Below are positions 1-64,000 of a DNA stretch of 64,000 nucleotides, one piece after another (position 1 is the first letter of the stretch; each line of letters begins with the position of its first letter). The position numbers and the translations under genes are program-made. The stretch comes from a virus. The stretch lies in the IMG/VR virus record IMGVR_UViG_3300049435_000061, positions 1 through 64,000 of that record. One strand, given 5' to 3'. The notes below the pieces were generated by a model. The model searched no databases, had not been told where the DNA came from, and saw only the letters and a program-made list of their open reading frames with translations.

Positions 1-992
1 ATGGCGCGCCCATAGTCGAGCTGTTTACGCCAGGTGATCAGCTGCATAGACCACTGTGCGGCCTTCCAGCCGTGGCGGATGTCGAATTCGTGCAGCGTGC
101 CCACCTGTTCGGTGTTGTCGACCAGCAGAACATAGGCAACGTCGTGGTCCAATTCTGCTGGCATGGTGTGCCATTCGGTGATTTCGACGTCACCGCTTTG
201 CGGTTTAATCATGCTGACCAACGGCGCATTGTTGTACATGGCTAGCTGCGCACCGGTTGAATGTGGATATTTGACGGCGTTTTCACCGGATTTCAGGTCG
301 ACCAAAACGACTCTGCCGTCAGCGGTTTCAAACGCCAACACCGCGTCGAACCGTCCCGCAATGATGTGTTCGGGATAGATGATGAACTGTTCGGCCAACT
401 CGGTGCGCGGCGTCAACCGGTAGCGGTCTAGGGTGCGTTCCAGAATGGCGGCGTCTTGGCGTTGCTGGTCGGTGATGAGCCGGTCTTTCTGGCCGGTCAA
501 AATCAGTTCCAGCACCCGGTGTTTCTGTGTGCCACGGTCGGCGGCGAAATGGGCCATCGCGATCTTTTTGGCTTGCTCGCAAAAATCTTCCAGTGCATCC
601 TTGTCGTCGGCGAACGCGGCCACATTTTCCCGCAGGTTGCGACCTTGCGGTTCAACAGTCAACCCGAGAGCCACCATGCGCTCATGCCACAGTTGGATGT
701 TGCGGTTGTCGGCGGCAATTTTGGCAACCGACGAAACCCCGGTGGCCCGTCTCGACTTGTCTTCGCCACGCTTCATGTAGTAACGGTGGCTGCGATCCCG
801 GTAGGTCAACGACAGCAGCTCAGGTGCGTCATTTGACGCAGCGGTGTCACCCAGTGGGGGTGGTGCCGGGTGGGTGGAAACCTGACGGTTGGCGCTGTCC
901 TCCTGGGATTTGCCCGAACCCGGTTCATCATTCCCACCCGACACCACGTTTCGGCGGTGCTTGCCGCAGGTGCAGCCGTCAGGGCATTTCAC
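1..992 (-). CDS. PD-(D/E)XK exonuclease (Cas4/RecE-like), runs off window edge
   Basis: Manual translation from GTG992 (RBS GAGGGAG): ...RGTQKHRVLE...IAGRFDAV...LVDLKSG...QLAMY; no stop before position 1. Confidence 0.8.
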   Translation of the reverse strand, partial: MKCPDGCTCGKHRRNVVSGGNDEPGSGKSQEDSANRQVSTHPAPPPLGDTAASNDAPELLSLTYRDRSHRYYMKRGEDKSRRATGVSSVAKIAADNRNIQLWHERMVALGLTVEPQGRNLRENVAAFADDKDALEDFCEQAKKIAMAHFAADRGTQKHRVLELILTGQKDRLITDQQRQDAAILERTLDRYRLTPRTELAEQFIIYPEHIIAGRFDAVLAFETADGRVVLVDLKSGENAVKYPHSTGAQLAMYNNAPLVSMIKPQSGDVEITEWHTMPAELDHDVAYVLLVDNTEQVGTLHEFDIRHGWKAAQWSMQLITWRKQLDYGRA

Positions 993-1099
993 GCTGCTCC
1001 CTCTTTCACCAGCTTGAAGTGTTCGTCGCAGAAGTATTCGTCGCCATCGCGTTCAGTAGCCAGGTCACCGCAAAACCAACAGCGTTGCAGCATAATCAT
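989..1099 (-). CDS. 36-aa Cys/His protein (MIMLQRCWFCGD...YFCDEH)
   Basis: Manual ORF; GTGA overlap with exonuclease start. Confidence 0.5.
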   Translation of the reverse strand: MIMLQRCWFCGDLATERDGDEYFCDEHFKLVKEGAA

Positions 1100-1271
1100 T
1101 TTCGGTCCCAGCCTTCCGACTGTGAAGTCCACACCGCGTGCAGCCGTGGCTTGCGGGGTGGCATTTTGCGGTCACGATGTTTGCGTGCCCGATAGGTGCC
1201 GGGCATCATCAACTGTTCGGTCTCCCGGTTGTCGGGTGCGTCAGCACCGTCATCGAGGGAGCGTTGGATGG

Positions 1272-1616
1272 TCAAGCCCGCCGCTGCCGATCCACATTGC
1301 GGGCGGCTTTCACCCCGGTCGGGTCCAGATACCCCAGCAGGGATCGCAGGCCGGTGTCGGCGGCGAACACCCGGTTGCGGCTGGTCTGGTCGGTCAGAAA
1401 CTCGTGGAAGCTCACGTGGGTGCGGGCCAAAGTCTGCTCGAACCGGCGCAACAGATTGGTGATTTTCGACGGGGACACTTCACCCGTATCCAGCATCCGG
1501 CGCTGGGCAGCCAAGAGCACCAGCTGTAGTTGACGTCCGGTAGGCGCGTTGCGGCGTGTTGTGGAGTTACCGGCCCCGTTGTGCGGCGCTTGCGCCGCTG
1601 ATACCGGCGTACTCAT
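1272..1616 (-). CDS. hypothetical protein
   Basis: ORF coupled (ATGA overlap) to Cro-like gene. Confidence 0.55.
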   Translation of the reverse strand: MSTPVSAAQAPHNGAGNSTTRRNAPTGRQLQLVLLAAQRRMLDTGEVSPSKITNLLRRFEQTLARTHVSFHEFLTDQTSRNRVFAADTGLRSLLGYLDPTGVKAARNVDRQRRA

Positions 1617-1927
1617 CCGCTGCCGCCGCTGGCTGCATACGGTGTGGGTTTGCGCCGCTGTGTGCGCCGCTGACGGCTTTTGGCGGATGCGGGGGCCTCG
1701 GGGGCCTCGGGTACCACGCGCAGCCGGGGCGCGTACAGGGAGGCCACCGAGACGTCGAAGTAGGCGGCGACGGTGCCCACCTCGTGGTCACGGAACGGGG
1801 TTTCCCCGCGAAGGCGGCGGCTCATGGATGAGTGGGTCAAACCCAACAGTTGTGCCAGCTCAGCCTGCGTTTCATCGCGGGCGGCAAGTTCACCTCGGAT
1901 GTTGGCTGCGACTGTGGAGCCAGGCAT
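1613..1927 (-). CDS. Cro-like XRE HTH regulator
   Basis: TQAELAQLLGLTHSSMSRRLRG HTH; divergent from repressor. Confidence 0.8.
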   Translation of the reverse strand: MPGSTVAANIRGELAARDETQAELAQLLGLTHSSMSRRLRGETPFRDHEVGTVAAYFDVSVASLYAPRLRVVPEAPEAPASAKSRQRRTQRRKPTPYAASGGSG

Positions 1928-2090
1928 GGTGGGATTCTATGCCGCTAGGCGGCAGCTGTGCAACGATAGCGGGAAAACTTTCCGGCGTGTGTCCATCCGT
2001 ACCACCTGGCACGGATGTACCGTGTCCTGTTTGCGAAGCACCAAGGTCCAGGTAACGAATGTGTGAACCAATCCCACTAGGGTTGCACAA

Positions 2091-2107
2091 TTCCCGATCA
2101 CCGGGAA
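2091..2107. promoter_or_regulatory. candidate operator, inverted repeat TTCCCG-N5-CGGGAA
   Basis: Palindrome in cro/repressor intergenic region; a second IR (CATCCGT...ACGGATG) lies near 1995-2018. Confidence 0.35.
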
Positions 2108-2160
2108 TCATCGAGGTTGTGGTTTAACAGAGCAACACAGACAGAAGGACGAGATATCCC

Positions 2161-2625
2161 ATGACAACAGCCAAAATGCCGCTGCACGTAGCAGTTGGCA
2201 AACGTTTGGCAGGGAAACTTCGTGAACACGGAATTACCTACGAACAGCTCGGCGAGACCTGTGGCTGGTCGACGTCTTCGATCAGTCGCCGGATTCGCGG
2301 CGAAACCGCCCTGTCACTGTCCGACCTGGAATGCATCGAGGCAGCAACCGGTATCAGCGTCTCGACTTTACTCGGTGATCAGGCGGAACCCTTGATTACC
2401 AGCATTGGTGGGCAGAAGCAGCAACACCCTTTTCGGAGCGGTGGCGACAGTGGAGCGAGCAATACAGCACCTTCCTCGCCGACTGGGAGGACCGCCAACA
2501 ACAATGGGCAGCCCAATGACAATCTGCGAAAATTTGGTGGCTACAGTTTGCTGCTCCCCCGGCTGGACTCGAACCAGCAACCCTTCGGTTTACGACAGCT
2601 GCTACAGCGGTACGCCGCCGCTTGA
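2161..2625 (+). CDS. immunity repressor (XRE HTH) containing attP, with ssrA-like C-terminus
   Basis: TYEQLGETCGWSTSSISRRIRG HTH; RBS AGAAGGA; ends QRYAAA. Confidence 0.85.
   Translation: MTTAKMPLHVAVGKRLAGKLREHGITYEQLGETCGWSTSSISRRIRGETALSLSDLECIEAATGISVSTLLGDQAEPLITSIGGQKQQHPFRSGGDSGASNTAPSSPTGRTANNNGQPNDNLRKFGGYSLLLPRLDSNQQPFGLRQLLQRYAAA
2553..2590 (-). other. attP common core = 3' half of a tRNA-Asn(GTT)
   Basis: Reverse complement AACCGAAGGGTTGCTGGTTCGAGTCCAGCCGGGGGAGC has anticodon-stem 3' strand, T-arm and acceptor 3' strand; no 5' half. Confidence 0.85.
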
Positions 2626-2765
2626 TATCGCCCCTGTTCACACCCCAAAATTCTGCCAGTGCCCACTGGGCCAGTGCGCAGTGAACGTTAACCATGAATT
2701 GACAAGTCGTTAACCAGCGGTTTGCTGGTTTTTAACCGGGATGCTCGCCAGCCTTCCATCAGGGG

Positions 2766-3743
2766 ATGATCAGAAAAATGTCTGATAAGTCTTGTTATTT
2801 ACACCTGCGACTATTATCCTCAACACCTGTGAGCAGGGGTTACACCCTGCCTGGGGGCTGGGAAAAAGCTATCGGGGGATGGCTCGACTGGCTGCGCCTG
2901 CAGGGCCACCGAGACACCACGTTACGGACGCGGCGCGGACAGGTGCGTTCGCTGGCCCGCCAAAGCGGTGTTCGCCACCCCGCCGAAGTCGACGTCGCCT
3001 GCCTGGTGCGCCTGTGCAGTCGACCGGGCGTCAGTTCCGATCACCGGCACGGCCAGCGGGCGGCGCTGATCAGCTTCTACGACTGGTGTGTCGCCAACGC
3101 GGTCACCACCCACAACCCGGCTGCGGCGCTGCCCAAAGTGAAGCCGTCCAAACCCCGTCCCCGGCCCACACCCGACGAGGTGTGGAAACAGTTGGTGGCG
3201 TGCGCACCGCCGCGCGAGACGCTGATGGCCGTGCTGGCGTGCGAGGCCGGTTTGCGGCGTGCCGAGGTGGCCGCACTGCACTACGACGACCTGGTGCGCG
3301 ACCACACCGGGTGGCTGCTGATCATCAACGGTAAAGGCGGCAAACAGCGCGCCGTGCCGATCAACAACCGGCTGGCGCGGGTGCTGCGCACCCACTGTCG
3401 TGGCGGGTATGTGTTTCCCGGCAAAATCGACGGGCACCTGTCACCGGACGCGGTGGGGCGTGTCATATCACGGTTGATGCCGCCAGGGTGGACGATGCAC
3501 AAGTTGAGACACAGGTTCGCCACCAAAGGTTTCAACGGAACCCACAATCTGCTGGCCGTCAAAGAGGCGCTGGGGCATTCCAGTGTCGCGACCACGCAGC
3601 TGTACACGGCGATCAACCTCAGCGATGTTCGCTCGGTTTGTGACGCCGCAACCGAAGATTGGAGTGAATGTGACGATGGACCGGACCAAACTGCGGGGGC
3701 ACACAGAGTTCGAGCTACGACTGGCGTTACGCCAGGAACGTAA
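2766..3743 (+). CDS. int: tyrosine integrase, apparently lacking N-terminal arm-binding domain
   Basis: GLRRAE, GKGGK, HKLRH, LGH, TQLYT catalytic motifs; adjacent to attP; start uncertain. Confidence 0.92.
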   Translation: MIRKMSDKSCYLHLRLLSSTPVSRGYTLPGGWEKAIGGWLDWLRLQGHRDTTLRTRRGQVRSLARQSGVRHPAEVDVACLVRLCSRPGVSSDHRHGQRAALISFYDWCVANAVTTHNPAAALPKVKPSKPRPRPTPDEVWKQLVACAPPRETLMAVLACEAGLRRAEVAALHYDDLVRDHTGWLLIINGKGGKQRAVPINNRLARVLRTHCRGGYVFPGKIDGHLSPDAVGRVISRLMPPGWTMHKLRHRFATKGFNGTHNLLAVKEALGHSSVATTQLYTAINLSDVRSVCDAATEDWSECDDGPDQTAGAHRVRATTGVTPGT

Positions 3744-3858
3744 CACACTCATGATTGAACGGTCCGATTTGATACCAAAGATTAGACGGCTCAACGAGAT
3801 TGAGGATCGGCTCAACGAGATTGAGAAAGCCGAATACCTGCTCGACAACTACGGCTAA
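3670..3858 (+). CDS. small coiled-coil protein overlapping the int 3' end
   Basis: AAGATTGGAG at 3655-3664 precedes in-frame GTG3670/ATG3676. Confidence 0.45.
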   Translation: MTMDRTKLRGHTEFELRLALRQERNTLMIERSDLIPKIRRLNEIEDRLNEIEKAEYLLDNYG

Positions 3859-3920
3859 CCGACGAGGGGCGGGCCAGGAACTTTGCCCAGCGCCCGGCCC
3901 GCCCCAACCTTAAAACGGCA

Positions 3921-3980
3921 ACAAAAAACCCGCCGACCAGTGCACGATTGGAGTAGTGCACCGGCCAGCGGGTTTTGTTG
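3921..3980 (-). terminator. intrinsic terminator of the leftward early operon (possibly bidirectional)
   Basis: 17-bp stem 3929-3972, fully paired on minus strand with 3 G.U pairs, followed by U6. Confidence 0.8.
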
Positions 3981-4007
3981 TGTAGCAAGAATAGTCTCCT
4001 CGTTTTT

Positions 4008-4211
4008 TCACCCTTTCATTCGTTTGTGCACACCGATCAGCCGCGTGATGATTCGGCGCATCTCGTCTTCTATCGGTCCGTCGTCGGCGTAGCCTTCCAG
4101 GAAGTCGCGCACCAGCTTTGACGGCGTGGTGCCCTCCCGTTGGGCTTTCGACGCGGCTTTATGCCAGATGTCGTGGGGCACGCGGACATAGTGTTTTGGC
4201 GTTTCAGCCAC
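4008..4211 (-). CDS. ribbon-helix-helix DNA-binding protein
   Basis: HYVRVPHDIWHKAASKAQREGTTPSKLVRDFL. Confidence 0.7.
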   Translation of the reverse strand: MAETPKHYVRVPHDIWHKAASKAQREGTTPSKLVRDFLEGYADDGPIEDEMRRIITRLIGVHKRMKG

Positions 4212-4554
4212 CGTCGATCACCTCCTGCAAGACATCGAGATAGGGCACGTCGCTCAACTCTTCACCGTCAACCGTGTTGACGCCGACCGGTCCACAAAAG
4301 ATGTCACCAGGCAACAACTGTGCGCCGCCCAATGCGTACCACAGGCGTGTAGCCACATGGTTGGGTGGCAAGCCTTTGAACTTGCCCTCCTCGTCCATGC
4401 TGAATACGAATCGCCTGTCGTCTATCAACGTATACATGGCCTGCACATACCCGCCACCCAGCACCGCCTGGTTGAACGCCGGATATTCTATTGGCACGTC
4501 ACGGATTTCAAACGTACCGTCCGACTGGATGACCAGTGTCTTTGCCGTCTTCAT
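4204..4554 (-). CDS. DUF3846-like protein
   Basis: DEEGKFKGLPPNHVATRLW...GDIFCGPV; start-associated motif upstream. Confidence 0.65.
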   Translation of the reverse strand: MKTAKTLVIQSDGTFEIRDVPIEYPAFNQAVLGGGYVQAMYTLIDDRRFVFSMDEEGKFKGLPPNHVATRLWYALGGAQLLPGDIFCGPVGVNTVDGEELSDVPYLDVLQEVIDGG

Positions 4555-4585
4555 TGTTGTGTCTCCAATCTTGGTTGTTGTTTTT

Positions 4586-4653
4586 GGTCTGAACAGACCA
4601 GGATGCACACCCCAGGAGCAAAGCTCCTGTGATGTGCACCCCTACCTGTTCAG
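4586..4653 (-). repeat. intergenic hairpin element 1 (type A)
   Basis: CTGAACAG...CTGTTCAG long stem; upstream TGA inside CTGAAC; alternative stem GGTCT/AGACC. Confidence 0.9.
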
Positions 4654-5126
4654 GTCACAACGACCGTTGCTTGCGGTGGGTAGGGCCGCAGTGCCTTGGC
4701 GTGCGCAAACACCTGACGCGGGTTGAACATGGTGTTTCTCGCGTACATCGAATGTGGGTCACGCCACGGTCGACCGTTCACTTTGAACCATTCCCGGCCT
4801 TCATGCTCATCGAACCAAAGCGCCATGCCGTGGCAGAAGTCGTAGAAGTCTTCAACTGTTTCCACGAACGTCGGAATCGGTTGATGCATGTGCAATTCCG
4901 TGATCTGGTTGGGGTGGTAGGTGTTGGGCACGTTCAACAGGTAGTCGATGCACGCTTCGCGAACCCGAACGTTTTGCACGTTGAAACCGCAGTAGTAGCT
5001 CGGTGTGTGCACCGACATGGACAGGCCGGGTCGCCACGACACGACGGTCAGCAGCCCGTTGAAGTCTTCGACTGTCATGCCGTCGATGCTGGCTTGCAGG
5101 TCTGGTTGGTTTGATACCGTTTCCAT
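4650..5126 (-). CDS. hypothetical protein
   Basis: SAS-led ORF ending in element 1. Confidence 0.8.
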   Translation of the reverse strand: METVSNQPDLQASIDGMTVEDFNGLLTVVSWRPGLSMSVHTPSYYCGFNVQNVRVREACIDYLLNVPNTYHPNQITELHMHQPIPTFVETVEDFYDFCHGMALWFDEHEGREWFKVNGRPWRDPHSMYARNTMFNPRQVFAHAKALRPYPPQATVVVT

Positions 5127-5178
5127 TTCTCTGTCTCCAATCTTGTTTTACCGCTTCGCGATACGCCGCTAAGCGGCT

Positions 5179-5259
5179 GGTCTAAACAGACCGGGCACCA
5201 CAGTGGCCCAGGTGCGACACATGTCGCACCTGAAACACCGTGGCACCCTACCTGTTCAG
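5179..5259 (-). repeat. hairpin element 2 (type A)
   Basis: CTGAACAG/CTGTTTAG; TGA 5256-5258 in 5' arm. Confidence 0.9.
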
Positions 5260-5648
5260 GTCCTTTCTAGTATTCGTCGTTCCCGTTCCGACATGAGTCG
5301 CGCGTCCGGCACCCACAACCCCTGCTGCCCACGGCACTGGATCGGGCGATCCAGGGGTCGTGGATTGGACAGCAGCCAGTGATACTGCCCACGTGCAGCC
5401 CAGCGGCTTCGGCTGTTGTCGACCACGCCGACCAGGTCGACCACGCCGACAATCACGCCACCTGGCATACCGACCAGCAGGTCATAGCCTCGTTTTTCCA
5501 AGACTCGGCCACCCTCATAGTCGAAGGTTTTCCCGGCGTGAATCGCTAGCGGCCCACGGTATTCTGTGGTCCACGTGCGGTTTTCGACGTCCTTCCCGAA
5601 CGCGATGATGGCATGCGCCCATGGCTGTCTGACGGTGAGGGCATACAT
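5256..5648 (-). CDS. ASCH domain protein
   Basis: ALTVRQPWA...GKDVENRTW...YRGPLAIHAG. Confidence 0.85.
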   Translation of the reverse strand: MYALTVRQPWAHAIIAFGKDVENRTWTTEYRGPLAIHAGKTFDYEGGRVLEKRGYDLLVGMPGGVIVGVVDLVGVVDNSRSRWAARGQYHWLLSNPRPLDRPIQCRGQQGLWVPDARLMSERERRILERT

Positions 5649-5821
5649 TATGCGAACTCCCATCTGCCGCAGCGGTTGCCGTTGACGTCGAAGACACGTC
5701 CGACGCCACTGTCGTCAACGTTGATGTCGTCGGCGACTTTGTGCAGGATGCGTTGCAGCTCACCGATAGGATCATCGGTGAAAGCTGACCCGTGGTCGGT
5801 GTACACGGTGAGAGTGAACAT
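5648..5821 (-). CDS. hypothetical protein
   Basis: Coupled ORF MFTLTVYTD...DVNGNRCGRWEFA. Confidence 0.65.
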   Translation of the reverse strand: MFTLTVYTDHGSAFTDDPIGELQRILHKVADDINVDDSGVGRVFDVNGNRCGRWEFA

Positions 5822-6255
5822 CACACACCCACCAATACAACCTCGTGCCATTGCAGGTCGGCCCACTTGGTGTCCCAGTGCGCTGCCCAGCGCAGAATCC
5901 CTTGCGGATTCAGCACATAGACATATTCGGTATCCCAATACTCATGGGCGTCTTCAGGTGTGGCGTAGTGCTCATTGCCTTGCTCACCGATGTACCGAAC
6001 ACCGAACCCTGCCACTAGCTCAAAGCGGTCAGGGTCGGTGGGATACATCTCACCAGTGGGGTTGCCGTCGAACGATGACCACCCTGCCGGTGTATGTAAC
6101 AAGGTGCTCACTACGCGGTCGATACCATGGGTGGCAATCAACCGTTGCAGTGTTTGCACCTTGCCCCACTGACCATCTGGGTAGCCATCGCTGTGGACAT
6201 AGACCAGTCGGATGCCGGAATCGGTTTCTGCACCGATAAGGCTTCTGGTACTCAT
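5821..6255 (-). CDS. phage hypothetical protein (MSTRS...YVHSDGYP type)
   Basis: SAS-led ORF. Confidence 0.75.
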   Translation of the reverse strand: MSTRSLIGAETDSGIRLVYVHSDGYPDGQWGKVQTLQRLIATHGIDRVVSTLLHTPAGWSSFDGNPTGEMYPTDPDRFELVAGFGVRYIGEQGNEHYATPEDAHEYWDTEYVYVLNPQGILRWAAHWDTKWADLQWHEVVLVGV

Positions 6256-6320
6256 TGTTGTCTCCAATCTTGTTTCATTGGCGCAAGCACCAACTACCGG
6301 CTACGCCGGTCGGATGTTCA

Positions 6321-6385
6321 GGCTGAACAACCGTGGAAGCCAACACCGCTGCTAGGCAGCGGAATTGGCAACCATGACGGTTCAG
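6321..6385 (-). repeat. hairpin element 3 (divergent)
   Basis: CTGAAC/GTTCAG; TGA 6382-6384 in arm; alternative stem GGTT/AGCC. Confidence 0.85.
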
Positions 6386-6483
6386 TGCATTGTCATGCTG
6401 GTCTCAGCGATCAGGAACAGCACAACCACGTACAGAACAACGAGCAGAAACAGCTCGGCTACAACCAGTCCGGTGTAGCCCAC
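6382..6483 (-). CDS. 33-aa single-TM peptide
   Basis: MGYTGLVVAELFLLVVLYVVVLFLIAETSMTMH*; stop falls exactly in element 3. Confidence 0.55.
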   Translation of the reverse strand: MGYTGLVVAELFLLVVLYVVVLFLIAETSMTMH

Positions 6484-7187
6484 TGACGTGGGTCGTCGTC
6501 GCCGAATTTGACCGGCATCACCAGGCCTACGAAGTCGTCGCCGATGGTGACAGTCAACGGCTTCTGGCCATACCCGTATGCACTGTCGTGGGCATAGACG
6601 AAGATCCGGCTGGCCCGGTCGCCGGTGCCTTTCACCTTGCCGAACGATGCGAGATATTCGGCGGTGAAAGCCGTTGCGTGACGCGACTTGGCGAGCACGT
6701 CACGCATGTTTTGCGCGGTTTGTGCCGTCACCTTGGCCGTTGAATCCGGCGCTGGCAGCGGCGGCAACGACACCGACTTGGGGAACAGTCCACGGAACTT
6801 CGGGAAGTCGACGTCGGCGATCCTCGCCGCAGCCAAGCTGCCGTCGTTGAATGTGAACTGCACCGACTTGCCATCCGATGTGACATCGACGGCACGCCAG
6901 CCCTCTTCTGCACGCTTTGTCTTGGCGGATTGGATGAGCCGCTTGACGTCGTCCAGATAGAGTGACATTGACACCTCGTCGCCGTCGAGCACCTTGGCCC
7001 GTGAAACGCCCAACCGGAACCTGTCGGTAGCGATTGCGAGAACCTGGTCTTTGTCGAATTCAAGGCGCACCACGTTGATGCCGGGCAGTGTCACGTCCGT
7101 GGACGCAAACAGGCTCGCGTCGCTGAGGATTCGGTGCAGATCGACCGATTGAACCGTGCCCAACTTAAGGGTGGTTGCTGTACTCAT
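6459..7187 (-). CDS. DNA polymerase III beta-clamp-like protein (shorter than DnaN)
   Basis: FASTDVTLPGINVVRLE...AIATDRFRLG...DFPKFRGLFP...GLVMPVK; 242 aa. Confidence 0.8.
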   Translation of the reverse strand: MSTATTLKLGTVQSVDLHRILSDASLFASTDVTLPGINVVRLEFDKDQVLAIATDRFRLGVSRAKVLDGDEVSMSLYLDDVKRLIQSAKTKRAEEGWRAVDVTSDGKSVQFTFNDGSLAAARIADVDFPKFRGLFPKSVSLPPLPAPDSTAKVTAQTAQNMRDVLAKSRHATAFTAEYLASFGKVKGTGDRASRIFVYAHDSAYGYGQKPLTVTIGDDFVGLVMPVKFGDDDPRQWATPDWL

Positions 7188-7259
7188 TTTTGTGTCTCCA
7201 ATCTTGTTTGACCTGTTCAACACCGGCACTTTGCCGGTGTGACCGGTCGACAGACCGGT

Positions 7260-7319
7260 TGGTTCTGAACAGACCAGGCTACCCACAACTTGTGGTTGTG
7301 GGCACCCCTACCGGTTCAG
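7260..7319 (-). repeat. hairpin element 4 (type A)
   Basis: TGA 7316-7318 in arm. Confidence 0.9.
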
Positions 7320-7726
7320 TCGAGTGTGACGAAGCTTTGCCACGGCAATGGGTCAGCCCATTGGCGCTTGACGCTTTCGGCGTGTTCACGCGCCTCGGAT
7401 TCCGTTGCGAACCAGTAGGCCCGCAGGTCGTGCTGGTCGTCGCCGATCCAGTCGTGCTCGGGTTTGAAATTGTCGACCGGCACCCAACACTGTGGATCGC
7501 TGCTGCTGTCGACGTCGAACGGAACACACAACGTTTGACCGCCAAGCAGTTTGACGGTTTGGCCGGTGATGCGTGCCACGCCGACCTCGATGTCGACTAT
7601 CCGGTCAGGGTCGGGTTCATCGTCGCCCGCACATATCGGGAGAACGCTGACACCCCACCCTTGATGGAAGGTGAAACGCACCGACAGATCCAACCACCGT
7701 TCCGCCGCTTCATATGTGTCACTCAT
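7316..7726 (-). CDS. hypothetical protein
   Basis: SAS-led ORF. Confidence 0.75.
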   Translation of the reverse strand: MSDTYEAAERWLDLSVRFTFHQGWGVSVLPICAGDDEPDPDRIVDIEVGVARITGQTVKLLGGQTLCVPFDVDSSSDPQCWVPVDNFKPEHDWIGDDQHDLRAYWFATESEAREHAESVKRQWADPLPWQSFVTLD

Positions 7727-7747
7727 GTTTGTCTCCAATCCTGTTGT

Positions 7748-7805
7748 GGTCCTAAACAGACCAGGCAACCACCCGCTGCCCCGGGTGGCTCCCCTACCGG
7801 TTTAG
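7748..7805 (-). repeat. hairpin element 5 (type A)
   Basis: CTAAAC/GTTTAG compensatory change; TAA 7802-7804 in arm. Confidence 0.9.
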
Positions 7806-8008
7806 TCGCGGAGTCGTTCTATCTTGTCGTCGCATCGTTGGCAGATGGGTACCTGCCCCAACACGGGGTGGTCGCGCAACCCGTTGGCGGGGTTGGTGCA
7901 CTTGGCGAACCATTCGCACAGTGCGTACCCGTACCCATATCTCCGATGTTGTTCCAGCAGTGCATCGCCGGTTTGTTGCACCCGGTCGTCAATGTTGAGG
8001 CGGCTCAT
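7802..8008 (-). CDS. small Cys-rich protein
   Basis: CEWFAKC...ICQRC; coupled ORF. Confidence 0.7.
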   Translation of the reverse strand: MSRLNIDDRVQQTGDALLEQHRRYGYGYALCEWFAKCTNPANGLRDHPVLGQVPICQRCDDKIERLRD

Positions 8009-8511
8009 TTCGGTGCCACCTCACTGCACTGCCACACCCGCACGTTGACGTCGACATGCACGGCGTTGTGTGCCGTCCAGTGGTCGCGGTGGAAAAACCA
8101 GAACCGGGTGGGACGTGTCTCACCTGTGTCAGTCAACGTGTTGACTGGCACCGAACCGTACAGCCCACCGGAAAAGTTTCCGTTGCCACTGGATTGCAAG
8201 TGCCACGAGCCACCGTTGATCCGGCGTCCACGATCCGATGTGGCATCCGACGTTTGTACGCCGCCACTCGGTGGATGGGATTGTGCGTCGCCGAACCACA
8301 CGTAGCTGATTCGGCGCGTCACGCCATCGGCGAACTCGACCCAATCGCCTTCCAGTGGGAGCGGGTTGGCGAGACGTTTGGTTTGACGTTCATTAAGCAA
8401 CCCAATGTCTTTCGGGTCGGGTGTGAACACCGGGTGCTCACCGCTGAAATTCCAGCAGCGCCACACCTCACTGTCCGCCGAGACGATGCGCGGTACTTCT
8501 GTTGTGTTCAT
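8005..8511 (-). CDS. DUF4121-like protein
   Basis: GDWVEFADG...GNFSGGL...LTDTGETRPTRFWFFHRD; family recalled, not searched. Confidence 0.55.
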   Translation of the reverse strand: MNTTEVPRIVSADSEVWRCWNFSGEHPVFTPDPKDIGLLNERQTKRLANPLPLEGDWVEFADGVTRRISYVWFGDAQSHPPSGGVQTSDATSDRGRRINGGSWHLQSSGNGNFSGGLYGSVPVNTLTDTGETRPTRFWFFHRDHWTAHNAVHVDVNVRVWQCSEVAPK

Positions 8512-8531
8512 TGTGTCTCCAATCTTGTTGT

Positions 8532-8589
8532 GGTCTAAGCAGACCAGGCAACCACCCGCTTACAACGGGTGGCTCCCCTACCGGCTTAG
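8532..8589 (-). repeat. hairpin element 6 (type A)
   Basis: CTAAGC/GCTTAG compensatory change; TAA 8586-8588 in arm. Confidence 0.9.
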
Positions 8590-8834
8590 TCCCTTTCGGC
8601 GGTGATTGCTTTGGCCGGGACTATCACTGTTGTGGTGTTGTCGTCGTCGGCGAGTACGGCGAACGCGCGGTGAAATTCCCGCGTGGTGAGTCGCACCACA
8701 CGCCCGAATCGGCGTGGTTCGCCGTCGAACTGCCACGACACCCGGTCACCACGTTCGATACGGTCTGTTGCATCGAGTATGGTCTTGCTTGGCGGGCAGG
8801 CAATGTCCAGCGGCTTGTGCTGTTTGATACCCAT
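8586..8834 (-). CDS. hypothetical protein
   Basis: SAS-led ORF. Confidence 0.7.
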   Translation of the reverse strand: MGIKQHKPLDIACPPSKTILDATDRIERGDRVSWQFDGEPRRFGRVVRLTTREFHRAFAVLADDDNTTTVIVPAKAITAERD

Positions 8835-8856
8835 TTCTTGTCTCCAATCTTGTTAC

Positions 8857-8918
8857 GGTGTTTGAACACACCAGCCCCCACACAGGCACGGATGTCTGTG
8901 TGGGAGAGTCATGTTCAA
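8857..8918 (-). repeat. hairpin element 7 (type B)
   Basis: TTGAAC/GTTCAA; TGA 8915-8917; alternative stem GGTGT/ACACC. Confidence 0.9.
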
Positions 8919-9250
8919 CTGATGTAGGTTCCGACGACGACACTGTCATAGTCGTATCGGGTTTCGACACGGCCACGGTCGTCTTCGATAACAGGCCAAC
9001 GGAACACAACACCGGAATAGAACGAATCCGACTGGTACAAATCCCAGTCGGTGATCCCGATGTTGCGTGCCAGTCCATCGCAGTCGGTGGTGTCATACCA
9101 GCGATTGCGATACTGGACGAAACGCGGTGAGAATTCATCCTCGCCGGTCACGTAGTCGAAGTCTTTGCGAGCCTCAACCGGCAGCTGGTCAAACGCCACC
9201 AGCTCACGCCAGTGGTAGTTGGTCGTGATTTTCACGTGCTTGTCCATCAT
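8915..9250 (-). CDS. hypothetical protein
   Basis: ORF ending in element 7. Confidence 0.75.
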   Translation of the reverse strand: MMDKHVKITTNYHWRELVAFDQLPVEARKDFDYVTGEDEFSPRFVQYRNRWYDTTDCDGLARNIGITDWDLYQSDSFYSGVVFRWPVIEDDRGRVETRYDYDSVVVGTYIS

Positions 9251-9523
9251 TCACTTCCCAACGGGGTATTCTTCGACAAGTTTGCGCAGGCCGAACATGC
9301 TGTCAGACGGCAGTTCCCGCACATAATGTGTGAGCACGGATGCCTGACCGACATCCTGCCCGTCAATCAGCACCCGCGCCGTCTTGTGGTCGCGGGCACC
9401 GGCAGGCATTAGCTCTGCGCGACCTTCGCGGGCCGCTGTGAGCACCATGCGGCGCGCTGCCGAATAGTTGTGCACGGCCAGCGCGTCACGGACCTGCGCG
9501 ACGAGGGTGATTGTGTTACCCAT
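9251..9523 (-). CDS. hypothetical protein
   Basis: SAS-led ORF. Confidence 0.7.
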   Translation of the reverse strand: MGNTITLVAQVRDALAVHNYSAARRMVLTAAREGRAELMPAGARDHKTARVLIDGQDVGQASVLTHYVRELPSDSMFGLRKLVEEYPVGK

Positions 9524-9566
9524 TGTTGTCTCCAATCTTGTTGGCGCGCAGCGCGTTGCTACGCAA

Positions 9567-9629
9567 TGGTGCTGAACACACCAGCAGCTCACACGGACGC
9601 GAACGCCCGTGTGGCTGAGTCATGTTCAG
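9567..9629 (-). repeat. hairpin element 8 (type B)
   Basis: TGA 9626-9628 in arm; alternative stem TGGTG/CACCA. Confidence 0.9.
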
Positions 9630-10549
9630 TTGTAGTCGGGTTCCAGCTGGTCGTAGTGCGACTTGCGTCCCGCCACCAGAATTTTGTCGGTGACACTGAA
9701 GATGGATCGCACCACGTTGTCGTTGACGGCCAAGTTGCCGTCATCGTCCAGGTAGTCGACGGTACTGCCTTTCAACCACCCTTGGATGTACGCACGGCTG
9801 CTGGCGGCGTCGAACTGTTCGACGTCCAGTTCTGTGCAGACCAGCAGTGCGACGGCCTCGGCTTGGAACTCCCGAATGTCGCGCGGGTGCTCTTTTTTGG
9901 TGCCGTGGTCTTCGGTGTGGCCCAACAGAATGTGCGCCCACTCATGGATCATTGTTTTGAACGGCGACACAGCTACCGGGTTGAGCGCAAACTTGCGGTC
10001 AACACTGTAGCCTTGCACGTTGCCGTCGTGATGGCTGAACCGGGTTTCGGTCACATCCAACACGTCGGCGGCCTGCTTGCGATCCCAGCTGGGCAACGTC
10101 GGCATCGGCAGATCGGGTCCTTCCGTTTGGAACAGCTGGAACACTGAGGCTTTCGGGTAGAACCCGACAACCTTCATCTCTGCTTTACCGTTGGCTTTGA
10201 GGATCGTGTTGCCGTCGTGGTCACGTAGCGGCGCGAACTGCGGGTGGTTCACCCACAGCGCGGAGCCGGGTCCGCTGATCACTTTGCGGTCCAACGACTG
10301 CCATTTGCGGAACGTTGCTATCGGCTCAAACTGCCCGGTCTGCATAAGCACCAGGAGAATGTTGAGCATCGAGTAGCGGTGAAACCGGTTGTAGCAGTTC
10401 GACAACCTTCCCGGCGCTGTCAGCGCGAACTGAAGAACCGCGACCAGATCAATCTTGCCGTTGTCGTGCAACGGCAGGTCAGACTTGGTGACGTCGCGGC
10501 GACCTTTGCTCGGCTTGGACGCCTTGCGGGTTTGGGTTGCTGTTGTCAT
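9626..10549 (-). CDS. ArdC-like ssDNA-binding / zincin anti-restriction protein
   Basis: FHRYSMLNILLV...ATFRKWQSLDRKV N-domain; HEWAH and EFQAEAVA zincin motifs. Confidence 0.75.
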   Translation of the reverse strand: MTTATQTRKASKPSKGRRDVTKSDLPLHDNGKIDLVAVLQFALTAPGRLSNCYNRFHRYSMLNILLVLMQTGQFEPIATFRKWQSLDRKVISGPGSALWVNHPQFAPLRDHDGNTILKANGKAEMKVVGFYPKASVFQLFQTEGPDLPMPTLPSWDRKQAADVLDVTETRFSHHDGNVQGYSVDRKFALNPVAVSPFKTMIHEWAHILLGHTEDHGTKKEHPRDIREFQAEAVALLVCTELDVEQFDAASSRAYIQGWLKGSTVDYLDDDGNLAVNDNVVRSIFSVTDKILVAGRKSHYDQLEPDYN

Positions 10550-10571
10550 TTTGAGTCTCCAATCTTGTTTT

Positions 10572-10634
10572 TGGTGCTGAACACACCAGCAGCACACACA
10601 GGCACGGATGTCTGTGTGGCTGAGTCATGTTCAG
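10572..10634 (-). repeat. hairpin element 9 (type B)
   Basis: TAA 10635-10637 abuts CTGAAC; upper stem nearly identical to element 7. Confidence 0.9.
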
Positions 10635-10967
10635 TTAGTCGCCAATGGCGTAGCCGTCGATGCCGCCGCAGCGACTACATTCGACGGCGTCATGCCAGGC
10701 GTGTTGCCGATATACGGCGTCGTCTTCACTGTGGCAGTAACGGCAGCGCACTTTCGGCGAAACATAGTGCGCCGCTTTAGGTATTGTCGGGTCAGCGTGA
10801 AGCCATTCACCCATGCCGTATGATCCACCGTTCGGATCGTAAACGAGCTGTTCATCACATGTCTTGCAGTGGTGAACGTCTGGCAGTATTTCAACGTCAA
10901 TGGTGGGAAGTGTGCAGTAGTTGCCTCGTTTGGCATCCGCAAACATCTCTAACGTTGTGCTCATCAT
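10635..10967 (-). CDS. Cys-rich hypothetical protein
   Basis: Three CxxC pairs; SAS-led. Confidence 0.75.
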   Translation of the reverse strand: MMSTTLEMFADAKRGNYCTLPTIDVEILPDVHHCKTCDEQLVYDPNGGSYGMGEWLHADPTIPKAAHYVSPKVRCRYCHSEDDAVYRQHAWHDAVECSRCGGIDGYAIGD

Positions 10968-10983
10968 TGTCTCCAATCTTGGT

Positions 10984-11082
10984 TGGGCTGAGATACCCAG
11001 TGGCGCAGTCAGACGCAACTGTAAGCGTCGCCAGGGGCGGCGAGATGCGCTGTTGGCGTCTGACTGGCCAAGTGTTTCTCAG
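10984..11082 (-). repeat. hairpin element 10 (divergent, long)
   Basis: CTGAGA/TCTCAG base, CAGTCAGACGC/GCGTCTGACTG stem; alternative stem TGGGT/GCCCA; TGA 11084-11086 adjacent. Confidence 0.75.
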
Positions 11083-11083
11083 A

Positions 11084-11233
11084 TCAGTGCGTATGTTCGT
11101 ACAAGGCAATCATTGTCGCTACTGTCACAACGACAACGAGTAGGCACAGCATGATGTGAACAACGAGCAGCGCGGCGGATGTCGCGCCAATCATCATCAC
11201 GGCGATGCGCAGGGCATCGAGTGCGGCGTTCAC
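11084..11233 (-). CDS. 49-aa membrane peptide
   Basis: Manual ORF, GTGA-coupled, hydrophobic. Confidence 0.55.
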   Translation of the reverse strand: MNAALDALRIAVMMIGATSAALLVVHIMLCLLVVVVTVATMIALYEHTH

Positions 11234-11457
11234 AGTGCGGCCCACCAGAAGCGGCGGACGGCGCGGTCAAACTCGTGTTGTGCGTGCATACGGTCAATCA
11301 CATTCTCACGCTGCGGCTTTTGTGTCGGCACGAAACGTATTGTGGTGACCGGTGCGACCGGGTGGCTTGATTGCTTGTCGAAGGCGAGTCGCACGATATG
11401 GAACTCGGGCGGACGCGGCGGCACGACGTTCAGCTTTGGGCTTCCAGGTACATGCAT
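11230..11457 (-). CDS. hypothetical protein, first gene of early operon
   Basis: SAS variant upstream. Confidence 0.6.
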   Translation of the reverse strand: MHVPGSPKLNVVPPRPPEFHIVRLAFDKQSSHPVAPVTTIRFVPTQKPQRENVIDRMHAQHEFDRAVRRFWWAAL

Positions 11458-11477
11458 TGCGATTCTCCAATCTTGTT

Positions 11478-11955
11478 GCTAGTGAAAAGCGCACTAGCAC
11501 GCGGTCGAGGACATCTATAAATCCCCGTGAAACCCAACCAGTCGGTGAGACTGGTTGGGAATCATGGAAATTCAAGATTAGAGGAGACTATTCTCAACTA
11601 TTACAGCTCACTACAATTTCACGGTGCGGGTCGCGGGACACAAGTCTCAGATAAATGTTCTCGCAGAAGCTTCATCAGCATGACACGCACTTAAGTCGGA
11701 TACTCTCGTGGGCTGCATTCGTCTCTATAGGGCATATGTTCATTGCGCGTAGACGGTTTCGGTCACTCTTGAGTGGTCGCTGGTCGTCTCGGTCGTTGGG
11801 CGCGGCTTCGGGCTTTGCACTGATCAACGGTGGTCGTAGCGCGTCTCATATGTCTGTGTCTCTCGGGCTGGTTCACGGAGTGGGTTCAGGCGCGGAAGCG
11901 GCTGCTGGTCAAACGGTGTCCCTGGGACTTGTTTTGATCGGTATGTACTTGTACA
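11478..11955 (-). ncRNA. candidate structured 5' leader or sRNA
   Basis: No credible ORF; several hairpins; anti-SAS segment at 11573-11588; five GAGAC copies. Confidence 0.45.
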
Positions 11956-11959
11956 TCCG

Positions 11960-11989
11960 ATCATAGTAAGACGGGTGTACGGAAGTCAA
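11960..11989 (-). promoter_or_regulatory. SigA-like promoter for the early operon
   Basis: TTGACT-N18-TATGAT. Confidence 0.7.
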
Positions 11990-12203
11990 GTAAAACAAGC
12001 AGTTAGCCAGGAGTCACAGTAAACTCACATACGTGCAGCTCAGAGCACTGCCGACCATGGTTGATCTTGTTTGCTTAGTTGCCAGAAATGTGGCGAATGT
12101 GGACGGTGTTAAACCGGTCAACACATGTGGTGAAAGTGCAGGATCAGAATGCACAAAACGTGATCTTTCCACTGGGACAACACATCTCGCCCAGGTGCGA
12201 CTA

Positions 12204-12233
12204 TTGTCGCAGCTCACAGCGTCGGCGTAGCAT
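12204..12233 (+). promoter_or_regulatory. promoter for a probably leaderless lipoprotein mRNA
   Basis: TTGTCG-N18-TAGCAT ending 7 nt before ATG12240. Confidence 0.45.
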
Positions 12234-12239
12234 GTCGAC

Positions 12240-12689
12240 ATGGGTGAGCACAACACAGCATTCCCGACGCCCACAGCGACGCTGGGACACGACCAACATC
12301 CCCGACGTGCAATCACACGGTCGGCCACAGCAGCGGCAGCAGGGGCGCTGTCAGCGCTTGTTTTGTCCGCGTGCACCGCGACCGGCACAGGCGACGTCGG
12401 ACACCACGTGCCACCGATGCGCTCGGACGGCACCTTCTGGTTCATCGACTCAACAGAAGCGGGCACATGGGAAACAGCCGGGTCGGCGCGGGTCAACGGC
12501 AACGACTGCTCGTGGAACCTGTTTCTCAACCCGCCCGGCGAGATGGAGCAGAGCTTCAAAGACACCGACTGGGCCGAGTATCAGATCAGCCGTGGCGATG
12601 TGGCGGTCGGACAGCCCGCCCGTGTGACGCTGGCTGACGGGCAGTTTTTTACTTCCAACGGCTGCGCCGACTGGCAGCGCGTCGACTAG
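12240..12689 (+). CDS. lipoprotein
   Basis: Signal peptide with lipobox LSAC. Confidence 0.75.
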   Translation: MGEHNTAFPTPTATLGHDQHPRRAITRSATAAAAGALSALVLSACTATGTGDVGHHVPPMRSDGTFWFIDSTEAGTWETAGSARVNGNDCSWNLFLNPPGEMEQSFKDTDWAEYQISRGDVAVGQPARVTLADGQFFTSNGCADWQRVD

Positions 12690-12985
12690 ACGACGGCGTT
12701 GACGTCTATGGGAATCACCTCGGCCAACTGGTCGACCGCCTGTCGGCGTCCCAGCACATACGCCGCACCCGCAAACATCCACGCCCACGGGTCAGCCCAT
12801 CTCGGCCAACGCCGCGACAGGTGCGCCGCTGTCAAAAGGATCGCCGCGTCGGTGAGAATGGGCTGTGTCGCGCGGTAACGATCCATCGCATCGCAAAGCT
12901 GTTCACGCTGGTAGGCAACAGCCCAAATGTTGTGCACGACAGCCGCGACCGGTACGGCTGCCCAAAAAACGTTGGACGGCTTCAC
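12686..12985 (-). CDS. membrane protein, end of late operon
   Basis: Hydrophobic segments. Confidence 0.65.
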   Translation of the reverse strand: MKPSNVFWAAVPVAAVVHNIWAVAYQREQLCDAMDRYRATQPILTDAAILLTAAHLSRRWPRWADPWAWMFAGAAYVLGRRQAVDQLAEVIPIDVNAVV

Positions 12986-12991
12986 TGATGA

Positions 12992-13573
12992 TCACCTACT
13001 TGTAAGGACGTTCATTACTATAATGACGGCGGTCAAAACAAGACCGAGCACGCCGACCAGGTATCCCCAATTTTCTTTCCCGGTGACCTGTCGGGTGGTG
13101 GCCGCCTGAAACCCTTTGTCGATGGTCGACTGTATCCGTTTGACATGTTCGTCCAGCCCTGTGAATCGAGCATTGAATTTTTCATCTAAAGCACGGAACT
13201 GGGTGTCGGCTTCAACGCGCGAAATCAGTGTGGACTGAATGTCGGCCAGCTGTCCACGAAACTCGTTGACATTCTCAAACCGCTTCTCGTTGGCGGTGTT
13301 CGCTTTCTCCACAGCCTCTTTCGCAGCCAGAAGGGCTGCCTGCACAGCCTCTTTGTCGGCAGCTCGTGCGGTTTTCATCGCCTCCTGCTGGGACACGAAA
13401 GCCGCGTCGAGTGCTTTGGTTTGCGTCGTGTATCGCTCATCCAGCATTCTGCTAAGAGCATCTATCTGCGTTGCGGTCAAAGCGTTGGCGGCAGCCTGTT
13501 GCGTTCGCAGATGCAGAAACAGCAGGTCGGGTGTCCAACCGGACGGCTGCTGTTCGGTTTCACCAGACATCAT
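12992..13573 (-). CDS. coiled-coil protein with C-terminal TM
   Basis: Heptad-rich body, hydrophobic C-terminus. Confidence 0.75.
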   Translation of the reverse strand: MMSGETEQQPSGWTPDLLFLHLRTQQAAANALTATQIDALSRMLDERYTTQTKALDAAFVSQQEAMKTARAADKEAVQAALLAAKEAVEKANTANEKRFENVNEFRGQLADIQSTLISRVEADTQFRALDEKFNARFTGLDEHVKRIQSTIDKGFQAATTRQVTGKENWGYLVGVLGLVLTAVIIVMNVLTSR

Positions 13574-14043
13574 CGCTCCTGGTCTTCGGATTGCCTGGTC
13601 GTCTTGAGTGTTTGATCTTCTGCTTGCCGCTGTCGGGCATTCGCCTGCTGTTGAGCCAAAATGTCGTCGTCTTCACGGTTTCTGACTTGCATCAACTCCC
13701 GATCCTGCCTGTCCCGTTCCTCCCGATCCGGCCTGGGGCGAATGGTGGGCGGGCGGGGAAAGTCGGGCCGCTCGACGTGGATAATCTCATACGCACTGCG
13801 CATCCACGGCCCAATCTCGTCTTGCAGCAGCGACCACAGATAGTCAACATCTTGTGTGGTTGCCTGCCAGCGGTCACGCAGCTCCTCGTTTCGGTCATCG
13901 TCTGCCAGTTTACGTTTCAGCTCCAACCCGCGCAGCTGTTCATCGTTGAGCCGCTGCGTGCGCCTACTGGTTAGAACGGGAACGACGATGACGCCAAGCA
14001 ATGAGATGAACGCCACCACAAGGGGTATCCACCACGTGGTCAT
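13570..14043 (-). CDS. N-terminal TM plus coiled-coil protein
   Basis: WWIPLVVAFISLLGVIVVPVL. Confidence 0.7.
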   Translation of the reverse strand: MTTWWIPLVVAFISLLGVIVVPVLTSRRTQRLNDEQLRGLELKRKLADDDRNEELRDRWQATTQDVDYLWSLLQDEIGPWMRSAYEIIHVERPDFPRPPTIRPRPDREERDRQDRELMQVRNREDDDILAQQQANARQRQAEDQTLKTTRQSEDQER

Positions 14044-14555
14044 TGCTTCGCCCAATGCTCACATTCGGGATGGTTTTTGTAGTGCTGTATCCGCCAAATC
14101 TCTTTGATCACAACAGTGTCTATGTGGATCAGCGCGAAAAATATTCCAAACGACAAACCCAACGCCATCAGTTGCGGCCACAAAAGGTGGGCAACAAACG
14201 TCAACCGGTACAGGTAGAACCCGAGACTTGTCACCACCGACAGCTGCCCGAAAACACCGCAGCCGTACGGTGTGCGAAGATCCACGTTGGCGTCACGGAA
14301 AAATTTCCCGACACCCATGCAGCACGCTATCAGGCACAGACCCGATCCCCATACTATGAGCAGACCCAAAATCCTGTTGGCGTCCGGTGAAAGCAGGGGC
14401 AGCCCAACCATTGCTGGCCGCAACACGATAGCCAAACCGACCACCGACAAACCGAGGTGGACCCACACATACATCCGCGAATGGTCGATGCGCACCGGGA
14501 ACGACTTGTGTGCCCAACGGATATACCAGTCGCGCACACGGGTTTTCAGGTTCAT
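14040..14555 (-). CDS. multi-pass membrane protein
   Basis: About four hydrophobic segments. Confidence 0.7.
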   Translation of the reverse strand: MNLKTRVRDWYIRWAHKSFPVRIDHSRMYVWVHLGLSVVGLAIVLRPAMVGLPLLSPDANRILGLLIVWGSGLCLIACCMGVGKFFRDANVDLRTPYGCGVFGQLSVVTSLGFYLYRLTFVAHLLWPQLMALGLSFGIFFALIHIDTVVIKEIWRIQHYKNHPECEHWAKQ

Positions 14556-15007
14556 GGCAGCGGCACCTCCGGTACCGACACTGACGGCACCCCAATCGAC
14601 GGGTCCACAACAACTATGATCGGCGGAACCGTAACCAGTGGTGGCGACGCCGGATTGGTGGATGTTACGGTGCGCGGCGCGTCCTCCACCGGGGGCGACA
14701 CAACAACGGTGGCAGTCATGTTGCCCAACGGACCTGGCGGTACAACGGGCGTGCCAGGCGGCGTACCAGTTGGCGACGGCGGCAGGCGGCGGTCAACAAC
14801 AGCAGACGGTGACGCTGGCCCCACCATCGGAAGCACAACGCCGGGAGCGCCGAAGGCGGGCGCACCAGGCGGTAGCTGGTTTTCATTGGATGCGCCCAGC
14901 GTTGCCCATGAAACACCGACCAAAGTGAGGATTCCCGCCAACAGTACAGTCATGTCGTACCTAAACCTTTGCTGCTCAAGGCTTCTTGTTTCGACCTGCC
15001 GGTGCAT
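14552..15007 (-). CDS. TM-anchored Pro/Val-rich protein
   Basis: N-terminal TM, low-complexity ectodomain. Confidence 0.6.
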   Translation of the reverse strand: MHRQVETRSLEQQRFRYDMTVLLAGILTLVGVSWATLGASNENQLPPGAPAFGAPGVVLPMVGPASPSAVVDRRLPPSPTGTPPGTPVVPPGPLGNMTATVVVSPPVEDAPRTVTSTNPASPPLVTVPPIIVVVDPSIGVPSVSVPEVPLP

Positions 15008-15265
15008 TTATTTCTCGTGACGACCAGCGGTCCCGGTGGTGACCAGGGATGGGCTGTCGGAGCTACCGAGCGGGATGGAACCCAACGACGTCGCCACCGA
15101 CAGCACCGCGCCGGAAAGTGCAGCGCCGACAATGATCTTCCAGTCCAGGCTGTAGGCGTTGGCCACCGGTCCGACATGGTCGGCGACGACGACACCGGCA
15201 ACAAACTGGCCCGCCGTCTTGACGGCACGTTCTGCGACCTGCTTCCAAAAAATAAGTGTGAACAT
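15008..15265 (-). CDS. holin (r1t-like)
   Basis: MFTLIFWKQVAERAVKTAGQ...DWK...LSVATSLGS. Confidence 0.85.
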   Translation of the reverse strand: MFTLIFWKQVAERAVKTAGQFVAGVVVADHVGPVANAYSLDWKIIVGAALSGAVLSVATSLGSIPLGSSDSPSLVTTGTAGRHEK

Positions 15266-15276
15266 GGTGTTGCCTT

Positions 15277-17241
15277 TCATGGTGTTGCCGGGTTGTCCCG
15301 GTCGTCTTTGGGACGCTTGAAGATTCGGTTGTCGTCGGGTGTCCACAGGCGGTCGCCGCTGCGCACCGTCCCGCTGTTGGTGTCAACGGCGAAAGCGACA
15401 CGCCCACCGGGTCCAACTTTGAATGTGCGTGACGACGGAATGATCGGTCGTGCACCGCCGATGACGACGGGCACACCGAACACCAGCTCCGAGACGATGC
15501 TGGCGGGGGCGACGTCCTGGTTGAGCAGAAACAGGATGAACTGGCCGAACCGTTGGCCACTGTCGATGCCTGCCGGTGCGACAATGTAGGCCAGCGTTGC
15601 ATGGCCCGCCCGGTCGCTCGCCGGAATCGAGTGGGCGGCAACAATTGTTCCCAGCGTGACACCGCCCAACAACTCTGTTGAACCGATGCCTGCTGGCGTG
15701 ACAGTGACCGCGCCGGGCGTGGCGGCAGCCGCACCGAACGCCTCGACGCTGACAACGCCTGTGGGGCTGACTGTGACGGTGCCCGGTGTGACGGTGGGTG
15801 TGCCGAACCGGTCGACACCAGGAATCCCTGTCGGTGCGATGATGACCGCAGCTGTGACCGCTGGCGTGCCGAACCACTCATCGGATCGGATGCCTGCTGG
15901 CGTGACGGTGACGGTGCCCGGTGTGACGACTGTGCCGCCCAACGTTTCACCACTGACAATGCCGTGCAGGCTGAGGTTGACCACGCCAGGTGTGACGATG
16001 GGTGTGCCGAAACGGTCGACACCGGGAATGCCTGCCGGTGCAATGATGACAGTGAACGTAACTGCTGGCGTCCCGAACCGCTCATCAGGTCGAATGCCCG
16101 CTGGCGAGATGGTGACCGCGCCCGGTGTGATGACCTGTACACCGAACGCTTCGACGCTGACAATGCCTGTGGGGCCGACTGTGACGGTGCCCGGTGTGAC
16201 AATGGGTGTGCCGAACCGCTCGACACCGGGAATGGACGCCGGTGCGATGATGGACACGCCGGTCACCACCGATGGCCCACCCAAAAGTTCGCCTGTAGCA
16301 ATGCCCGCCGATGTGACATACAGGACGGTGGTGGGAACACCGATCTGCTCGACGCCGCCGATGCCGTTGGGTGCCACAATGTACGCGGTCGCCACCGACC
16401 CGAGCGCGGAGCCGCCGTCGATGCTGGCGGGCATCACCGCAAAGCCGAGTGCCGCGCTACCCAACTGTTGTGCGCTCGCGATACCGACCGGTGAGATTGT
16501 GACCGCACCCGGTGTGACGGCTAGTGCACCAGCGGCTTCGGTGCTGACAATGCCTGTCGGTGTGACAGTGACCGTACCGGGTGTGACAGTTGACGCACCT
16601 GGTCGTTCGTCGCTGGCAATGCCTGCTGCTGTGATGGCCACGCCAAGTGCGGTGCCACCCAGCCGTTCACCGCTGGCAACGCCTGTCGGTGCGACGTCTA
16701 TGGTGCCGGTGGTTGCGCCCAACCGTTCAGCACTTGCGATGGCTGCTGGGGCAACCGTGACCACACCGGGCGTGACTGTTTGCGCACCAGCGGTTTCCGC
16801 TGACGGGATGCCTGTCGGTGTGACGGTGGCCGTACCGGGTGCGACAGTTGGCGCACCTGCCCGTTCAGCGGTGGCAATGCCTGCCGGTGTGACAGTGACA
16901 GTGCCCGGTGTGACTGTTTGCGCACCAACGGCTTCCGTGCTGGCGATGCCTGCCGGTGTGACGTTGACGGTGCCGGTGGTTGCGCCTAAACGTTCGGCGG
17001 TGGGGATGCCTGTTGGTGCGACGGTGACAACGTTGGTCTGGGTGGCTACACCTAAACGTTCACCGCTGGCAATACCTGTTGGCGCGATGGTGACGGTGCC
17101 AGGTGTAACAGTCTGTACACCAGCGGCTTCCGCGCTCGCGATGCCTGCTGGTGCAATCGTCTGCGGCGGCCCACTCGTCGCGACAGGCCCAACAAGCGGC
17201 TTGTACGACGCTACTGGGTATGACCGCCCAGCGCGGGCCAT
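15277..17241 (-). CDS. repetitive virion/fibre-like protein
   Basis: Many ~21-24 aa repeats VTPGTVTVxPxGIxSxExxG. Confidence 0.75.
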   Translation of the reverse strand: MARAGRSYPVASYKPLVGPVATSGPPQTIAPAGIASAEAAGVQTVTPGTVTIAPTGIASGERLGVATQTNVVTVAPTGIPTAERLGATTGTVNVTPAGIASTEAVGAQTVTPGTVTVTPAGIATAERAGAPTVAPGTATVTPTGIPSAETAGAQTVTPGVVTVAPAAIASAERLGATTGTIDVAPTGVASGERLGGTALGVAITAAGIASDERPGASTVTPGTVTVTPTGIVSTEAAGALAVTPGAVTISPVGIASAQQLGSAALGFAVMPASIDGGSALGSVATAYIVAPNGIGGVEQIGVPTTVLYVTSAGIATGELLGGPSVVTGVSIIAPASIPGVERFGTPIVTPGTVTVGPTGIVSVEAFGVQVITPGAVTISPAGIRPDERFGTPAVTFTVIIAPAGIPGVDRFGTPIVTPGVVNLSLHGIVSGETLGGTVVTPGTVTVTPAGIRSDEWFGTPAVTAAVIIAPTGIPGVDRFGTPTVTPGTVTVSPTGVVSVEAFGAAAATPGAVTVTPAGIGSTELLGGVTLGTIVAAHSIPASDRAGHATLAYIVAPAGIDSGQRFGQFILFLLNQDVAPASIVSELVFGVPVVIGGARPIIPSSRTFKVGPGGRVAFAVDTNSGTVRSGDRLWTPDDNRIFKRPKDDRDNPATP

Positions 17242-17244
17242 CGG

Positions 17245-17736
17245 TTATTCTTCCCAGACGATGTAGCAGACGGCGTTGATGGCCACGGCGGTGTTCATTC
17301 GGATACGACAAATGTCGTTGGCCGCAACACCGGGTTCACGGTCGAGCGGGAACTGTTTCGAGTACGACTGTGCCCACTGTTCGGAGAAATCCAGAATCCT
17401 TGTGGCGGTGATAGTTCCCTCGGCGGACGCGGTGAAACCGGTTGCCGTCGTACCCAACGATGCAAGGGATGCAGCGCCACCCGAATCGTCATATTTCATA
17501 ACGTCGTTGGCACCGGCAGCGGTGACGGTGGCTGCCACGGTGCCAGATGTCATGAGACCAACCTCCACAACCGCCGTGGGGACGGTGGCGAAGCTGTAGC
17601 CCCATTCGATGATGGCGATAGGTGTGGTCGGTTTCAGTTGAAGCATCGTCTTCAAAACGGTGCCGGTGGTGACCGGCGTGAAGTTGCCCGTGGTAGGCAT
17701 CGCCTGGTTCCACAGGATGAAACGTCTACGTGCCAT
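17245..17736 (-). CDS. probable minor virion protein
   Basis: Thr/Ala-rich, beta-type, in structural cluster. Confidence 0.6.
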   Translation of the reverse strand: MARRRFILWNQAMPTTGNFTPVTTGTVLKTMLQLKPTTPIAIIEWGYSFATVPTAVVEVGLMTSGTVAATVTAAGANDVMKYDDSGGAASLASLGTTATGFTASAEGTITATRILDFSEQWAQSYSKQFPLDREPGVAANDICRIRMNTAVAINAVCYIVWEE

Positions 17737-17748
17737 TCATGTTCTCCC

Positions 17749-18453
17749 TCAATAGTTTAGGGACCGTGCGATCGCAATGGACAGTTGATTGTCAACGGCG
17801 GGCACCGATGATGCCGGTGGTATCGGAAGCAGCGCACCCAGCCAGGCTCCCGCCGATGTGTTGGTGGCAATGGTGGATGTTATCGAGCCGGACGCACCTG
17901 CCGCCGCCTTAACCAACGTGTCGACTGCCATGTTGCCGTTGAGGTCGCCACCGTCATAGCGTTCCGTCATACCGGTGGCGGCGGTGTATTGACCACCACC
18001 GAACCCTGAACCCGACCAGACGAGAAGTCGGTCGGTACCTGTGGTGGTGACCGACACTGCCGGGATACTGCCATCGGCGGTGGTTGTTTTTATCGCCGAG
18101 TTAAGCACGTCGAACGGGACGCCCGTTTTAATGCAACCGGTGAAACGAAGGGCCACCCCGTTGCGCCACGCCGCTGCGGTCTGGATGGTGAAATTGTATG
18201 TGCCAGAATCGGCTCCGGTTGCCCGCTTCCAAAAGATGTGCATGTTGTGCGCTTGGGTTCCGGTGACCACCACTGGTGAGTTGGTGACTTGCGTGAACCC
18301 GCTTGGCATGGTGACAGCGTTGGTGTTTTCTTTGTACAGAAACGCCAAGATAATGTCGTCAACAGCGACACTGGCGGGAACCGGAATGTTGCTTGCGGTG
18401 GCACTTGCACCACCCAGTTCCGTTCCGGCACTGCCGAAGGCGGGTGCTGCCAC
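17749..18453 (-). CDS. probable minor tail protein
   Basis: Beta-rich, FWKRATGAD motif. Confidence 0.6.
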   Translation of the reverse strand: MAAPAFGSAGTELGGASATASNIPVPASVAVDDIILAFLYKENTNAVTMPSGFTQVTNSPVVVTGTQAHNMHIFWKRATGADSGTYNFTIQTAAAWRNGVALRFTGCIKTGVPFDVLNSAIKTTTADGSIPAVSVTTTGTDRLLVWSGSGFGGGQYTAATGMTERYDGGDLNGNMAVDTLVKAAAGASGSITSTIATNTSAGAWLGALLPIPPASSVPAVDNQLSIAIARSLNY

Positions 18454-19146
18454 CTACGGTACCCGGCACACGCCGTTGCTCATCAACGGACGCAGATCGA
18501 CCGGCCTGTTGGGATCAGGATTTTTGATGATGGTCTCACTAGAGCCGTTGGGTAGAGCGTTCTCACATTGAGCCACTTGTTGATTGGTACCTGACGGCTC
18601 AAGCCACAAATCCACATGGTTGCCCGAAAAGTTGCAGCCACAAAAATCTTCCATGATGTAGTACCGCTGCAACTTTGGTACATAGATGCGGGTACCGGGC
18701 GGGAAAACGCTGGTGTCCTCGGTGGCGAAGGTCTGCGGGTCTTGATATGTCCCCGTGCCCCCTGCCTGCTGATGTCGTGGCGGCGAACCAGGGTAGGCGA
18801 TGGCACGCGACCCTGGCGGATCATTGTCGGGTGCCGAATACCAGGTGATCCGACCGGACAACGTCGTGCCGCTCGACGGCACCGTGGTCGTCGTCGTTGT
18901 CGTCGGTACCGTGGTCGTCGTGGTCGTTGTCGACGGCGTCGTGGTGGTTGTCGTGGTAGTGGTTGACGGCCGCGTGGTCGACGTCGTGGTGGTTGTTGAC
19001 GGCGGCGTGGTCGGCGTTGGTGTGGCGCACAGGCGCGGGAACCAAATGCAGTACCAGGGTGCAGCACTGGCAGATGGTGTGCACAACACCAACCCAACCG
19101 CGACAACAATCGCCGTGAACGCGGCAAGCAACCGTGCCCTACTCAC
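18454..19146 (-). CDS. secreted protein with Thr-rich linker and 3D/DPBB-like cell-wall domain
   Basis: Signal peptide ASA|A; ITWY...PPGTRIYVP...EDFC...HVDLW. Confidence 0.6.
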   Translation of the reverse strand: MSRARLLAAFTAIVVAVGLVLCTPSASAAPWYCIWFPRLCATPTPTTPPSTTTTTSTTRPSTTTTTTTTTPSTTTTTTTVPTTTTTTTVPSSGTTLSGRITWYSAPDNDPPGSRAIAYPGSPPRHQQAGGTGTYQDPQTFATEDTSVFPPGTRIYVPKLQRYYIMEDFCGCNFSGNHVDLWLEPSGTNQQVAQCENALPNGSSETIIKNPDPNRPVDLRPLMSNGVCRVP

Positions 19147-20009
19147 AGCTTGAAAATCTTGTTAACGCCGGTATCCCAGGTGACGCTGATGTTGCCGCCG
19201 TTTGGTGTGACCGGCAGACCGGCCCCGGTGGCGGGTGCGTCTGCGCGGGAACCGGCTGTGACGATGGCAGCCAAAGCAGTGACCGTCACGGTGCGGTCAC
19301 CCGCATTGGCCAGGGCGGACAGTGTGGCGCTGGCACCGTTAGAAAATGTCAGCACAGTGCCGTTGGGGATACCGGCTGACAGACGTTCCACGGCGATGGT
19401 GGTGGCCGATGCTGCCGCCTGCGCGGCGCAGGTGACGATGTGGCGTCCGTCGATGAGTGCCACCATGCGGGAGGTTGAGGGGGTGCCGGTGTCCCGATAG
19501 AGGCCAACAGCTTCCACGGTGGCACCCGACACGGTCGGGAATGTCAGGTTGCCTGCGCTGGCCACGCCAGAGGTCACACCGGGTGTGGCGATGGCCTGTC
19601 CGGTGCCGACGTTGCAGGCGTCGAAGTCGTCCCAGTTGTCACCGGCTGCGGACGGCCCGAGGCACACCGCATAGCCGCCGCTGGTGTAGGCGGCTGAACC
19701 GACAACGTTGGTGCCGATGATCGGGTCTGTCAGCTCCATTGTGTTGGCGGCGACGTTGGCGATTTTCCACAAGCCGTTGGCTGCCAGGTTGCCGCCGACA
19801 CCGCCGATCACAACGAGGTCGCCGTTGGCGAAACCGTGTGCGGTGGCGGTGATGACGATGGGTGTAGCATTGGTCGCCGCCGTGACCGCTTTCACGCCCG
19901 TGTCGGCGGTGTTGAGGTCCATCAGCGCGCCTTTGAACGCCTGCGTATCCCAGTCGAGTGTTCCATCCAGAAAGCCTTCACGGCCTTTCTCGAACAGTGC
20001 GTTGGCCAT
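19143..20009 (-). CDS. minor virion protein with FCCH-like beta insert
   Basis: MANALFEKGREGFL...TNATPIVITATAHGFANGD. Confidence 0.65.
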   Translation of the reverse strand: MANALFEKGREGFLDGTLDWDTQAFKGALMDLNTADTGVKAVTAATNATPIVITATAHGFANGDLVVIGGVGGNLAANGLWKIANVAANTMELTDPIIGTNVVGSAAYTSGGYAVCLGPSAAGDNWDDFDACNVGTGQAIATPGVTSGVASAGNLTFPTVSGATVEAVGLYRDTGTPSTSRMVALIDGRHIVTCAAQAAASATTIAVERLSAGIPNGTVLTFSNGASATLSALANAGDRTVTVTALAAIVTAGSRADAPATGAGLPVTPNGGNISVTWDTGVNKIFKL

Positions 20010-20291
20010 CTATGTCTCCGAAATTAGTAGGATCAGGGTTTGATCGTCTTGCTCCCCGTTGGCCGTGGTGATGTGGCAGGGGATCAAGTATTCGACGCCA
20101 GCTGTGGCACCGGCTGCGGACAGGCGCACAACCGATGCCGTATCGGTGTGCGACTCTGAAATCTTGGTGATACCGGCAGGCGGTGTCCACACTGACGTCG
20201 CAATAGTGTCGTCGGTCGACAGGTCAGCTGACCAGTCGATGTCGAAATCTCGGACTGCGTTGCGGTCCATCACTTTTGCGAACACCGCCAC
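20010..20291 (-). CDS. fibre-tail adaptor-like protein
   Basis: DFDIDWS...DTIATSVW...CHITTANG. Confidence 0.55.
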   Translation of the reverse strand: MAVFAKVMDRNAVRDFDIDWSADLSTDDTIATSVWTPPAGITKISESHTDTASVVRLSAAGATAGVEYLIPCHITTANGEQDDQTLILLISET

Positions 20292-20305
20292 CGGAATCTT
20301 TCCTC

Positions 20306-20491
20306 CTATTTCACGGGGTCGAGCAGGCGGGTTGCCCACTCCCCCACTGTTTCTGTGGGTGCCGCCACCGCGTGTTTGCAGTGCAGAAACGGCGGGTCAC
20401 CCGGCTCGCTGTGCATCCAAACGGTCTGGCCGTCCGCATCTTTCAGCAGAAGCAGCCGAACCCCACAGCCTTTGTTTTTGCACCGTTTCAC
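20306..20491 (-). CDS. small Cys-containing protein
   Basis: Coupled ORF. Confidence 0.5.
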   Translation of the reverse strand: MKRCKNKGCGVRLLLLKDADGQTVWMHSEPGDPPFLHCKHAVAAPTETVGEWATRLLDPVK

Positions 20492-21312
20492 GGCACTAGC
20501 GCGTCCGGCACTGGTGGGTTGACCACCGGATTGTCAGCTGGCGGAACAACACCGGGAAGCGGGTCACCGTAGAAATTGTTGGTGACATTGTTCTCATCGA
20601 CGTAGCTGCCGGTGATCGGCCCGTTCGGCACGTTGTGCTGCGGCGGAATGTCTTGCACCCCGTCACCATTAGTGTCTGCACCGTTGATGGTGGACAGCTG
20701 CGTAATCTCAGCCCACGGCGGCTGACCACCGTTGGACCCGTACGCATCGTTGACGTCGTTGCGGTTCTCACTGTTGGGCACCACCGGAAGGTTCGCCGGG
20801 ACACCGATAACCGCAGCGCCGACATTGATGCCCACACCAATCGGACCTGGTGTCGGCCCGAAAACGCCAGGGTCACCCCAGGCGTTGCCGTTGGTGATCA
20901 GGCGGGTGTTGCTACCCGGCTGGTCAGCGCCGACATCACTGGCGACCTGAATCGCCGGGGCGTCGCCGTAGGAGAACCCTTCGATCACGCACCGACTACC
21001 ATTTGCACAATGCTGATCCCAGGCGGCTCGCGTGGCGGCAACCCCTTGATTGAAGGCATCGTTGGGTGTGGTGCTGCCCGAGAACGGTGCAAAGTCGCCG
21101 TCACAGGTGCCGTAGGCAACCGGTACCGGGTCACCCTGCAAGCGGCCTTGGGCCGCAATAGTGTTGGCCAGCCCTTGACTTGTGCAGTCGGTGTTGCCAC
21201 CGACGATGATGTGGGTGTCGGCACTGGCGAAGCCTGAACCGAACAGCAGGCACGCCAGTGCGGCGAGGCCCGCCAGTAGTACGCCGAAACCGGCGCGTCT
21301 GACTGCGTTCAC
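20488..21312 (-). CDS. secreted cutinase/PE-PPE-like serine hydrolase
   Basis: Signal peptide ASA|D; GFSYG nucleophile elbow. Confidence 0.7.
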   Translation of the reverse strand: MNAVRRAGFGVLLAGLAALACLLFGSGFASADTHIIVGGNTDCTSQGLANTIAAQGRLQGDPVPVAYGTCDGDFAPFSGSTTPNDAFNQGVAATRAAWDQHCANGSRCVIEGFSYGDAPAIQVASDVGADQPGSNTRLITNGNAWGDPGVFGPTPGPIGVGINVGAAVIGVPANLPVVPNSENRNDVNDAYGSNGGQPPWAEITQLSTINGADTNGDGVQDIPPQHNVPNGPITGSYVDENNVTNNFYGDPLPGVVPPADNPVVNPPVPDALVP

Positions 21313-21370
21313 TGTGTTTTCCTTACCTTTAACTGCTCCACCCGACGTGGGCGGATGATCTGTGCACACC

Positions 21371-21407
21371 AAAAAGCCCGACCCCTCTTTGTGTGAAGGC
21401 CGGGCTT
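21371..21407 (-). terminator. intrinsic terminator after lysin genes
   Basis: AAGCCCGGCC...GGTCGGGCTT followed by TTT. Confidence 0.7.
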
Positions 21408-21422
21408 GGGTGTTGCTGCGGT

Positions 21423-21755
21423 TTAACCTGTTTGGTTCATCCGCTTCTGTACAGACTTGAAGATTCCCACGGCGAACGCATCGTTGGCCGGAAGTTTGCC
21501 TGCCGCACCAAGGTTCACCGTTTCCACCGAGAACGGGTCGTGACATTCCACCGCAAGCCAGAAGATGAGGTGGTCGTAGGCGTGGCCGTTGGTGAACAAC
21601 GCCATACCGGTGGTGTCGTCGACACCGTCGTTGGTGCGGCGACACGTGGCACGCGAAATCCACTTGCCACCCTGAGTGATTCCGGGGATGTCGCCGATGT
21701 TTTTGTACGACGTTGTCTTGTCGTACATTTCGTTGAACATGTCTTGGTTGCTCAT
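21423..21755 (-). CDS. stand-alone lysin A C-terminal (cell-wall-binding-like) domain
   Basis: SR...R...VDDTTGMALFTNGH...LA...DP resembles mycobacteriophage LysA C-terminal domains (recalled). Confidence 0.55.
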   Translation of the reverse strand: MSNQDMFNEMYDKTTSYKNIGDIPGITQGGKWISRATCRRTNDGVDDTTGMALFTNGHAYDHLIFWLAVECHDPFSVETVNLGAAGKLPANDAFAVGIFKSVQKRMNQTG

Positions 21756-21772
21756 TTGACTGCCTTTCGTTT

Positions 21773-22378
21773 TCAGATGTACAGATCGGGTACGCCGGGG
21801 ATCAACAGCTCACCAACGACGACAGCGTTGGCCCATGCGTAGCCTTTCGGCGGGATCAGGGTGGCGGTCTGGTCGAAAGCCTCCCAGTATCCGTAGGGCC
21901 GAAAGCCGCTGTCGGCCACCCACACTGCGCCACCAGGAAAGTCGGTGTCGTAGCCCATGATGGCGCGGTAGTGAAAGATGGTGCCGCCGCCGTATGCCGG
22001 GTCCGGTGATCCCATCACGCCGCGTGGATAGTTGGATGACGGCGCAACAATGTTGTTGCTCACCCCGTACCCGGCGTCAATCGAATGAAGGATGTGTTGC
22101 CACAGATGGTTTTTCTGAACTTCGCTCATCGGGTCTTGTTCGCACAGAACAGGTTCGAAGTGAGCGTCGGGCAGATAGCGGTTGAGCACCGGGGTAATCA
22201 TTCCCACCCAGGCGGTGCCGTCTTGGGTGGTGCCGATTTGGTTAGCCAGGTCTTGTTCGCTCACAACGATTCCGCGCGATTGCAGAATCATCTGTGTGGA
22301 CGCCGGACCGCACCAGAAGTAGGTGTCCTGTTTGTCGAATGCTGGGTTGCGGTCGTAGTCGAGAATCTTTTGGGTCAT
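21773..22378 (-). CDS. endolysin, C39-like peptidase
   Basis: QDTYFWCGPAS...IFHY...VADSGF...LIPPKGY. Confidence 0.85.
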   Translation of the reverse strand: MTQKILDYDRNPAFDKQDTYFWCGPASTQMILQSRGIVVSEQDLANQIGTTQDGTAWVGMITPVLNRYLPDAHFEPVLCEQDPMSEVQKNHLWQHILHSIDAGYGVSNNIVAPSSNYPRGVMGSPDPAYGGGTIFHYRAIMGYDTDFPGGAVWVADSGFRPYGYWEAFDQTATLIPPKGYAWANAVVVGELLIPGVPDLYI

Positions 22379-23007
22379 GCGGGCAGCCCTTCCACGCCGG
22401 GGATCAGCAGCGGGCTGCCCATGCCTAACGCCGCCGCCAGATCGGCTTTGGTACCGCGAAACGCGTTGACATCCAACGCCAAACCAGCGACCAGGCCGTC
22501 ATCACCGTATTGGAGTATGCCGACGTCTTTGCCGCCGTAGCCGTTCCAGTTGGGGTGGTTGTCACCAGGGTAGGTGTGGGTGTATTCGGACCGCACCAAC
22601 AAACCGGGGATGTCCCGAAGGGTCGGCTTACCAATCCGCTCCCAATACCAGTCGGGTAGGTAGGACACCACTGTCGGTATGCCGAGAGCCGCGAACGCAT
22701 TCACGCAAGCCCAGTAGTTGTTGAGGTCACCGGAGCCGTCCTCGAAGTCCAGCATCACCCGTTCACCACCGCCGTTGTCACGGAAGTTGCGGGCCTGGGC
22801 ATTCGGGTCGTCAGTTTTGACGTAGTGATAACCGACGCACAACAGCCCGCGCTGTGCACACCAATCGCGTGTTCGTGGCCAGAACTTGTCCTTAAACCCT
22901 GACCCTTCACTGACCTTGGCGAAAACGAAAGCGTAGCCCTCGTCGGCAACCCGGTCGATGTTGACGGTGCCGTTGTTGTTGGAGATGTCGGGTCCGAAGA
23001 TGGTCAT
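22375..23007 (-). CDS. endolysin, GH25 muramidase
   Basis: GPDISNNNG...KVSEG...GYHY...MLDFE...LQY...DVNAFRG. Confidence 0.88.
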   Translation of the reverse strand: MTIFGPDISNNNGTVNIDRVADEGYAFVFAKVSEGSGFKDKFWPRTRDWCAQRGLLCVGYHYVKTDDPNAQARNFRDNGGGERVMLDFEDGSGDLNNYWACVNAFAALGIPTVVSYLPDWYWERIGKPTLRDIPGLLVRSEYTHTYPGDNHPNWNGYGGKDVGILQYGDDGLVAGLALDVNAFRGTKADLAAALGMGSPLLIPGVEGLPA

Positions 23008-23930
23008 TAAATGATCCTCTCGACTGTGGCCGTCTCCACCTTCAAAATGTTTGTGGCGCTCGACGTTGCCCACTGTGCGGTCAGTTTCACCACGGGTGTA
23101 GCGGCGGTGGTGTCAACGACTGCCGTAGTGGCGATGGTGGTGGTAAGGATGACCGCCGTCGCAAACTCGATACGCCCGAAACCGTTGGCAACGTATGTGC
23201 CGCTGGCACCGACTGTGCGAACGGTGATGTCCACTTCCAGGTTGAAGGCGACCGGGCCAGCTGCGGTGCCCTGTGACGCCATCTGGAAGGTCTCGGTGCT
23301 GACGTTGGCACCCAGATATGGCCGAAACGTCAGTGTGCCGCTGGTCGCTTGTACCTGCACCGTGCCGCGCACTTTGAGGCGAAACGTTGAACCGGCCACA
23401 AGCGATCCGGTCGGGAGTGTGAACGTGATGACAGACGTTTCGGTGGTCGACGTATTCAGGTTCACCTGAGCCGTGTTGGCCGTCAAACCACCGGCCAACT
23501 CTGGTGCGCTCGCCGCTGCCGGTGCGGCTAGCGCGGAGTAGACGCCGCCCGCCACACGCACCAGGCCGGTGCCGCTGAGAAACGTTGCACCCTCCGGTGT
23601 GCCACACATGGTGACTTTCCAGTATTTGGTGGATGACACGGTGACCACTTGCAGCACCGCCCATGAACCTGTGCGGCCCAGAACGTAGTTGGTAGTCCCG
23701 TCCTGAAATGTGTCGCTGCCACTGCGGGTGAAGGTGACTGTGTTGGTGGTGACGTCGAGCGGGTCTTTCTGGATCACCATTGAAACGCCATCGGTAAGAC
23801 CGGACAATGCCGGAAGCGATGGCGTTAGGTTGCCTGCTGATGCGTTGTAGGTGTTGATCGAACCGATGGTGGGTGCGGTGGATGCCGAGATGACGGCGGC
23901 ACCATTGAGTGTTGCTGCGAGCACTGACAT
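23007..23930 (-). CDS. minor tail / receptor-binding protein
   Basis: Thr-rich beta protein after tail genes. Confidence 0.65.
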   Translation of the reverse strand: MSVLAATLNGAAVISASTAPTIGSINTYNASAGNLTPSLPALSGLTDGVSMVIQKDPLDVTTNTVTFTRSGSDTFQDGTTNYVLGRTGSWAVLQVVTVSSTKYWKVTMCGTPEGATFLSGTGLVRVAGGVYSALAAPAAASAPELAGGLTANTAQVNLNTSTTETSVITFTLPTGSLVAGSTFRLKVRGTVQVQATSGTLTFRPYLGANVSTETFQMASQGTAAGPVAFNLEVDITVRTVGASGTYVANGFGRIEFATAVILTTTIATTAVVDTTAATPVVKLTAQWATSSATNILKVETATVERII

Positions 23931-23963
23931 TTTAGGTCACCCCAGCCATCCTTCGGCCTACCA

Positions 23964-24128
23964 TCAAGGCGTCACCTCATTTTTGGTTTGTGCGTACAAG
24001 CTGATGTACCCCCGTGCAATATCTGCCCAACCCGACGCCAAGGGGCCACTGCTGTTGCCTGCTGCGGTCTTGCCCTTCGTCAAAGCGCTTTCGGCCTCGG
24101 CGCGGTACTGGTCAGCTGTTAGTGCCAT
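23964..24128 (-). CDS. 54-aa hypothetical protein
   Basis: Manual ORF MALTADQYRAE...; RBS AAGGAG. Confidence 0.55.
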   Translation of the reverse strand: MALTADQYRAEAESALTKGKTAAGNSSGPLASGWADIARGYISLYAQTKNEVTP

Positions 24129-24300
24129 CGTTACTCCTTTGGTGCAGTTGATATTTCAGCGACGATCCGCGTCAATGCGGTCACCGCTGCCGCTGCTGCG
24201 GTCCACAGGTGGGTGATGTCGCCGTCGCGCTGCGAGTCCTCCACAGCCTGGGCAAGGGACTGCTCGATCAGTGCGCATTTGTGCTGCCGGATGAGGTCCA

Positions 24301-24597
24301 TTAGGCGGTGGTGTAGCCCAACTCACGAATGACATCATCGAGGGTGCCGTGGTCAATGTTGTCGATAGGCTGCATAATGCGCTGCTCAAAACCACCCTCG
24401 GCGTTAGATGGATAGATGAAAACGATGTCCTCGCTAGCGCTTTGAGCAATCGACTGGATATGAATTGCGACATACCCATAACTAACCCTCTCGCCACGCG
24501 GGGTAAACCGTTGCAGAGGCGGCGACAAACTGACCAGAGTCGTCGTCGGTGGCCAGTGCTGCATTGATGTGTCGAGAATTGTTGCGGTAGATGCCAT
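24301..24597 (-). CDS. small protein following tail fibre
   Basis: RBS AAGGA; typical position. Confidence 0.65.
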   Translation of the reverse strand: MASTATILDTSMQHWPPTTTLVSLSPPLQRFTPRGERVSYGYVAIHIQSIAQSASEDIVFIYPSNAEGGFEQRIMQPIDNIDHGTLDDVIRELGYTTA

Positions 24598-24615
24598 TTC
24601 AGTCCGTCCTCTTTT

Positions 24616-25470
24616 CTAGCTGATGATGTAGAGACAGCCAACGGCCCCGACACCGCCGTTGGCCACTGAGCCGGTAGCAGCTGACACGCCGCCGCCGCCA
24701 CCGCCGCCGCCAGGAGCACCACCCGCACCGCCCGCAAACCCTGCGCTATTGTTGGCACCGCCGCCGCCACCGCCCGCACCGCCCGCTGGAATACCTGACG
24801 GCGCTGCCGCGCCATCCCCACCGACAGCACCCATACCGGCCTGCCCAGACGCCGAGAATGCGCCGGGCACGCCGTCAGTGTTGGGTATCGACCAGTTGTT
24901 GGTACCGGTGAACAGTTGACCACCCATGCCGCCGTCACCGGGTGGCACCGTCACCGCGTAGGTACCGTCCGCTTTATAGACAGCGCCGACACCGGGGCTG
25001 CCTACGCAGTAGCTGCCGAAACTGGTGCTGCCGCCGAGCGTTCCACGCCCCACCGAACTGGCACCGGCACCGCCTGTGCCGATGGTGATAGCAACAGTTG
25101 ACGGCAACTCATTAGTGTAGAGCTGCTGACTTACATAGCCACCGGAACGACCGGGCAGCGGAGGAACAAACGTCGTCGTGCTGCCCTTACCACCGCCCTG
25201 CCCACCACAAATGGCAATGACAGTGATTAGGTTGTGCTCCGTCGGTGTGGGGTTGGTCCACGTTTGCGACGTATTGTATTGCGTTAACGTGCCCCCGCCC
25301 TCCAATGCTGTAATCCGATTTTGATAGTTCGCTATGACAGTTTCAACGTCTGTCGTTGAGTGCCCCAAACCGGTGAACAAGGTTGATGCTGTCGCGATTG
25401 CATCAATAGTTGCCTGATTTTTCTGAACCCATTGCAGGGCCAGATCATAGAGTCCACCACCGTCGCTCAT
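24616..25470 (-). CDS. glycine-rich minor tail protein
   Basis: GGGGG-rich C-terminus; ATGA coupling. Confidence 0.8.
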   Translation of the reverse strand: MSDGGGLYDLALQWVQKNQATIDAIATASTLFTGLGHSTTDVETVIANYQNRITALEGGGTLTQYNTSQTWTNPTPTEHNLITVIAICGGQGGGKGSTTTFVPPLPGRSGGYVSQQLYTNELPSTVAITIGTGGAGASSVGRGTLGGSTSFGSYCVGSPGVGAVYKADGTYAVTVPPGDGGMGGQLFTGTNNWSIPNTDGVPGAFSASGQAGMGAVGGDGAAAPSGIPAGGAGGGGGGANNSAGFAGGAGGAPGGGGGGGGVSAATGSVANGGVGAVGCLYIIS

Positions 25471-26984
25471 CCTGAAGCCGTCCACTGCCGCAGTCCACCC
25501 GGTGGACAGTTCGCCAAGAATTGCTGCTCACATCTGCCGCCCAGGCCGCGTCGTCGGTATGTCGGCCCCATCTGCGAGCCTGTTCCCGGTTCGAGATAGC
25601 CGTTCATAAACCCAACGCCGTCGAGCTGGCCGGTGAACGCACGACCTTTCGCGAAAAATGTAAACGACTTGCCCGCAACAGCTGTCGAGGTGGTGCCAGA
25701 TGTCAAGTTGGTGCCGACGCCGTTGATGAAGTAGTCGAGTGACCATGCGCCGTTGGCTTTCAACCGGAGCCGGACCCCGGTACGGGTGGCCCAGCTGGTG
25801 AAGGTGTTCATCCGAATCCATAGATCGTTGAAGCCGAAGTTGATCGGAATTAGGATCGGCGACGATCCGGCTGCACCATTGAAAATGCATGACACCGTCT
25901 GGTCGTCTGTGGATGCGGTGACACCGTTTCGGAAACCAACGTAATCACCTGTGGTGGAACTTTTTACGGTGAGATTGTGGCCGTCCGGGATGGCGACAGT
26001 TACACCGGCGGTGGAGTAAAACATGCTCCATGCCGAACCGGGGTCGACGGTGGTAATCCGCTCGAAGGCGTCACTGTCGGTGGTGCCGGTTGAAAACGCT
26101 GCCTGCAACTGTGCGATCTGTGCAGCCTGTCCAGCGAGGGCACCGGACTGGGACAGCACCGCCGCACCCATCTGGGAGTTGTTGGCCCCGAACCCGTTTA
26201 AGCCGGTGATGCCGGTCCACAGACTGTCCACCGCCGACTGTAGGTCGGTGGAATGTTGCAACCGAATATCCGGAAGTGACTGCGGCGAAACAGCTATCGG
26301 CGTTATAGGAATGGTGGCTGTGCCGTTGTTGTTGATGCTCAATGGGAACTGTGCGTCAGTTAGGTATGAAGCTGTGCCATTGTTGTTAATGGTGATCGAA
26401 GACGTTGACGGCGACGGCGTTGCAGTGCCGTTGTTGTTGAGTATCGCCGTGGGGAAAATGCTGAGCCAGCCGGTGAGCAGGCCGAGGATTTGACCCAACG
26501 GCAAGTTCGGTATGAACGGCAGACCAACTTGTGTACCACCACCGGCAGAAAGCAAGCCGCCCAACAATGGTATCGACGTCGGAGCGGGCAGCCCTGGCGT
26601 ACCAGATCCCAGATTGGTTGGGTTGCCAAGGACGCTGGTGATGTCGGTAAAAATCGAACCCAGCCCGGCCATCCCGCTCAAACCGGGTATCGCATTGGTG
26701 AACAACGCGATCAGGGTTGCGGGCGATACGCTGCCGCCAAACAGGCCGCTCAACTGGAACAGGCCGGTACCACTGAACGGGTTGAAGAAGCCTTGCACCG
26801 CAGTAACAACCGCACGACTGATCATTTCGATGAACTGCGCCCGCACTGCGGCGAGCTGTTCTGCACTCATCGGCGGCGCAGGGGTACTGTTCGGCGTCGT
26901 CGGGGTTACATACCCAAGCGGCGCTTCGCTGGGCATCGTCGGATCGGTGGGCCACGACTTCGACGCAAAAACAGGGAAACTCAC
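25467..26984 (-). CDS. minor tail protein
   Basis: Position; NNNGTA x3; beta-rich C-terminal domain. Confidence 0.8.
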   Translation of the reverse strand: MSFPVFASKSWPTDPTMPSEAPLGYVTPTTPNSTPAPPMSAEQLAAVRAQFIEMISRAVVTAVQGFFNPFSGTGLFQLSGLFGGSVSPATLIALFTNAIPGLSGMAGLGSIFTDITSVLGNPTNLGSGTPGLPAPTSIPLLGGLLSAGGGTQVGLPFIPNLPLGQILGLLTGWLSIFPTAILNNNGTATPSPSTSSITINNNGTASYLTDAQFPLSINNNGTATIPITPIAVSPQSLPDIRLQHSTDLQSAVDSLWTGITGLNGFGANNSQMGAAVLSQSGALAGQAAQIAQLQAAFSTGTTDSDAFERITTVDPGSAWSMFYSTAGVTVAIPDGHNLTVKSSTTGDYVGFRNGVTASTDDQTVSCIFNGAAGSSPILIPINFGFNDLWIRMNTFTSWATRTGVRLRLKANGAWSLDYFINGVGTNLTSGTTSTAVAGKSFTFFAKGRAFTGQLDGVGFMNGYLEPGTGSQMGPTYRRRGLGGRCEQQFLANCPPGGLRQWTASG

Positions 26985-27868
26985 GGCAGCGGTTGCACTC
27001 TCACCCAGAACGTGGTGTCAGGTGACGCTGGCGTAGCCCAGTTGGAGGTGGAAGAGTTTTTCTGCTCAGCGCGCAGATGCACACTGACACCGCCATCGGT
27101 GGTCAACACTTTGCCGAAGTTGGTTTCACCGGACAGTGCTGCCGGGATCAACGTTGTGGGAATGCCTGCCGGATTCGACCCGATCAACCCTTTACCGAAA
27201 CCAACCTGGTTGCCGGTGGAGGCGTCGCCGACGCGCGCCACCAAATCGACACGGGTGGGTGTGGCACCATCAGTACCGGTGACAACGGTCTGCGCGAACG
27301 CCAACGGACGCCAGTTCCACGGCTGCGCCGGAATCGCAATGCTGGCCAGCAGGCGCGGTGACGTGTTGCCTGAGGCTGTCGCGCCAATAGATGTGGCGAC
27401 ATAATCGCTACCCACTTTGACGGCGGACAAAACAAACTTGCCATCAGAGTTGCGGTAGGTGAGTTGAAACCCGTCGACAGCCGAGCCGAGCGCTGGTGCG
27501 CCCGCTGTGCCATCGTGCAGAAAATCACTTGACCCGCTTATGCTTGGCGAACCGGTCAGGCCGGTGATGCCCTGGTTGATGTGAAACTCCAAGGCATACT
27601 TGGCTGGCAGCCCAGCACCACCGGGGTCGATGAGGGTTTTCACCGGGTTCGGTGACGGCAGTGTGGCACCGGCAGGCTCTTGCACAAGTGTGATGTCAAA
27701 CAGGGTGGGCTGACCGGGTAAGCCTTGCGCCATGAACGGCAACGCACCGACGCCGCCTTCGGGTGTAATGATGATGTATGACACACCGGATTCGGGGTTG
27801 GCTCCGTTGATAATCTCGATGGTTGCGTTGGTGATGACAATGCTGTTTCCGTTGATGCTCACGCCCAC
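26981..27868 (-). CDS. minor tail protein
   Basis: Position and composition. Confidence 0.8.
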   Translation of the reverse strand: MGVSINGNSIVITNATIEIINGANPESGVSYIIITPEGGVGALPFMAQGLPGQPTLFDITLVQEPAGATLPSPNPVKTLIDPGGAGLPAKYALEFHINQGITGLTGSPSISGSSDFLHDGTAGAPALGSAVDGFQLTYRNSDGKFVLSAVKVGSDYVATSIGATASGNTSPRLLASIAIPAQPWNWRPLAFAQTVVTGTDGATPTRVDLVARVGDASTGNQVGFGKGLIGSNPAGIPTTLIPAALSGETNFGKVLTTDGGVSVHLRAEQKNSSTSNWATPASPDTTFWVRVQPLP

Positions 27869-27878
27869 AATGGAACTC

Positions 27879-29603
27879 CTAGTATGTAGCTAAAGTCAGA
27901 ACGTTGATCGCCTCTTGGAATTTGACGATGTTGCGATACGTCTTCACAGAGGCCGGTTCCTCGGCGATGCCGTCGCCGATCTGCACCTCACAGTTGACGG
28001 CGTCGCGCTGGTCTGTGATGACAATGTTCTCGACGAAATCGGTGTATATCCTGCTGCGCCTGATAATCGAGGCGAGGCTGCCGGGGAACAGGTCGCGCCC
28101 AACCTCATACGGATAGCCGTTGGTGAAATTGACTATGCCGCTGACGTATCCGCGTGTGTTCCACTGTTCACGCTTCAGCGCAAAGAGGGCGTCGATGTTG
28201 TAGGGCGCACTGTTGGTCGGTGTGAACCATTCCGGGTATCCGTATGGCCCAAGTTTGATTCGGCGTTTCATGTTGTCTGCCAACTGAAATGCCAACAGGA
28301 TGTCGTTGAACAAACCGTCAAGAATGTTGGATGGCAACCCTGTGAATCCAACGACAATCATCAGCATGTCAAGGAAATACGCCAGGGTGGCATTGATCAA
28401 ATCGTTCATCCACTTCGGCGAATGCCCGCCGATCACCGTCCTCCAAGCAAGGGGGTGGTGGTGGGCCATTTCGCCCCAACAGCCCGACAGTGGATGGTCA
28501 GCGTTGAAGATTGCCCACGGTGGAATCCAGTTGAGACCCAGCGCTGGCGCTATGTTGAAACCTTCCGGCGCTGGCAGCCCATCAGGGTTCAGGAACGGCT
28601 GGGTGACCTCACCAAAGACGCTGTCCTGCAAGTCAACAACGGTACGCAGGATGCCGTCGAGGAAAGTACCGGTCGGACCGACAATACCCATGCGGTCTTT
28701 GACGTCAACGACGATGGTGGGCACCGTCAACGGGAACATCATGTTGTCGTCGGGCTGCGGATCACCGGGACGCCACAGTTTGACCTCAACAACGAGACCG
28801 TTGTCTTTGACAATCTGGTCGATCAGTTCGTAAATCTTGTCCATCCGCCAGTTCACCGATATGAAAGGTGAAGTGTCGGTGAGGACATCGAGCAAGCCCA
28901 TACGAACATAGATCGGCGTGCGCAACATTCGCATGACGTCGGAGACGTCGAACTGGCCATCCGGCCCTAGCGGGTCGCTCTGCATAAGCAACGTGCCGAA
29001 CCAGCTGCGCCAGTCCAGGTTTAGGCTGCCCAGGTTGTTGATGAGGTCCCACAAACCGGACTGCAAACGGAACGTCTGGGTGGCGACAATCCATTTGATG
29101 ACAGTGATGGCCGGACCGATCGCCACGCCGCGTGGCGGAAACTGCACCTGGATCGGAAGCAGAAAGTTGGGCCACGCAAGGATTTTCATGAGCCAGGCGC
29201 GGTCGCCTTCAAGCTCACAGATGACGGTGTCGGCTTCATCTTTCCAACCGAACCGATCTTTCGCCACCTTGATACGGCCAGACCAAAGCAGGTGCCCTAT
29301 CTCGATGGTGACCGGCACAACCTCGTCGTGACACAGCAGTGCAGCTGGTGCCAACGAGTCTTCGCCTTTCATTACCAGCTGGCCGGTCTCCACCTGGTGG
29401 CGGGGGAAGGCTGCTTGCAAACTGACGTAGTCGTTGCATTCGCCGCGAACGTTGTAGACCTTGTCGTAGATGGTGACCAGAATGTCTGTGGGTGAAGCCA
29501 ACTCGGCAGCAGCCATCATGTCGGCGGCGCTTACGGCGGTGCGTGCATCTGATTGCAGCTTGGCCCGGAGGGCTTCAGGGTTGGCGAAGTCTACTCTGGC
29601 CAT
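27879..29603 (-). CDS. minor tail (baseplate hub/Tal-like) protein
   Basis: Second gene after tape measure; WPNFLLPIQVQFP. Confidence 0.85.
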   Translation of the reverse strand: MARVDFANPEALRAKLQSDARTAVSAADMMAAAELASPTDILVTIYDKVYNVRGECNDYVSLQAAFPRHQVETGQLVMKGEDSLAPAALLCHDEVVPVTIEIGHLLWSGRIKVAKDRFGWKDEADTVICELEGDRAWLMKILAWPNFLLPIQVQFPPRGVAIGPAITVIKWIVATQTFRLQSGLWDLINNLGSLNLDWRSWFGTLLMQSDPLGPDGQFDVSDVMRMLRTPIYVRMGLLDVLTDTSPFISVNWRMDKIYELIDQIVKDNGLVVEVKLWRPGDPQPDDNMMFPLTVPTIVVDVKDRMGIVGPTGTFLDGILRTVVDLQDSVFGEVTQPFLNPDGLPAPEGFNIAPALGLNWIPPWAIFNADHPLSGCWGEMAHHHPLAWRTVIGGHSPKWMNDLINATLAYFLDMLMIVVGFTGLPSNILDGLFNDILLAFQLADNMKRRIKLGPYGYPEWFTPTNSAPYNIDALFALKREQWNTRGYVSGIVNFTNGYPYEVGRDLFPGSLASIIRRSRIYTDFVENIVITDQRDAVNCEVQIGDGIAEEPASVKTYRNIVKFQEAINVLTLATY

Positions 29604-31645
29604 CGCCTCAGCGGCGTCAGTGCCGCAACGATTTTCGAGTCCGCGTTACCACCCTCGATAGTGCAGGCTATTGCATAGGTGTCTGGTGGGCCACCGGTTG
29701 GCTTGGGTGGCAACGGCTTGTTGAACCGACCTTTCAACAGCGAATACAACTGGCCTTGTGGCGGTCTCATGCCGAGCAACGATTCAAACCACGACAGCAG
29801 CGGCGGCGTGTTGTTGTTCTGGGCGAGACCCAACAGCTTGTTGAAAAAATCGAGAAAGCCACTGGTCTGTTCCTGCGTGAACGGCGATGATGGTTGACCG
29901 GGTGACAAGTCAACAACGCCACGCAACCTGGGTATCGTTGTGAGCAACGCGATTTGGTTGTCACCGAGCGGGCCGAAAGTCACCATGTCGGTCGCGTTGG
30001 GGCCGTTGGCAATACTTACTTTAGTGAACGGACCGTACACCAGATAGCGCCCGTAGCCGTCCTGGTCGCCGAAGTTTGTCAGGTTGAGATGACCGGACTG
30101 GGTGGCGGTGATGTTGCTGTTGACGTTGAACTCGTCAATGGACGGCGGGACGCCCTGTGCGCTAGTGCCTGCGGCGGCTTTCATCCCAAAACCGCTGCCA
30201 CGATTGGACGATCCCACGACTGAACCGGTCCCGGTTTCTTTGAAAAGGAACGGCTTGTTGTTGACGTCGGGAATAGGAAACCCGTTTCGCAACACCTTGA
30301 ACCATCGAGTGTTGGTGTCTACACCGCATACAAGAGTCCAGTTCTCCCACCATGTTGGTTTGAGGGGAAGCTGATGTGTGTACATAACCGTTTCGGTTCC
30401 GGCGTTGAAGCGGGACAACACAATCGAGTCCGCGCCAATACGGGCGCGAACAGCGGTCGGGCTTGCGTCACTGCCATTCCACCTACCCCAGATGTCGATG
30501 AATGCGCCTGCCGGGATCGGCCATTCATGGATGTCGCCAAGACGTACGGTGACGACCTGATTGTCACTGCTGGTGGAAGGTCCCGAACCGTCGACAGCTG
30601 TGCCAATCATCACCGAGGTTGCGGTGCCACCCGGTGTGAGTGACGCACCCGACGCCGACGCCGTAATGTTGGTGAACGCGAGTGCACCACCAAACACAAC
30701 CGTGTAAAACACACCGGCTGTGCCGGTTACGGTCACATCGCCGGGGGCAACGTTGGACAACGCCTCTAGGGCCGTCTGCACCGTCGCTGGCGCGGCGTTG
30801 AAGGCGATGCCAGCTGTGGTCTGTCCGTTGACGGTGTAGGTCCATGTGCCACCCGTGAACGCACCGTTGATGTAAACGGTTTGTATCTCGTTGATGCCCA
30901 GAAACCGGTTGCGAACTTCACGTGCAGCTGTGCCACTAGGGAACCAACGCACCCGCCCGTTGTCGGTCTCACATGTGCCGCCTGTGCCAATATAGGTTTG
31001 CGCCCACTGCGGTCCCAGATTGCCGACGTCGTCACGGTTGAACAGGTCACGCACCTTGCCGGGCACGAGGCTGTTTGAGATGTGGAACGTCGACACCGAG
31101 TCGACGCCCCTCCAAAACGCTTCATCGTTGCGGATCGTCCAGGTGTATTTCTGACGCAACCGCCGAGCTTGTGCCCTGAACTGCCTTTCCGGTGGTGACT
31201 TCAAAAGCCTTGGCGCGCAATACCAACAACCCTGATCAGGAGTGATGTATTGCAACTTGCCCGGTTTGCGGGGGTCCCACGAAGCCATCCAGTCCCGCAG
31301 GACGCGGCGGATCGCCGATGCCGCCAACTCTGGCCGAGCGTTGTTGGGTGTGGCGGTAAACTCAACCTCCATGTCGTATTCGGCAGGCTCATAAACGGTG
31401 TGTTGCCACGAAACACCGTCCTGCCGTGCGCCTTTCAGCTCGACATGCTTGAACGACGGGAACAAACCGCTGATCCCGTCAGCAAGTGCAGCACCCTCCT
31501 GTACGCCCAACTGCGGCTCCAAGCCGCCACACAAACCCCACTGAATGCCCTCGTCTTGACTGGTATAGATGATCAGCGGTTCGATCCGGTCTTTGAGGGT
31601 CTGTGCGCCTTTCCGGGTTACCAGGCCGGGCGGGTAAAACTTCAT
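29591..31645 (-). CDS. minor tail (distal tail-like) protein
   Basis: First gene after tape measure; ends TPLRRWPE. Confidence 0.85.
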   Translation of the reverse strand: MKFYPPGLVTRKGAQTLKDRIEPLIIYTSQDEGIQWGLCGGLEPQLGVQEGAALADGISGLFPSFKHVELKGARQDGVSWQHTVYEPAEYDMEVEFTATPNNARPELAASAIRRVLRDWMASWDPRKPGKLQYITPDQGCWYCAPRLLKSPPERQFRAQARRLRQKYTWTIRNDEAFWRGVDSVSTFHISNSLVPGKVRDLFNRDDVGNLGPQWAQTYIGTGGTCETDNGRVRWFPSGTAAREVRNRFLGINEIQTVYINGAFTGGTWTYTVNGQTTAGIAFNAAPATVQTALEALSNVAPGDVTVTGTAGVFYTVVFGGALAFTNITASASGASLTPGGTATSVMIGTAVDGSGPSTSSDNQVVTVRLGDIHEWPIPAGAFIDIWGRWNGSDASPTAVRARIGADSIVLSRFNAGTETVMYTHQLPLKPTWWENWTLVCGVDTNTRWFKVLRNGFPIPDVNNKPFLFKETGTGSVVGSSNRGSGFGMKAAAGTSAQGVPPSIDEFNVNSNITATQSGHLNLTNFGDQDGYGRYLVYGPFTKVSIANGPNATDMVTFGPLGDNQIALLTTIPRLRGVVDLSPGQPSSPFTQEQTSGFLDFFNKLLGLAQNNNTPPLLSWFESLLGMRPPQGQLYSLLKGRFNKPLPPKPTGGPPDTYAIACTIEGGNADSKIVAALTPLRRWPE

Positions 31646-34600
31646 CGACCACCGCCCGCACCGTATGCACGTATCTGCCGGTCGATGTCACGCGCGATCT
31701 GCTGACTGTCGGACGGGCTGGTGACATGCATCTCGCCGATCAGCGGTGCCTGACCGGGCTGGGATGCCGGTCCCCCAGGGCCGGGCTGCCCGCCCTGGCC
31801 CACGTGGGTCTCCTGCTGTTGGATCGGTGCCTGCGAGCCAGCGGTGTTCGGGCCTGCCGCCCGCACCTGCGATATGCCTTGCAAACCTCTGCCCAACCAG
31901 CTGGCCCCAGGATCGCCGAGAGGTGAACCGTTGGGCAGAAACGTTTCCATCAACCCTTGCCCGCCAATGGCCATCAGCTGGCCACCAAACTTGGCGGTCC
32001 GTGTGGCTAGCTGAGCCATAACCCCGCCACCGGGGAACATGCCCGCCGCCGCACCGATCACACCGCCACCGCCGCCACCGCTCTGCTGACCGGTGCCGGG
32101 CAGACCTTGACCGGGGGCACGACCGGTAGGCGCTGCCGAATCCGGCATGGGCACACCACCGCCTGGTGGTGGTGCGCCGCCCTGCTGCTGTTGCTGATGT
32201 TGGCGGGCGATGTCGATACCCATTTGGGCGAACGAAGCACCCAGACCAACCCAGCCGCCCTGCTGCTGCATTCCGCCGAGCATTGCGCCAGCCATCTGAC
32301 TGCCGGGGTCGTTGGGGTCGAGCGGGTTTCCCACGCCGACCGGCCCACCAAACTGGTAGTGCCCGTAGTTGTTTTTTCCGAGAATTGTGTCCCAGTCGGG
32401 CCCCATGAAAGTGTGTGGCAGGCCAGGCGACAGTGTGTGCCCGCCAGGGAATTGCATCTTTGTGTGGGGACCACCGAACCACCCACCGGTTCCGGTGTGC
32501 CAACCGCCGCCCTCACCAGGCGTGCCTTCAGGCTTCCATTTGCCTTTGCCTTTGTCACCGCTACCGGCTATAGCAGCAAGAGACCAGTCGGCAGGACCGC
32601 CAGCGTCGCGGTGCAATGCGCTTCGCAAGGCGTAAACAGCTGAGTGCCCGCCTAATGCGTCCACATCTTCGACGGTGAGCACATGTTCGCCACGCGTCAA
32701 AAGTGAAGGGACATCATCTTTCATGCCAGCGCCGCCGCGTGCTGGCCCACCAGTCTCATACCCCGGCATAAACCAGTAGTGCTCAGGGAACTGCTTGCCC
32801 ATTGCGCCGGGGCCACTGTCATAGGACACACCACCGCTTGAACCGCCCGACTCAATGTTGACGCCGTTGGGCAGCGTGGCTGCCATGTGACCGCTTTGAC
32901 CGGCCAACGGAAGAACGCCGATGTTCAAAGCGCCTGGCATGTAACCTTTATGGAAGCCGAGGGCTTCAAAGTTTGCCGTCGTTGTGAAACTAACGTTGTG
33001 GCCAACCATTGCGCTGTAAACATCCGAAACGTAACCGGAACAATCGGTTCGTGCCGCCGCACCACCGAGACCCACGCCGGGGACCGGGCTATTACTGTAT
33101 GGAAGCCCGTTCAACGCTTGGGCTTTCGCTATAGCAGCCATGGCTGCCGGTGAAGGCACGTTCTGCAAACCAACACCGGAGGCACCGCCGCCGATGTTGG
33201 GACCGAGCGGCGCATAACCCATTGGACCGGCATTGCCGCCGCGTGGAACGTTGGGGCCACGTACGCCCGCAGCGCCACCGCCGATGCCCAATGCATTGGG
33301 ACCGCCACCCGGCCCTGTGGGGATGCCACCACCACCATTGCCGGTCATGACACCCAAAGGGTTTGGACCAGCAGGTGCCTGATCGGTTGGTATCACGTTG
33401 CCGAAAGGATCCAACGTGGCCGGTCCGCTTGGACCTTCCGGTGGTCTAATGCCCTGGAAGTCTTTTATCAGGTCGTTGAATTCACGGAACGGTCGGATCA
33501 GGTATTGGTCGATCATGTTGCTGATCGCTTTGAAGGTGATGTCAGCTGCCGGTTGCAGTTCGGTAGAAATCTCGTTTTTCAGCTTTTGGAAATCCTCATG
33601 CCACGTGTGTGTTCGTTCCCTGTCCTTTTCGATTGAGGCACCAGTGTTTTTGACCGACGTGTCAAGAGCGTCGGCTTCCAGCTTGTTCCGATGGATCGCG
33701 TCGGCAATCTGGGTCCAGCTTCTACCGAAAGCCGACCTAGCCAGATCGTTGGCTGCCAACTCCAACGTCTTGTTGTTGGTGTTTTCGGCCTCGTTGTACA
33801 TGTTGTGCAGCTGGGTGATGATGTCACCGAACCGCTGGTTAACATCTTTGCCGCCTTCACCTTTCAGAAATTTGTCGAGCAGACTGCCTTTCGGCCCTTC
33901 CTCTTTCGACAGGTTAGATATCGCAACCCGCAACCCTTTGATGGCGGCGTCGCCGTCGATGCCCGCCTTTCGCATTGTCGTAAGAAAGTTGGCAGCCTCA
34001 CCGATGTCCATGCCCAGACCACGGAACTGTGGCCCTGCGGTGGCGATACTGGCCAACAAATCGTTCACCGACTTGCCGCTCTGCTTGTGCATGTCGTAGA
34101 ACTGATCCAAGGTCTTGCTTGTGTCGGTCACCTCAATACCGAACCCGCGCATCGTCTTTACCAGGTCGGGAATGTTCAGCTTCTCACCGGTCAACTCGTT
34201 GAGGTCGGAGATTTGATGGGTCAACTGTTCCAGTGGTTGCCCGGTGAGACCGAACGCGCGGTGCAGCCGCGTCGCAACATCGGCAATGTCTTCGATGGGT
34301 GCAGCAGTGTCTTGGGCTGTCGATTTAATATCCTCGATCAAACCTTTGACTTGGGTGTCGGTGTCGGTGGTGTTGGTGATGATACTTTTGGTGATGTTGT
34401 GCCACTCTTCACCCACCTTGTACAGCTCAGTGATGACACCGGTTGCGGCAAGGCCGATTCCACCAACCGCAAGTGCTGCCGCCCCGGCGTTGGACGTTAT
34501 GCCTTTGACAACAGTTGAAAACGCATTGCCCATCGGACCGAACATTGACGAAACGTCAGAGACGGCAGTGTTGAGTCTGTTCCGCAAACCCTGGTGAAAC

Positions 34601-34785
34601 TCGTTTCCCACCTGGTCGCCGATGCGTCGACCCGACCCGACCATCCCAGCTGTGAGGTCACGCTCAAAGTCACCGGAGATGTTGCGACCGGTGTTCCTGA
34701 AATGCGTTCGGACCTCATCAGCCGCCGTCCCTAACGACTGACGGTTGATATGTGTCACGATGTCAATTGGGATCGGCACAGCCAC
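31642..34785 (-). CDS. tape measure protein
   Basis: 1047 aa, helical core; DCSG...GHMAATLPNGVNIES peptidase-like motif. Confidence 0.92.
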   Translation of the reverse strand: MAVPIPIDIVTHINRQSLGTAADEVRTHFRNTGRNISGDFERDLTAGMVGSGRRIGDQVGNEFHQGLRNRLNTAVSDVSSMFGPMGNAFSTVVKGITSNAGAAALAVGGIGLAATGVITELYKVGEEWHNITKSIITNTTDTDTQVKGLIEDIKSTAQDTAAPIEDIADVATRLHRAFGLTGQPLEQLTHQISDLNELTGEKLNIPDLVKTMRGFGIEVTDTSKTLDQFYDMHKQSGKSVNDLLASIATAGPQFRGLGMDIGEAANFLTTMRKAGIDGDAAIKGLRVAISNLSKEEGPKGSLLDKFLKGEGGKDVNQRFGDIITQLHNMYNEAENTNNKTLELAANDLARSAFGRSWTQIADAIHRNKLEADALDTSVKNTGASIEKDRERTHTWHEDFQKLKNEISTELQPAADITFKAISNMIDQYLIRPFREFNDLIKDFQGIRPPEGPSGPATLDPFGNVIPTDQAPAGPNPLGVMTGNGGGGIPTGPGGGPNALGIGGGAAGVRGPNVPRGGNAGPMGYAPLGPNIGGGASGVGLQNVPSPAAMAAIAKAQALNGLPYSNSPVPGVGLGGAAARTDCSGYVSDVYSAMVGHNVSFTTTANFEALGFHKGYMPGALNIGVLPLAGQSGHMAATLPNGVNIESGGSSGGVSYDSGPGAMGKQFPEHYWFMPGYETGGPARGGAGMKDDVPSLLTRGEHVLTVEDVDALGGHSAVYALRSALHRDAGGPADWSLAAIAGSGDKGKGKWKPEGTPGEGGGWHTGTGGWFGGPHTKMQFPGGHTLSPGLPHTFMGPDWDTILGKNNYGHYQFGGPVGVGNPLDPNDPGSQMAGAMLGGMQQQGGWVGLGASFAQMGIDIARQHQQQQQGGAPPPGGGVPMPDSAAPTGRAPGQGLPGTGQQSGGGGGGVIGAAAGMFPGGGVMAQLATRTAKFGGQLMAIGGQGLMETFLPNGSPLGDPGASWLGRGLQGISQVRAAGPNTAGSQAPIQQQETHVGQGGQPGPGGPASQPGQAPLIGEMHVTSPSDSQQIARDIDRQIRAYGAGGGR

Positions 34786-34797
34786 ACCGCCTTTCGT

Positions 34798-35118
34798 TTA
34801 TAGATCCGACATTTCTAGTGGCGCACCAGTGATCTGCGCTTTGGTTTCGGCTCGCGCCAAACGTTCCTCCGCAGCGATCTGTTCGGCTTCAATCTCGGCG
34901 TAGTCGCGTCGAATAACTTTGGCGTACCAGCCGTCTGTTGTGGCAAGCAGGCCATCCAGGTACAACAGGAATTTGCGGCTGCTCATCTTCCCGCTGAACC
35001 AATCGGCGATGTCGCGCTGCCGGTAAACCTCTAGGTCGTGCTCAATCTCGCGGGCGTAGTACAGCCAAAGGTGTAGTGCCTCAGCTACTTTTGGAGTCTG
35101 ACGCGGCCCTCTTTTCAA
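34798..35118 (-). CDS. tail assembly chaperone, frameshifted C-terminal part
   Basis: Overlaps chaperone in the +1 frame; no clear independent start. Confidence 0.7.
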   Translation of the reverse strand: MKRGPRQTPKVAEALHLWLYYAREIEHDLEVYRQRDIADWFSGKMSSRKFLLYLDGLLATTDGWYAKVIRRDYAEIEAEQIAAEERLARAETKAQITGAPLEMSDL

Positions 35119-35521
35119 TCTGTCGGCGCATCCGCTCCCACGTCAAACGCACCAGGCCGGGGGGGCCACCCGCTGCGATGAAACGGTCATACTGTTCTTG
35201 GCCCCACAAGGCCACCGAGACATGCTCGTCCAAGTCGAATATCTCACCGTCTTTTTCGCGCGGCTCTTTGAACGGACCTTTGATGGTCTGCTTGTTGCCT
35301 TCGGTGTCGGTGTATTCGACGTCGTGGCGGTCGCAGTGCTCGTAGTCGCTGTAGACCTGTTCGACCCGCTTTTTGGTGGGCGCGTCCAACAGTTCCCGGT
35401 AATAAATGTCGAGCACTTCTGCGTCACTGATCCGAATGCGGTCGCACAGGTCGAACCCGAAAAATTCGGCGTTCTGCTCCATTGCCGCCTTGATGGACAG
35501 GACGGGGCGTTCCTCTGCCAT
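35081..35521 (-). CDS. tail assembly chaperone
   Basis: Between major tail and tape measure genes. Confidence 0.8.
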   Translation of the reverse strand: MAEERPVLSIKAAMEQNAEFFGFDLCDRIRISDAEVLDIYYRELLDAPTKKRVEQVYSDYEHCDRHDVEYTDTEGNKQTIKGPFKEPREKDGEIFDLDEHVSVALWGQEQYDRFIAAGGPPGLVRLTWERMRRQIEKRAASDSKSS

Positions 35522-35613
35522 GACTGTGATCCTCTTTCACGAAAACGACTGTGGGACTGTGTTAGACCCGCCGAGGACAGCCACAGTCAAACCATCCTCG
35601 ACGGGGGCTTGAT

Positions 35614-36648
35614 TTAGGCGATGCCTGTGACGGAGTTGGATACCAACGAATTCGTCTGCAACAGGTTGGTGCCGGTTGCGCGCACACGGAAGATCCAGCT
35701 GCCACCCGTGGCGACGCCGGTTACCTGTGCAGTAACAGTCGAACCCGCAACCGTGGGGAAACCGGTGTCGAACGCCGCTGTCGTCCAGGTGGACCCGGCG
35801 TTGTTGGACTTCTCAACAATCAATGTAAACGGTGCCGCACGACCGGACGGCTGTGCGAACACAATGCTGGCTTTCTGGCCAGCGACCGCCGTAGCAATCG
35901 GCGCTGGTGCCGGGAAGCTGGCGTATCCACCGGTCGCGCGCCACGCTGCGCCGTCGTAGTGCTCAAGCACCGGCTTGTTCACGTACGGGCAGGGCAGGAT
36001 CATAAAGGTGAGGTGAACACCGGTACCGGACTTGCCTTCACGTGCCCACTTGAACTCGGCCACCTTGGTCTTGGCGCAACGGGGAATGGTGCGTGCAAAC
36101 ACGTGTCCACCGTCGAAGCCAAACAGAATGAACTGGCGTTCAACGATGGTGGCTTCCATCGGCTTGGCGATGGTGAGGTTGGCCGCGCCCAAGTCGGGGA
36201 TGCCAATGAGCGGTATCTCGTTGACCAGATACCGGATGAGCGGCGTCTGCTCCAACGCGACAATCTCGAAAGTCTCACCCTCTTTGGTGATGTCGACGCG
36301 CGCCGGTCGCAGCGACTGTGCAGTCGGCACCTCTTCCATGTCAGTGTTGGGGTTGTAGGCGATACCTTCAGCACCGAGTTGACCTGCGTGCCAGAACCCG
36401 AGGTTGGCCGACGTCTTCATAGACCAGTCGATGTTGTGGATGAGCAGGTCGCTACGGACCTGGCCGTCCTGTGCGTACGGGCTGAAATACCCGTCCGTGC
36501 CCAGGCCAACCGAGGGGTCGGCGAGGCTGGTGGTCGCCTGCTGATAGTCACGGAAAAACGCATCGGTGATGACACCTTTGCGCACTGTCAGCGGGTTTGT
36601 GCCGCCGAAAATAGCTGGGTATGTTCCGCCAGTGGTGGGCAGAGCCAT
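35614..36648 (-). CDS. major tail protein with C-terminal FN3-like domain
   Basis: Strong RBS AAGGAG; position; WIFRVRA. Confidence 0.85.
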   Translation of the reverse strand: MALPTTGGTYPAIFGGTNPLTVRKGVITDAFFRDYQQATTSLADPSVGLGTDGYFSPYAQDGQVRSDLLIHNIDWSMKTSANLGFWHAGQLGAEGIAYNPNTDMEEVPTAQSLRPARVDITKEGETFEIVALEQTPLIRYLVNEIPLIGIPDLGAANLTIAKPMEATIVERQFILFGFDGGHVFARTIPRCAKTKVAEFKWAREGKSGTGVHLTFMILPCPYVNKPVLEHYDGAAWRATGGYASFPAPAPIATAVAGQKASIVFAQPSGRAAPFTLIVEKSNNAGSTWTTAAFDTGFPTVAGSTVTAQVTGVATGGSWIFRVRATGTNLLQTNSLVSNSVTGIA

Positions 36649-36742
36649 AGTGATACTCCTTCAATTTGAGAGAGTGCCCTGGATTAGCAAGGCGGACAAC
36701 AACGGTGACTGTGTAAAACTGTGGTGCGACATTTTGTCGCAG

Positions 36743-37171
36743 CTAGACGAATCGCCAATCAATGTCGTATTCAGTGATGAATCGCTCGGCAGAACCGTCT
36801 TCGGCGTATTTCTCCCAGGCCGGTGACATCTTCGTTTCCACCCGGTCAGGCGTAACCGGTTTACCGTTAGACAACGTCACCCACTGTTGCGGCACCAGCG
36901 GTGGGCCGAACATGAGTATCCGCTGCCACGCCAAACGTGAAGCCAGGTAGGCGTTTCGGATGGCCGACACACCGTCGTGCGCGACGTCGAACGAATGCAC
37001 CCGGTAGTGGGCGAAATGGGTGATCTTGTCATCGTCACCAGGCAATTCGGTGATCATGTGAAACGGGTACACACCAACAGGTTTGGTCGCTCCCGCCTGA
37101 CCAATCTCGGACACCCAAATCTGTAGCGCCTCAACACCATCCGGTGGCATCCAAGGCAACAACAGTGTCAT
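36743..37171 (-). CDS. tail terminator
   Basis: Synteny and size. Confidence 0.65.
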   Translation of the reverse strand: MTLLLPWMPPDGVEALQIWVSEIGQAGATKPVGVYPFHMITELPGDDDKITHFAHYRVHSFDVAHDGVSAIRNAYLASRLAWQRILMFGPPLVPQQWVTLSNGKPVTPDRVETKMSPAWEKYAEDGSAERFITEYDIDWRFV

Positions 37172-37509
37172 ATCAGATACTTGCCTTTGTTGCCGAACTC
37201 TTGGGCAATCTTGGCACGAATCATGTGTTCGTCGGTGTCTTCTGACCCGTACTCCACAATGTGGGCGTACGGCGCATAGTCACCCACCCGCCGCGCCGGG
37301 TGACCGTGCTTGTCCACAATCTTTTTCACCTGAATGTCGGCGACATATTCGCCGGTAACCACAGGTGCCCTGCCGTGCCAGGACGACACAACGTCGTTGG
37401 CGATTTTGTCGAGGCCGGATTCGATTTGGTCGTCAGCCTCGGCGTAAATGTCACTCTCGGAAATGCCAAGCTCTTTCAGCGCTTCCGAGAGGTCGGCATC
37501 CTCAGCCAC
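37168..37509 (-). CDS. HK97 gp10-like neck protein
   Basis: APVVTGEY...APYAHIVEYGS. Confidence 0.75.
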   Translation of the reverse strand: MAEDADLSEALKELGISESDIYAEADDQIESGLDKIANDVVSSWHGRAPVVTGEYVADIQVKKIVDKHGHPARRVGDYAPYAHIVEYGSEDTDEHMIRAKIAQEFGNKGKYLI

Positions 37510-37784
37510 TAGCTGCTGCGGCCTTTACGTGGCTTCGACCCGCCCTCATCGGCGGGCGGCACATTGGGGTCGGGTGTCTCGCCAGACCGAACAGCCGTGT
37601 CGGGTACCTCGTCAACGCGTGACTCGGCTACCGGCTCCAAAAAGCCACCGGCCACCAAAGCGTCGGCCTGATCCTTGTTGGGGACCACCACCTCTTTGCC
37701 GAATTCCCGTTCCAGCACTGTGCTTTCGCCATCAGCAGATGTGATGGCGCACGGCGACAGAACCTTATATTTCGCTGCACTCAT
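37509..37784 (-). CDS. hypothetical virion-associated protein
   Basis: RBS and ORF. Confidence 0.6.
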   Translation of the reverse strand: MSAAKYKVLSPCAITSADGESTVLEREFGKEVVVPNKDQADALVAGGFLEPVAESRVDEVPDTAVRSGETPDPNVPPADEGGSKPRKGRSS

Positions 37785-37800
37785 GGTTTCCCTTTCATTC

Positions 37801-38157
37801 TCACGAGATGTCTTTCTGCTGACGCTTGCAGACAGCTTCCACATAGAACACTGAACCGGAGGCGTCTTTGATCTTGCCGATGCCGCCCCAGATTTCGTAC
37901 GTGACCCCGTCCTGGCGTATCTGACTGTCCGCCTTGGCAGCCAACAGTGCCGCTATCGGCGGCGCTATCAAATGCCAGAACTCGCCGGACTGGTCGGTGA
38001 GTGCAACCACCTCTTGGGTCGACATCTGCTCAAACTGACAGTTGCGCACAGTGGTTGGCGATTCAATCGGAAGCGCCTCACCCCAAGGATCTTTGGTCGC
38101 GCTTTGGGTGAAGTTGACGACCGTGACCGTATCGCCACCGAAAGACAGACTGCTCAC
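37801..38157 (-). CDS. head-to-tail stopper
   Basis: DPWG...DGVTYEIWG; synteny. Confidence 0.7.
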   Translation of the reverse strand: MSSLSFGGDTVTVVNFTQSATKDPWGEALPIESPTTVRNCQFEQMSTQEVVALTDQSGEFWHLIAPPIAALLAAKADSQIRQDGVTYEIWGGIGKIKDASGSVFYVEAVCKRQQKDIS

Positions 38158-38732
38158 ATCGGCGCTTTCAACCGGAACGGTTCAACCAGGTGTGTGTTGA
38201 AAATTTCGGAAGCGTTTTCATACCAGTCACGCTCGACGTCGCGCACCTTGTACCGCTTCAACCCGGCGACGCCGACTTGCAAAGCGAACCTGTCGCACGC
38301 ATCGAGTACAGCCAACCGCCAATCCTCGGCCTCGGCTTCGGTGAATCCGTGTGTCATGGTGACAACGATGGAACTGTAGTCACACGACCACCGTGTCTGC
38401 GACGCCGCCCACCCGATGTTTCCGGTAGTCCACTTTTTGCGCAGCACAACCGGTTTGGTCTGCGAGGCACGCAGATCGGCAACATTCAACGCCACGCCGT
38501 CCTCCACCACGCTTGTCAATGTCACCAACTTTTGGGTGGGCAACATCAGCATCCGCTGACCCGACCCGTCGAGTGTCACAACGTCGCCGGTCTTGACTGG
38601 CGTTACATGCCATTCGCAGTAGCTGCGCAACGCCCGCAAAGCGCGTTGCAGGATACGGTTGGTCTCAACCTCGTTGGCCGGTAACCGACCGTTGGTGTAC
38701 AGGTCGAGGTCGGCGGGCGTTAGCTCTGCCAT
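38154..38732 (-). CDS. head-to-tail adaptor
   Basis: LRSYCEWHVTP...LDGSG...LPT...VTMTHGF. Confidence 0.8.
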   Translation of the reverse strand: MAELTPADLDLYTNGRLPANEVETNRILQRALRALRSYCEWHVTPVKTGDVVTLDGSGQRMLMLPTQKLVTLTSVVEDGVALNVADLRASQTKPVVLRKKWTTGNIGWAASQTRWSCDYSSIVVTMTHGFTEAEAEDWRLAVLDACDRFALQVGVAGLKRYKVRDVERDWYENASEIFNTHLVEPFRLKAPM

Positions 38733-39131
38733 CTAGGACCGATCAATGTATCCCGCCACACTGTAGGTAATGCTGTTGGCATTGCCGTGTGTGACGGTGA
38801 CCCGCATGACAGGTGGAAGTACGTCAGCCACAGCGACGTTGGCGATGGTCGTGATGCCGGGCCGGACACGCAGCACTGTGGTGCCGACCGCCGTGATAGC
38901 CGCCGACGTGATGATGTCCCACGTCTTGCCGCTGATCAGGTCAACACCTTGAAGTTTGACGGTAATGCTTGGCGCAGTGACAATCGCCGTCACATCGACC
39001 ACGATGATGACGCCGACCGCTTTCGCCAGGTCTTCAAACTCCATGCTGTTGGGATCAGCGGTGCGCGCCGCAGACGGCAACACTGGAAACATGTCGGCAC
39101 CGGGGCCGACATATCCGGTGGTAATAGGCAT
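38733..39131 (-). CDS. virion protein (possible decoration)
   Basis: Beta-rich, after capsid gene. Confidence 0.6.
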   Translation of the reverse strand: MPITTGYVGPGADMFPVLPSAARTADPNSMEFEDLAKAVGVIIVVDVTAIVTAPSITVKLQGVDLISGKTWDIITSAAITAVGTTVLRVRPGITTIANVAVADVLPPVMRVTVTHGNANSITYSVAGYIDRS

Positions 39132-39135
39132 GTGC

Positions 39136-39549
39136 TTATGACCTCAGAACCGGGTGCGCATTACCGTTGCCACACACGGCTACCGCCATGTACACACCAC
39201 CTGTGGTTGTGCCGGTGATGGTGGACACCAGCCGCACATATCGCTTGGTCGGCCTAGCACCCACCTGCGCCACCGTATTGCTGTTGGCAGACGTCAATGT
39301 CGGTGCGGTGCCCTGAACGCGCGACGCATCGACGGCGGCATAACCAGAGCCGGACACATCCGATTCCTCAATGCTCAAAACATGGTTCCCATCGGTGATG
39401 GTGCCGATGGCAACAACGAACAGAACATCTTTGAACTGGTTGTTGAACTGGTTAAGGTCGACCGCCACACCGTTGACGGTGCCGTTCACTCGCGCAGTCG
39501 CACCCGTCAATGCGGGCTGGGCAAATACGTTGTTACCCGTTGTGATCAC
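39136..39549 (-). CDS. virion protein (possible capsid decoration)
   Basis: Beta-rich; KRYVRLV. Confidence 0.6.
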   Translation of the reverse strand: MITTGNNVFAQPALTGATARVNGTVNGVAVDLNQFNNQFKDVLFVVAIGTITDGNHVLSIEESDVSGSGYAAVDASRVQGTAPTLTSANSNTVAQVGARPTKRYVRLVSTITGTTTGGVYMAVAVCGNGNAHPVLRS

Positions 39550-39929
39550 TTTGCATCACCTTTCGGGGTAGCACCGTGACCGCCGTGACCGGGAAAGCTG
39601 GTCGTTTTGATTCCACCGGTCGGCTTGGTTTCTGGCTTGGTATCGGATACCGACTTGGTGTCCGATGCCGACTTCTGCTTGGACGCTGTTGACTTGGCGG
39701 TGGACACCGAACGTTTGGCGTTGGGTTCCGCCGTAGCGTCTTCGACGCCCCTGCCTGATCGCACCGCTTTTTCGGTCCTCAACCGATCCTCCAATGGCTC
39801 GAAAAAACTTTCACGGCCCTTGTAACCGGGGTCGTCACTTGAGACGAGCTTGCCCGGTGTAACGACTACGGGTACACCGCTTTCGTCGTTGTACGAGAAC
39901 GCTTCACGCGCTCTGAAAATCTCTGCCAC
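39546..39929 (-). CDS. hypothetical protein
   Basis: Post-capsid ORF. Confidence 0.6.
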   Translation of the reverse strand: MAEIFRAREAFSYNDESGVPVVVTPGKLVSSDDPGYKGRESFFEPLEDRLRTEKAVRSGRGVEDATAEPNAKRSVSTAKSTASKQKSASDTKSVSDTKPETKPTGGIKTTSFPGHGGHGATPKGDAK

Positions 39930-39958
39930 GTCACTGCCTTTCAAAGAGGTTGGTGACA

Positions 39959-39996
39959 GAACTGCGGCGCACCCCGAGGAAAGTGCGCCGCAGTTC
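39959..39996. terminator. 14-bp stem-loop after major capsid gene
   Basis: GAACTGCGGCGCAC/GTGCGCCGCAGTTC; no U-tract. Confidence 0.55.
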
Positions 39997-40007
39997 CGCC
40001 CGTCTTG

Positions 40008-41630
40008 TTAGACGTTGAGCAACCGGAAGGCGTTAGCGTTGACGACGCCAGAGCCCACCCGGTAGTAGGCGAACCAACCACGCTGGCCAGTCGGTCGCCG
40101 GTTCGCACCCACCAGGTGGGGGATGAACTCGACGGCCATGCCGAGACGGTCGGTGATAACGAAGTTCTCGAAATCGCCGAACGCCAGCGCGTAGTTGGTA
40201 CCGGTGACAGAGCCGGTCAGACCGGCCATCGCCTCTGCCTCCAACGCATCGCGACCCAACAGTTGGGGCGGACGGTCGTAGGCCAGCGTGGTCCACAGAC
40301 CGGCACCACCAGCGGTGTCGAACTGGCGAATACGGTTGTAGACCAGGTTGTTGGCGAGCCACGAGGCGTTCTGCCGGAACCGTGCTGGCAGTGAACCTTG
40401 CAGCGCATACACATCCGACAGCGCGAACGTGTTGTCGACGCCTGCCGCGACGACGGTGGAACCACCAGCCGCCACCAGGGCGGTGATGAGTCCGGTCGGC
40501 TCGTTGGTGCCGGAACCAACAATGAGCTTGTTGCCTTCCAGCTCGTCTTTGCCGCCCGCCAACAGCCGTCCAACCTGCTGCGCGACGTTCTGCTCATCCA
40601 TCAAAGCCTCGATGGAGATGGGCACGAAACCGCGAGCCATGTAGTTGGGGATTGCCGGACCGGCGAACGACGGCGAGTCGTCGGAAACTTCCGTCGCCTC
40701 TGGATCGAACGACCACGACACGTTGGCCGAGGACACACCGTTCCACACGTCACCGGTCGCAATGACGGTGCGTGCTTTCTGCCGAATGTCGCTGCGAACA
40801 CCGGAACTGGTGATGATCAGCGTCGGGTCCAGCTGGAAGGGCACAAGGTAACCACCTTGTGCATCCGACAGCGACATGGCACGGAACTCTTCGACCTCCG
40901 AAATTGCCCGCTGCTCATCAGGGGTGATCGAGTGCGACTTGCCGCAGGCCAGCTTGGACCAGGCCCGCAGATACGCAGGCTGCGACGTCACCAGCGCGTG
41001 GCGGGACAGACGGGCATCCTTGGTGTCGTACTCCTCGATGATGTGGGTTGCCGCCTTGCGGATGTTGTCGCTGCAACCCTGCATCCGCTCGATGGCCGCG
41101 AGCGCACGGGAACGGTACTCACCGGCAACAGCTCCCGGCTCGCGCCCGTAGGTGCGCATCTCGTTCATGTTCCACGGGTCCTTGTACCGCCCGTTTTCCA
41201 CGCTGTCGGGTTCCAGAATCGAGTCACGGTCGAAGGTGTCGCCACCGCCGCCGCCCTTCGTGGTTCCCGGCACGATGCGAAGCCCGCGAAGCGACTGATC
41301 CACACCGTCGTCGGCACGCTCGATGCGGGCCAGCGCATGACGCCGTTCCAGCTTCTTGCGGTGCTTGTCGACGGTGTCGAACTCGTCGGTGAGCTGGCGG
41401 AAATACGACTCGTCCTCGTTGGACATCTCGTCCAACTCGGTGAGCCGCGTCAGCTCGGAACGAATGTCGTGCAGCCGATTGACGGCCTGTGAATGGGTCA
41501 GTGTGGGGCCGTCGTCGCGACTGTCATCGTCGTCGGGGGCACCACCCATCACTGGCCAAATGGGTCCGCGCTTGCCGACCCCGATAGCCCGCACCCCGGT
41601 AAACGGGTGCACTGGCAGATCGTTGCTCAT
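40008..41630 (-). CDS. major capsid protein, HK97-like with delta domain
   Basis: GGYLVP...FGDF...ITDRLG...GQRGWFAYYRVG. Confidence 0.93.
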   Translation of the reverse strand: MSNDLPVHPFTGVRAIGVGKRGPIWPVMGGAPDDDDSRDDGPTLTHSQAVNRLHDIRSELTRLTELDEMSNEDESYFRQLTDEFDTVDKHRKKLERRHALARIERADDGVDQSLRGLRIVPGTTKGGGGGDTFDRDSILEPDSVENGRYKDPWNMNEMRTYGREPGAVAGEYRSRALAAIERMQGCSDNIRKAATHIIEEYDTKDARLSRHALVTSQPAYLRAWSKLACGKSHSITPDEQRAISEVEEFRAMSLSDAQGGYLVPFQLDPTLIITSSGVRSDIRQKARTVIATGDVWNGVSSANVSWSFDPEATEVSDDSPSFAGPAIPNYMARGFVPISIEALMDEQNVAQQVGRLLAGGKDELEGNKLIVGSGTNEPTGLITALVAAGGSTVVAAGVDNTFALSDVYALQGSLPARFRQNASWLANNLVYNRIRQFDTAGGAGLWTTLAYDRPPQLLGRDALEAEAMAGLTGSVTGTNYALAFGDFENFVITDRLGMAVEFIPHLVGANRRPTGQRGWFAYYRVGSGVVNANAFRLLNV

Positions 41631-42841
41631 GTGTTTTCCTTTCTTGGATGTTCGAGCAACACGGCACGTGTACGTTGCATAACCTCCGCAATGTCGGATT
41701 GCGAAAGCTTGTGCTGTGCCGGTTCTTTCGGTTTCGACGGGTGCTCCCCGGCGCGCGACTGGTCAGGGTCACGGGTGGTTTGCGGCGCGTCGTTCTTCGT
41801 CGGTGAGTGCTTTCCGGCAGAACCTTTCGGCTCTGTGGATCGCGGCGCACCGGAAGTTTTTTCGGCAGAATTGGTTTCGTCTGCCTCGTCATCATCTGGA
41901 TCATCGATGCCCATTGCTTCCAGCAAGGCATCTGCGGTGGTCTCGGCAGCAACAAGCAGGTTGAGTGCCTGCGCCACGTCGGGTGGGAGCGTCGCAAAGT
42001 CGACGCCGGAAACCAGTTCGACAGCCTCGTCAAGCGTGGCGTCGAGTGCGCCAGCTAATGCTGCGGCGTCGTCGTCGGCGTCGGTGGCCCTGGTGTCCAA
42101 CTCGCCGCCATCGTCTTTACGCTCAGCTTCGTCGGCGATAAACACCGCACGGGCCAACAGCTTCCGCTGTTGGGGGTCGTTGCGCTTCAGCCGTCCGAGA
42201 TCGATGATCCGGCTGCGCACACCCACCGATGTGTCGACGTAGGCGGGCCAGACAACCGGGCCAATCTCGGGTACCCGCACCTCCTGCAAAGTACGAATCG
42301 GCAGTTCAGCTTCCGGCACATCGCCCGACCATGTTTCGCGCAGGACTTTCATCAACTCTTCGTCATTTTTGATCGTCTTGCCGTCGAACGTCTCCCATTT
42401 TTCCCGCACAACCTCGAAGCGAAACGACATGCCTTTAATCGCTTGGGCCGCTATCGCATCACGCAACGGCTCGATCAACCAGTTGCGGCTCATGTTGGCA
42501 ATCACATGCGCGCCGCCGTCCGGTGCCAACTCGGGATCGACTTCCTCCCTTGCACTTACCAACTCGCCGACCGGTATCGAACCGATCAAAGGGTGACGAC
42601 CGTGGTCGAACTGAACTATCGGCGGGCTTTCCCGAAACGACTTGGTCATCGATCGGTTGGCCAGCTTCTCGCGAAACACACCCTCCCAGGAGTCAATCGT
42701 GGTGAGCCGGTTGAACACTGCGCCGTAGCCGTCCAACGTCCAGCCGTCACCGGTTGCCCCGTCAGCGCTACGCAACTTGAAGGGTGCCTGCCGGACACCG
42801 GCTGCCGGTCGCTCCGCGCGACGTTCAATTGTTGGTGGCAT
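41627..42841 (-). CDS. HK97-type prohead protease with acidic C-terminal extension
   Basis: LDGYGAVFN...FDHG...GMSFRF...EIGPVVWPAY. Confidence 0.9.
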   Translation of the reverse strand: MPPTIERRAERPAAGVRQAPFKLRSADGATGDGWTLDGYGAVFNRLTTIDSWEGVFREKLANRSMTKSFRESPPIVQFDHGRHPLIGSIPVGELVSAREEVDPELAPDGGAHVIANMSRNWLIEPLRDAIAAQAIKGMSFRFEVVREKWETFDGKTIKNDEELMKVLRETWSGDVPEAELPIRTLQEVRVPEIGPVVWPAYVDTSVGVRSRIIDLGRLKRNDPQQRKLLARAVFIADEAERKDDGGELDTRATDADDDAAALAGALDATLDEAVELVSGVDFATLPPDVAQALNLLVAAETTADALLEAMGIDDPDDDEADETNSAEKTSGAPRSTEPKGSAGKHSPTKNDAPQTTRDPDQSRAGEHPSKPKEPAQHKLSQSDIAEVMQRTRAVLLEHPRKENT

Positions 42842-44273
42842 TAGAGTTTCCTCCGTTGTTGTGTGCAGCATCGACCGCCGCGATGGCATCGTCTAACTGT
42901 TTCTGCTGGTCGTTTTTGCTGTTGTCACCGGGCTTGGTCAACTGCACACTGGTTAAACCGGTGTGGCTCAGCAGACGCCAATCTTGTGCGAGCACAGCGT
43001 TGACGATGCTGTCCGGCTCGTATCCGGCTGTGATCAACGTGTTGATGGTTGTGCCTTGAATCTGCTGGATGAGTGCGGCGTCTTTCTCATCTTCGCGCAG
43101 AAACGGCACATTGGTGGCGTCATACCAAAGTCGTTGTGCCGCGTCGGGAAGTTCAAGCACCGACTCTAAACTGCCAGCGGCATTCTGCCACAACGGGTGC
43201 ATGGTGCCATCGGCGAAGCGGCGACGCGCTTGACTGTAGTTTGCATACGTCGCCGCTTCCAGTCCCTCCGAGAACCCCGCGATCACAGGAGGAACGCCTG
43301 CCGCCGCAGCGATGCGGGTCTCGCCACCGCCGCGAACACTTTTGAAGTCAATATCTTTCAGGTTGGTACCGACCGGAACGGGGTCGGCACCGGGTGCGAG
43401 ATGCAATGTCTTGTACGCATTCTCGATGCCCTCGTGCTTGTCTTTGAACAACTCTCGGAACGCCTCAATCGTCTTGAGCTGCGTGCCGCGCTCGTATTTC
43501 ACAATCATGTTGACGGTCGCGCCGTTGTCGAAAAACTTGCGCTGGTGCTTAGTCATCGCCCTGTCGGCAGCAATCTCCATGAGTATCGGTGTCAACCAGG
43601 ACATCCCACGGTAGGTCGCCAATGGATCAGGGTTGGGGTGGAAGTGTGCGACCTCGGTGGTGTCGAGAAACACTGGCTCATATTGCGACCCGTAGCCGCC
43701 TTCGGTGTAGACGAACCCCAGTTTGCGCCACCCGATGCACCCGCCACCAGCCTCACCGACGCCACCCCGGTAGGACCGTTCCGCCAGAACAATGTCAACC
43801 CAGTCGGGTCGTAGGCGTACCAGCTCGTTTGCGTCGGCGTCGTAGGTGATGTAGGCATTTCCGGCCAGGTCGGCATCCAGAATCATGCGGATCAACAAGT
43901 CTTGGGTGGTGGCGTTGGCCCACGGTCGTTGCAGTATCCGCAGCTGAGGATCGTTGGCCCAGATGTCGCTTGGCGCACCGTCAAGCATTCTCTGCCAGGT
44001 GAACCGCACGCTGGAAAACACCGACATGCGCACCAGCTCGCACGCGAAGATGGGGCCGTTCGACTTGTACGCCTGGTTGACATGGCCGACAAACGTCGGG
44101 GCTGGCGGCTCAGTGATGCGCCCGCCCAATGTGGATTGGATTGCGGGTGCGCCCATGTTGAAGCCGTAGGCCATGCCGTTGTAGTAGAAACTGTTCAGCA
44201 GTTCCGCGTAGTCATCGACCGTTTCGATAGACCGCTGTTTCGGGAACACGCGATCCACCCAACGTGGTGCCAC
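42825..44273 (-). CDS. portal protein (HK97 family)
   Basis: LAGNAY...LRPDWV...RGMSWL...GVPP...TYANY. Confidence 0.92.
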   Translation of the reverse strand: MAPRWVDRVFPKQRSIETVDDYAELLNSFYYNGMAYGFNMGAPAIQSTLGGRITEPPAPTFVGHVNQAYKSNGPIFACELVRMSVFSSVRFTWQRMLDGAPSDIWANDPQLRILQRPWANATTQDLLIRMILDADLAGNAYITYDADANELVRLRPDWVDIVLAERSYRGGVGEAGGGCIGWRKLGFVYTEGGYGSQYEPVFLDTTEVAHFHPNPDPLATYRGMSWLTPILMEIAADRAMTKHQRKFFDNGATVNMIVKYERGTQLKTIEAFRELFKDKHEGIENAYKTLHLAPGADPVPVGTNLKDIDFKSVRGGGETRIAAAAGVPPVIAGFSEGLEAATYANYSQARRRFADGTMHPLWQNAAGSLESVLELPDAAQRLWYDATNVPFLREDEKDAALIQQIQGTTINTLITAGYEPDSIVNAVLAQDWRLLSHTGLTSVQLTKPGDNSKNDQQKQLDDAIAAVDAAHNNGGNSNATNN

Positions 44274-44572
44274 TAGCGCTTGACCACCCTGCCGTCGCGC
44301 CGGATCTTGCCGTGATCGTCAACCTCGTAGTGTTGTGGTGTCTTCTGCTCCCAAGGCTTGTCAGCCACCGACACACCGCGACGGCGCATCCGTGGCCTGA
44401 TGGCACGCTCACGCTGCGCCGTACGGTTAGGTACGGTGCGCAGGCCTGCGGTCAACGACCGGTTCGCCACCTCACGGGGCGTCGCCAGTACACCGTCAGG
44501 GTCGAAGTTCTCCGGTATCTCAGCGCCCATCATGTTCTTGCGCAACGTGATTCGGTTGTCTCGAAACCTCAT
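44273..44572 (-). CDS. hypothetical protein between terminase and portal
   Basis: Coupled ORF. Confidence 0.55.
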   Translation of the reverse strand: MRFRDNRITLRKNMMGAEIPENFDPDGVLATPREVANRSLTAGLRTVPNRTAQRERAIRPRMRRRGVSVADKPWEQKTPQHYEVDDHGKIRRDGRVVKR

Positions 44573-46378
44573 TTACATCCACACTCCCCAAACCTCTTGA
44601 TTGTCCGGCTGGTTGGCCAGCGTGCGACCCAAGCCCATGATCAGCGCAACAACGCCGTCGATCTTGTCTCCCGCATTCGCCTTGTCTGGCTTGACGTTTC
44701 CCGCCTCATCCATCGCCACTGCGAAGTTGTCAACCTGCCAACGCAGACACGGGTTGCCGCCGTGACGCACAACCGGGTGAATCGGCGCACCAGTCTTGTC
44801 GAGCCGTGAACCCATCTTGATAAGCCGCTGAGTGTCTTTGGTGGGTGCCGAAATCGACGCATAGCCTTGACGCATGGTCACCATCGGCGCACCGTCGTTG
44901 ACTAAATCGTTCACCAATTCCTGTGCGTGCCAAGGGTCGTAGGCTATTTCCTGCACGTCGAAATCTTCCAAGTCTTGGTCGATTTGAGCTTTGATGAAGT
45001 GATAGTCGGTGACGTTGCCGGGCGTGGTGCGCAGCCAGCCGTTCGGTATCCATTCGGTGGATGCAGCTTTCGCCGTGCGGTCGTCCAGGTTTTCAACGTT
45101 TTCTTCCGGCGTCCAAAACCGCGCCAGTACATCGAACCCGCCGCGATCCTCGTCGGGGAACACCCACACCAGCGCCGTGAGGTCGGAGGTGGAACCCAAG
45201 TCGAGACCGCCGTAGCAGGCTCGGCCTTTCAGCCGCTCGACGTCGACTATCGAGGCGTTGGCGTCCCACTCGTCCACGTCGATGTAGCGGAAAGCCTGCT
45301 TGGTGCGAATACCCAGGTGCAGCCGCAGATACCGGGCGTATTCGACCGGCGACTCTTTGGCTTTCTCCGCTTCACCTTTCAGGTAGCGGATGGTGGGTGA
45401 CACGCCGTAGCCGGGGTTGGCTTTCTTCAATGTGGCCACCGAGAACGGGTTGTCGCCTTTGATCAGCTTGCCGTCCTCGTAGACCGGCTTTTCGGCAGCC
45501 CAGATCACGCCGTAGGTGGTGATGTCTTTGAGCACACCGCTGGCGATCTGCTCGACGCGGTGACGGCGGCGGTCGTATGGGGTGTTGCGTTTACCGGAGT
45601 CGGCGGTGGTGATGAACATGATGAGCGGCTGAGTGCGACTGCCAGTGCCAGTCTCTAGCGCGTCGATCAGCTCCATGTTTTTGTGCAGGTGCAACTCGTC
45701 TATCACCGCACCGTGAATGTCCGCGCCGTGCTGTGCATCACCGGCATTGGCTATCGGCTTGAAGTAGCTTCCCGAGGCGGGGTGGCTGATCTTGTATTTG
45801 TACGGCTTGAGGTAGGCGCGCAGACCGGATTTGATAACCAGCTCGCGCATCGGCTCGAACACGAACGACGCCTGGTCTTTCTGGGTGGCAGCGGCAACCA
45901 CCTGCCCGCCGTGCTCGCCGTCCGCGCCGGTCAGATACAGCGCGATACCACCGGCCAAGGTGGTCTTACCGTTTTTGCGTGGCAGATCAACGTAGAGCAG
46001 CGTTATGACGCGCACCCATTCGCCACTGTCGGGCGATTTGATAACCCAACCGGCCCACGGTGCCAGCACGTAGGCAACCTGCCAGGTGTCGGGCTCGAAC
46101 ACGTGCCCGGCCATGTGACCTTTGGTGTGGCGCAGCTGGCGGAAAGTGTTGATGACTTTCTCGACGCGCGCCGGATCGAACCGGACTTTGCGCGCCTCAG
46201 CGGTTTTCGTGTAGCCCGGTTCGGGTGTCTTGATCAGGGGTGGACATTTCGGCGGCATGTAGCCGTGCGACTCTAGAAAGTCAGCAACTTCCGGTGAGAG
46301 TTTTAACGCATCGAGATCGGCGTTGTCCCAAGCTTTTTCGAGTCGGGTTTTACCCCGAACCGGCGAACGGGTTGTCAT
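44573..46378 (-). CDS. terL: terminase large subunit
   Basis: PRKNGKT, IDELH, GGLDLGSTSDLTA, KIDGVVA. Confidence 0.95.
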   Translation of the reverse strand: MTTRSPVRGKTRLEKAWDNADLDALKLSPEVADFLESHGYMPPKCPPLIKTPEPGYTKTAEARKVRFDPARVEKVINTFRQLRHTKGHMAGHVFEPDTWQVAYVLAPWAGWVIKSPDSGEWVRVITLLYVDLPRKNGKTTLAGGIALYLTGADGEHGGQVVAAATQKDQASFVFEPMRELVIKSGLRAYLKPYKYKISHPASGSYFKPIANAGDAQHGADIHGAVIDELHLHKNMELIDALETGTGSRTQPLIMFITTADSGKRNTPYDRRRHRVEQIASGVLKDITTYGVIWAAEKPVYEDGKLIKGDNPFSVATLKKANPGYGVSPTIRYLKGEAEKAKESPVEYARYLRLHLGIRTKQAFRYIDVDEWDANASIVDVERLKGRACYGGLDLGSTSDLTALVWVFPDEDRGGFDVLARFWTPEENVENLDDRTAKAASTEWIPNGWLRTTPGNVTDYHFIKAQIDQDLEDFDVQEIAYDPWHAQELVNDLVNDGAPMVTMRQGYASISAPTKDTQRLIKMGSRLDKTGAPIHPVVRHGGNPCLRWQVDNFAVAMDEAGNVKPDKANAGDKIDGVVALIMGLGRTLANQPDNQEVWGVWM

Positions 46379-46823
46379 TCGGCTCACCCGTACCGGCTGA
46401 CGGGCCAGCAAGTTTCATCTCGGCAGCTGGCGACAAACCGAACTCGGAGCACCACGACCGGAACTCTTTCGAGGCGTTGACCTCAATGCGAACCCAAGGT
46501 GCGATCACGAAACCGTAGTTGGTTTTGCTCACCGACCCGAGACGGTGGCGCTTGTCCACTGCATCACGCCACAGCGCGTACGCCTCACACAACATTTCCA
46601 GTGAGCTGCCGTCCAGCTCTTTGAGCAGGCCGAGGCGCGGCAGCTCGTCAACGATCCGATCCCACAACTCGGATGCGTGCTTGGACAGATGTTCAGGCTT
46701 CTCCGGTGGTATTCGGATGAAAGCTGGCGGCTTCGGGATTTTGCGCCCGCCGCTGTCACGCCCCTCGCTTCGACCTTCAACGAGTTTCAGGTTGGCGTGC
46801 CGGGATTTGCGTCCGGCAGTCAT
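46350..46823 (-). CDS. terS: terminase small subunit (P27 family)
   Basis: PEHLS...LW...LCEAY...EFGLSPAA. Confidence 0.9.
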   Translation of the reverse strand: MTAGRKSRHANLKLVEGRSEGRDSGGRKIPKPPAFIRIPPEKPEHLSKHASELWDRIVDELPRLGLLKELDGSSLEMLCEAYALWRDAVDKRHRLGSVSKTNYGFVIAPWVRIEVNASKEFRSWCSEFGLSPAAEMKLAGPSAGTGEPNDNPFAGSG

Positions 46824-47914
46824 GGTGTCTCCTTTTTGGGTGGCTGATATTCAAATGATCGAACCAACAGCCGCCGTGCTTGCAGATTACTTTTAGTCAT
46901 CATCGACCGCTTGCCGCTGCTCAACTTTTTCTGCCTGCCGATTTCACGAAACCGGGGCGAACGGGTGTATATACCGATCATGGCGGGATGTGCTGTGGCA
47001 CTGCGGAAGCGGTAGCCCTGCTCAGACACATGCTGTCCAAGCCAATGAGCCAGCCGCGAGGCAATGCCCAACCCCTGGTAGTCGGGCAACACCACGACGC
47101 GGTGGCCGAACTTGATGTCTTTGACTTTCGGGTGTGGGAAGTGGAAGTAACTCACGAACCCGCACAACTCATCATCGACGGTGGCGACGAAACACTTTGC
47201 GGCAGTGTGCAGCTCGGGACTCATATAGTGGTGTCGAGCAAACACCGGCCATATTGTCTTGTCGGCCTCAAAGATTTGGTAGCGCAACCTGGGGCGGGGT
47301 TGAACCGACCTCCAAGTGAACGCCTGATGGGTGACGTCGTACACCCATTCAGGTTGCAACCAGTCGATTACATCGTAATGACAGGTCACAGCAACAAGTT
47401 TTCGTTTCGACCGCCGAATCGCTTTCTGCACACTGTTGGATGCGATGCGCGCCACCTGGCGGTCCACCACGGATGTGAACTCGTCAATGACAATGGTCTC
47501 GTCGTCGCCGGTCTCTGCGATGGCGCGTGCCATATCGGCGCGGAACCGCTCGCCGTTGGATAGCGTGGAGTAGGGCCGCAACCAGGCAGGCACAGTGCCA
47601 AGGCCCACACCAGTCAGCAGCGCCGTAATGTCGTGGATCGAGACATCCTTCGGGTACTGCTCGATGATGGGCCGGTCGGTCCAGTCGAACGACTCAAAAA
47701 CCCGGTCACCCCAGAACTCACGTGCCATCACAGACTTACCGGCACCGGACGCACCGACCACCAGGCCGATCTGCCAGTCCTGCTCCTCGATGGGCAGGTT
47801 GTGCTCCCATGTGGTGGACAACTTCTGGTCCAACGGCAGGTCGAACATGCCCGAGACTTGTTTGACACGCGCGCTTTTCGGCGGGTCATATTCTAGGACG
47901 ATTTCAGTTTTCAT
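46820..47914 (-). CDS. ABC-type ATPase fused to GNAT acetyltransferase
   Basis: GASGAGKS, LSNGE, IDEF; VVLPDYQGLGIA. Confidence 0.85.
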   Translation of the reverse strand: MKTEIVLEYDPPKSARVKQVSGMFDLPLDQKLSTTWEHNLPIEEQDWQIGLVVGASGAGKSVMAREFWGDRVFESFDWTDRPIIEQYPKDVSIHDITALLTGVGLGTVPAWLRPYSTLSNGERFRADMARAIAETGDDETIVIDEFTSVVDRQVARIASNSVQKAIRRSKRKLVAVTCHYDVIDWLQPEWVYDVTHQAFTWRSVQPRPRLRYQIFEADKTIWPVFARHHYMSPELHTAAKCFVATVDDELCGFVSYFHFPHPKVKDIKFGHRVVVLPDYQGLGIASRLAHWLGQHVSEQGYRFRSATAHPAMIGIYTRSPRFREIGRQKKLSSGKRSMMTKSNLQARRLLVRSFEYQPPKKETP

Positions 47915-48126
47915 TGCGACATCCACCACCGCTTGACGTCCGCAAAAAACATCGTACACAACCCGGCGTCCCACTGGGCTTTTAGCAACTCCTCGGCGGC
48001 ATCCAAAACATCTGGCACTTCAGTGTTTTCGGCCAGCCACGTTGCGATCACCCCAAGGTCACGGGTTCGCACTTTAGGAGACTCCACCATCTGGGTCAAA
48101 ACCTCGGCCTGGTCTGCGGCGTTCAC
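47911..48126 (-). CDS. hypothetical protein
   Basis: Coupled ORF. Confidence 0.6.
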   Translation of the reverse strand: MNAADQAEVLTQMVESPKVRTRDLGVIATWLAENTEVPDVLDAAEELLKAQWDAGLCTMFFADVKRWWMSQ

Positions 48127-48767
48127 ATCAAAGCCCTAGTCGTAAAGCCTTCGCCCTCAAGCTGGTCGATCAACGCAACCTGCTGCGCCTCGGTCTCGCA
48201 CTCGACTATCACACCGAACACACGCGACTCAGCGGTGGTGTCAGCATCGCCTTCAATCACATTGTTGCCCAGAAGTTTTTCCAACTCTTCGGTGGTGTAG
48301 CCGGTGCCTTCCAAGTTGGGGATGGACGACAGCAGCTCGCCGAGGATTTCCTCGTCGTATTTGCCTTTGTCACCGATGCGATTGTCGGCGGCGACGATTC
48401 GCGCCGCCTCGACGTCATCCACATCCACCATGTGCACCAACGCGACCTGCCATAACTCAGGGTCCGCCTCAGCCAGTTCACGCAAAGCCATCACCGTGTG
48501 GTTTCCGGCCAACACTTCGTTTGGCCTGCCGGTTTTGCTGCCCCTGTTGACCACGACCGGCTTGTACTGGCTGTTGATCAGCAGGCTTTCCTTCAAGGCT
48601 TCCAGATCGCCTCTGCGCGGGTTCTTGTGGTAGAGCGACAGATCCGACAACGGCAGGCGTGGCGCGGGGGTGGCGAGAAACCTCTGCAAATCCTCGTTGA
48701 CGCCGGTCGGCTGGCTGGCCTCGGCGATCTCGGCGGCGACCTCAGGGTCGAACTTGGCGGCTTTCAT
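48123..48767 (-). CDS. ParB/Srx-like protein
   Basis: KNPRRGD...PVVV...LAGNHT...AADNR. Confidence 0.85.
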   Translation of the reverse strand: MKAAKFDPEVAAEIAEASQPTGVNEDLQRFLATPAPRLPLSDLSLYHKNPRRGDLEALKESLLINSQYKPVVVNRGSKTGRPNEVLAGNHTVMALRELAEADPELWQVALVHMVDVDDVEAARIVAADNRIGDKGKYDEEILGELLSSIPNLEGTGYTTEELEKLLGNNVIEGDADTTAESRVFGVIVECETEAQQVALIDQLEGEGFTTRALM

Positions 48768-48973
48768 TTGCCCACCAGGTTTTTGGCTATCGACGTGAAG
48801 TAGGCCCGGTAAAAGTCTCGGTCGGTGGCGTAGGTCTGGAATCGTGGATCGGTTGGGACGACTGGCGCATCGTCGGCCAACCAGCGCCGTAGGTTGGCTA
48901 CCGCTGTAGCCATGTGTCGTCGCCATTCGGCGGCATCCTCACCGCTGAACTGGCGTGCCAGGTCTGGCATCAC
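48764..48973 (-). CDS. hypothetical protein
   Basis: Coupled ORF. Confidence 0.55.
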   Translation of the reverse strand: MMPDLARQFSGEDAAEWRRHMATAVANLRRWLADDAPVVPTDPRFQTYATDRDFYRAYFTSIAKNLVGK

Positions 48974-49146
48974 TGCCCTCTCTGAGCTGCGAGCACCGAT
49001 TGCAGGGTGATGACAGCCTCATTGGCTCGGTCAACCCCGGCATCGACGTCGCCGCCGTCCTCGATGACAGCCAGCAAATCGTCAACAGCGGCTACCACAT
49101 CGAGTTTGGCGACGTTGAGTGGCAAAGTGACTGTGTTAGTGCACAT
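48970..49146 (-). CDS. hypothetical protein
   Basis: RBS and ORF. Confidence 0.5.
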   Translation of the reverse strand: MCTNTVTLPLNVAKLDVVAAVDDLLAVIEDGGDVDAGVDRANEAVITLQSVLAAQRGQ

Positions 49147-49156
49147 TTCACTACCT

Positions 49157-49363
49157 TTACTTCGACTGTGTATAAAGATCAACCAAACCCATCTCATCAA
49201 CGATGCGCTCGGCGCGGTGACGCGACAACGTTGTGCCACCACCTGTGCCATACAGCTCCCTTTTGCAGTACATACACGATGAGCCATAGTCTTGAAGCTG
49301 ATGGGACGCAATGATTCTAGTTATTCGTTCCACCAGCTCGTCGCGCAGCTCAACTTTGTTCAC
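49157..49363 (-). CDS. hypothetical protein
   Basis: ORF with CxxC. Confidence 0.55.
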   Translation of the reverse strand: MNKVELRDELVERITRIIASHQLQDYGSSCMYCKRELYGTGGGTTLSRHRAERIVDEMGLVDLYTQSK

Positions 49364-49369
49364 GGTCGG

Positions 49370-49594
49370 TCACGGTCCCACCGACGTCCGAGACAACGGC
49401 AGCCATTCGTTGTTGTACACCGTCGTCCAATTAGGTCCGAGCGTAGCGACAGTGTTCTCGAACATCTCTTGGTAGGAATACGATCCTGCGCCGTTCACCA
49501 GCAACCGCCACTGGATGTCCAACACTGTCAGCTGACCAGCACCCGGCTTGGCCTGGCCGAAACAGTTGCGAGCGACCATCGAATGATTGCCCAT
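49370..49594 (-). CDS. hypothetical protein
   Basis: Coupled ORF. Confidence 0.5.
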   Translation of the reverse strand: MGNHSMVARNCFGQAKPGAGQLTVLDIQWRLLVNGAGSYSYQEMFENTVATLGPNWTTVYNNEWLPLSRTSVGP

Positions 49595-49767
49595 CAGCGC
49601 CGCTTGGTCAGGTCAACGATAGGGTCGTTTGGGAACTGCCTACGCGCCGCGCGCTTGGCATTCCACTTGCGTTTGTGCGACTCGCCTTGGGCGGTCACCG
49701 CACCGTTGAAAGCACGTCTATGCCAACGGTACTGACCGTTAACGTCCCGGTAAATCTCGATTTTCAC
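49594..49767 (-). CDS. DUF1508/YegP-like protein
   Basis: EIYRDVNGQYRW...NG...AQGE. Confidence 0.65.
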   Translation of the reverse strand: MKIEIYRDVNGQYRWHRRAFNGAVTAQGESHKRKWNAKRAARRQFPNDPIVDLTKRR

Positions 49768-50072
49768 GAGCCGACCACCGCACCATCCTCGGTCCAACGG
49801 AACTCACCGACAGGCCGATGCATTTGGCAGCCAGTGCAATAGGTGGCACCGTAGAACTTCGGGTCACGAGCATAGGTCTCGCACAACGCCTCACCCATCG
49901 TTGTCTGGGTACCGCACCCGTCAACGTGCATGTAACTGCGACGCACTGGCCGCACAAAGCCTTTGGCCCGTTCCTCATCCGACAGGATCAGGTAGGCGTC
50001 GGCCTGCGGACCGGGTTGTGTGTCGGCACCGTGGGTTAGGCGCGGGTCGTTGGGATCACTTGTGAGACTCAT
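49764..50072 (-). CDS. Cys-containing phage hypothetical protein
   Basis: ERAKGFVRPVRRSY...CG...YGATYCTGC. Confidence 0.7.
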   Translation of the reverse strand: MSLTSDPNDPRLTHGADTQPGPQADAYLILSDEERAKGFVRPVRRSYMHVDGCGTQTTMGEALCETYARDPKFYGATYCTGCQMHRPVGEFRWTEDGAVVGS

Positions 50073-50334
50073 TGTTGCCTTCGGCTTTCTCGGTGGCGAT
50101 AGCGCTCTGAGCTGCACCTATGTGCTGGAAATAGACGGTCCACCATGAGATACCCATGATGATCCACACCGAATTGCGCAGGCCGGTAAGCATCACCACC
50201 AACGACAGCGACAGTGACAGCCAGAACAGGCATCGGTGGATGATGACGGCGCGTTTGCCGATGTGCAGCCAGTTGACCGGGTCGACCTTGTTGAAGCCGT
50301 TGACGACGACGCGCACCAGACCGGGGTGGATCAT
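50056..50334 (-). CDS. membrane protein
   Basis: Two hydrophobic segments. Confidence 0.5.
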   Translation of the reverse strand: MIHPGLVRVVVNGFNKVDPVNWLHIGKRAVIIHRCLFWLSLSLSLVVMLTGLRNSVWIIMGISWWTVYFQHIGAAQSAIATEKAEGNNESHK

Positions 50335-50527
50335 TGCAGGCTGGACCGCAAAAACTGGCGCACCATATCGGCGGGCCATTTGCTGGCGTACCGCTCGGCG
50401 ACCTTCTCGGGGTCGAACGAGCAACCGTGGCCCCGGTGATCCTCGGGTGTCGAGCCGTCCAGCGCGCTCACGCGCGGCGCGTTTCCGCTGATAGGCGCGT
50501 TTTCCGGCATCGAGAGTGCTTGCGGCT

Positions 50528-50728
50528 CTAGCGCTTTGCCGGGCGCTGGTAACGCGGCACGGCAGCCTGATAATCGGCGAGGGCATCCTTCACCTTTGCC
50601 ACCGCCACACGGGTTACCGCGCCGGTAGCCTGGATGCCTGCGAGCAGGTCGGCGTGCGCCTGGTCCAGCTCATCTTTGGCATCGCCGAGGGAGGTAGCCT
50701 CTGCTGTGAGGTCACGTTTGTTGGCCAT
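50528..50728 (-). CDS. hypothetical protein
   Basis: RBS AGGAG. Confidence 0.6.
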   Translation of the reverse strand: MANKRDLTAEATSLGDAKDELDQAHADLLAGIQATGAVTRVAVAKVKDALADYQAAVPRYQRPAKR

Positions 50729-50916
50729 TGGAACTCCTATCTTGTTGGTAGGCAAAGGGTTTGGCGGGCTTGCTAGCCACCAAAGCTGTTGTGCCACTCA
50801 ATATTTCGACAATTCTGAGACGGCATATGCCGGGACGCGGTGCGTTGACCGCCGGACGGCGGTTTCGCGCCTGCACCCCTCCCCCCATACTCGTTGCGGC
50901 GCAACAGGTTTGGCGG

Positions 50917-51072
50917 TCAGTACCAGTGATTGCGACCGCCGACGCTGTGCCCTGTCGACCCCGCGACAAACAGCACAGCACCAAGCACCAGCAGCGCCAC
51001 GCCGATCCAGAACAGGACCGGAATGCCGAACACGAGACCGAGCACGAGCAGGATCAATCCGAGAATAGCCAT
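50917..51072 (-). CDS. small 2-TM protein (DUF6131-like)
   Basis: MAILGLILLVLG...GHSVGGRNHWY; RBS GGGAG. Confidence 0.65.
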   Translation of the reverse strand: MAILGLILLVLGLVFGIPVLFWIGVALLVLGAVLFVAGSTGHSVGGRNHWY

Positions 51073-51364
51073 CGTTGTTGTCTCCCTTTGGATTTGGTTT
51101 AGAATTTAGGTTTCGGATTTGGGCGGTCGGGGATGGTGACGGTGGTCATGGGCCATCCGGTGGCTGCCCTGCCATCGCCGCCGTGACCGAGAAGCCAGGC
51201 ACCGCCGCGACCGCCACCGCCACCAGGGCCACCAACGGCAGAGGTCCGCCAGGCAGGCGGATGATGATGGCTAATGGCATATGTCACGTTGGGTCGATTG
51301 TCTATGCGGGCAGCAAGCACCATCAGGTTGCGGGCTACACGCTGCCGCAACGGCTTCCGACCGC

Positions 51365-51556
51365 TCACTCGGCATCCTCTTCGAGCTGGTCGGGTGCCGG
51401 TCCGGCGTCGCTTGGCGGCTGTGTGTTGTCCGGTGCCGGTCCCTCATGGGATGGCCTGCCATCGTTGTCGGGTGCCGGTCCTGAATCCGATGGCGGTTGG
51501 CTGCCCTCATACTGCTTGTCGTGTGATGTGTTCGACTTGTGCTCTTTATCGGTCAT
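51365..51556 (-). CDS. acidic low-complexity peptide (GPAPD x3)
   Basis: RBS AAGGGAG; internal repeats. Confidence 0.55.
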   Translation of the reverse strand: MTDKEHKSNTSHDKQYEGSQPPSDSGPAPDNDGRPSHEGPAPDNTQPPSDAGPAPDQLEEDAE

Positions 51557-51581
51557 GTTTGTCTCCCTTATCTTTTGGGCG

Positions 51582-51983
51582 TTACGGGTTGATAGACACA
51601 ATCGGCACAGGCGTCACCAAGCCGTTAGCGACATTGAAGACCGGCGTCACCACTGGCACAACAATCGCCACCACCGGCGCTGTAACCGCCGCAACCACCG
51701 GCTGTGCGGGCGCTGTAACGACATTGGCTATCGGCTGTGCAGCCGCAACCGTTGACTGTTCAACACTTGCCACCTGCGACGACAGTGCCGCGACAGGTGC
51801 CACAACGGGTGAGCTGACGGTGGTGGCGGTGCTACCGACCGCCTGCGGAACCTGTGTTGCCACAACGGTTGTGGCGATGGCGGCGGTGCCAATCAACGGT
51901 GCCGCAACAGTGTCGGTCGGCAGCCCAACCGGGGTGAACGTCAGGACGGCACTCATCAGTGCCGCCAACAGTGAGGTGGGCAT
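51582..51983 (-). CDS. Ala/Val/Pro-rich, possibly exported protein
   Basis: RBS AAGGAG; VAAPV/VTAPV repeats. Confidence 0.55.
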   Translation of the reverse strand: MPTSLLAALMSAVLTFTPVGLPTDTVAAPLIGTAAIATTVVATQVPQAVGSTATTVSSPVVAPVAALSSQVASVEQSTVAAAQPIANVVTAPAQPVVAAVTAPVVAIVVPVVTPVFNVANGLVTPVPIVSINP

Positions 51984-51993
51984 ACGGGTCTCC

Positions 51994-52374
51994 TTATCTG
52001 AGGCGCGTCTTGCCTCGTTGCGCATCGAGCGCGTTCTTCTCATCGTTGTGGGTCTTGCACAACGATTGAAGGTTGGTGTAGGAGTAGCGCAGGTCGGGTG
52101 CCTCGGCTACCGGGATGATGTGGTCGACAAACGCTGCCGGTCTTTTACAGACAGGTGAACGTCCGACACCGGCTGTCGGCGTCTCCCACTGGCAGATCGG
52201 GTCGTTGGCGATTTTGGTGTTGCGCAGCCTGCGCCATTTACCACCGCCACCACCACCGGCATACGACGTTGACGAACCGTCGCGTGGCTTCCATGCCGGG
52301 TTGCATTGCGGGCAACGCCTTCCGGTGATCAGCCGTTGGCACCGTGGGCACACCCGTGGTGGTCTACTCGGCAT
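51994..52374 (-). CDS. HNH endonuclease
   Basis: VDHIIP...NLQSLCKTHN. Confidence 0.88.
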   Translation of the reverse strand: MPSRPPRVCPRCQRLITGRRCPQCNPAWKPRDGSSTSYAGGGGGGKWRRLRNTKIANDPICQWETPTAGVGRSPVCKRPAAFVDHIIPVAEAPDLRYSYTNLQSLCKTHNDEKNALDAQRGKTRLR

Positions 52375-52669
52375 CGCGTATCGCCTGCATGGCCTGCGCC
52401 AGTGCGGCTTTGGCACTTGCCATCGCCGCATTCCATCGGTCGACAAAAAAGTCCGCCGCCGCTTGGGCCACCACCTCAGCCAAAGGGTCCACCGTTGGCG
52501 TCCAATACTGTGGAATCTGTTGCGGCTCACTAGTGATCGGCAGCATTGACCCGCCAACCACCACGCCGTCGACCACACGCTGTTCGGTAACGCTCCCATC
52601 AGCAGATATGCGACGCCGCACATACGATGCCGGAAGGTCGGTCATCCGTGCCCACGATGGGTTGTTCAC
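52364..52669 (-). CDS. hypothetical protein
   Basis: ORF in operon. Confidence 0.55.
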   Translation of the reverse strand: MNNPSWARMTDLPASYVRRRISADGSVTEQRVVDGVVVGGSMLPITSEPQQIPQYWTPTVDPLAEVVAQAAADFFVDRWNAAMASAKAALAQAMQAIRDAE

Positions 52670-52785
52670 CGTGCCACCAGCACCGCAATCACCGCCGCCA
52701 ACACCAAACCCCAGGTGCAGGCGAAGATGGCAGCCAAAGCGAATGCGCTGGACGGCTCGTGGCGTGGGTGCGGCATTTGTCGCAC

Positions 52786-53076
52786 CTACTGCCGCTTGAA
52801 CAGTGGGTTGTCGGTGTACAGCAGCGGGTTGACGGTGCCGCCGTCGAACCGGACGGTGAACCCGGTGACATTGCCCTCGTTGAGCCGCTCGACCGTCAAA
52901 GCGTTCTGCTGGTCAGCCAAATGTTCCATCACCTGCGCCATGTGCTCGACAATCTTGGCGACCTCCGGTGGCGTCATCGTCTTCAACCGCGCAGCCACCG
53001 CCAGATCCTCTTTGGTGGGTGCGGTCATCCGTTCATACACCGACCGCATCCGCTGGCCGGGTTCAGGTTGGGTCAC
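52786..53076 (-). CDS. hypothetical protein
   Basis: Coupled ORF. Confidence 0.6.
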   Translation of the reverse strand: MTQPEPGQRMRSVYERMTAPTKEDLAVAARLKTMTPPEVAKIVEHMAQVMEHLADQQNALTVERLNEGNVTGFTVRFDGGTVNPLLYTDNPLFKRQ

Positions 53077-53597
53077 TGTTGTTGTCCTTTACGGGCTTTG
53101 GTGCAGTTGTTGCACAAGCCGTCCTTTAGTGGGAGGTCTGCGACACCACACTCCGCACAGGTGGACTCATAGAACTGCCGCTCCATGTTGCGCCGCATAT
53201 CGTCGAGAGTTGTTGGTGCGTGCGGGCATTCACCGTTGAGTGAGGCCATCGAGCGGATGTAGCCTGGCGCATCGACACGCGCCGCGCCTTCGGTGACAGG
53301 CAAAACCACCAGTGTGTTGCCACAGCTTCGGCACAGCACAGCGACATCGCTGACCTGTGGCGCTGTATCGGTCTTGTCGCGCAGAAAACCGTGGGCGTCG
53401 AGCAGGCCAATGATGGCTTCGCTGGTGTGGCGTTTGATGGTGCGAACAGCGGCGCTGTCGTGGGCGAACGGCAGCATGTTGATGACGCCGTACTCGTCGT
53501 GGGGCAGCGAGGCCAGGTTGTTGTACAGAAGTTCGATGGCAGCCGCGTTAGGTTGCGGTTGCGGTTGTGGGTTTAACTCTGGGCTTGGGTTTGACAT
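53073..53597 (-). CDS. Zn-finger-containing hypothetical protein
   Basis: CxxC pairs. Confidence 0.65.
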   Translation of the reverse strand: MSNPSPELNPQPQPQPNAAAIELLYNNLASLPHDEYGVINMLPFAHDSAAVRTIKRHTSEAIIGLLDAHGFLRDKTDTAPQVSDVAVLCRSCGNTLVVLPVTEGAARVDAPGYIRSMASLNGECPHAPTTLDDMRRNMERQFYESTCAECGVADLPLKDGLCNNCTKARKGQQQ

Positions 53598-53748
53598 GAC
53601 TGTGTTGGTCTTCCCATTGGTTGAGTAGATCGTTGATCCGCATGTGGGTTTTGGCGGTGGCCCTCACCGCCTCATCGGGCGGCATGTCGGGCCGCACCAT
53701 GCGGAGGGTAGACAACTCGGCGGTGATAAGGTCCTCGATTGGGTCCAT
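53548..53748 (-). CDS. hypothetical protein
   Basis: First ORF after attenuator. Confidence 0.5.
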   Translation of the reverse strand: MDPIEDLITAELSTLRMVRPDMPPDEAVRATAKTHMRINDLLNQWEDQHSHVKPKPRVKPTTATAT

Positions 53749-53780
53749 GAGAAACCACCTCTGAACTGGGTGGATGGTAC

Positions 53781-53811
53781 AAAAAACCCGCCCATACGTT
53801 TTTGGGCGGGT
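53781..53811 (-). terminator. intrinsic terminator just downstream of promoter
   Basis: ACCCGCCCA-loop-TGGGCGGGT followed by T-tract. Confidence 0.8.
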
Positions 53812-53852
53812 CCGGTTTTGGACATAGTTGTGGTCAAAACTCGATTACGCAA

Positions 53853-53880
53853 AATCTACCAGGATTCCTCTATGTGTCAA
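53853..53880 (-). promoter_or_regulatory. candidate late promoter
   Basis: TTGACA-N16-TAGATT with TGn extension. Confidence 0.6.
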
Positions 53881-53881
53881 A

Positions 53882-54374
53882 TTAATCTAGGGCCAAACGA
53901 ACAAGCTCATCACGTGACGGCACCAACGTGTCGATGAACCCCTTGAGACGTTCGGAAAGCCGAAAATCCTCACGCCTACCGATGCGTTCGGCGGCGAACT
54001 GTTGGTGACGCAAGCGTTCGACGTCGTAACGGCCATACTCAACTTGCTACCACATATTGCAGGTCCGCTCGCAGGGCATTAAGCCGTAGCTTCAAATTCG
54101 TTGTGGTACCGATCTTTACAGTCGACGGGCCGACCATCAGGTAATAGACAAAAGATGGCAATACTGGTGAATCAGTTTGCATATCAACGGAATCCGAATA
54201 GCGTTCCCACGCCGTATGGACACGGTGTGAAATAACAAACGCATGGACGACACAAACCGGCAATTCGTCAAACGGCATCTGATCACAATCGTGAAATGCA
54301 CATGACGGAACCGGCTCCAGCTCATCTGACCGGGGGAACCTACTAGCGTCTGGCCACATACGGTTACCCGTCAC
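53882..54374 (-). pseudogene. GIY-YIG/T5orf172-like gene with 1-nt frameshift
   Basis: VYYL...VKIGTTTNLKLRL; continues EYG...ERLRHQQFA...EDF in shifted frame near 54044. Confidence 0.65.
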
Positions 54375-54461
54375 CGGTCACACACCCGGCACACCCAGCC
54401 AGTGTTGGCGTGATACACCAACGGTTCGCCACACACCGGACACACCTGCTCGCCGTCATCG

Positions 54462-54902
54462 TCAACGGTCATTGGCGGCAGCCTGGGCGTGACGGCGCAA
54501 CTCACGATCCGCCTGCACCGGGCCATCACCGGTGACCTGGAAGCCCGCTACCGGCCGCTCAGAGACCAGCTCAAGCCCTGGCGCGTCGAAGGTGTACTCA
54601 ACCACCCGGTGATCGATCAGTGTGCGCAGCGTGGCCCGTGGGCAACCGTGCTGGTGGAAGCACACCGATATGGCGACACCTTCAAAGCCGGTGCCGACGT
54701 CGCGGTACCGCTGGCCGGTTTCGACGGCAGCCTCGTAAACAAACGTCACCTGCGTTTTGATCGGCTTGTCGACAAACGTGCCGGACGCATCCTCGGTGTA
54801 GGCACGCAACTTGAGATAGCAGGCATCGTTTTCGGGGCGTTTACACTCATCAGACTCGGCTGCCCGGCACATCGGCACCTGACACAAACCTTTGAACATC
54901 AT
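54462..54902 (-). CDS. hypothetical protein
   Basis: Coupled ORF. Confidence 0.6.
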   Translation of the reverse strand: MMFKGLCQVPMCRAAESDECKRPENDACYLKLRAYTEDASGTFVDKPIKTQVTFVYEAAVETGQRYRDVGTGFEGVAISVCFHQHGCPRATLRTLIDHRVVEYTFDAPGLELVSERPVAGFQVTGDGPVQADRELRRHAQAAANDR

Positions 54903-55117
54903 TTCTGTTGGCTCCCTTCACGTGGAACCTCACCGCTGATCAGGTAGGTGGCGAAAACGTTGGCTGCCGACACAACCCGACCCACCGGCTGACCCCTATA
55001 GGCGTCGATGGCCAGTGATAACGCCTGCACACGAAGTCCCGGTGAAACCACCTTGGGCACCTCCTGTGCCAGTTTTACCTCATCACTCATTTCTATTGGC
55101 TCACTTCTGTCATTCAT
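54899..55117 (-). CDS. hypothetical protein flanked by 21-bp direct repeats
   Basis: Ends EGSQQK like the upstream gene. Confidence 0.6.
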   Translation of the reverse strand: MNDRSEPIEMSDEVKLAQEVPKVVSPGLRVQALSLAIDAYRGQPVGRVVSAANVFATYLISGEVPREGSQQK

Positions 55118-56073
55118 TTCTGTTGGCTCCCTTCGGTTTTCATTGGCCGACCTCGCCGGCCTGGTTGAACACTGTTGTTACGCGCCCGACGCGCGTCCGA
55201 AACCCGGTACACCGGAATGTCTTTGACGTCTCTGTCGTCATATGACCACTTCGAGCTGCCGATGCGCCGGTTGTCGGGCCGCAGATAACCTGCCGGTCGC
55301 AGCTTGCCCACTTTCGGATTGGCCCAGTGATACAGGGTCCGCAGTTTCACCGGCTCGCCCAACATCCGCAAAACCCGATACATCTCCGGTATGGCGCAGC
55401 GGTAGTCGTCGGCACTTGCCAACAGATGGTTGACCAGTTTTTCCACCCGATGGGTAACCCCGCATGTGGGGCAGCGCACCTCCACAGCGCCCCGGCGTGC
55501 CATCAACCGGGTGGCGCACACGTGTGAACGTTTCCGGCAGGTGGGTGCGCCGTCAGCGTCAACACATTTGCGATGATCGGTGATGGTGGTGGGGCATGGC
55601 CCACAAAACTGCGGCGGTATCGCCCGGTTCACCAGATTCACCGACCGTTTCACGTATTGGCGCAGATCGGCGACCAGCTTGCCGATGTCAGGGTCTTTCG
55701 CTAGCAGGTCGGCGTGGCTGGCCAGAAACAGCGCAAAATCTTTGGTGGTGTAGCGGTATTCACTGATAGGCCGGTGCCAATTAACGGGCGGCATAGGCAC
55801 CAAGCCATATTTTCGGGCCATCGCCCGCGCCCACCGCCCGATGGTGGATTCTATTTCAACCAGCAGCGCCGACGCTTTCGGGTTGTAATGCAACGTCTCA
55901 GAGCGCACACCGCTGTGGCGTCCGCCCTCGCCCATTTTGGTGTCGCCTATAGCAGTGTCGTGCAGATAATCCAGCATTGTGGGCAGCCGCAACAACTGCC
56001 TTCGCAACTCAGTCGTGCACAGCGGGCACAAAAACAGGGTGGCACGGGCGTGGCATTTCTGGCATTCAATCAT
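55114..56073 (-). CDS. Zn-ribbon and HTH protein, possible late regulator
   Basis: Multiple CxxC; C-terminal LRTLYHWA. Confidence 0.65.
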   Translation of the reverse strand: MIECQKCHARATLFLCPLCTTELRRQLLRLPTMLDYLHDTAIGDTKMGEGGRHSGVRSETLHYNPKASALLVEIESTIGRWARAMARKYGLVPMPPVNWHRPISEYRYTTKDFALFLASHADLLAKDPDIGKLVADLRQYVKRSVNLVNRAIPPQFCGPCPTTITDHRKCVDADGAPTCRKRSHVCATRLMARRGAVEVRCPTCGVTHRVEKLVNHLLASADDYRCAIPEMYRVLRMLGEPVKLRTLYHWANPKVGKLRPAGYLRPDNRRIGSSKWSYDDRDVKDIPVYRVSDARRARNNSVQPGRRGRPMKTEGSQQK

Positions 56074-56315
56074 GCGACATCCCTTAAATTTTCAACGGTG
56101 AACACGTCATGCAAATGCAGTATTCGATGTTGGCAGCGTTTGCATTTGGCAACATCACCGAACCCCAAGTTTTCATACAGCATCGACAACGTCTCCAAAA
56201 CCCGATATGCGGTGGCGGCGGTGCAGGCCGGGCACAGTGCGAAACAACTGTTCGGCCCTGCCGGTGTGTTGCAGCGGTCTATACGATGCACAAAAACCCG
56301 ATAGGTGGGCATCAT
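56070..56315 (-). CDS. Cys-rich hypothetical protein
   Basis: Coupled ORF. Confidence 0.55.
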   Translation of the reverse strand: MMPTYRVFVHRIDRCNTPAGPNSCFALCPACTAATAYRVLETLSMLYENLGFGDVAKCKRCQHRILHLHDVFTVENLRDVA

Positions 56316-56411
56316 TGTGCACCGGGCGTGCCCTTCACACATTGCCGTTGTCGCGCCAATCCAAGAGAATGCCCATGCCCACCAACACACCGACGCCGAA
56401 AGCCAGCAGTA

Positions 56412-56543
56412 TCATTGCAGGTTCCAAAGCAGGCGTCCGGTGAGCAGAAAGTAACCGCCGATATAGATAACGCCGATCACAAAAAGGTAGAGAACGGCCA
56501 CGCACAAAGCTTCCACCAAAAACCGTTTCCAATTGAACTTCAT
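56412..56543 (-). CDS. small membrane protein
   Basis: RBS GGAGG; hydrophobic. Confidence 0.5.
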   Translation of the reverse strand: MKFNWKRFLVEALCVAVLYLFVIGVIYIGGYFLLTGRLLWNLQ

Positions 56544-57076
56544 TTCACCTCCACGTTCGATGTCACCAACACAATCGCACCCGGTGACTCCTCGACGTCG
56601 GCATATCTTTTGCGGCAGTGAATTTCGACCACCTGTGTGTCGTCGTTCCACACAACGCCGGTCATCGAGTCACCAACAGCGCGCACCAGCTTGTCCAGGT
56701 CGGGGAATTTGGTGTGCGCCGTGCCTTCCCGTTTCGGCTTGGTTTTGGGCCGTTGACGAACAAAGGTGACGTCGAGCATGACCGGCCCGATGAAAACGTC
56801 CAATTGCAACGCACCATTGTCGCGTTTATACAACGGCTGCCGGTGCCGATAGTCGCCTCTCATGGCGACGGTGGCGGCACGGGTCACCATTTCCCGCCAC
56901 GGACGCAGCCCTTTCGTTTTGTCGTAAAGGTTTCCGTACTTGCCGGAAATGATGTTTCCCTGCTGGATTGGCTGGCCGGGAACAATGAATTCCAACGTCT
57001 GGTGCCGGGTGCCGTCGTCGGCGATCCACACACTGGCCGGTGCCCAATCGACCGGCACGTCCTCGAAACCTCTCAT
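56540..57076 (-). CDS. rusA: RusA-like Holliday junction resolvase
   Basis: PGQPIQQG...PDLDKLVRAVGDSMTG...DDTQVV. Confidence 0.88.
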   Translation of the reverse strand: MRGFEDVPVDWAPASVWIADDGTRHQTLEFIVPGQPIQQGNIISGKYGNLYDKTKGLRPWREMVTRAATVAMRGDYRHRQPLYKRDNGALQLDVFIGPVMLDVTFVRQRPKTKPKREGTAHTKFPDLDKLVRAVGDSMTGVVWNDDTQVVEIHCRKRYADVEESPGAIVLVTSNVEVK

Positions 57077-57160
57077 CGGCGGGACCCTGAAGAGGTGACC
57101 GGGAAGTGAAGCCTCCCAGCAGCGCTGCGCGCAACCACCGGTGTTTTGCTTTGCCCGTGT

Positions 57161-57344
57161 TGTGGACAAAATGTGGACATGTGGACCCATGTGGACCGGT
57201 GGCCTCCCCTCGCGCGCAGTAATGGGTCCAAAATATAGTTAGTTATACTAAAGCTCAGGTGATGATGAGACACGACTTCCGGTGCCGTCTCACCGATCAT
57301 GAAAAAGGTGGACCCCACTGGTCCACATGTCCACATGTCCACAT
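57161..57344. repeat. candidate replication origin: inverted TGTGGAC arrays around an AT-rich core
   Basis: TGTGGAC at 57161, 57172, 57180, 57190; GTCCACA at 57321, 57329, 57337; AT-rich 57230-57252. Confidence 0.7.
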
Positions 57345-57364
57345 TCACAACTGACGTTTGCTGA

Positions 57365-59047
57365 TCATTCGACCGCTACCCGAATCCAGCGGTTGCCTTC
57401 ACGTTTGACACGCCCGGTTCCTTCCAGCTTGTCGAGCGCCGCCGCCACATAGGGCCGGTCCCGGCCTTTGGCTCTGCGCGTCAAATCACCCTGTGTCATC
57501 GACCCTCCGTTCTCGTGCATTTTCTTTTCCGCCCACAAAGCAATCCGGCTCAACAATTTGTTGCGTTGATAGGCACGTTCTTCGTCGGCGGCATTGAAAG
57601 TCACACCCTGTAATCGGCCTTTATCTATTGCCTGGCTTTCTTGTGCCAACATCAGTTCCGACTTCACCCATGCCCGTGTGTGATCACTCACCCGCGAGGC
57701 AATACCGGACAGCCGCCAATCCTCCAACGTCATTTCATGCCGCCCATCGAGCACCGCTAAGGCGTAGGCGAATTTCTCCCGAATAAACAATGCGTGACCG
57801 TCGATGTCGTCGGCCTCGCCACGAACAATCCGAACCCGTTCATCGACTATCAGCTCGGTGGCCTCATACGGAATTTTCAGCTCGGTCGGAAACCGCCAAA
57901 CATTCGGTGAGGGCAGTTCGAGCGGCGCACCCATTGTCGGTCTTTCAGCGGTGATGCGGGAATCGCTGGCCGGAAACCACATGAACCGCTGCAATGTACC
58001 GCCGTAAATGTCATCCATCAGCGCGCCCGCTTTCGCTGGCTGGACACTCACCACCAACGTCATTCGGTAGGTGTGCTTGGCCAAATGTAGGCTGCTGGCT
58101 GTGCGGTAGGAGAACCCCAACGTGCCACCCGAGAAAGCACTACGCAGAATAGACGGCAGTGTGGCACCTGCGCGTTGGGACAGTGTTGCCATCGTGTCTA
58201 TCTCGTCGGCGACAAACATCACCGACTCGTGCAGCCCTGGCGGCTCCCCGGTTTCTTTGTTGGCCGGTTTCACATAGGCGTCGATCACACCTTCACCGGA
58301 CCCTAGATTGCGGGTCAACACATTCCGGTTGACCAGGTGATCGGCAACCGCCATCACAGAGTCTTTCCCGCCGCCTGATTTGGCCGCTATCGCCACAAAC
58401 CAGTTGAGCGACCCTTTCCCACCAATAATCGGCGGCAGTGTGACGTGCGGGTTAACCAATGCCAAAGCGCGTGCGGCACAATTGCCTAGCACCGCCCATG
58501 GTGAACACATTTGCGCCAGCGCCGACAGGTAGATGTTTTGCAACGATTCCCGCGACGTCCAAAACCCGCGTTCCAAAGACAAAACATCTTTCAGCTCAAC
58601 CGTTTCGACCGACGTGTCATCGAGCAGGATTGTGCGGCCCGCTTTGGTTCCCACATTGGACAGGTCGCGTGGATTGTCGAAGCCTTTCCGGCGTGCATTG
58701 CGCAGGGTGTCCTCAACCGATTTTTCGCCGTCATCCTGTTCCAACCGGTTGTCCCGGCAGGCGTCGCGCAAAGCGTTGTAGACGGTGGTTTCATCGAGTG
58801 CACCGGCAGCCACAATCTCGTACAGGTTGGCGGCAGCCGGGAACAGGGTTTTCTGCCGCTGCCCTTCCGGCGCGGCGCGGACTTTGGCTGTCTCCTCGTC
58901 AAAAGCCTTCCCGGCCCAAGACACCACCACCGCCGATTTCGGGTCACCACGGCGCGGCTGGGCGGCTGCAATCGCCTTTTGGGCGGCGTTGGCCCGGTCC
59001 ACATAGGGTTCGTCTTCCCACGGTGCACGGTTGGGCTTATCGGCCAT
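57365..59047 (-). CDS. primase-associated P-loop helicase-like replication protein
   Basis: AKSGGGKD, GSGEG, MFVADE, QRF; follows prim-pol. Confidence 0.75.
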   Translation of the reverse strand: MADKPNRAPWEDEPYVDRANAAQKAIAAAQPRRGDPKSAVVVSWAGKAFDEETAKVRAAPEGQRQKTLFPAAANLYEIVAAGALDETTVYNALRDACRDNRLEQDDGEKSVEDTLRNARRKGFDNPRDLSNVGTKAGRTILLDDTSVETVELKDVLSLERGFWTSRESLQNIYLSALAQMCSPWAVLGNCAARALALVNPHVTLPPIIGGKGSLNWFVAIAAKSGGGKDSVMAVADHLVNRNVLTRNLGSGEGVIDAYVKPANKETGEPPGLHESVMFVADEIDTMATLSQRAGATLPSILRSAFSGGTLGFSYRTASSLHLAKHTYRMTLVVSVQPAKAGALMDDIYGGTLQRFMWFPASDSRITAERPTMGAPLELPSPNVWRFPTELKIPYEATELIVDERVRIVRGEADDIDGHALFIREKFAYALAVLDGRHEMTLEDWRLSGIASRVSDHTRAWVKSELMLAQESQAIDKGRLQGVTFNAADEERAYQRNKLLSRIALWAEKKMHENGGSMTQGDLTRRAKGRDRPYVAAALDKLEGTGRVKREGNRWIRVAVE

Positions 59048-59194
59048 GAGCCTCGGGGTGACAGATGGTGCAGCGGCAACCGAAGTCTTGGCTGATCATC
59101 ACGCGGACCTTGTGTGCCCACACCGCGCCGCGCTGCTCGTAGGTGATCACCACATACAGCCACAGGATCGTGTTGGCGTAGAACGCGACGGAGT

Positions 59195-59932
59195 TCATCC
59201 GCATATCTCCGGTGACGGCAGACTCAGCCACATCCACGACTTGCCAAGCGGACCCAGCGTTGACGGCGGTGCCACCACATAGCCGCCGATGCCGCGATGA
59301 TCCACACCAGGCATCCAGCCCGCCCGGTTGCCAGACCCGGTGGGTTTGATGTAGAGGTGCAAACCGCCGCTGGCGGTCACAGCGATGCCGTGGATGTCGG
59401 GTAGCCGCCCGGCGTCGAGCAGTTGGTGCAGGCTGGCGATCCCGTTGTCTTTGACGTCGATGTCGACCACGTCGAAAAGGTGGCCGGTGGCCAGGCCAAC
59501 GTTGTGGTCCGGTGAGCGCTGCCATTGCCGGTGAACGTCTTCCGGCCTGGTGGTGGCGTCTTTAAATCCGTGCGAGCCCTCCAACGGCGCTTTCGGGCAT
59601 TGGCACAGCACGGCACATTTGTCCCCGCCCACACACGGTGTACCAACAGGTCGCAGCGGGAACACCGGCCAGCCCATGCGGGCATAGAACAGGGCACTCG
59701 CGGCCAGCTGGCGGGGTTTGCGTCCGTCGTATTCGGCGGCGGTCAGCGCCTCGGCTTCGCTATCACCGGCCAAGATGGTGGACAGCAGCCCACGGGCCAG
59801 TGCGTTGTCCGGTGTCGGCTCAGGTTGACACGTGGGGTGCACCGGCTCGTGCAGGTGCAGGACTTGCATGAGGGTGCGACATTTGGCGCACCTGCTGTAG
59901 ACGACAGGCTGGCCGTCGAACAGGATGCTCAC
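59195..59932 (-). CDS. bifunctional primase-polymerase domain protein
   Basis: GWPVFPL...HGFKDATT...VVDIDVK...TASGGLHLY...GGYVVAPPS. Confidence 0.9.
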   Translation of the reverse strand: MSILFDGQPVVYSRCAKCRTLMQVLHLHEPVHPTCQPEPTPDNALARGLLSTILAGDSEAEALTAAEYDGRKPRQLAASALFYARMGWPVFPLRPVGTPCVGGDKCAVLCQCPKAPLEGSHGFKDATTRPEDVHRQWQRSPDHNVGLATGHLFDVVDIDVKDNGIASLHQLLDAGRLPDIHGIAVTASGGLHLYIKPTGSGNRAGWMPGVDHRGIGGYVVAPPSTLGPLGKSWMWLSLPSPEICG

Positions 59933-60198
59933 GGCGTTTCCTCAACAGCCCACCTGGCCACCCATGGGGTTGCCCAGCGGATTCGTCCGGCAGGTGATTC
60001 GGGGTGCCATCGTTGTTCGGTGAGTTGGAGGGCTTCGACTATCCGCTCAGCCCAGTGCCGCGCTACCTGCCAACGCTTTTCGTCGTCGTCCTCAACCCCG
60101 TGCTCGTTCAGTTCAGCTTCCAGCACTTTGGTGATCCGATCAATCAACAGCACGCTCACCAGCAGTCCCCGTTGTGTTGCAGGTGGCACGTATCGCAC
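59929..60198 (-). CDS. hypothetical protein
   Basis: Coupled ORF; start uncertain. Confidence 0.5.
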   Translation of the reverse strand: MRYVPPATQRGLLVSVLLIDRITKVLEAELNEHGVEDDDEKRWQVARHWAERIVEALQLTEQRWHPESPAGRIRWATPWVARWAVEETP

Positions 60199-60377
60199 AG
60201 CGGCGCTTGGCGGGCCACCGTCAGGCGGTCGTTGTAGACGGTGGCGGTGTTGGCGCAGGCGGCGTGCACGATTTCATCGTCGGTGTAGACACATTCGTCC
60301 CCGGCGTTGATCCGCCTGTCGCCGTAAGCGCAGTCGGGTGCGGCGCACCAGCCAGTGTATTTGGCGATGAAACTCAT
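60156..60377 (-). CDS. Cys-rich hypothetical protein
   Basis: FIAKYTGWC...HAAC...CDTC. Confidence 0.6.
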   Translation of the reverse strand: MSFIAKYTGWCAAPDCAYGDRRINAGDECVYTDDEIVHAACANTATVYNDRLTVARQAPLCDTCHLQHNGDCW

Positions 60378-61213
60378 GGCAGCTTCACCAGCACAACGCA
60401 TCCCGGTACCGGGTCAGGGTCGGTGGGTACCATTATGGTCACCCTGTGAAGGCACAGGTGCTCTTTGTCAGCCGTGAAATGGGGCGAGCGCAACACTTTG
60501 CACAGCACATTGTCGACGGTGAGGCTGGCTTTTACAGGCGTGTGGCGTCCACGCCGGTAAACCCTCACAGTGCACGCGCCCGATGCAGGGTTATGTTGCC
60601 GTCTTTGCGCAGCGGGTAGACACCACCGCAGTTGGTGCCGGTGCATAAGCCTCGCATCGTTTTTCCCTCAAACCACGGCTCGCCAAGCGGTGGTTTCCCA
60701 GCGCCGGGGCAGCCGATCAACCTGTTGGGGTTGTGTCCGTATCTCACTTGTCCTCCAACAGGTTTCGGGTGTCGTCCAGTTGCAGGGTGAGGGCGTCGAC
60801 AATTTGAATGCCGGGAACATTGAGCAGCGCCGAGGTGATGTGCGGCTCCGCAGACGGTTGCAGCGCCGCCATGTCCACCTCGACTGTGGCGGTCAGTTTG
60901 CACCACATTCTCATTTGTTTTTCCGCCCCGCCTTGACCGCCGCTGCGGTGCACCGACATTCGCCACGGCACCGACCTGTCGTCTTGTGGTGTTTCGGTGT
61001 GTGCACGCAGGTGCAGCCTTTCAAACCGGCCATGCTGTCTCCTTGCCCTAAATGATGTTGCCGTTTTCGTCGGTGTCGATGCACGCACCAACCTCAAGCT
61101 GGTCGGCCACCTGGCGCAGCAGCGTCGGAATCAGTGCCCGTGGAATACCGTCGAAAGTCATGTCGAAGGTGCTGTCGTGGCGGACCACCAGGTTGAGCAG
61201 GTCGGGCTGGTCG

Positions 61214-61480
61214 TCAGTCAACGGGGTTGTCCAACCAGTCCTGCAGAAACCAGATGGCTTTTTCGATGTCTTCGCGGTCGTTGAATTTGCCGCCGAACGC
61301 CACCCGCCAAATGTATTTGACTGCGGTGAACAGTCTTCCGTCTTTGATGTGGCGGATAACCTCGATGCATTCGACGGTGTGCGGAATTGCCAGCCCGCCG
61401 CCCTCTAGCCTGAAGGTGATTTGCGGTCCACGGGTGTAGTGCGGCGGATGGTTCACCATGTCCGGTTGGTCAGTCGACAT
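61214..61480 (-). CDS. DUF3310 protein
   Basis: DMVNHPPHYT...ECIE...KYIWR...EDIEKAIWFL. Confidence 0.85.
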   Translation of the reverse strand: MSTDQPDMVNHPPHYTRGPQITFRLEGGGLAIPHTVECIEVIRHIKDGRLFTAVKYIWRVAFGGKFNDREDIEKAIWFLQDWLDNPVD

Positions 61481-61760
61481 GGGTGACCTCGCTCACCAGG
61501 AAACGGTGCACACGGTCGTTGAGCCACCAGCGCCGGTTGAGCAGTTGCGCCGGGTCGACACCGGCAGGAACGTGTGACAGCTCGACAAACACGAGTCGGC
61601 AATCGTCGCGGCACCACCATGGTTCGCAGCCGCCAGCGCTGTGCTCCACTTTCCCGTAGGCACCGGCCAGTTCGCAGTTGACGATGGCCACCCGGTCGCC
61701 TACGGCGAAACCGTTGATGCGTTGCACCTCCGGTTGTTCGATGGCTGGCTGCTCGCTCAT
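61470..61760 (-). CDS. hypothetical protein (KOW/SH3-like)
   Basis: FAVGDRVAIV. Confidence 0.55.
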   Translation of the reverse strand: MSEQPAIEQPEVQRINGFAVGDRVAIVNCELAGAYGKVEHSAGGCEPWWCRDDCRLVFVELSHVPAGVDPAQLLNRRWWLNDRVHRFLVSEVTHVD

Positions 61761-62053
61761 ATCGCTATCACCGTCTTCACAAGTTGCTCGACGGTGCCGG
61801 GCGTTTTGCACCACCGGCACTGCCATTTCAGGTTGGGCTGTTCGCGGTGCATACGGCGGCACAGGCGGCACACGAATGTTGTGCCGCCGCAACACCGTTG
61901 GCGGTACAACCAGACTGCCGGGTGTGGGCACACCACCATAAACGGTCGGCACTCGCACTGTTTGGTGTCGCCAATCAGTGCTTCGATGTCAACGTCAGAT
62001 TGCGAAGCGGTGGAGGAAAGCATTTGCGGTCCTGATGGCGTGTTGTAGGGCAT
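61757..62053 (-). CDS. Cys-rich hypothetical protein
   Basis: CxxC pairs. Confidence 0.55.
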   Translation of the reverse strand: MPYNTPSGPQMLSSTASQSDVDIEALIGDTKQCECRPFMVVCPHPAVWLYRQRCCGGTTFVCRLCRRMHREQPNLKWQCRWCKTPGTVEQLVKTVIAI

Positions 62054-62351
62054 CGTCGTATTGCTTGTTGCGGCGCAACGCTTCGGCGTGGTCGACGTCC
62101 GGTCCCCAAATCTGGTGGCAGCCTTGCAGGGTGCGGTCACACGTGTCGGGGTAGATGCCCAGTCGTCCCGACCTGCGTATCGGGCACCGCCTGCGGGCCA
62201 CCAGTTTGTTGGCGTGCGCCAACGCTTCAGCCCACGTGTCGAAGTATTTGGCGGTCCTCGGTACCGGTTTGTCGCCGTACATTCCGTGGGCAAGCCAGCG
62301 GTCGGGTTGCGTGATTGACCGCTTCACTTTGGCGCGGGTCGGTTTAGGCAT
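61995..62351 (-). CDS. hypothetical protein
   Basis: ORF in operon. Confidence 0.5.
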   Translation of the reverse strand: MPKPTRAKVKRSITQPDRWLAHGMYGDKPVPRTAKYFDTWAEALAHANKLVARRRCPIRRSGRLGIYPDTCDRTLQGCHQIWGPDVDHAEALRRNKQYDDALQHAIRTANAFLHRFAI

Positions 62352-62529
62352 TGTCGGCTCCCAGGTCGGTTCTGATCCGTTCCAACCGAATCTCCATACC
62401 GATCAGCAGTTTCTGTATACCGATCAGCAGTTCCCGTGTGTCGCATTGGCCCGCAACGTCACATGTCGTGCACGGATCTGGATGCAGGTCTTTGAGCATG
62501 TCCAGATACCAGTCGATGCCGTTACGCAT
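62344..62529 (-). CDS. hypothetical protein
   Basis: Coupled ORF. Confidence 0.5.
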   Translation of the reverse strand: MRNGIDWYLDMLKDLHPDPCTTCDVAGQCDTRELLIGIQKLLIGMEIRLERIRTDLGADNA

Positions 62530-62902
62530 GGTTGACCCCGTCTTTGGTTGGTTTGTCCGGCCAGCCGTCCACGGCGACATAGCGGACCGGCTCGTCCGGT
62601 TCGTCTATGTTGAACATGGGCACGTCAGCCGTCTCGGCTTTACCTCGCCGGATGACCGGTGGTTCCGGTTGGTGGGCGTTGCATTTGATGGTGCGCTCCA
62701 TCTCATCGGCGCGCGGCATCCGATCCCATTGCGGCGGTTTACGGTCCTCGCGCAACGCCTTCAACCAGATCGGGCACGCCGTGTTTTTGCCGTGCAGCCG
62801 CCGTGCCGCCTCGTCCGGTTGGAAACATGTGTGGCACCAACGCATCTGCCAGATGTCTCGGTGGGTGTTGTTGCGGAACAGTGTCATTGGCTTTGCTCGC
62901 AT
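62522..62902 (-). CDS. Cys-containing hypothetical protein
   Basis: WCHTC...CPI. Confidence 0.6.
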   Translation of the reverse strand: MRAKPMTLFRNNTHRDIWQMRWCHTCFQPDEAARRLHGKNTACPIWLKALREDRKPPQWDRMPRADEMERTIKCNAHQPEPPVIRRGKAETADVPMFNIDEPDEPVRYVAVDGWPDKPTKDGVNHA

Positions 62903-62911
62903 AATTGCGCC

Positions 62912-63214
62912 TTACGTCAACCCGATGTTGCGGGGTGTCAATGTGTCGAGCGGTACCAACCGCTCCGACCCTCCGTCTACCCACAGCTTCACGGGAACGT
63001 CTTGATGTTCGGCCCATTGCGCCATGAGAATGCCGCGATCAAGGGCAGTGGAGTAGCGGCATTCCCGCAGATCAGTCCCGCTGTTTTTGCAGTCGTGCGA
63101 GTGCAGTATGTAGACCGTCTGTTCAGCCGAGACGGCCCGCCCGTAGTGCGCCGTCTGGTGTCGTTCGACGCCGACGATTCTTTCAATGTCCTCGGTCGGA
63201 ACTAGGTCGGTCAT
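62912..63214 (-). CDS. phage hypothetical protein
   Basis: IVGVERH...VYILHS...C...ALDRGI. Confidence 0.65.
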   Translation of the reverse strand: MTDLVPTEDIERIVGVERHQTAHYGRAVSAEQTVYILHSHDCKNSGTDLRECRYSTALDRGILMAQWAEHQDVPVKLWVDGGSERLVPLDTLTPRNIGLT

Positions 63215-63492
63215 GGTGTCCTCTCGTGTGCCGATAATGTTTCGACTGGCTCTAGGTAGCCGATGGATTGAAGGGCTTCTACGGCGACGTTCGCCATCTC
63301 GCATGCTTCGATCAATGCGTCCCAGGCGGCGTGGTTAGACCCGCCCCGTTCGTTGCTACAGTCCCAATCGTTGCCTTCGCGAAAGCACCCGCTGTTCTCG
63401 TGCGTCTGCTGCTTGGCGCACAAGACCTGCGTTTCTGTCCACCCGGTGTGCAGCATCCATGCGCGGGCTATGGCTTCAATCTCTGCGGCCAT
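63211..63492 (-). CDS. hypothetical protein
   Basis: RBS AAGGAG. Confidence 0.6.
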   Translation of the reverse strand: MAAEIEAIARAWMLHTGWTETQVLCAKQQTHENSGCFREGNDWDCSNERGGSNHAAWDALIEACEMANVAVEALQSIGYLEPVETLSAHERTP

Positions 63493-63707
63493 TGTTTACT
63501 CCTTGCCGATAACCTGCGCTATGTCGTTTTCGGCGGGATGTGAATCAGCCGTGCCTCGCGGCGTTTTCGTTCGGCCTGCGCTGCTTTCACACCATCGGTG
63601 GGTTGCCGCCACCAGCTGTCGGTGTGTGGTGGTGCTTTGAATCTCGGGTCGCTGCGCTCCGGTTGCTGTTGGGCGCGACGGAATGCACTGTTCATTGCTG
63701 TTCTCCT

Positions 63708-63944
63708 TTAAGGTGTTTCGATTTGCGACGGCGAAAGCTGCACAAGCCACGGGAAGCCCGCCTTGTTGTAGACCAACACCTCATATGTCTGGCCGTTGAA
63801 TCCTTGGACGGTGCCGAGGGTGTCACGCATCCAGCCGGGCTTTTTGTCGTCGGTGATCCGCACCCGGACACCTTTTTGGTGCGCAGCAGGTGCGTCGTCG
63901 TTGGCGTGCGGGTCGTGCGGGTCGCGGAACGGCTTGCCGCCCAC
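63708..63944 (-). CDS. hypothetical protein
   Basis: ORF; start may lie further upstream. Confidence 0.45.
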   Translation of the reverse strand: MGGKPFRDPHDPHANDDAPAAHQKGVRVRITDDKKPGWMRDTLGTVQGFNGQTYEVLVYNKAGFPWLVQLSPSQIETP

Positions 63945-64000
63945 ACGGAACCATTCGCGGCACTCATGGGTTTCTATACGGATCAGCCGGTGTTGCAGCC

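Follow-up and report, generated by a model that had tools for sequence, protein, structure and literature searches.

Stop-anchored hairpins and a shared start motif at the gene junctions of a phage accessory operon

Related intercistronic elements in phages

The early transcript of phage T7 (R0.3-R1.3) is polycistronic, with RNase III hairpins of 50-60 nt or more between its cistrons. These hairpins contain internal loops and no U-tract. Each stays on the 3' end of the upstream message, and the ribosome-binding site of the next cistron lies close behind it. We know of no description of stop-codon anchoring, an invariant leader after the hairpin, or a competing mini-hairpin at T7 sites. In Cluster K mycobacteriophages (PMC3203893) and Cluster EF Microbacterium phages (PMC7302621), a start-associated sequence (SAS) is found with an upstream inverted repeat. 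The repeats of this element, the ESAS, are imperfect, 17 bp long, and separated by 4-13 bp; the authors considered RNA pairing unsupported and favoured DNA-binding proteins (PMC3203893, PMC7302621). In T4-type phages, gene shuffling is mediated by PeSLs (promoter-early stem-loops), conserved regulatory cassettes that combine a strong sigma-70 promoter with a terminator stem-loop such that every gene is its own transcription unit (PMC2839356, PMC4122927). These three are the closest known systems to the modules analysed here.

The modules were found in an uncultured phage from soil (record IMGVR_UViG_3300049435_000061), of which we analysed the first 64,000 nucleotides, hereafter the window. 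Each module follows the same order: upstream stop codon, hairpin P1, the nucleotides of a mini-hairpin P2, spacer, start motif (also termed SAS), and start codon. The motif shares several features with its namesake. It is asymmetric and unusually conserved, has a Shine-Dalgarno core, and sits a few nucleotides before mostly ATG starts. In both systems 10-19 copies occur in a single orientation before non-structural genes only, across varied gene families; an inverted repeat often precedes the motif, and the upstream stop is sometimes within conserved sequence. One cassette gene (110 aa) has a homologue in phage Jeon, located in the right arm that bears SAS copies. However, the motifs themselves are unrelated (GGGATAGGAGCCC or GGGAAAGGACCCC there, AACAAGATTGGAGAC here). 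Unlike those of the ESAS, the arms here are 25-45 nt, strongly covarying, and stop-anchored, and are accompanied by a competing second helix and an antisense partner of the motif in the leader.

The likeness to T7 lies in a long, early-type transcript with intercistronic hairpins, at which cleavage may also occur here. The elements have no sequence or Rfam relationship to T7 RNase III sites, and in contrast to T7 the host is probably an actinobacterium of the Mycobacteriales. PeSLs are similarly short conserved cassettes around small non-essential ORFans in hyperplastic regions, with insertions, deletions, and replacements among relatives coinciding with the cassettes. They differ in that the modules here have no promoter and no U-tract, their conserved part being a translation start signal. 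The original prediction regarded the combination of features as undescribed. This needs narrowing given the SAS/ESAS and PeSL precedents, while we found no description of a long covarying stop-anchored hairpin with a competing second fold in PMC3203893, PMC7302621, or PMC2839356. The new feature is P2, a mini-hairpin that competes with the base of P1 and itself covaries.

Layout of the operon and its modules

About 18 small accessory genes form one minus-strand operon (gene region 4000-11500). A single promoter (~11989) drives their transcription to a U-tract terminator (~3950), and no promoter-like sites were found on the minus strand at any junction. The polycistronic transcript is ~8 kb long. 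Hairpins were sorted into types A, B, C, D, and E, with at least five types within the one operon. Its features are, in the direction of transcription:

11960-11989, minus strand: sigma-70-like promoter TTGACT-18-TATGAT, the only one of the operon (10 of 12 consensus matches)
11478-11959, minus strand: untranslated leader of ~480 nt without a credible ORF; holds the anti-SAS
11463-11477, minus strand: first SAS copy, variant ...GGAGAA, ahead of the gene 11457 to 11230; no stop-anchored hairpin before it
10969-11082, minus strand: J1, with P1 10988-11082 (95 nt, type D), P2, and SAS 10969-10983; TGA ends 1 nt before the stem
10555-10634, minus strand: J2, with P1 10577-10634 (type B), P2, and SAS 10555-10569; TAA abuts the stem; ArdC-like gene directly downstream
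9528-9629, minus strand: J3, with P1 9572-9629 (type B), P2, SAS 9528-9542, and one additional small hairpin; TGA in the 5' base
8840-8917, minus strand: J4, with P1 8863-8917 (type B), P2, and SAS 8840-8854
8515-8589, minus strand: J5, with P1 8535-8589 (type A), P2, and SAS 8515-8529; TAA in the 5' base
7731-7805, minus strand: J6, with P1 7752-7805 (type A), P2, and SAS variant AACAGGATTGGAGAC 7731-7745
7194-7319, minus strand: J7, with P1 7265-7319 (type A), a weak P2, extra hairpins, and SAS 7194-7208; clamp-like gene directly downstream
6260-6385, minus strand: J8, with P1 6323-6385 (type C), extra hairpins, and SAS 6260-6274; a strong alternative hairpin is built with a second CUGAAC copy
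5133-5259, minus strand: J9, with P1 5182-5259 (78 nt, type A, z -10.4), P2, an extra hairpin, and SAS 5133-5147
4561-4653, minus strand: J10, with P1 4589-4653 (type A), P2, and SAS variant ACCAAGATTGGAGAC 4561-4575
3921-3978, minus strand: canonical intrinsic terminator at the operon end, a GC-rich stem then UUUUUU, as read from the sequence
2766-3743, plus strand: tyrosine integrase (context only), convergent with the operon terminator

All 10 non-overlapping junctions carry a module, in one orientation, and none was found elsewhere. The other seven junctions are ordinary overlapping stop/start couplings without a module. This shifts the emphasis of the original prediction, in that the module belongs to non-overlapping junctions and not to every gene. 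This distribution bears on whether the elements could be functionless selfish or neutral repeats, of REP or MITE type, spread through intergenic gaps. Their many copies, subfamilies, and local similarity would suit such an origin. However, their restriction to one operon and one orientation, the occupancy of all non-overlapping junctions, the fixed register to stop and start codons, and compensatory changes maintaining two helices in three phages make it highly improbable.

Competing helices, start motif, and leader

We compared the source phage (G000) with two other uncultured phages, G001 and G002, which have 14 or more elements (G001) and 10 elements (G002) of the same architecture. The resulting set of 34 comprised 24 elements from G000 and G001 and 10 from G002. 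At the 10 junctions of the source phage, P1 is 54-95 nt long with arms of 25-45 nt and a folding energy of -28 to -58 kcal/mol (z -4.4 to -10.4 versus shuffles). The 10 predicted hairpins, each leading to the shared start motif, are thus all present. At eight junctions the 5' arm includes the upstream stop among its first 4 nt, and at the other two the stop ends 0 nt (J2) or 1 nt (J1) before the stem, exactly as predicted, and the optional small hairpins reappeared as extras between P1 and the SAS at J3, J7, J8, and J9. Across the three phages, 23 of 34 elements had the stop in the initial 4 nt of P1 (binomial p = 4.5e-5 against 1/3). In the remaining 11 it was at most 11 nt upstream of P1, and it was never deeper inside the hairpin. 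Conservation of the element starts one nucleotide before the stop codon.

The stem covariation and sense-strand G.U bias of the original prediction were both upheld. In types B/E, 97.9% of cells were paired and 9 of 22 pairs had changed on both sides. None of 500 shuffles was as good. All shuffle-based significance here is inflated, because the compared elements are paralogous, non-independent copies in three genomes. The lower stem of type A was paired in 95.5% of cells, with 7 of 14 pairs compensatory, and an independent RNAalifold run on 19 elements of the three phages returned 21 pairs, 14 of them compensatory. G.U pairs were far more frequent on the sense strand (79 of 596) than on the antisense strand (14 of 507), and the sense fold was the stabler in 19 of 24 elements (Wilcoxon p = 5e-4). 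These results identify P1 as a selected single-strand structure of the sense strand, and the strong covariation together with the G.U asymmetry points to folding as RNA. Its upper stems and loops vary freely in sequence, while type A retains an internal loop (GGUAGG / CUGGU) across two phages.

P1 is neither a terminator nor a promoter, because 0 of 34 elements had four consecutive T in the 12 nt 3' of P1 and no junction has a promoter, while the operon end uses a U-tract terminator, as does that of a relative. Hairpins without a U-tract might still be partial attenuators or pause sites that grade expression along the operon, or might shield the RNA from Rho. They are stable, GC-rich, and start right after ORFs, with almost no naked RNA between stop and ribosome-binding site on which Rho could load. 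Nevertheless, the lack of U-tracts in an operon that ends with a canonical one, the silencing of distal genes expected from ten terminators in series, and the unexplained P2 render this reading quite improbable.

P2 arises when 4-6 nt after P1 pair with the lower part of its 3' strand. It competes with the P1 base and can form only when that base is open. We found it in all 24 elements of G000 and G001 and in 9 of the 10 of G002. With the 14 nt at the start of P1 blocked, the predicted fold was upper P1 plus P2 in 32 of 34. Matched P2 partners folded at -6.0 kcal/mol versus -2.8 +/- 0.3 when permuted, with 0 of 2000 permutations as low. At least eight distinct helix sequences occur (UGGUCU/AGACCA, UGGUGU/GCACCA, GAUGG/CCAUC, GAGUC/GACUC, GGAAC/GUUCC, etc.). 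P2 starts 11-14 nt from the P1 3' end in 22 of 23 tabulated elements, the exception being J8 (7 nt), and in type A this start coincides with the conserved internal loop.

This geometry raises the possibility of a termination-coupled RNA switch, in which a ribosome at the stop would cover the lower 5' strand of P1, the freed 3' strand would form P2, and a ribosome or signal would pass to the next start just past the helix end. Such a toggle could be the prokaryotic counterpart of shunt or reinitiation geometries, or could let upstream translation gate decay or cleavage. The stop position, the onset of conservation at the nucleotide preceding it, and the response to blocking 14 nt (about the reach of a terminating ribosome) are all consistent with such a switch. 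In addition, P1 is ~9 kcal/mol stabler than the alternative fold, so P2 would need a trigger such as a terminating ribosome. However, both states are predicted to leave the SAS open, and the switch thus has no obvious effect on the ribosome-binding site. Moreover, 11 of 34 stops are 2-11 nt upstream of P1, and at -9 to -11 nt a ribosome would hardly open it. Reinitiation would also be unnecessary since every unit has its own strong Shine-Dalgarno. We consider the switch rather unlikely.

The SAS consensus is followed by ATG, and its core, GAUUGGAGA, forms a near-invariant extended Shine-Dalgarno leader. Searching for AAGATTGGAGAC with at most one mismatch gave 11 minus-strand matches between 4561 and 11474. 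Allowing two mismatches gave 15 in the whole window versus 2.8 +/- 1.7 in shuffled sequence (0 of 100 shuffles reached 15). The whole 74.5-kb record has just two further copies, both weaker. The start codon is positioned 3-9 nt 3' of GGAG. In predicted junction folds the SAS is unpaired, and the spacer between P1 and the SAS is unstructured and A/C-rich (91% A+C; 53% A, 38% C).

An anti-SAS in the leader, at about 11573-11588, pairs with the first SAS copy. In the minimum-free-energy fold of the leader, CUCUAAUCUUG pairs with CAAGAUUGGAG (z -5.7). The pairing is common to all three phages and carries a compensatory change, with AAG/CUU in two phages and AUG/CAU in the third. Together with the conservation of the SAS beyond what 16S rRNA pairing requires (AACA... 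and ...AC) and the internal loop retained in type A, this pairing could reflect sites in P1 and/or the SAS for a phage or host RNA-binding factor or an antisense RNA co-regulating all units, for example a translational repressor, an antiterminator, or the leader anti-SAS acting in trans. We judge such co-regulation unlikely. The upper stems and loops of P1 are free in sequence, and at least five coexisting hairpin types are a poor fit to recognition by one sequence-specific protein. Among the operon genes we identified no candidate RNA-binding protein, and a second anti-SAS, in the terminator loop of the source phage, is not conserved in the relative.

Gene turnover between modules and a proposed processing model

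The original prediction that the elements may mark boundaries for swapping accessory genes agrees with the comparisons to both phages, in which they delimit units that are gained, lost, or replaced. Structural genes of G000 and G001 share 64-71% nucleotide identity, and modules 78-90%. Their operons have just five genes in common, in conserved order, with different cassettes in between. In G002 no homologue of the G000 terminase was detectable and only two operon genes are shared, yet this phage has 10 modules. The proposed covariance-model search for relatives was productive, in that a model built from G000 and G001 alone recovered 9 of 10 G002 modules (E 4e-9 to 8e-5). Neighbouring modules are more alike than non-adjacent modules, with a permutation p of 0.009 in G000 and none of 5000 permutations reaching the observed value in G001. 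Hairpin type beside orthologous genes varies among the phages; the ArdC-like gene, for instance, is flanked by type B in G000 and type A in G001, a mismatch that could come from gene conversion instead of cassette exchange.

Such turnover would also be expected if the elements were primarily DNA recombination sites, either attC-like folded ssDNA or PeSL-like homology cassettes, with incidental RNA structure. Elements are kept in three phages while the genes between them differ almost completely, and neighbours are most alike, as duplicative insertion predicts. Like an attC site, each element is an imperfect palindrome of 55-95 nt that sits at the 3' end of its cassette, with variable inner sequence and conserved outer cores. 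The stop inside the 5' base recalls integron cassettes, where it often lies in the first arm, and the bases loosely resemble attC cores (YTRAAC ... GTTYAG). However, the outer cores mismatch RYYYAAC/GTTRRRY at the fourth position, and there is no IntI and no attI/Pc arrangement. The sole recombinase nearby is a generic Xer-like tyrosine integrase (62 bits versus the 265-bit integron-integrase cut-off), convergent at the far end of the operon and not beside an attI-like site. The coding strand folds better, the register to stop and start is fixed, and each unit includes a conserved, functional Shine-Dalgarno. The SAS covaries with its RNA partner in the leader, and the cassette lacks the promoter of a PeSL. 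PeSLs also form mini-circles, while the one available run showed no deletion or circle junctions, a weak indication given that it consists of assembled contigs only. The earlier attC analogy, taken as membership, is not supported, given the missing integron integrase, the better-folding coding strand, and the leader partner of the SAS. As a primary function, DNA recombination appears very unlikely.

We favour, with a probability of roughly 45%, intercistronic punctuation at the RNA level, in which the modules provide processing or stabilisation and standardised translation initiation and also serve as homology linkers for gene shuffling. P1 would be a processing and/or stability determinant, much as the RNase III hairpins are in the early transcript of T7. 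If the RNA were cut 3' of the conserved internal loop, the upstream message would end in the upper P1 stem, left behind as a barrier against 3' exonucleases. The downstream message would then carry P2 at its 5' terminus as a protective stem-loop, and directly after it an open standby site and a strong ribosome-binding site of standard form. Alternatively, a plain exonuclease block at P1 without a cut would have a similar effect. P2 is real, covarying, and positioned as this processing model predicts. The stop inside the P1 base is not explained by processing alone, and the termination-coupled switch fits it better.

The observed basis for punctuation comprises the structures and their covariation, the sense bias, the stop/start geometry, conservation across three phages, and the similarity of neighbours. 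From these we infer that cleavage or stabilisation may take place, what P2 may do, and how recombination may proceed. As near-identical direct repeats of 80-100 nt, modules could supply homology for recombination, and accessory genes could be inserted, deleted, or replaced between them without redesign of expression signals. Processing or stabilisation at the modules would turn the 11 translational units into autonomous messages with similar expression. The occurrence of the same module around nearly all-different genes in two other phages suggests a reusable junction for expressing and swapping genes.

Operon layout, relatives and the start-associated motif

The phage under study (G000) is represented by a 74.5-kb record of soil metagenome origin that is 93% complete, and the window covers its first 64 kb. 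It encodes a siphovirus-type structural module (terminase, portal, protease, capsid and tape measure) as well as a tyrosine integrase. Its large terminase was closest to those of Mycobacterium abscessus prophages (67% aa identity), followed by those of Gordonia phages (~60%), so the host is probably a member of the Mycobacteriales. The operon lies on the minus strand and is plausibly expressed early. Its boundaries are as follows:

11989-11960, minus strand: sigma-70-like promoter, TTGACT-18-TATGAT (promoter scan)
downstream of the promoter, minus strand: leader of ~480 nt, followed by ~18 small genes
~3978-3921, minus strand: canonical terminator with stem and U-tract at the operon end, convergent with the integrase (sequence reading)

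A scan of the minus strand revealed no promoter-like site other than 11989-11960, upstream of the leader. Every non-overlapping junction (J1 to J10, in transcription order) carries a module that runs from the upstream stop codon through a long hairpin (P1), a competing mini-hairpin (P2) and a spacer to a start-associated ribosome-binding motif (SAS) and ATG. The operon is thereby split into 11 translational units, and seven further junctions are overlapping stop/start couplings. Few products were recognizable. They comprise an ArdC-like anti-restriction protein carrying a zincin domain, one protein resembling a sliding clamp and one of Arc/RHH-like type. The others had no assigned function, with several falling into PHROG families. 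Annotations conflict for the 242-aa clamp-like protein (6459-7187, minus strand), which matched the DNA polymerase III beta clamp central domain (Pfam, NCBIfam), while the PHROG family that it fits best carries the label RusA-like resolvase.

The same architecture was identified in two other uncultured phages:

IMGVR_UViG_3300017649_000007 (G001): 41.5-kb fragment, extended by metagenome contig L231
IMGVR_UViG_3300032236_000575 (G002): 63 kb, with terminal repeats, complete; operon region at 52.8-59.3 kb

Structural genes of G001 were 64-71% identical to those of G000 at the nucleotide level, and TerL was 72% identical at the amino acid level. G001 contained 16 SAS copies on one strand and 14 clean modules, with two more on L231. 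The G001 contig ends exactly within an SAS copy (locus L076, G001:41496-41507), which suggests that the assembly broke at the repeat. L231 (Ga0180217_1005131) overlaps the last 2606 bp of G001 at 100% identity and continues through the remaining operon, terminator and integrase.

No homologue of the G000 TerL was detected in G002, and its ArdC-like protein was ~41-45% identical. Nevertheless, a single G002 operon contained 11 copies of GATTGGAGA (SAS variant AATGATTGGAGATCA) and 10 stop-anchored P1/P2 modules. A covariance model built from G000 and G001 elements alone recovered nine of the G002 elements (E 4e-9 to 8e-5). As a phage without a detectable G000-type terminase carries the same junction architecture, this operon grammar is common to structurally unrelated phages.

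Other searches delimited its distribution. Neither megablast nor blastn matched the region to any of 50,697 phage records; among cultured phages, the element was not detected by DNA similarity. An exact 14-mer motif scan of genome contigs gave only single chance matches among the matches listed, and a 15-mer scan of viral contigs gave 84 loci, of which one alone (L076) had multiple copies. A covariance search found no element copies elsewhere in these phage genomes, outside the operons, and Rfam returned only two chance matches to miRNA precursors, far under thresholds. The ArdC-like protein as sole query for related loci found nothing; ArdC-like proteins at 55-72% identity are encoded on long metagenome contigs. 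Relatives of the integrase (L243, L244) had no such repeats.

The original prediction placed a shared start motif before the genes, and this motif was recovered as AAGATTGGAGAC. With at most one mismatch it occurred 11 times between 4561 and 11474, on the minus strand only; at up to two mismatches, there were 15 matches in the window against 2.8 expected by chance. SAS copies lay 3-9 nt upstream of ATG, counted from GGAG (5-9 nt at all junctions except J1), and in-window copies were restricted to the accessory operon in a single orientation. Two more SAS-like copies, each with two mismatches, are located beyond both the operon and the window, close to the right-hand end of the record (G000:72954-72968, plus strand, and 74156-74170, minus strand; locus L248). 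The consensus was AACAAGATTGGAGAC in G000 and AATGATTGGAGATCA in G002. The spacer between P2 and SAS was 53% A and 38% C. We also considered the SAS as a -10 element of per-gene promoters, which was ruled out by variable ATG spacing, the lack of a -35 partner and the negative promoter scan.

Alternative helices at the gene junctions

The junctions carry repeated modules with two alternative helices, a fixed stop/start register, an A/C-rich open standby region and a strong Shine-Dalgarno sequence. Stop-anchored long hairpins had been predicted at 10 G000 junctions, and all were confirmed. In 8 of the 10, the stop codon fell among the first four 5'-arm nucleotides; in the remaining two, it ended 0 or 1 nt ahead of the arm. 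For the P1 hairpins at these junctions, dG ranged from -28 to -58 kcal/mol and the z-score from -4.4 to -10.4. Their stems contain 20-37 pairs in elements of 54-95 nt, with conserved internal loops, and were sorted by sequence into types A, B, C and D.

The covariation claimed for these stems was likewise upheld, by compensatory changes in type B/E, type A and three-phage alignments. In 11 type B/E elements from two phages, 97.9% of cells were paired and both sides had changed in 9 of 22 pairs. Slid controls were 21-56% paired and 0 of 500 shuffles were as good, a statistic which overstates independence since the compared elements are paralogous copies in few genomes. The variety of helix sequences is support that does not depend on the shuffle statistics. 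The lower stem of 11 type A elements was 95.5% paired (7 of 14 pairs compensatory). RNAalifold, given 19 elements from three phages with no structure supplied, returned 21 pairs, 14 of them compensatory.

Folding of the sense strand, predicted from mismatches that resolve to G.U, was also evident: G.U accounted for 79 of 596 pairs on the sense strand versus 14 of 507 on the antisense, and the sense fold was the more stable in 19 of 24 elements. The least variable part of P1 was the stop triplet, U-G/A-A, with its partner. P1 is a selected structure on the sense strand, most simply RNA, and this strand bias disfavors a double-stranded palindrome or protein operator. The stop lay inside the P1 base in 23 of the 34 elements compared (24 from G000 and G001, 10 from G002; p = 4.5e-5 versus one frame in three) and at most 11 nt upstream of P1 in the other 11; in no element was it deeper within the hairpin. 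A T-run downstream of P1 was found in 0 of 34 elements, whereas the real terminator of the operon (~3921-3978) has a U-tract. Lacking a U-tract, P1 does not have the form of an intrinsic (Rho-independent) terminator.

P2 is a helix of 4-7 bp formed by the last ~12 nt of the P1 3' arm and 4-6 nt after P1, its loop being the 3' strand of the P1 base. It was present at 24 of 24 elements of G000 and G001 (-5.6 to -9.8 kcal/mol, versus -2.4 for shuffles) and at 9 of 10 in G002. Helix sequences varied by type (UGGUCU/AGACCA, UGGUGU/GCACCA, UGGUUC/GAACCA, GAUGG/CCAUC, UGGGU/GCCCA, GAGUC/GACUC, GGAAC/GUUCC and GUGAGG/CCUCAC). As MAFFT set the 3' strands in differing registers across the three phages, P2 was assessed by partner permutation. 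Matched partners from 30 distinct variants gave -6.0 kcal/mol versus -2.8 +/- 0.3 for re-paired ones, and 0 of 2000 permutations were as low. P2 started 11-14 nt from the P1 3' end in 22 of 23 tabulated elements, with J8 as the exception. In type A, this start coincides with a conserved internal loop, GGUAGG opposite CUGGU.

Full P1 was predicted to be more stable than the alternative fold by 9 kcal/mol on average. With the first 14 nt of P1 blocked, 32 of 34 elements were predicted to fold into upper P1 together with P2. These folds bear on the main rival among the mechanisms considered, a switch coupled to translation termination at the stop in the P1 base. Such a switch would best account for why P1 is anchored on stop codons, and why the stretch of P1 whose opening frees P2 matches what a ribosome covers. 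However, its output would not be obvious, as both states are predicted to leave the SAS open, and the third of elements whose stop lies upstream of P1 accord poorly with it. As a model, we consider it unlikely.

J8 (6260-6385, minus strand) has a much stronger alternative fold. There, GUUCAG, the 3' strand of the base, is matched to a second copy of CUGAAC further downstream (9 bp total), and this fold wins the unconstrained minimum-free-energy fold of the entire junction.

To our knowledge, the SAS/ESAS motifs of actinophages, catalogued from 2011 on, have no mechanism assigned to them. They are the nearest described system, known from Cluster K (SAS consensus GGGATAGGAGCCC; PMC3203893) and Cluster EF (GGGAAAGGACCCC; PMC7302621). 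The likeness extends to placement 3-8 nt upstream of starts, copy number, single orientation, confinement to non-structural genes and a Shine-Dalgarno core. In contrast, the motif described here (AACAAGATTGGAGAC / AATGATTGGAGATCA) is unrelated to theirs, with GGAG alone shared. ESAS are imperfect inverted repeats of 17 bp separated by 4-13 bp, directly upstream of the SAS, for which the authors reported no support for RNA pairing (PMC3203893), whereas G000-type stems have 20-37 pairs in 54-95 nt with strong compensatory changes. A 110-aa protein encoded at 10635-10967 has 57% identical homologues in Jeon-like mycobacteriophages. In Mycobacterium phage Jeon (L249, MH001450.1, 59.6-60.1 kb), the gene after this homologue is preceded by GGGAAGGAGCCC, near the Cluster K SAS consensus. 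One gene family thus travels in two different SAS systems.

Predicted leader pairing and gene turnover

In all three phages, the first SAS had no stop-anchored hairpin before it. It was instead predicted to pair with a complement (anti-SAS) ~100 nt upstream in the leader, enclosing two or three small hairpins. The first SAS and anti-SAS regions, by predicted pairing, are:

window 11478-11620, minus strand
contig locus L076, 1720-1880
contig locus L251, 3760-3930

The predicted partners were CUCUAAUCUUG with CAAGAUUGGAG in G000, UUUCCAAUCUU with AAGAUUGGAGA in G001, and CCAAUCAUU with AAUGAUUGG in G002. They include a compensatory change, AAG/CUU in two phages and AUG/CAU in G002. An RNA partner for the SAS places the system at the RNA level. 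On this model, the leader pairing looks like a conserved riboregulator that acts on the first cistron or, in trans, on every SAS copy. The transcript of the G000 terminator loop (3929-3972) contains CTCCAATC, a complement of the SAS core. This match is probably chance; the terminator of the relative (L231, reverse-complement ~4655-4690) lacks such a loop.

A more elaborate model, which we consider quite unlikely, combines both features. The modules would form a two-state RNA device read by the ribosome, in which termination flips P1 to P2 and thereby ties what becomes of the downstream unit (reinitiation, hand-over or cleavage protection) to upstream translation, and the SAS would serve as the anti-SAS target that sets expression of the whole array. 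If true, device and anti-SAS would constitute a portable, self-contained expression grammar into which unrelated phages could plug arbitrary accessory genes.

The original prediction also raised the possibility that the modules bound the swapping of accessory genes. Gene content between elements was compared in relatives, and the outcome agreed: shared genes keep their order, and gene sets between modules differ. Modules of G000 and G001 were 78-90% identical, above the structural genes. Five operon proteins were common to both phages in the same order (ArdC-like, 168-aa, clamp-like, 130-aa and Arc-like), followed by the integrase. Three genes precede ArdC in G000, versus at least 12 in G001. 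From ArdC to the 168-aa gene there are two units in G000 and one in G001, and from there to the clamp-like gene two genes in G000 and none in G001. G002 and G000 shared only two operon genes. The comparison covers these three genomes.

Adjacent modules resembled each other more than non-adjacent ones, both in G000 (0.69 vs 0.61, p = 0.009) and in G001 (0.86 vs 0.69; 0 of 5000 permutations as high). Either duplicative insertion at a module or local gene conversion would be expected to produce such neighbor likeness. The hairpin type beside orthologous genes was not conserved between phages, which suggests that modules exchange or homogenize independently of genes. No recombination joints between elements were seen in the assembled contigs of one soil-metagenome DNA run, from which the phage DNA probably derives.

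Integron attC sites carry the core motifs RYYYAAC ... GTTRRRY, fold on the bottom strand with extrahelical bases, and belong to arrays adjoined by IntI. The analogy drawn to them in the original prediction failed on integrase, strand and core motifs. The G000 integrase scored 61.9 bits on TIGR02249 against a cut-off of 265, with its best matches to generic Xer-type models, also under their cut-offs, and it is convergent at the distal end of the operon. The G000-type bases read YTRA(A/G)(C/T) ... (G/A)(T/C)TYAG and, in a comparison made without an attC covariance model, the coding strand folded better. Recombination sites acting at the DNA level were ranked among the lower alternatives, together with factor binding, attenuators and selfish repeats.

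The PeSL cassettes of T4-type phages offer the nearest evolutionary analogy. These combine a strong early sigma-70-type promoter with a terminator stem-loop, and bound indels and replacements (PMC2839356). The modules here likewise bound indels and replacements, with backbone genes in constant order and differing gene sets between them. Unlike PeSLs, they contain no promoter, the lone promoter-like site being upstream of the leader, and by sequence criterion no T-run follows the stem (0 of 34 elements).

Proposed punctuation of the transcript

T7-type RNase III sites are hairpins between cistrons that span about two helical turns, contain an internal loop and do not act as terminators. P1 shares this form, with its 20-37 pairs, conserved internal loops and lack of a U-tract, and T7 sites appear to be the nearest functional analogy. 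By this analogy, the most likely reading (probability roughly 0.45) is that the modules punctuate the mRNA as T7 early RNase III sites do, while doubling as homology for gene shuffling. Either cleavage would occur at the internal loop of P1, or P1 would act as a plain exonuclease block. The upstream message would retain the upper P1 stem as a 3' cap, and the downstream message would begin with P2 as a 5' stem-loop before a standard ribosome-binding site. Repetition of the modules would supply the homology for gene shuffling, like PeSLs in T4-type phages (PMC2839356).

The modules represent an architecture related to SAS/ESAS. Their upstream repeat clearly forms a conserved single-strand structure of the coding strand, with two mutually exclusive helices. 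This architecture yields concrete models: internal-loop cleavage with P2 as a 5' cap-like hairpin, or a ribosome-toggled switch. The modules could also supply standardized intercistronic parts for synthetic operons in actinobacteria. That three phages place the same punctuation around near-wholly different genes is relevant to how accessory genes, for example those for anti-defense, are taken up and expressed by phages.

Follow-up and report, generated by a model that had tools for sequence, protein, structure and literature searches.

Overlapping, mutually exclusive hairpins at the cistron junctions of an actinobacteriophage early operon

Two competing folds at each junction

In a soil actinobacteriophage, ten intergenic elements (4585-11082, minus strand) lie between small early genes, and each carries a long sense-strand hairpin (H1) overlapped by a small one (H2). 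Both exist as co-varying folds, and the collective tests are strong. The elements reside in a stretch of viral DNA of 64,000 nucleotides, hereafter the window. Genes lie on the minus strand throughout 4.2-11.5 kb, and the elements are therefore read on minus-strand RNA, where the order is stop codon, long hairpin, conserved SD motif and start codon. Elements are confined to cistron junctions, and none accompanies the start motif with which the operon begins. The genes of the array are mosaic and common to other mycobacteriophages. Rfam gave no match at gathering score anywhere in the whole window.

Comparisons were made on a curated set of 48 elements from the window phage, the metagenomic phage L076 and the Cluster M mycobacteriophages Rey and MrMagoo; the 15 elements of a further phage, L158, served as an out-of-sample check of H2. 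All energies are nearest-neighbour predictions. The features of the window, all on the minus strand unless no strand is given, are the following:

4589-4653, minus: E1 H1, 65 nt, -46.3 kcal/mol; UGA of the upstream ORF (4650-5126) is foot positions 2-4
4585-4600, minus: E1 H2, UGGUCU-GUUC-AGACCA, -7.3 kcal/mol
5182-5259, minus: E2 H1, 78 nt, -57.5 kcal/mol; UGA stop in foot
5179-5192, minus: E2 H2, GGUCU-GUUU-AGACC, -6.2 kcal/mol
6323-6385, minus: E3 H1, 63 nt; foot UGA would close only a 33-codon hydrophobic ORF (6382-6483)
6315-6329, minus: E3 alternative hairpin, UGUUCA-GCC-UGAACA, -4.1 kcal/mol; the partner is a downstream foot copy
7265-7319, minus: E4 H1, 55 nt; UGA stop in foot
7255-7277, minus: E4 H2, weak and bulged, -4.9 kcal/mol
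7752-7805, minus: E5 H1, 54 nt; UAA stop in foot
7747-7763, minus: E5 H2, UGGUCU-GUUUA-GGACCA, -7.5 kcal/mol
8535-8589, minus: E6 H1, 55 nt; UAA stop in foot
8531-8546, minus: E6 H2, UGGUCU-GCUU-AGACCA, -7.0 kcal/mol
8862-8918, minus: E7 H1, 57 nt; UGA stop in foot
8856-8873, minus: E7 H2, UGGUGU-GUUCAA-ACACCG, -7.6 kcal/mol
9572-9629, minus: E8 H1, 58 nt; UGA stop in foot
9563-9585, minus: E8 H2, core UGGUGU-GUUCA-GCACCA, -9.2 kcal/mol
10577-10634, minus: E9 H1, 58 nt; foot UGA unused, the real stop being UAA (10635-10637) immediately 5' of the foot
10572-10588, minus: E9 H2, UGGUGU-GUUCA-GCACCA, -7.9 kcal/mol
10988-11082, minus: E10 H1, 95 nt, -49.6 kcal/mol; UGA stop in foot
10984-10999, minus: E10 H2, UGGGU-AUCUCA-GCCCA, -6.8 kcal/mol
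4561-10983, minus: start motif A(A/C)CA(A/G)GAUUGGAGAC, ten copies, each 5-7 nt before ATG
4561, 5133, 6260, 7194, 7731, 8515, 8840, 9528, 10555 and 10969, minus: starts of the 12-nt motif matches, AAGATTGGAGAC (AGGATTGGAGAC in E5)
11463-11477: eleventh start-motif copy, without H1

It had originally been proposed, from the sequence alone, that the 3' arm of every element can pair with the bases just downstream. This was confirmed in all ten, and the stems then listed are right for eight. In the remaining two pairing exists but is weaker. The stem GGUU/AGCC of E3 is marginal, a downstream copy of the foot being a better partner, and the alternative hairpin so formed is predicted to be favoured even when the foot is free. 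E4 pairs only with a bulge, and in its predicted fold a foot copy just 5' of the start motif provides an 11-bp long-range alternative.

The long hairpin

H1 is clearly a sense-strand RNA structure. Its arms form 20-37 pairs and co-vary strongly, with compensatory changes at 20 of the 22 consensus pairs. Sense folds average -35.3 kcal/mol, versus -26.4 for antisense folds, and are the better ones in 40 of 44 cases; 162 G.U pairs were counted. All families share a lower stem, an upper stem and, 9-12 nt above the foot, a conserved internal loop; the lower domain spans 9-12 nt in 42 of the 48 elements.

No H1 is followed by a U-tract, while the operon's own terminator (3929-3972) has one, made of six U, then G, then two U. 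H1 is therefore not a terminator; its flanks are A/C-rich (ACCAAAAAC, CACCAAAAAC, ACCACAAC). Integron attC sites were also rejected: the feet (CUGAAC/GUUCAG, CUGAGU/ACUCAG or CUAGAC/GUCUAG) do not fit the core sites RYYYAAC and GTTRRRY, and the structure, with its many G.U pairs, is specific to the sense RNA. Neither do the hairpins qualify as bacterial SECIS elements or read-through stimulators, since UAA and UAG also serve as stops, and the reading frame of E6, as read from sequence, closes again within H1.

The overlapping small hairpin

H2 is made of the last 10-13 nt of the H1 3' arm and 3-6 nt of downstream sequence. Stems are of the type (U)GGUCU...AGACC(A) in E1, E2 and E6, with one extra loop base in E5, UGGUGU...ACACCG in E7, UGGUG(U)...(G)CACCA in E8 and E9, and UGGGU...GCCCA in E10. 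Pairs are almost entirely Watson-Crick, and H2 has no strand bias of its own.

Taken singly, H2 sequences yield modest z-scores (-0.4 to -2.6). As a set, the mean energy of H2 is -7.0 kcal/mol, against -4.4 with permuted flanks (none of 20,000 permutations reached the observed mean) and -2.7 in a mirror control on the 5' side. A MAFFT alignment made without fitting to H2 has 77.5% of its cells paired, versus 68.9 +/- 1.5 in shuffled sets (0 of 500), and slid registers of the same alignment pair at 27-52% only; the covariation score is 0.243 versus 0.153. In the out-of-sample phage, H2 was found in 13 of 15 elements. The ACC-type flank accompanies H1 and not the SD motif in E2, E4 and E8, in which the two are 32-59 nt apart.

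These data bear on the notion that H2 is a DNA-level feature or a by-product, its palindromes being protein sites, scars of cassette shuffling, or the chance meeting of a G/U-rich arm and a C/A-rich flank. This is very unlikely: H2, being nearly all Watson-Crick, would form equally on either strand, the stray foot copies of E3 and E4 look like recombination scars and the array genes are mosaic and shared, but the controls (permutation, slid register and mirror) rule out an effect of composition alone, the stem sequences (at least three in the window phage, about 11 overall) argue against one sequence-specific binding protein, and the H1 that H2 overlaps is an RNA structure.

Competition of the folds and position of the stop codon

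H2 takes the GG of the internal loop and, on the 3' side of the lower stem of H1, the first and the last bases of the strand. Because these bases are shared, the two folds exclude each other. When the foot is free, H1 is favoured by 5.9 kcal/mol on average (range 1.6-9.9). When the first 12 nt of H1 are occluded, the predicted fold is the upper part of H1 plus H2 in all 48 elements.

In nine of the ten window copies, foot positions 2-4 are the real stop codon, and overall the stop lies in the foot in 31 of the 48 elements. In 22 of 30 cases, 8-11 nt lie between the stop and the upper helix. The 9-12 nt of the lower domain are about what a ribosome with the stop codon in its A site must keep unwound. 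A terminating ribosome must melt the foot in most copies. In nine of the 48 elements the stop precedes the foot by 7-12 nt; three others, among them the second of a tandem hairpin pair in Rey, have no assignable upstream stop. The strength of H2 is normal in both groups. These 12 cases are weak evidence either way, because many closely copy elements whose stop is in the foot.

Covariation of the small hairpin and mutual exclusion of the folds, both part of the original prediction, are thus borne out; the accompanying argument, that a linker of 0-2 nt forces the folds to compete, is a loose way of stating that they share bases. The interpretation given at the time, a switch coupled to translation termination, is partly supported. 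The competition, the preference for H1 when free and for H2 when blocked, and the stop codons in the foot would agree with it. The 12 elements that keep H2 with an off-foot or absent stop, the predicted adoption of the alternative fold by E3 without a ribosome, and an SD which in compact copies is predicted to be unpaired in both states, do not.

A proposed back-up hairpin and its rivals

Our preferred explanation, held tentatively and at somewhat less than even chances, is that these are modular, intercistronic two-state elements of one leftward early operon, in which H2 would act as a back-up that captures the displaced strand. The ground state would be the complete H1, whose lower stem of 9-12 nt would bury the upstream stop codon. 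Once that stem loses its 5' strand, the freed 3' strand and the 3-6 bases after H1 would snap into H2, while the upper stem remains intact. The likeliest agent displacing the foot is plausibly the ribosome terminating at the foot stop codon. H2 would keep the displaced U/G-rich strand structured, which would therefore be shielded from nucleases and kept from pairing with the nearby SD region; since the H2 loop displays the complement of the foot, H1 could re-form fast after the ribosome leaves. The benefit would thus be protection and fast reset, rather than on/off control of the next gene. The same 12 elements, the apparently permanent alternative state of E3, and the missing strand bias of H2 were counted against this explanation.

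Alternatively, H1 may be a nuclease processing site, a possible but doubtful reading that draws on analogy with phage T7. The T7 early RNase III sites are intercistronic hairpins in early polycistronic mRNA, made of lower stem, internal loop and upper stem. H1 has this layout, with at least about 20 bp of double-stranded RNA between cistrons; we know of no T7 site whose foot contains a stop codon or which has a conserved alternative 3' hairpin. A cut on the 3' side, at or near the internal loop, would separate the cistrons, and the new 5' end would fold into H2, which would protect the mRNA downstream against the 5'-end-dependent decay that RNase J or RNase E carries out in actinobacteria. The internal loop is conserved in all families and H2 starts at its 3' side; H2 is retained where the stop is off-foot and in the second tandem hairpin of Rey, and all elements sit at cistron junctions, none being present at the operon's first start motif. 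A 5' cap hairpin formed after cleavage, also envisaged originally, would fit the anatomy as well as a ribosome trigger does. However, processing leaves the regular placement of stop codons at foot positions 2-4 unexplained, and after a cut the lower stem would hold both products together until it melts.

It is less probable still that the elements are true regulatory switches, in which upstream termination would flip H1 to H2 and thereby control how the next gene is translated or how stable it is, by coupling or anti-coupling, possibly because the freed 3' arm can also pair with the start motif, in its 5' half. The motif is conserved far more than an SD requires, and the 5' arms resemble the motif of the phage that hosts them (AGAUAGGAGACG in an L076 arm, as compared to the motif AGAUUGGAGACG; ACGGAGAAGGG in Rey); the 3' arms are therefore partly anti-motif. 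In the blocked-foot fold predicted for E2, the 3' arm pairs with AACAAGAU of the motif. Yet duplexes of arms with their own motif barely beat those of shuffled arms (-9.0 versus -8.0 kcal/mol; -10.9 versus -9.5 in Cluster M), the commonest arms, type B, are weak (-5.4), and the SD of compact copies is predicted to be unpaired whichever fold forms. Refolding in which a translating ribosome displaces one strand of a helix and another pairing forms is known from leader-peptide attenuators and from RNA phages such as MS2, with their long-range pairings. There the new pairing exposes or masks a start site or terminator, whereas in most elements described here the SD is uncovered either way.

The modular arrangement calls to mind the PeSL cassettes of T4-type phages, repeated intergenic units of early promoter and stem-loop among small accessory early genes, thought to favour modular shuffling. 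PeSLs contain a promoter; the units of the window conserve a ribosome-binding motif instead, and compact copies have no room for a promoter, the gap between H1 and the SD motif being just 7-16 nt.

Relation to repeats of other actinobacteriophages

Pope et al. reportedly described in 2014 the conserved repeats CR3/CR4 of Cluster M, with upstream stem-loops. The window elements are homologous to these repeats, the stem-loops agreeing in both sequence and structure. A joint alignment (A1) has a shared consensus, and a covariance model (R1) matches at 39.7-70 bits: eight of the ten window elements at 39.7-69, those of Rey and MrMagoo at 44-70. E3 and E10 were not matched by R1. Phage Jeon, selected as a blastn match irrespective of cluster assignment, had no R1 match in the region searched. 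In Cluster M, as in the window phage, the repeats separate many small genes of a single strand close to one end of the genome, a stem-loop directly precedes a highly conserved start-proximal motif, and H2 is present. Rey and MrMagoo repeat the arrangement of the window, where the ten minus-strand elements separate ORFs at 4.5-11.1 kb. The start motifs differ, being approximately CACACGGAGAAGGGAA in Rey and AACAAGAUUGGAGAC in the window phage; the CR3/CR4 motif itself was not found, the window motif AACAAGATTGGAGAC being distinct from the CACACGGAGAAGGGAA-like motifs of Rey. The phage backbones are unrelated.

Stem-loops upstream of conserved start-proximal repeats, with no mention of an overlapping second fold, are reported for Cluster M in a later account (PMC7953290). 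Repeats made of hairpin and start motif had thus been described already; we found no description of the second fold in the literature searched, which comprised sources other than the primary Cluster M paper.

SAS/ESAS sequences have been reported in Cluster K mycobacteriophages (PMC3203893) and, as SAS/ESAS-type sequences, in Cluster EF Microbacterium phages (PMC7302621). In the sections of these accounts drawn upon here, the SD of chosen starts lies within an over-conserved, asymmetric motif a few bases from the start codon, as in the window, about half of the copies have imperfect inverted repeats upstream, and neither a stop codon in the foot nor a second fold is reported. The Cluster K SAS is given there as a 13-bp motif, GGGATAGGAGCCC, located 3-8 bp before the start codon (PMC3203893); the window motif has an analogous position and a different sequence. 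Window 5' arms (GGUAGGGGAGCC, GAUAGGAG) resemble the Cluster K motif GGGAUAGGAGCCC. According to the same sections, ESAS are 17-bp imperfect inverted repeats with 4-13-bp spacers, for which the authors saw little mRNA-hairpin support (PMC3203893); H1 differs in its 20-37 pairs and in the compensatory changes at 20 of 22 consensus positions.

A broader claim, rather unlikely, is that H1 and H2 together constitute a translation-sensing, self-resetting switch, used as a portable cassette junction in actinobacteriophage early operons. Were it true, each upstream termination would switch the junction to its other state and in this way determine the processing, stability or initiation rate of the next cistron, and the long-unexplained SAS/ESAS- and CR-type repeats would gain a mechanism.

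As to the phage itself, the nearest relatives of its large terminase are found in M. abscessus prophages and Gordonia phages.

The hairpin array and its gene block

The record to which the array belongs is 74.5 kb long, with a G+C content of about 59%, and the window covers its initial 64 kb. The large terminase shares 67% identity with its counterparts in Mycobacterium abscessus prophages, and about 60% with those in Gordonia phages; the soil metagenome record is therefore assigned to an actinobacteriophage. Genes of the 4.2-11.5 kb interval reside on the minus strand, and ten intergenic elements, called E1 to E10, lie among them. The features identified in the gene block are listed below.

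Annotated features of the gene block
9626-10549, minus strand: ArdC-like anti-restriction protein (N-terminal ArdC domain and a weak zincin-like match)
6459-7187, minus strand: DnaN-like protein (match to the DnaN central domain; the best PHROG family is annotated as RusA-like resolvase)
4204-4554, minus strand: DUF3846 protein (family match)
3929-3972, minus strand: strong terminator at the end of the gene block (stem followed by a U-rich tract)

The remaining array proteins tested had no Pfam match, and all array genes, including those for the ArdC-like, DnaN-like and DUF3846 proteins, are taken as accessory early genes. Two of them, at 7812-7924 and 10636-10749, are 75-79% identical at the nucleotide level, over about 110 nt, to genes of the mycobacteriophages Rey and MrMagoo (gp158, gp161), and to genes of the phages D12, Jeon and Taptic. 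Cassette genes are thus mosaic across unrelated phages.

All ten elements follow a common plan on the minus-strand RNA. A long hairpin (H1), 54-95 nt in size and with a folding energy of -28 to -58 kcal/mol, is followed by a spacer of 7-59 nt, by the start motif A(A/C)CA(A/G)GAUUGGAGAC, which includes the SD sequence, and by an ATG located 5-7 nt 3' of the motif. In H1, a small internal loop separates the lower domain (9-12 nt) from an upper stem of at least 11 pairs. In nine of the ten copies the upstream ORF ends within H1, its stop codon falling on positions 2-4 of the foot, the base of the lower stem. The exception is E9, whose actual UAA immediately precedes the foot. Use of the UGA in the foot of E3 as a stop is uncertain, because only a very hydrophobic 33-codon ORF with a GTG start (6382-6483, minus strand), which overlaps the 3' end of a 275-aa gene and is below customary ORF cut-offs, would end there. 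An eleventh copy of the start motif, devoid of H1, is found at 11463, at the operon start. Additional small hairpins, along with the stray foot copies UUGAACAGGUC and CUGAACAU, are present between H1 and the start motif in E4 (7200-7264, minus strand) and E3 (6272-6322, minus strand), and resemble scars left by recombination among elements.

Relatives of the elements

Scanning IMG/VR for the exact start motif identified one further phage, L076, which hosts at least 14 elements. A scan of the same database with a 15-mer from the 5' arm gave nothing new, and a gapped pattern of type A, one of the H1 arm sequence types, was found in Cluster M genomes only. In megablast and blastn searches against GenBank phages, the whole array retrieved short coding matches only, and single elements weak matches at chance level (E 3-10); BLAST lacks the sensitivity needed for hairpins of this type. 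A weak blastn match led to the right arm of Rey, where plainly homologous intergenic hairpins are followed by Rey's own start motif, and MrMagoo has the same organization. Both phages belong to Cluster M and infect M. smegmatis mc2 155. Searches for related loci with two array proteins yielded no relatives. The phage Jeon, picked from its blastn match and of unchecked cluster, gave no match, in the region searched, to R1, a covariance model of the H1 family, and its intergenic architecture is different.

Thirty-eight elements aligned jointly with MAFFT yield a common consensus, in which RNAalifold predicts 22 pairs, 20 of them with compensatory changes. With R1, built from this alignment, members score 39.7-70 bits, and antisense matches do not exceed 32 bits. 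Within the window, R1 recognized the array only, missing the divergent E3 and E10. G.U pairs number 162 in H1, whose sense orientation is more stable than the antisense one by 9 kcal/mol; H1 is therefore a structure of the coding-strand RNA.

A second, mutually exclusive hairpin

According to the original prediction, the 3' arm of each element can also pair with bases immediately downstream, and the two folds compete. When the final 14 nt of each 3' arm were folded with the 10 nt that follow, a hairpin spanning the junction (H2) was obtained in all ten window elements. The stems originally proposed are correct for E1, E2 and E5-E10, but two are weaker. The one for E3 is marginal, and better pairing is obtained with the downstream foot copy; the one for E4 requires a bulge, and a long-range pairing of 11 bp is available to E4 immediately 5' of the start motif. 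Single-sequence z-scores of H2 are modest in the window (-0.4 to -2.6), and the case for H2 therefore rests on the comparison between elements.

For this comparison 48 elements, 40 of which are unique, were curated by hand. The energy of H2 averages -6.97 kcal/mol. When downstream flanks were permuted among elements the mean was -4.42 (sd 0.31), and the observed value was reached in none of 20,000 permutations. Folding the 5' arm with upstream bases, the mirror arrangement, gave -2.74 kcal/mol, and the arm alone -0.56. Stem sequences belong to about 11 classes, among which UGGUCU/AGACCA, UGGUGU/GCACCA, UGGGU/GCCCA, GAUGG/CCAUC, UGGUUC/GAACCA, UGCUG/CAGCA, UGCUCU/GGAGCA, CUGUAC/GUACAG and UGUGC/GCACA. 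In a MAFFT alignment fitted without regard to H2, paired cells in one H2 register amount to 77.5%, versus 68.9 +/- 1.5% in shuffled sets (0 of 500 reaching the observed value) and 27-52% in slid registers, and the covariation score is 0.243 versus 0.153. In L158, a Cluster M-like genome used in no definition, H2 was found in 13 of 15 model matches, with a mean over all 15 of -6.2 kcal/mol versus -2.2 for the mirror fold. The overlapping hairpins are thereby confirmed as conserved and covarying, and extend beyond the window phage.

The stem of H2 is formed by the two 3'-side internal-loop bases of H1, by the bases at both ends of the lower-stem 3' strand, and by 3-6 bases following H1; the remainder of that 3' strand forms the loop. 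Since this strand is shared, H2 and the lower stem cannot coexist, in agreement with the competition originally proposed, while the upper stem can stay in place. Being nearly all Watson-Crick, H2 does not itself favor either strand. Type A elements have two H2 pairs that fall outside every H1 pair, so that H2 can be cleanly broken and restored. Left unconstrained, 47 of the 48 sequences are predicted to form full H1, the exception being E3, which is predicted to be constitutively in the alternative state. When the first 12 nt are forced to be single-stranded, the predicted fold is upper H1 plus H2 in all 48, at a mean cost of 5.9 kcal/mol (range 1.6-9.9).

What may drive the exchange

The lower domain measures 9-12 nt in 42 of the 48 elements; the stop codon falls in the foot in 31, and at most 6 nt upstream in another five. 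The first stop base is 8-11 nt away from the upper helix in 22 of the 30 elements with the stop in the foot. Roughly this stretch has to be held unwound in the mRNA channel of a ribosome whose A site contains the stop. Termination would thus open the lower stem as far as the upper stem, where the ribosome would halt, and H2, the fold predicted for this situation, would capture the displaced 3' strand. Tentatively, this is the best explanation for H2. The physical part of the idea that termination opens the basal stem and favors the small hairpin is supported by stop placement and by the folds predicted with a blocked foot. The ribosome is plausibly not the whole story. Stops are 7-12 nt upstream of the foot in nine elements and not assignable in three, one being the second of Rey's tandem hairpins, and all 12 keep a normal H2; E3 is predicted to need no trigger, and the SD sequence of compact copies is unpaired in both states. 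All this argues against a purely ribosomal trigger, and leaves the original interpretation partly supported.

The main rival, which we consider less likely, is that the elements are processing sites. An RNase would cut at the H1 internal loop, leaving H2 as a hairpin capping the 5' end of the downstream mRNA, which could be protected from 5'-end-dependent decay. With a lower and an upper stem on either side of an internal loop, H1 resembles RNase III sites of phage T7, and cleavage would suit elements with the stop outside the foot, but the regular placement of stop codons is left unexplained. The literature was searched for RNA-seq or RNase III studies of these elements, and nothing relevant was found. 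Among sequencing runs, the only one listed as containing the phage is that of the probable source DNA sample, and no RNA run is listed.

A dedicated anti-SD-motif role of the H1 3' arm was rejected, duplexes with the motif being only about 1 kcal/mol better than those of shuffled arms; nor is anti-SD pairing a general feature, arm-motif duplexes being weak for the commonest arm type. A MITE origin, with GACC flanks as target-site duplication, was discarded since these flanks occur in E1 and E2 only. Integron attC sites, SECIS or read-through signals, intrinsic terminators and promoter-carrying PeSLs each fail a defining feature, and Rfam gave no match at gathering scores.

Comparison with known repeats

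Over-conserved start-associated motifs and upstream inverted repeats have been catalogued since 2011 in the actinobacteriophage clusters K, M and EF, and their function was stated to be unknown. The SAS/ESAS of Cluster K (PMC3203893) and the repeats of Cluster EF (PMC7302621) are positional analogues of the window elements; for the former, little evidence of an mRNA hairpin was seen by the authors. Repeats combining hairpin and motif are already known in Cluster M, where stem-loops precede CR3/CR4 (PMC7953290, citing Pope et al. 2014), and the window member differs in its start motif. What appears new, for repeats of the Cluster M type and of two metagenomic relatives, is the demonstration that the hairpins are strongly co-varying RNA structures of the sense strand, the placement of the stop codon in the foot, and the conservation of a second hairpin incompatible with the first. 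A sequence curiosity thus becomes a concrete two-state model, testable without a new isolate because Rey and MrMagoo grow on M. smegmatis mc2 155. If the exchange is driven by ribosomes, the elements would represent a compact natural device insulating or coupling cistrons.

Additional observations

The 5' arms resemble each phage's own start motif. Many hairpins in L076 (5700-8760) and in Rey carry a near copy of it, as shown by the arm AGAUAGGAGACG and motif AGAUUGGAGACG in L076, and by the arm ACGGAGAAGGG and motif ACGGAGAAGGGAA in Rey. Inverted duplication of the start region may have given rise to the hairpins, or they may act as decoys.

Two family hairpins (L156:811-876 and L093:21-90, Rey) are arranged in tandem with no annotated ORF in between. 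Judged by stem length, the strongest H2 in the Rey and MrMagoo set belongs to the second of them (8 bp, -8.9 kcal/mol).

The loop of the terminator at 3929-3972 contains CUCCAAUC, which at the sequence level is exactly complementary to GAUUGGAG of the start motif. The untranslated leader 5' of the first start motif (11573-11588, minus strand) contains GUCUCCUCUAAUCUUG, an anti-motif with a 3-nt bulge, and a similar stretch, GUCUCCUUUCCAAUCUU, is found at the equivalent position in L076, upstream of the motif at 1850.

Follow-up and report, generated by a model that had tools for sequence, protein, structure and literature searches.

The leader of the early operon studied here is a real, non-coding feature with a conserved core, and we put at about 0.5 the probability that it is a structured 5' UTR that gates translation of the first early gene in cis. 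Genes of the operon are preceded by a start-associated sequence (SAS), and the leader carries a segment antisense to this tag (anti-SAS) whose predicted partner is the neighbouring first SAS. The functional steps described below are predictions from two metagenomic sequences, one of which is the window (the whole stretch analysed, i.e., the first 64 kb of a 74,529-base IMG/VR virus record). The large terminase of the phage shares at most 67% identity with its counterparts in Mycobacterium abscessus prophages and about 60% with those in Gordonia phages, which points to an actinobacteriophage without a close cultured relative. No nucleotide match to the window or to its SAS motif was found in the collection of cultured phages that was searched. 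A search for sequencing runs containing this sequence listed one DNA run, a soil metagenome from which the contig probably derives, and no RNA run. The coordinates of the features are given in Table 1.

Table 1. Features of the early operon, its leader and its 3' UTR (positions in the window).
Feature	Coordinates	Strand	Remarks
Divergent lipoprotein gene	12240..12689	+	Edge of the 782-nt intergenic region
Promoter-like site TTGACT-N18-TATGAT	11960..11989	-	10/12 matches; predicted start near 11953
Predicted untranslated leader	11458..11953	-	About 496 nt; no coding-like frame on either strand
GAGAC copies (five)	11644..11862	-	5' ends 11862, 11847, 11790, 11725, 11648
Conserved islands AGAGACGAAUGCAG (11726-11713) and GAGAGUAUC (11707-11699)	11699..11726	-	Once per phage, at matching places
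Initially proposed closing stem, CCGUGAAA (11625-11618) / UUUCACGG (11531-11524)	11524..11625	-	
Best-conserved island GCUGUAAUAGUUGAGAAU	11590..11607	-	17/18 identical in the relative
AGAAUAGUCUCCUC	11581..11594	-	Perfect 14-nt complement of 4001-3988; shares 3 nt with the gate arm
Anti-SAS element GUCUCCUCUAAUCUUG	11573..11588	-	11-nt gate arm, 11583-11573
Hairpin P1	11528..11564	-	11-bp stem 11559-11549 / 11543-11533, UU/UU internal loop, 3-bp extension
Hairpin P2 (CGGGGAU / GUCCUCG)	11506..11527	-	
Hairpin P3	11477..11499	-	8 bp; ends 1 nt before the SAS
First SAS CAAGAUUGGAGAA (11475-11463), spacer and ATG (11457-11455)	11455..11475	-	
First operon gene	11230..11457	-	75 aa, orphan
SAS early operon	11457 down to ~4008	-	Leftward
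SAS mimic GAGGAGACUAUUCU	3988..4001	-	SD-like, in the operon 3' UTR; complementary to the leader arm
Operon terminator	3919..3980	-	25-bp stem and U-run, z = -8.1

The SAS early operon and its predicted untranslated leader

The SAS motif CAAGATTGGAGAC was found in 11 minus-strand copies with at most one mismatch between 4561 and 11475 (chance expectation at up to two mismatches, about 1.2). Every copy in the operon lies on the minus strand and has an ATG 3 to 5 nt downstream. Two further copies are located outside the operon, one at 74168 and a variant at 50744. The operon ends with a gene for an Arc-like ribbon-helix-helix protein and opens with a gene for whose product no homologue was found among 5.8 billion proteins.

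The initial annotation described a promoter followed by about 480 nt without a credible ORF, and this description was upheld: about 500 nt show no coding signal on either strand. The promoter-like site, which is sigma-70-like, is the only match of its kind in 10900-13100. It is not conserved in the relative described below, where the promoter part of the region has no alignment. An alternative promoter within a conserved island was rejected for lack of a conserved -10 element. The minus-strand ORFs within the leader are all of 50 aa or less, and no conserved upstream or opposite-strand ORF was found, the short GTG ORFs ending in the island in frames that differ. Folding of the whole leader gave a minimum free energy (MFE) of -143 kcal/mol (z = -2.9). 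Searches of Rfam returned only noise at E values up to 5 for this leader, nothing at gathering score in the window, and no match for the leader of the relative. Neither a conserved terminator nor a recognisable processing signal for a discrete leader RNA was found; a terminator-like hairpin at 11503-11489 was set aside as weak and missing from the relative. Tandem repeats and iterons were looked for and not found. A 21-nt near-repeat joins 12026-12046 and 50104-50124, the second copy lying within a coding region.

Predicted pairing of the anti-SAS with the first SAS and its conservation

The pairing proposed in the initial annotation for the anti-SAS at 11588-11573 was one of 13 bp with a 3-nt bulge. 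That register exists, but the bulge is unnecessary: CUCUAAUCUUG (11583-11573) and CAAGAUUGGAG of the first SAS (11475-11465) make 11 unbroken pairs, one of them G.U, over a distance of 97 nt, and this continuous register is the one chosen by ViennaRNA over the bulged one. Since no bulge is needed, the arm fits the adjacent variant copy and the consensus equally well. Its supposed preference for the downstream copies is borne out, to some extent, by the binding energies, which range from -16.4 to -20.3 kcal/mol for these copies versus -15.7 kcal/mol for the adjacent one. The MFE fold of the full 499-nt leader has the arm paired with the first SAS, the helix closing a multiloop with three hairpins. 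The pair probability of this gate helix was 0.36 in the full-length ensemble and 0.6 to 0.99 in local windows. Hairpin P1 is the 11-bp hairpin that had already been noticed beside the anti-SAS. The stem that had been thought to close the region has both of its 8-mers in place, but a fold containing it reaches -59.6 kcal/mol versus -71.8 kcal/mol for the SAS-pairing fold, about 12 kcal/mol worse.

Comparison with shuffled leaders gave a divided answer. A contiguous 11-bp helix with the SAS was reached by 0.10 to 0.17% of 3,000 dinucleotide shuffles of the leader, whereas shuffled leaders did as well in best-duplex energy with the translation start region (P = 0.18 to 0.47; for the 24-nt start region with this leader, P = 0.18 to 0.24). 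Since the energy is not significant, the case for the pairing rests on the contiguous helix, on conservation and on selective masking. On operon-strand RNA of the whole genome, the leader anti-SAS is the second-best binder of the SAS (-15.6 kcal/mol).

The masking is predicted for one copy in each phage. When every SAS copy was folded from -110 to +22, the mean unpaired probability of the SAS was 0.01 for the first copy versus 0.39 to 0.79 for the 12 others in this phage, and 0.14 versus 0.42 to 0.72 (13 others) in the relative. Once the anti-SAS is left out of the folded segment, the first SAS rises to 0.57 here and to 0.41 in the relative, values that fall among those of the other copies. 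Were all copies exchangeable, the first would rank lowest in both phages with a chance of about 1 in 180. The same method was applied as a control to phages Adephagia and Pixie, where most SAS copies have an open SD and the first one is unmasked. A generalisation of the masking to Cluster K was rejected, since the first SAS is unmasked there and Pixie has no anti-SAS core.

Searching IMG/VR with a 16-nt SAS probe returned a single contig with three matches (G001; 3300017649_000007, 41.5 kb, about half complete). This relative carries the same SAS in 14 exact copies, plus two matches to the SAS core with one mismatch, all on one strand and reaching the contig end; of the two, the one at 33814 is not followed by a start codon. 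The operon is mosaic: the intergenic hairpin cassettes at its junctions are 80 to 90% identical between the two phages, though the genes are mostly different. Homologues were found for 3 of the 13 compared proteins (an ArdC-like protein, 66%; one other, 47%; and a divergent secreted protein, 30%), and the first operon genes of the two phages have no homology. The non-coding junctions and the leader are conserved and persist while the genes between them get exchanged. In the relative, a divergent secreted-protein gene, a 520-nt non-coding region (782 nt here) and the first SAS gene succeed one another, and the 30% identity of the divergent lipoprotein and secreted-protein genes indicates that this layout is syntenic. 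A DNA probe made of the hairpin cassette found the same contig again and no further relative, a leader-island probe of genome and viral contigs gave chance matches only, and a 14-mer SAS probe gave chance matches among the matches listed. Searches with the lipoprotein and the ArdC-like protein yielded no IMG/VR loci, and at the loci of second-gene homologues the SAS was absent upstream of that gene. The first gene is an orphan and the homologues of the second lie in SAS-free phages, which is why the protein-based searches for relatives failed.

The proximal portion of the leader (about 330 nt, 11790-11458) is homologous to that of the relative and aligns with it in islands of high identity. 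Single-base indels, together with weak similarity that shifts among three frames, exclude a shared ORF. The island GCUGUA(A/G)UAGUUGAGAAU abuts the anti-SAS, and the two together are 84% identical over 37 nt (E = 2.7e-5). In both phages, RNAalifold paired the GUUG..GA of the island with the spacer and with the start-codon AU. Since the MAFFT-based RNAalifold of the two leaders misaligned the hairpins, the helices were compared from independent folds.

Failure of the anti-SAS to be conserved in relatives had been named at the outset as the result that would speak against a function, and this is not what we found. The relative keeps a drifted anti-SAS, UUUCCAAUCUU, at the homologous place, 86 nt ahead of its first SAS. 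When the relative is folded alone, this segment pairs with AAGAUUGGAGA of that SAS with a probability of about 0.9, and the same gate was obtained from a 311-nt window and from the whole intergenic region (contiguous-helix shuffle test, P = 0.0017). A second, partial anti-SAS, UCUCCAAU, follows the first and is unpaired in the predicted fold. The gate helix departs from a perfect complement once in each phage, each time through a C-to-U change, so that a G.U pair remains. Among the inner hairpins, P1 has a 10-bp stem in the relative, with the CCAAC/GUUGG base and the UU/UU loop kept; the closing pair, the distal pairs and the extension have changed yet are still paired (UGA/UCA versus GGG/CCC). 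The position of P3 is taken by an 8-bp hairpin of unrelated sequence, and P2 has no counterpart at its place, a 5-bp hairpin preceding P1 there instead. Pairing-preserving changes are one-sided in the gate helix (two, both to G.U), and two-sided ones are confined to the inner hairpins. The changes in P1 and P3 are as selection on an RNA fold would predict, to the extent that this can be read from two sequences in which the SAS is identical.

The proposed gate and the alternatives to it

The sequence of events that we infer is promoter firing, transcription of the leader, lowering of translation by masking and opening of the gate. The anti-SAS arm would pair in cis with the first SAS, and the resulting helix would close the multiloop around P1 to P3 and bury the Shine-Dalgarno sequence of the first gene, the translation of which would be held off until the helix opens. 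The ten further SAS copies in the operon would stay open behind their hairpins. The gate may also bear on expression of the remaining genes, through coupling, Rho-dependent polarity or mRNA stability.

A candidate opener of the gate is a 14-nt SAS mimic that the operon carries in its own 3' UTR. It is the sole other place in the genome to match the arm over at least 11 nt (E = 0.008), and it lies 13 nt upstream of the 25-bp terminator. Cofolding with the mimic gave a gain of -14 kcal/mol and freed the first SAS. The contig of the relative ends before the operon 3' UTR, and the mimic is known from one phage. The 10-nt loop of the terminator, UACUCCAAUC (3955-3946), contains an 8-nt anti-SAS, and a second terminator loop with an anti-SAS is found beyond the window, at 72966-72956, both terminators being on SAS-bearing transcripts. 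Non-coding anti-SAS elements make up three of the seven strongest binders of the SAS on the operon-strand RNA of the genome, one terminator loop being first (-18.8 kcal/mol), the leader second and the other loop seventh. These elements could compose a self-contained RNA circuit built on a private RBS tag, an extension of the gate that we consider unlikely. The leader anti-SAS would lock the first SAS and hence operon entry; the mimic, which matches the locking arm at 14 of 14 positions and is sited like the seed of a 3'-UTR-derived sRNA, would unlock it after full-length transcription; and the terminator loops would later pair with open SAS copies, damping early translation. If such a circuit were true, the anti-SAS would be the missing partner of start-associated sequences generally, with the looped reverse SAS of Adephagia as another case, and, provided that the two UTRs are truly linked, the operon would be unusual in licensing its own translation.

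The leader was originally suggested to be a trans-acting RNA that occludes all the RBSs. In this reading, the leader or a processed piece of it would pair with many or all SAS copies, so that the early genes are shut down jointly, and such an activity would be compatible with a cis gate. The anti-SAS that it requires is conserved, and the better binding of the arm to downstream copies, together with the anti-SAS copies in the terminator loops, which are with the leader among the seven strongest binders, suggests a wider role in trans. The adjacent second anti-SAS of the relative, which stays unpaired, and the single reverse SAS of the Cluster K1 phage Adephagia, which a hairpin of about 19 bp (z = -4.1) exposes in its 10-nt loop, are also in line with it. 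However, a single leader anti-SAS would have to serve at least 11 targets, in both phages it is predicted to be engaged with the first SAS, and the downstream copies are predicted to be open. Moreover, a discrete RNA would need a terminator or a recognisable processing signal, neither of which was found, and no Rfam family, C4 included, matches. The evidence favours the adjacent first SAS as a cis partner over a trans-acting RNA, because the predicted pairing amounts to 0.36 to 0.99 here and about 0.9 in the relative, the first SAS alone is masked, and there is no conserved terminator. A role in trans is unlikely. A quite improbable alternative is that the inverted SAS has no RNA role and is a site for a double-stranded DNA-binding protein (an operator) or a leftover of recombination. 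The operon ends with an Arc-like ribbon-helix-helix gene, the 14-mer at its two ends is an inverted repeat in the DNA, and the mosaic structure with conserved junctions means that copies at junctions could be scattered by recombination. The C-to-U changes that keep G.U pairs, like the compensatory ones in P1 and P3, are in contrast expected from selection on RNA and not from selection on DNA; besides, the inverted copy is kept in one distance class (97 versus 86 nt) and in the same fold although the intervening sequence is different, and the sharp edges of the 14-mer are unlike those of a decaying duplication.

Two further readings concern the leader as a whole. It could encode a small protein, either in a 103-aa membrane-like ORF on the plus strand (11655-11966) or in a short opposite-strand ORF of the island (ILNYYS). 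The longer ORF has hydrophobic stretches, two opposite-strand frames gave weak tblastx matches to the relative (E = 0.001 to 0.05, in a tiny search space), and the lone substitution in the island is synonymous in both of these frames, with ILNYYS common to both phages. This reading is nonetheless very improbable. In a codon model trained on 29 confident genes, the 103-aa ORF scores -0.06, in the spurious range, versus 0.02 to 0.29 for real genes; it has no match in PHROG, Pfam or phage tblastn; most of its region is unalignable to the relative, with indels, frame jumps and stops in the rest; and neither a start codon nor an SD is conserved. The initial annotation also raised the idea of a CsrB-like sponge, in which the GAGAC repeats would sequester a protein with affinity for the SAS 3' end. 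All five GAGAC copies that it listed were found, and their density (5 per 496 nt) is the maximum of the 74.5-kb genome on both strands (three or fewer elsewhere; P = 0.015 versus local dinucleotide shuffles). In addition, three copies share the pattern GAGACG-N5/6-nGnCCAC. A sponge of the CsrB or RsmZ type would display many binding motifs in hairpin loops, with the motifs conserved among relatives, but here one copy of the five is conserved (11725, within the island AGAGACGAAnGCAG), and for this reason the idea is unsupported. The 520-nt intergenic region of the relative contains one GAGAC, two of the three alignable copies reading GAGCC and GAGGC there. The copies have no common flank, loop or stem setting, their flanks are unlike the SAS, and a candidate RNA-binding protein was not identified, all of which makes a sponge scarcely credible.

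Relation to SAS phages and to known leader systems

The system is a cis anti-SD leader joined to an SAS system, and it constitutes no new category. As in other cis anti-SD leaders, among them the rpoS leader, RNA thermometers and riboswitch expression platforms, an upstream segment is complementary to, and predicted to pair with, the SD of the same mRNA. SAS and ESAS elements are known in Cluster K mycobacteriophages and in Cluster EF Microbacterium phages (PMC3203893, PMC7302621, PMC11373665). They were first described in 2011, and their function was still called unknown in 2024 and 2025 (PMC3203893, PMC7302621, PMC11373665, PMC12699233). The tag of the present phage resembles theirs in being an asymmetric motif of about 13 nt that includes an SD, occurs far above chance, stands 3 to 5 nt before mostly ATG starts of many non-structural genes, and faces one way after long intergenic gaps with hairpin elements. 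It differs in sequence and lineage from those of both clusters, the motif being CAAGATTGGAGAC here and the unrelated GGGATAGGAGCCC or GGGAAAGGACCCC there. An antisense partner of the SAS is not described in these SAS papers (PMC3203893, PMC7302621, PMC11373665, PMC12699233), although one reverse SAS copy, away from gene starts, was noted in K1 phages by Pope et al. (PMC3203893). In Adephagia this copy lies in the gap between genes 92 and 93, which is a late transcription start (PMC11373665), and the first SAS is open, whereas here the reverse copy belongs to the operon leader and is predicted to mask the first SAS. Pixie (K3) has no reverse SAS.

A phage lineage with an unrelated SAS thus has a conserved antisense partner that is predicted to mask just the copy opening the operon. 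A conserved partner of this kind supports a reading of SAS systems as based on RNA-RNA contacts over a purely protein-based one, and the gate predictions make actinophage start-associated sequences testable.

A close parallel among antisense elements is the c4 RNA of the immI region of phages P1 and P7 (Rfam RF01695), which lies upstream of icd-ant in the leader of the operon that it represses. It pairs with the RBS region of the first gene and blocks its translation and, via polarity, the genes behind. The arrangement is alike in that an antisense element in the leader of its own operon would be directed against the RBS region of the first downstream gene, and a block of the first gene could, by analogy with immI and its Rho-dependent polarity, silence the operon behind. 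Processing releases c4 as a separate RNA, which works in trans by means of two short pairing blocks, while the present leader has one 11-bp helix and no sign of processing, and the C4 models (RF01695 and c4-a1b1, RF03163) gave no match at E values up to 5 in the leader of either phage.

Control by leader structure is also familiar from other mRNAs. In Escherichia coli rpoS, an arm of the long 5' UTR sequesters the RBS, and DsrA, RprA and ArcZ pair with this arm and open the RBS. Here, too, an upstream arm is predicted to hide the RBS, and the 3' UTR mimic could by analogy act as the opener; the differences are that this is a phage operon and that the putative opener is on the same mRNA. In the N leader of phage lambda, a structure sensitive to RNase III limits the translation of N. 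The control proposed here likewise concerns the first gene of an early operon and a structure in its leader; unlike lambda, the phage has no nut site or N homologue, and its helices of 11 to 14 bp are short for RNase III. In the icaR mRNA of Staphylococcus aureus, finally, an anti-SD is located in the 3' UTR, and an anti-SD/SD pairing between the two UTRs of one mRNA is likewise what is predicted for the arm and the mimic of this operon.

Complementary stretches in terminator loops and at the ends of the operon

The minus-strand transcripts that carry the start-associated sequence (SAS) contain anti-SAS stretches in the loops of both intrinsic terminators, and the loop of the terminator outside the window, at -18.8 kcal/mol, is computed to bind the SAS more tightly than any other site in the genome. 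A further complementarity, perfect over 14 nt, joins the operon's own 3' UTR to an arm of its leader, the predicted untranslated 5' region. Seen as DNA, this pair is an inverted repeat at both ends of the whole early operon; its edges are sharp, and the flanks lack similarity.

The final gene of the operon encodes an Arc-like ribbon-helix-helix protein, which could regulate the operon. It has no SAS, and its GTG start overlaps the stop of the preceding gene. The plus strand carries a SAS-like ribosome-binding site (RBS), AAGATTGGAG, whose downstream ATG begins a small coiled-coil ORF that heads towards the bidirectional terminator and overlaps the end of a 325-aa ORF (2766-3743).

Features discussed in the text (window coordinates unless stated; L182, related IMG/VR contig; L133, stretch of Adephagia)
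Feature	Location	Strand	Remarks
21-nt near-repeat	12026-12046; 50104-50124	+; -	20/21
GAGACG-N5/6-CGACCAC repeats	11773-11847	-
Extended -10	L182 6255-6263		TGATATTCT
Ribbon-helix-helix gene	4008-4211	-	67 aa; phrog_6506
SAS-like RBS	3654-3664	+	ATG 11 nt downstream
Terminator, anti-SAS loop	3919-3980	-	8 nt anti-SAS
Terminator, anti-SAS loop	genome 72935-72990 (outside window)	-	13 nt anti-SAS
Reverse-orientation SAS hairpin	L133 30662-30715 = Adephagia 58661-58714		gene 92-93 gap
14-nt complementary pair	3988-4001; 11581-11594	-; -	perfect complement
Variant first SAS copies	11463; L182 6603	-; 	last base off consensus

Repeats and promoter-like sites around the leader

One copy of the 21-nt near-repeat lies directly upstream of the predicted leader promoter and the other within a membrane-protein gene; the repeat may be an operator or may have arisen by chance. 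The sequence GCAGCTCA(G/C)AGC was found again at 12209, and GCAGCTCAG in the relative's intergenic region. The GAGACG-N5/6-CGACCAC repeats comprise two copies spaced 57 nt, with a third, weaker copy at 11725, and the copy at 11790 is partly kept in the relative (17 nt, 82%). No -35/-10 consensus promoter was found in the relative. Its extended -10 stands about 20 nt ahead of the onset of homology to the leader of the window phage, and the relative's leader may therefore begin there, with a length of about 340 nt.

Shared junctions and comparison with Cluster K phages

The junctions formed by SAS and hairpin are 80-90% identical between the two phages (L182 6591-13508, window 4204-11477), but homologues in both were seen for just 3 of 13 compared proteins. 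A possible second role of these junctions is as recombination points at which gene cassettes are exchanged.

In the Cluster K1 mycobacteriophage Adephagia, whose SAS is unrelated, the sole reverse-orientation copy is displayed by a hairpin (about 19 bp) in its 10-nt loop, within a gap reported as the start of late transcription (PMC11373665); this copy has no counterpart in Pixie (K3). The first SAS of the operon deviates from the consensus GGAGAC at its final base in both phages studied here (GGAGAA in the window, GGAGAT in the relative), and the first early-operon SAS of Adephagia and Pixie is likewise off consensus at the last base (GCCA versus GCCC).
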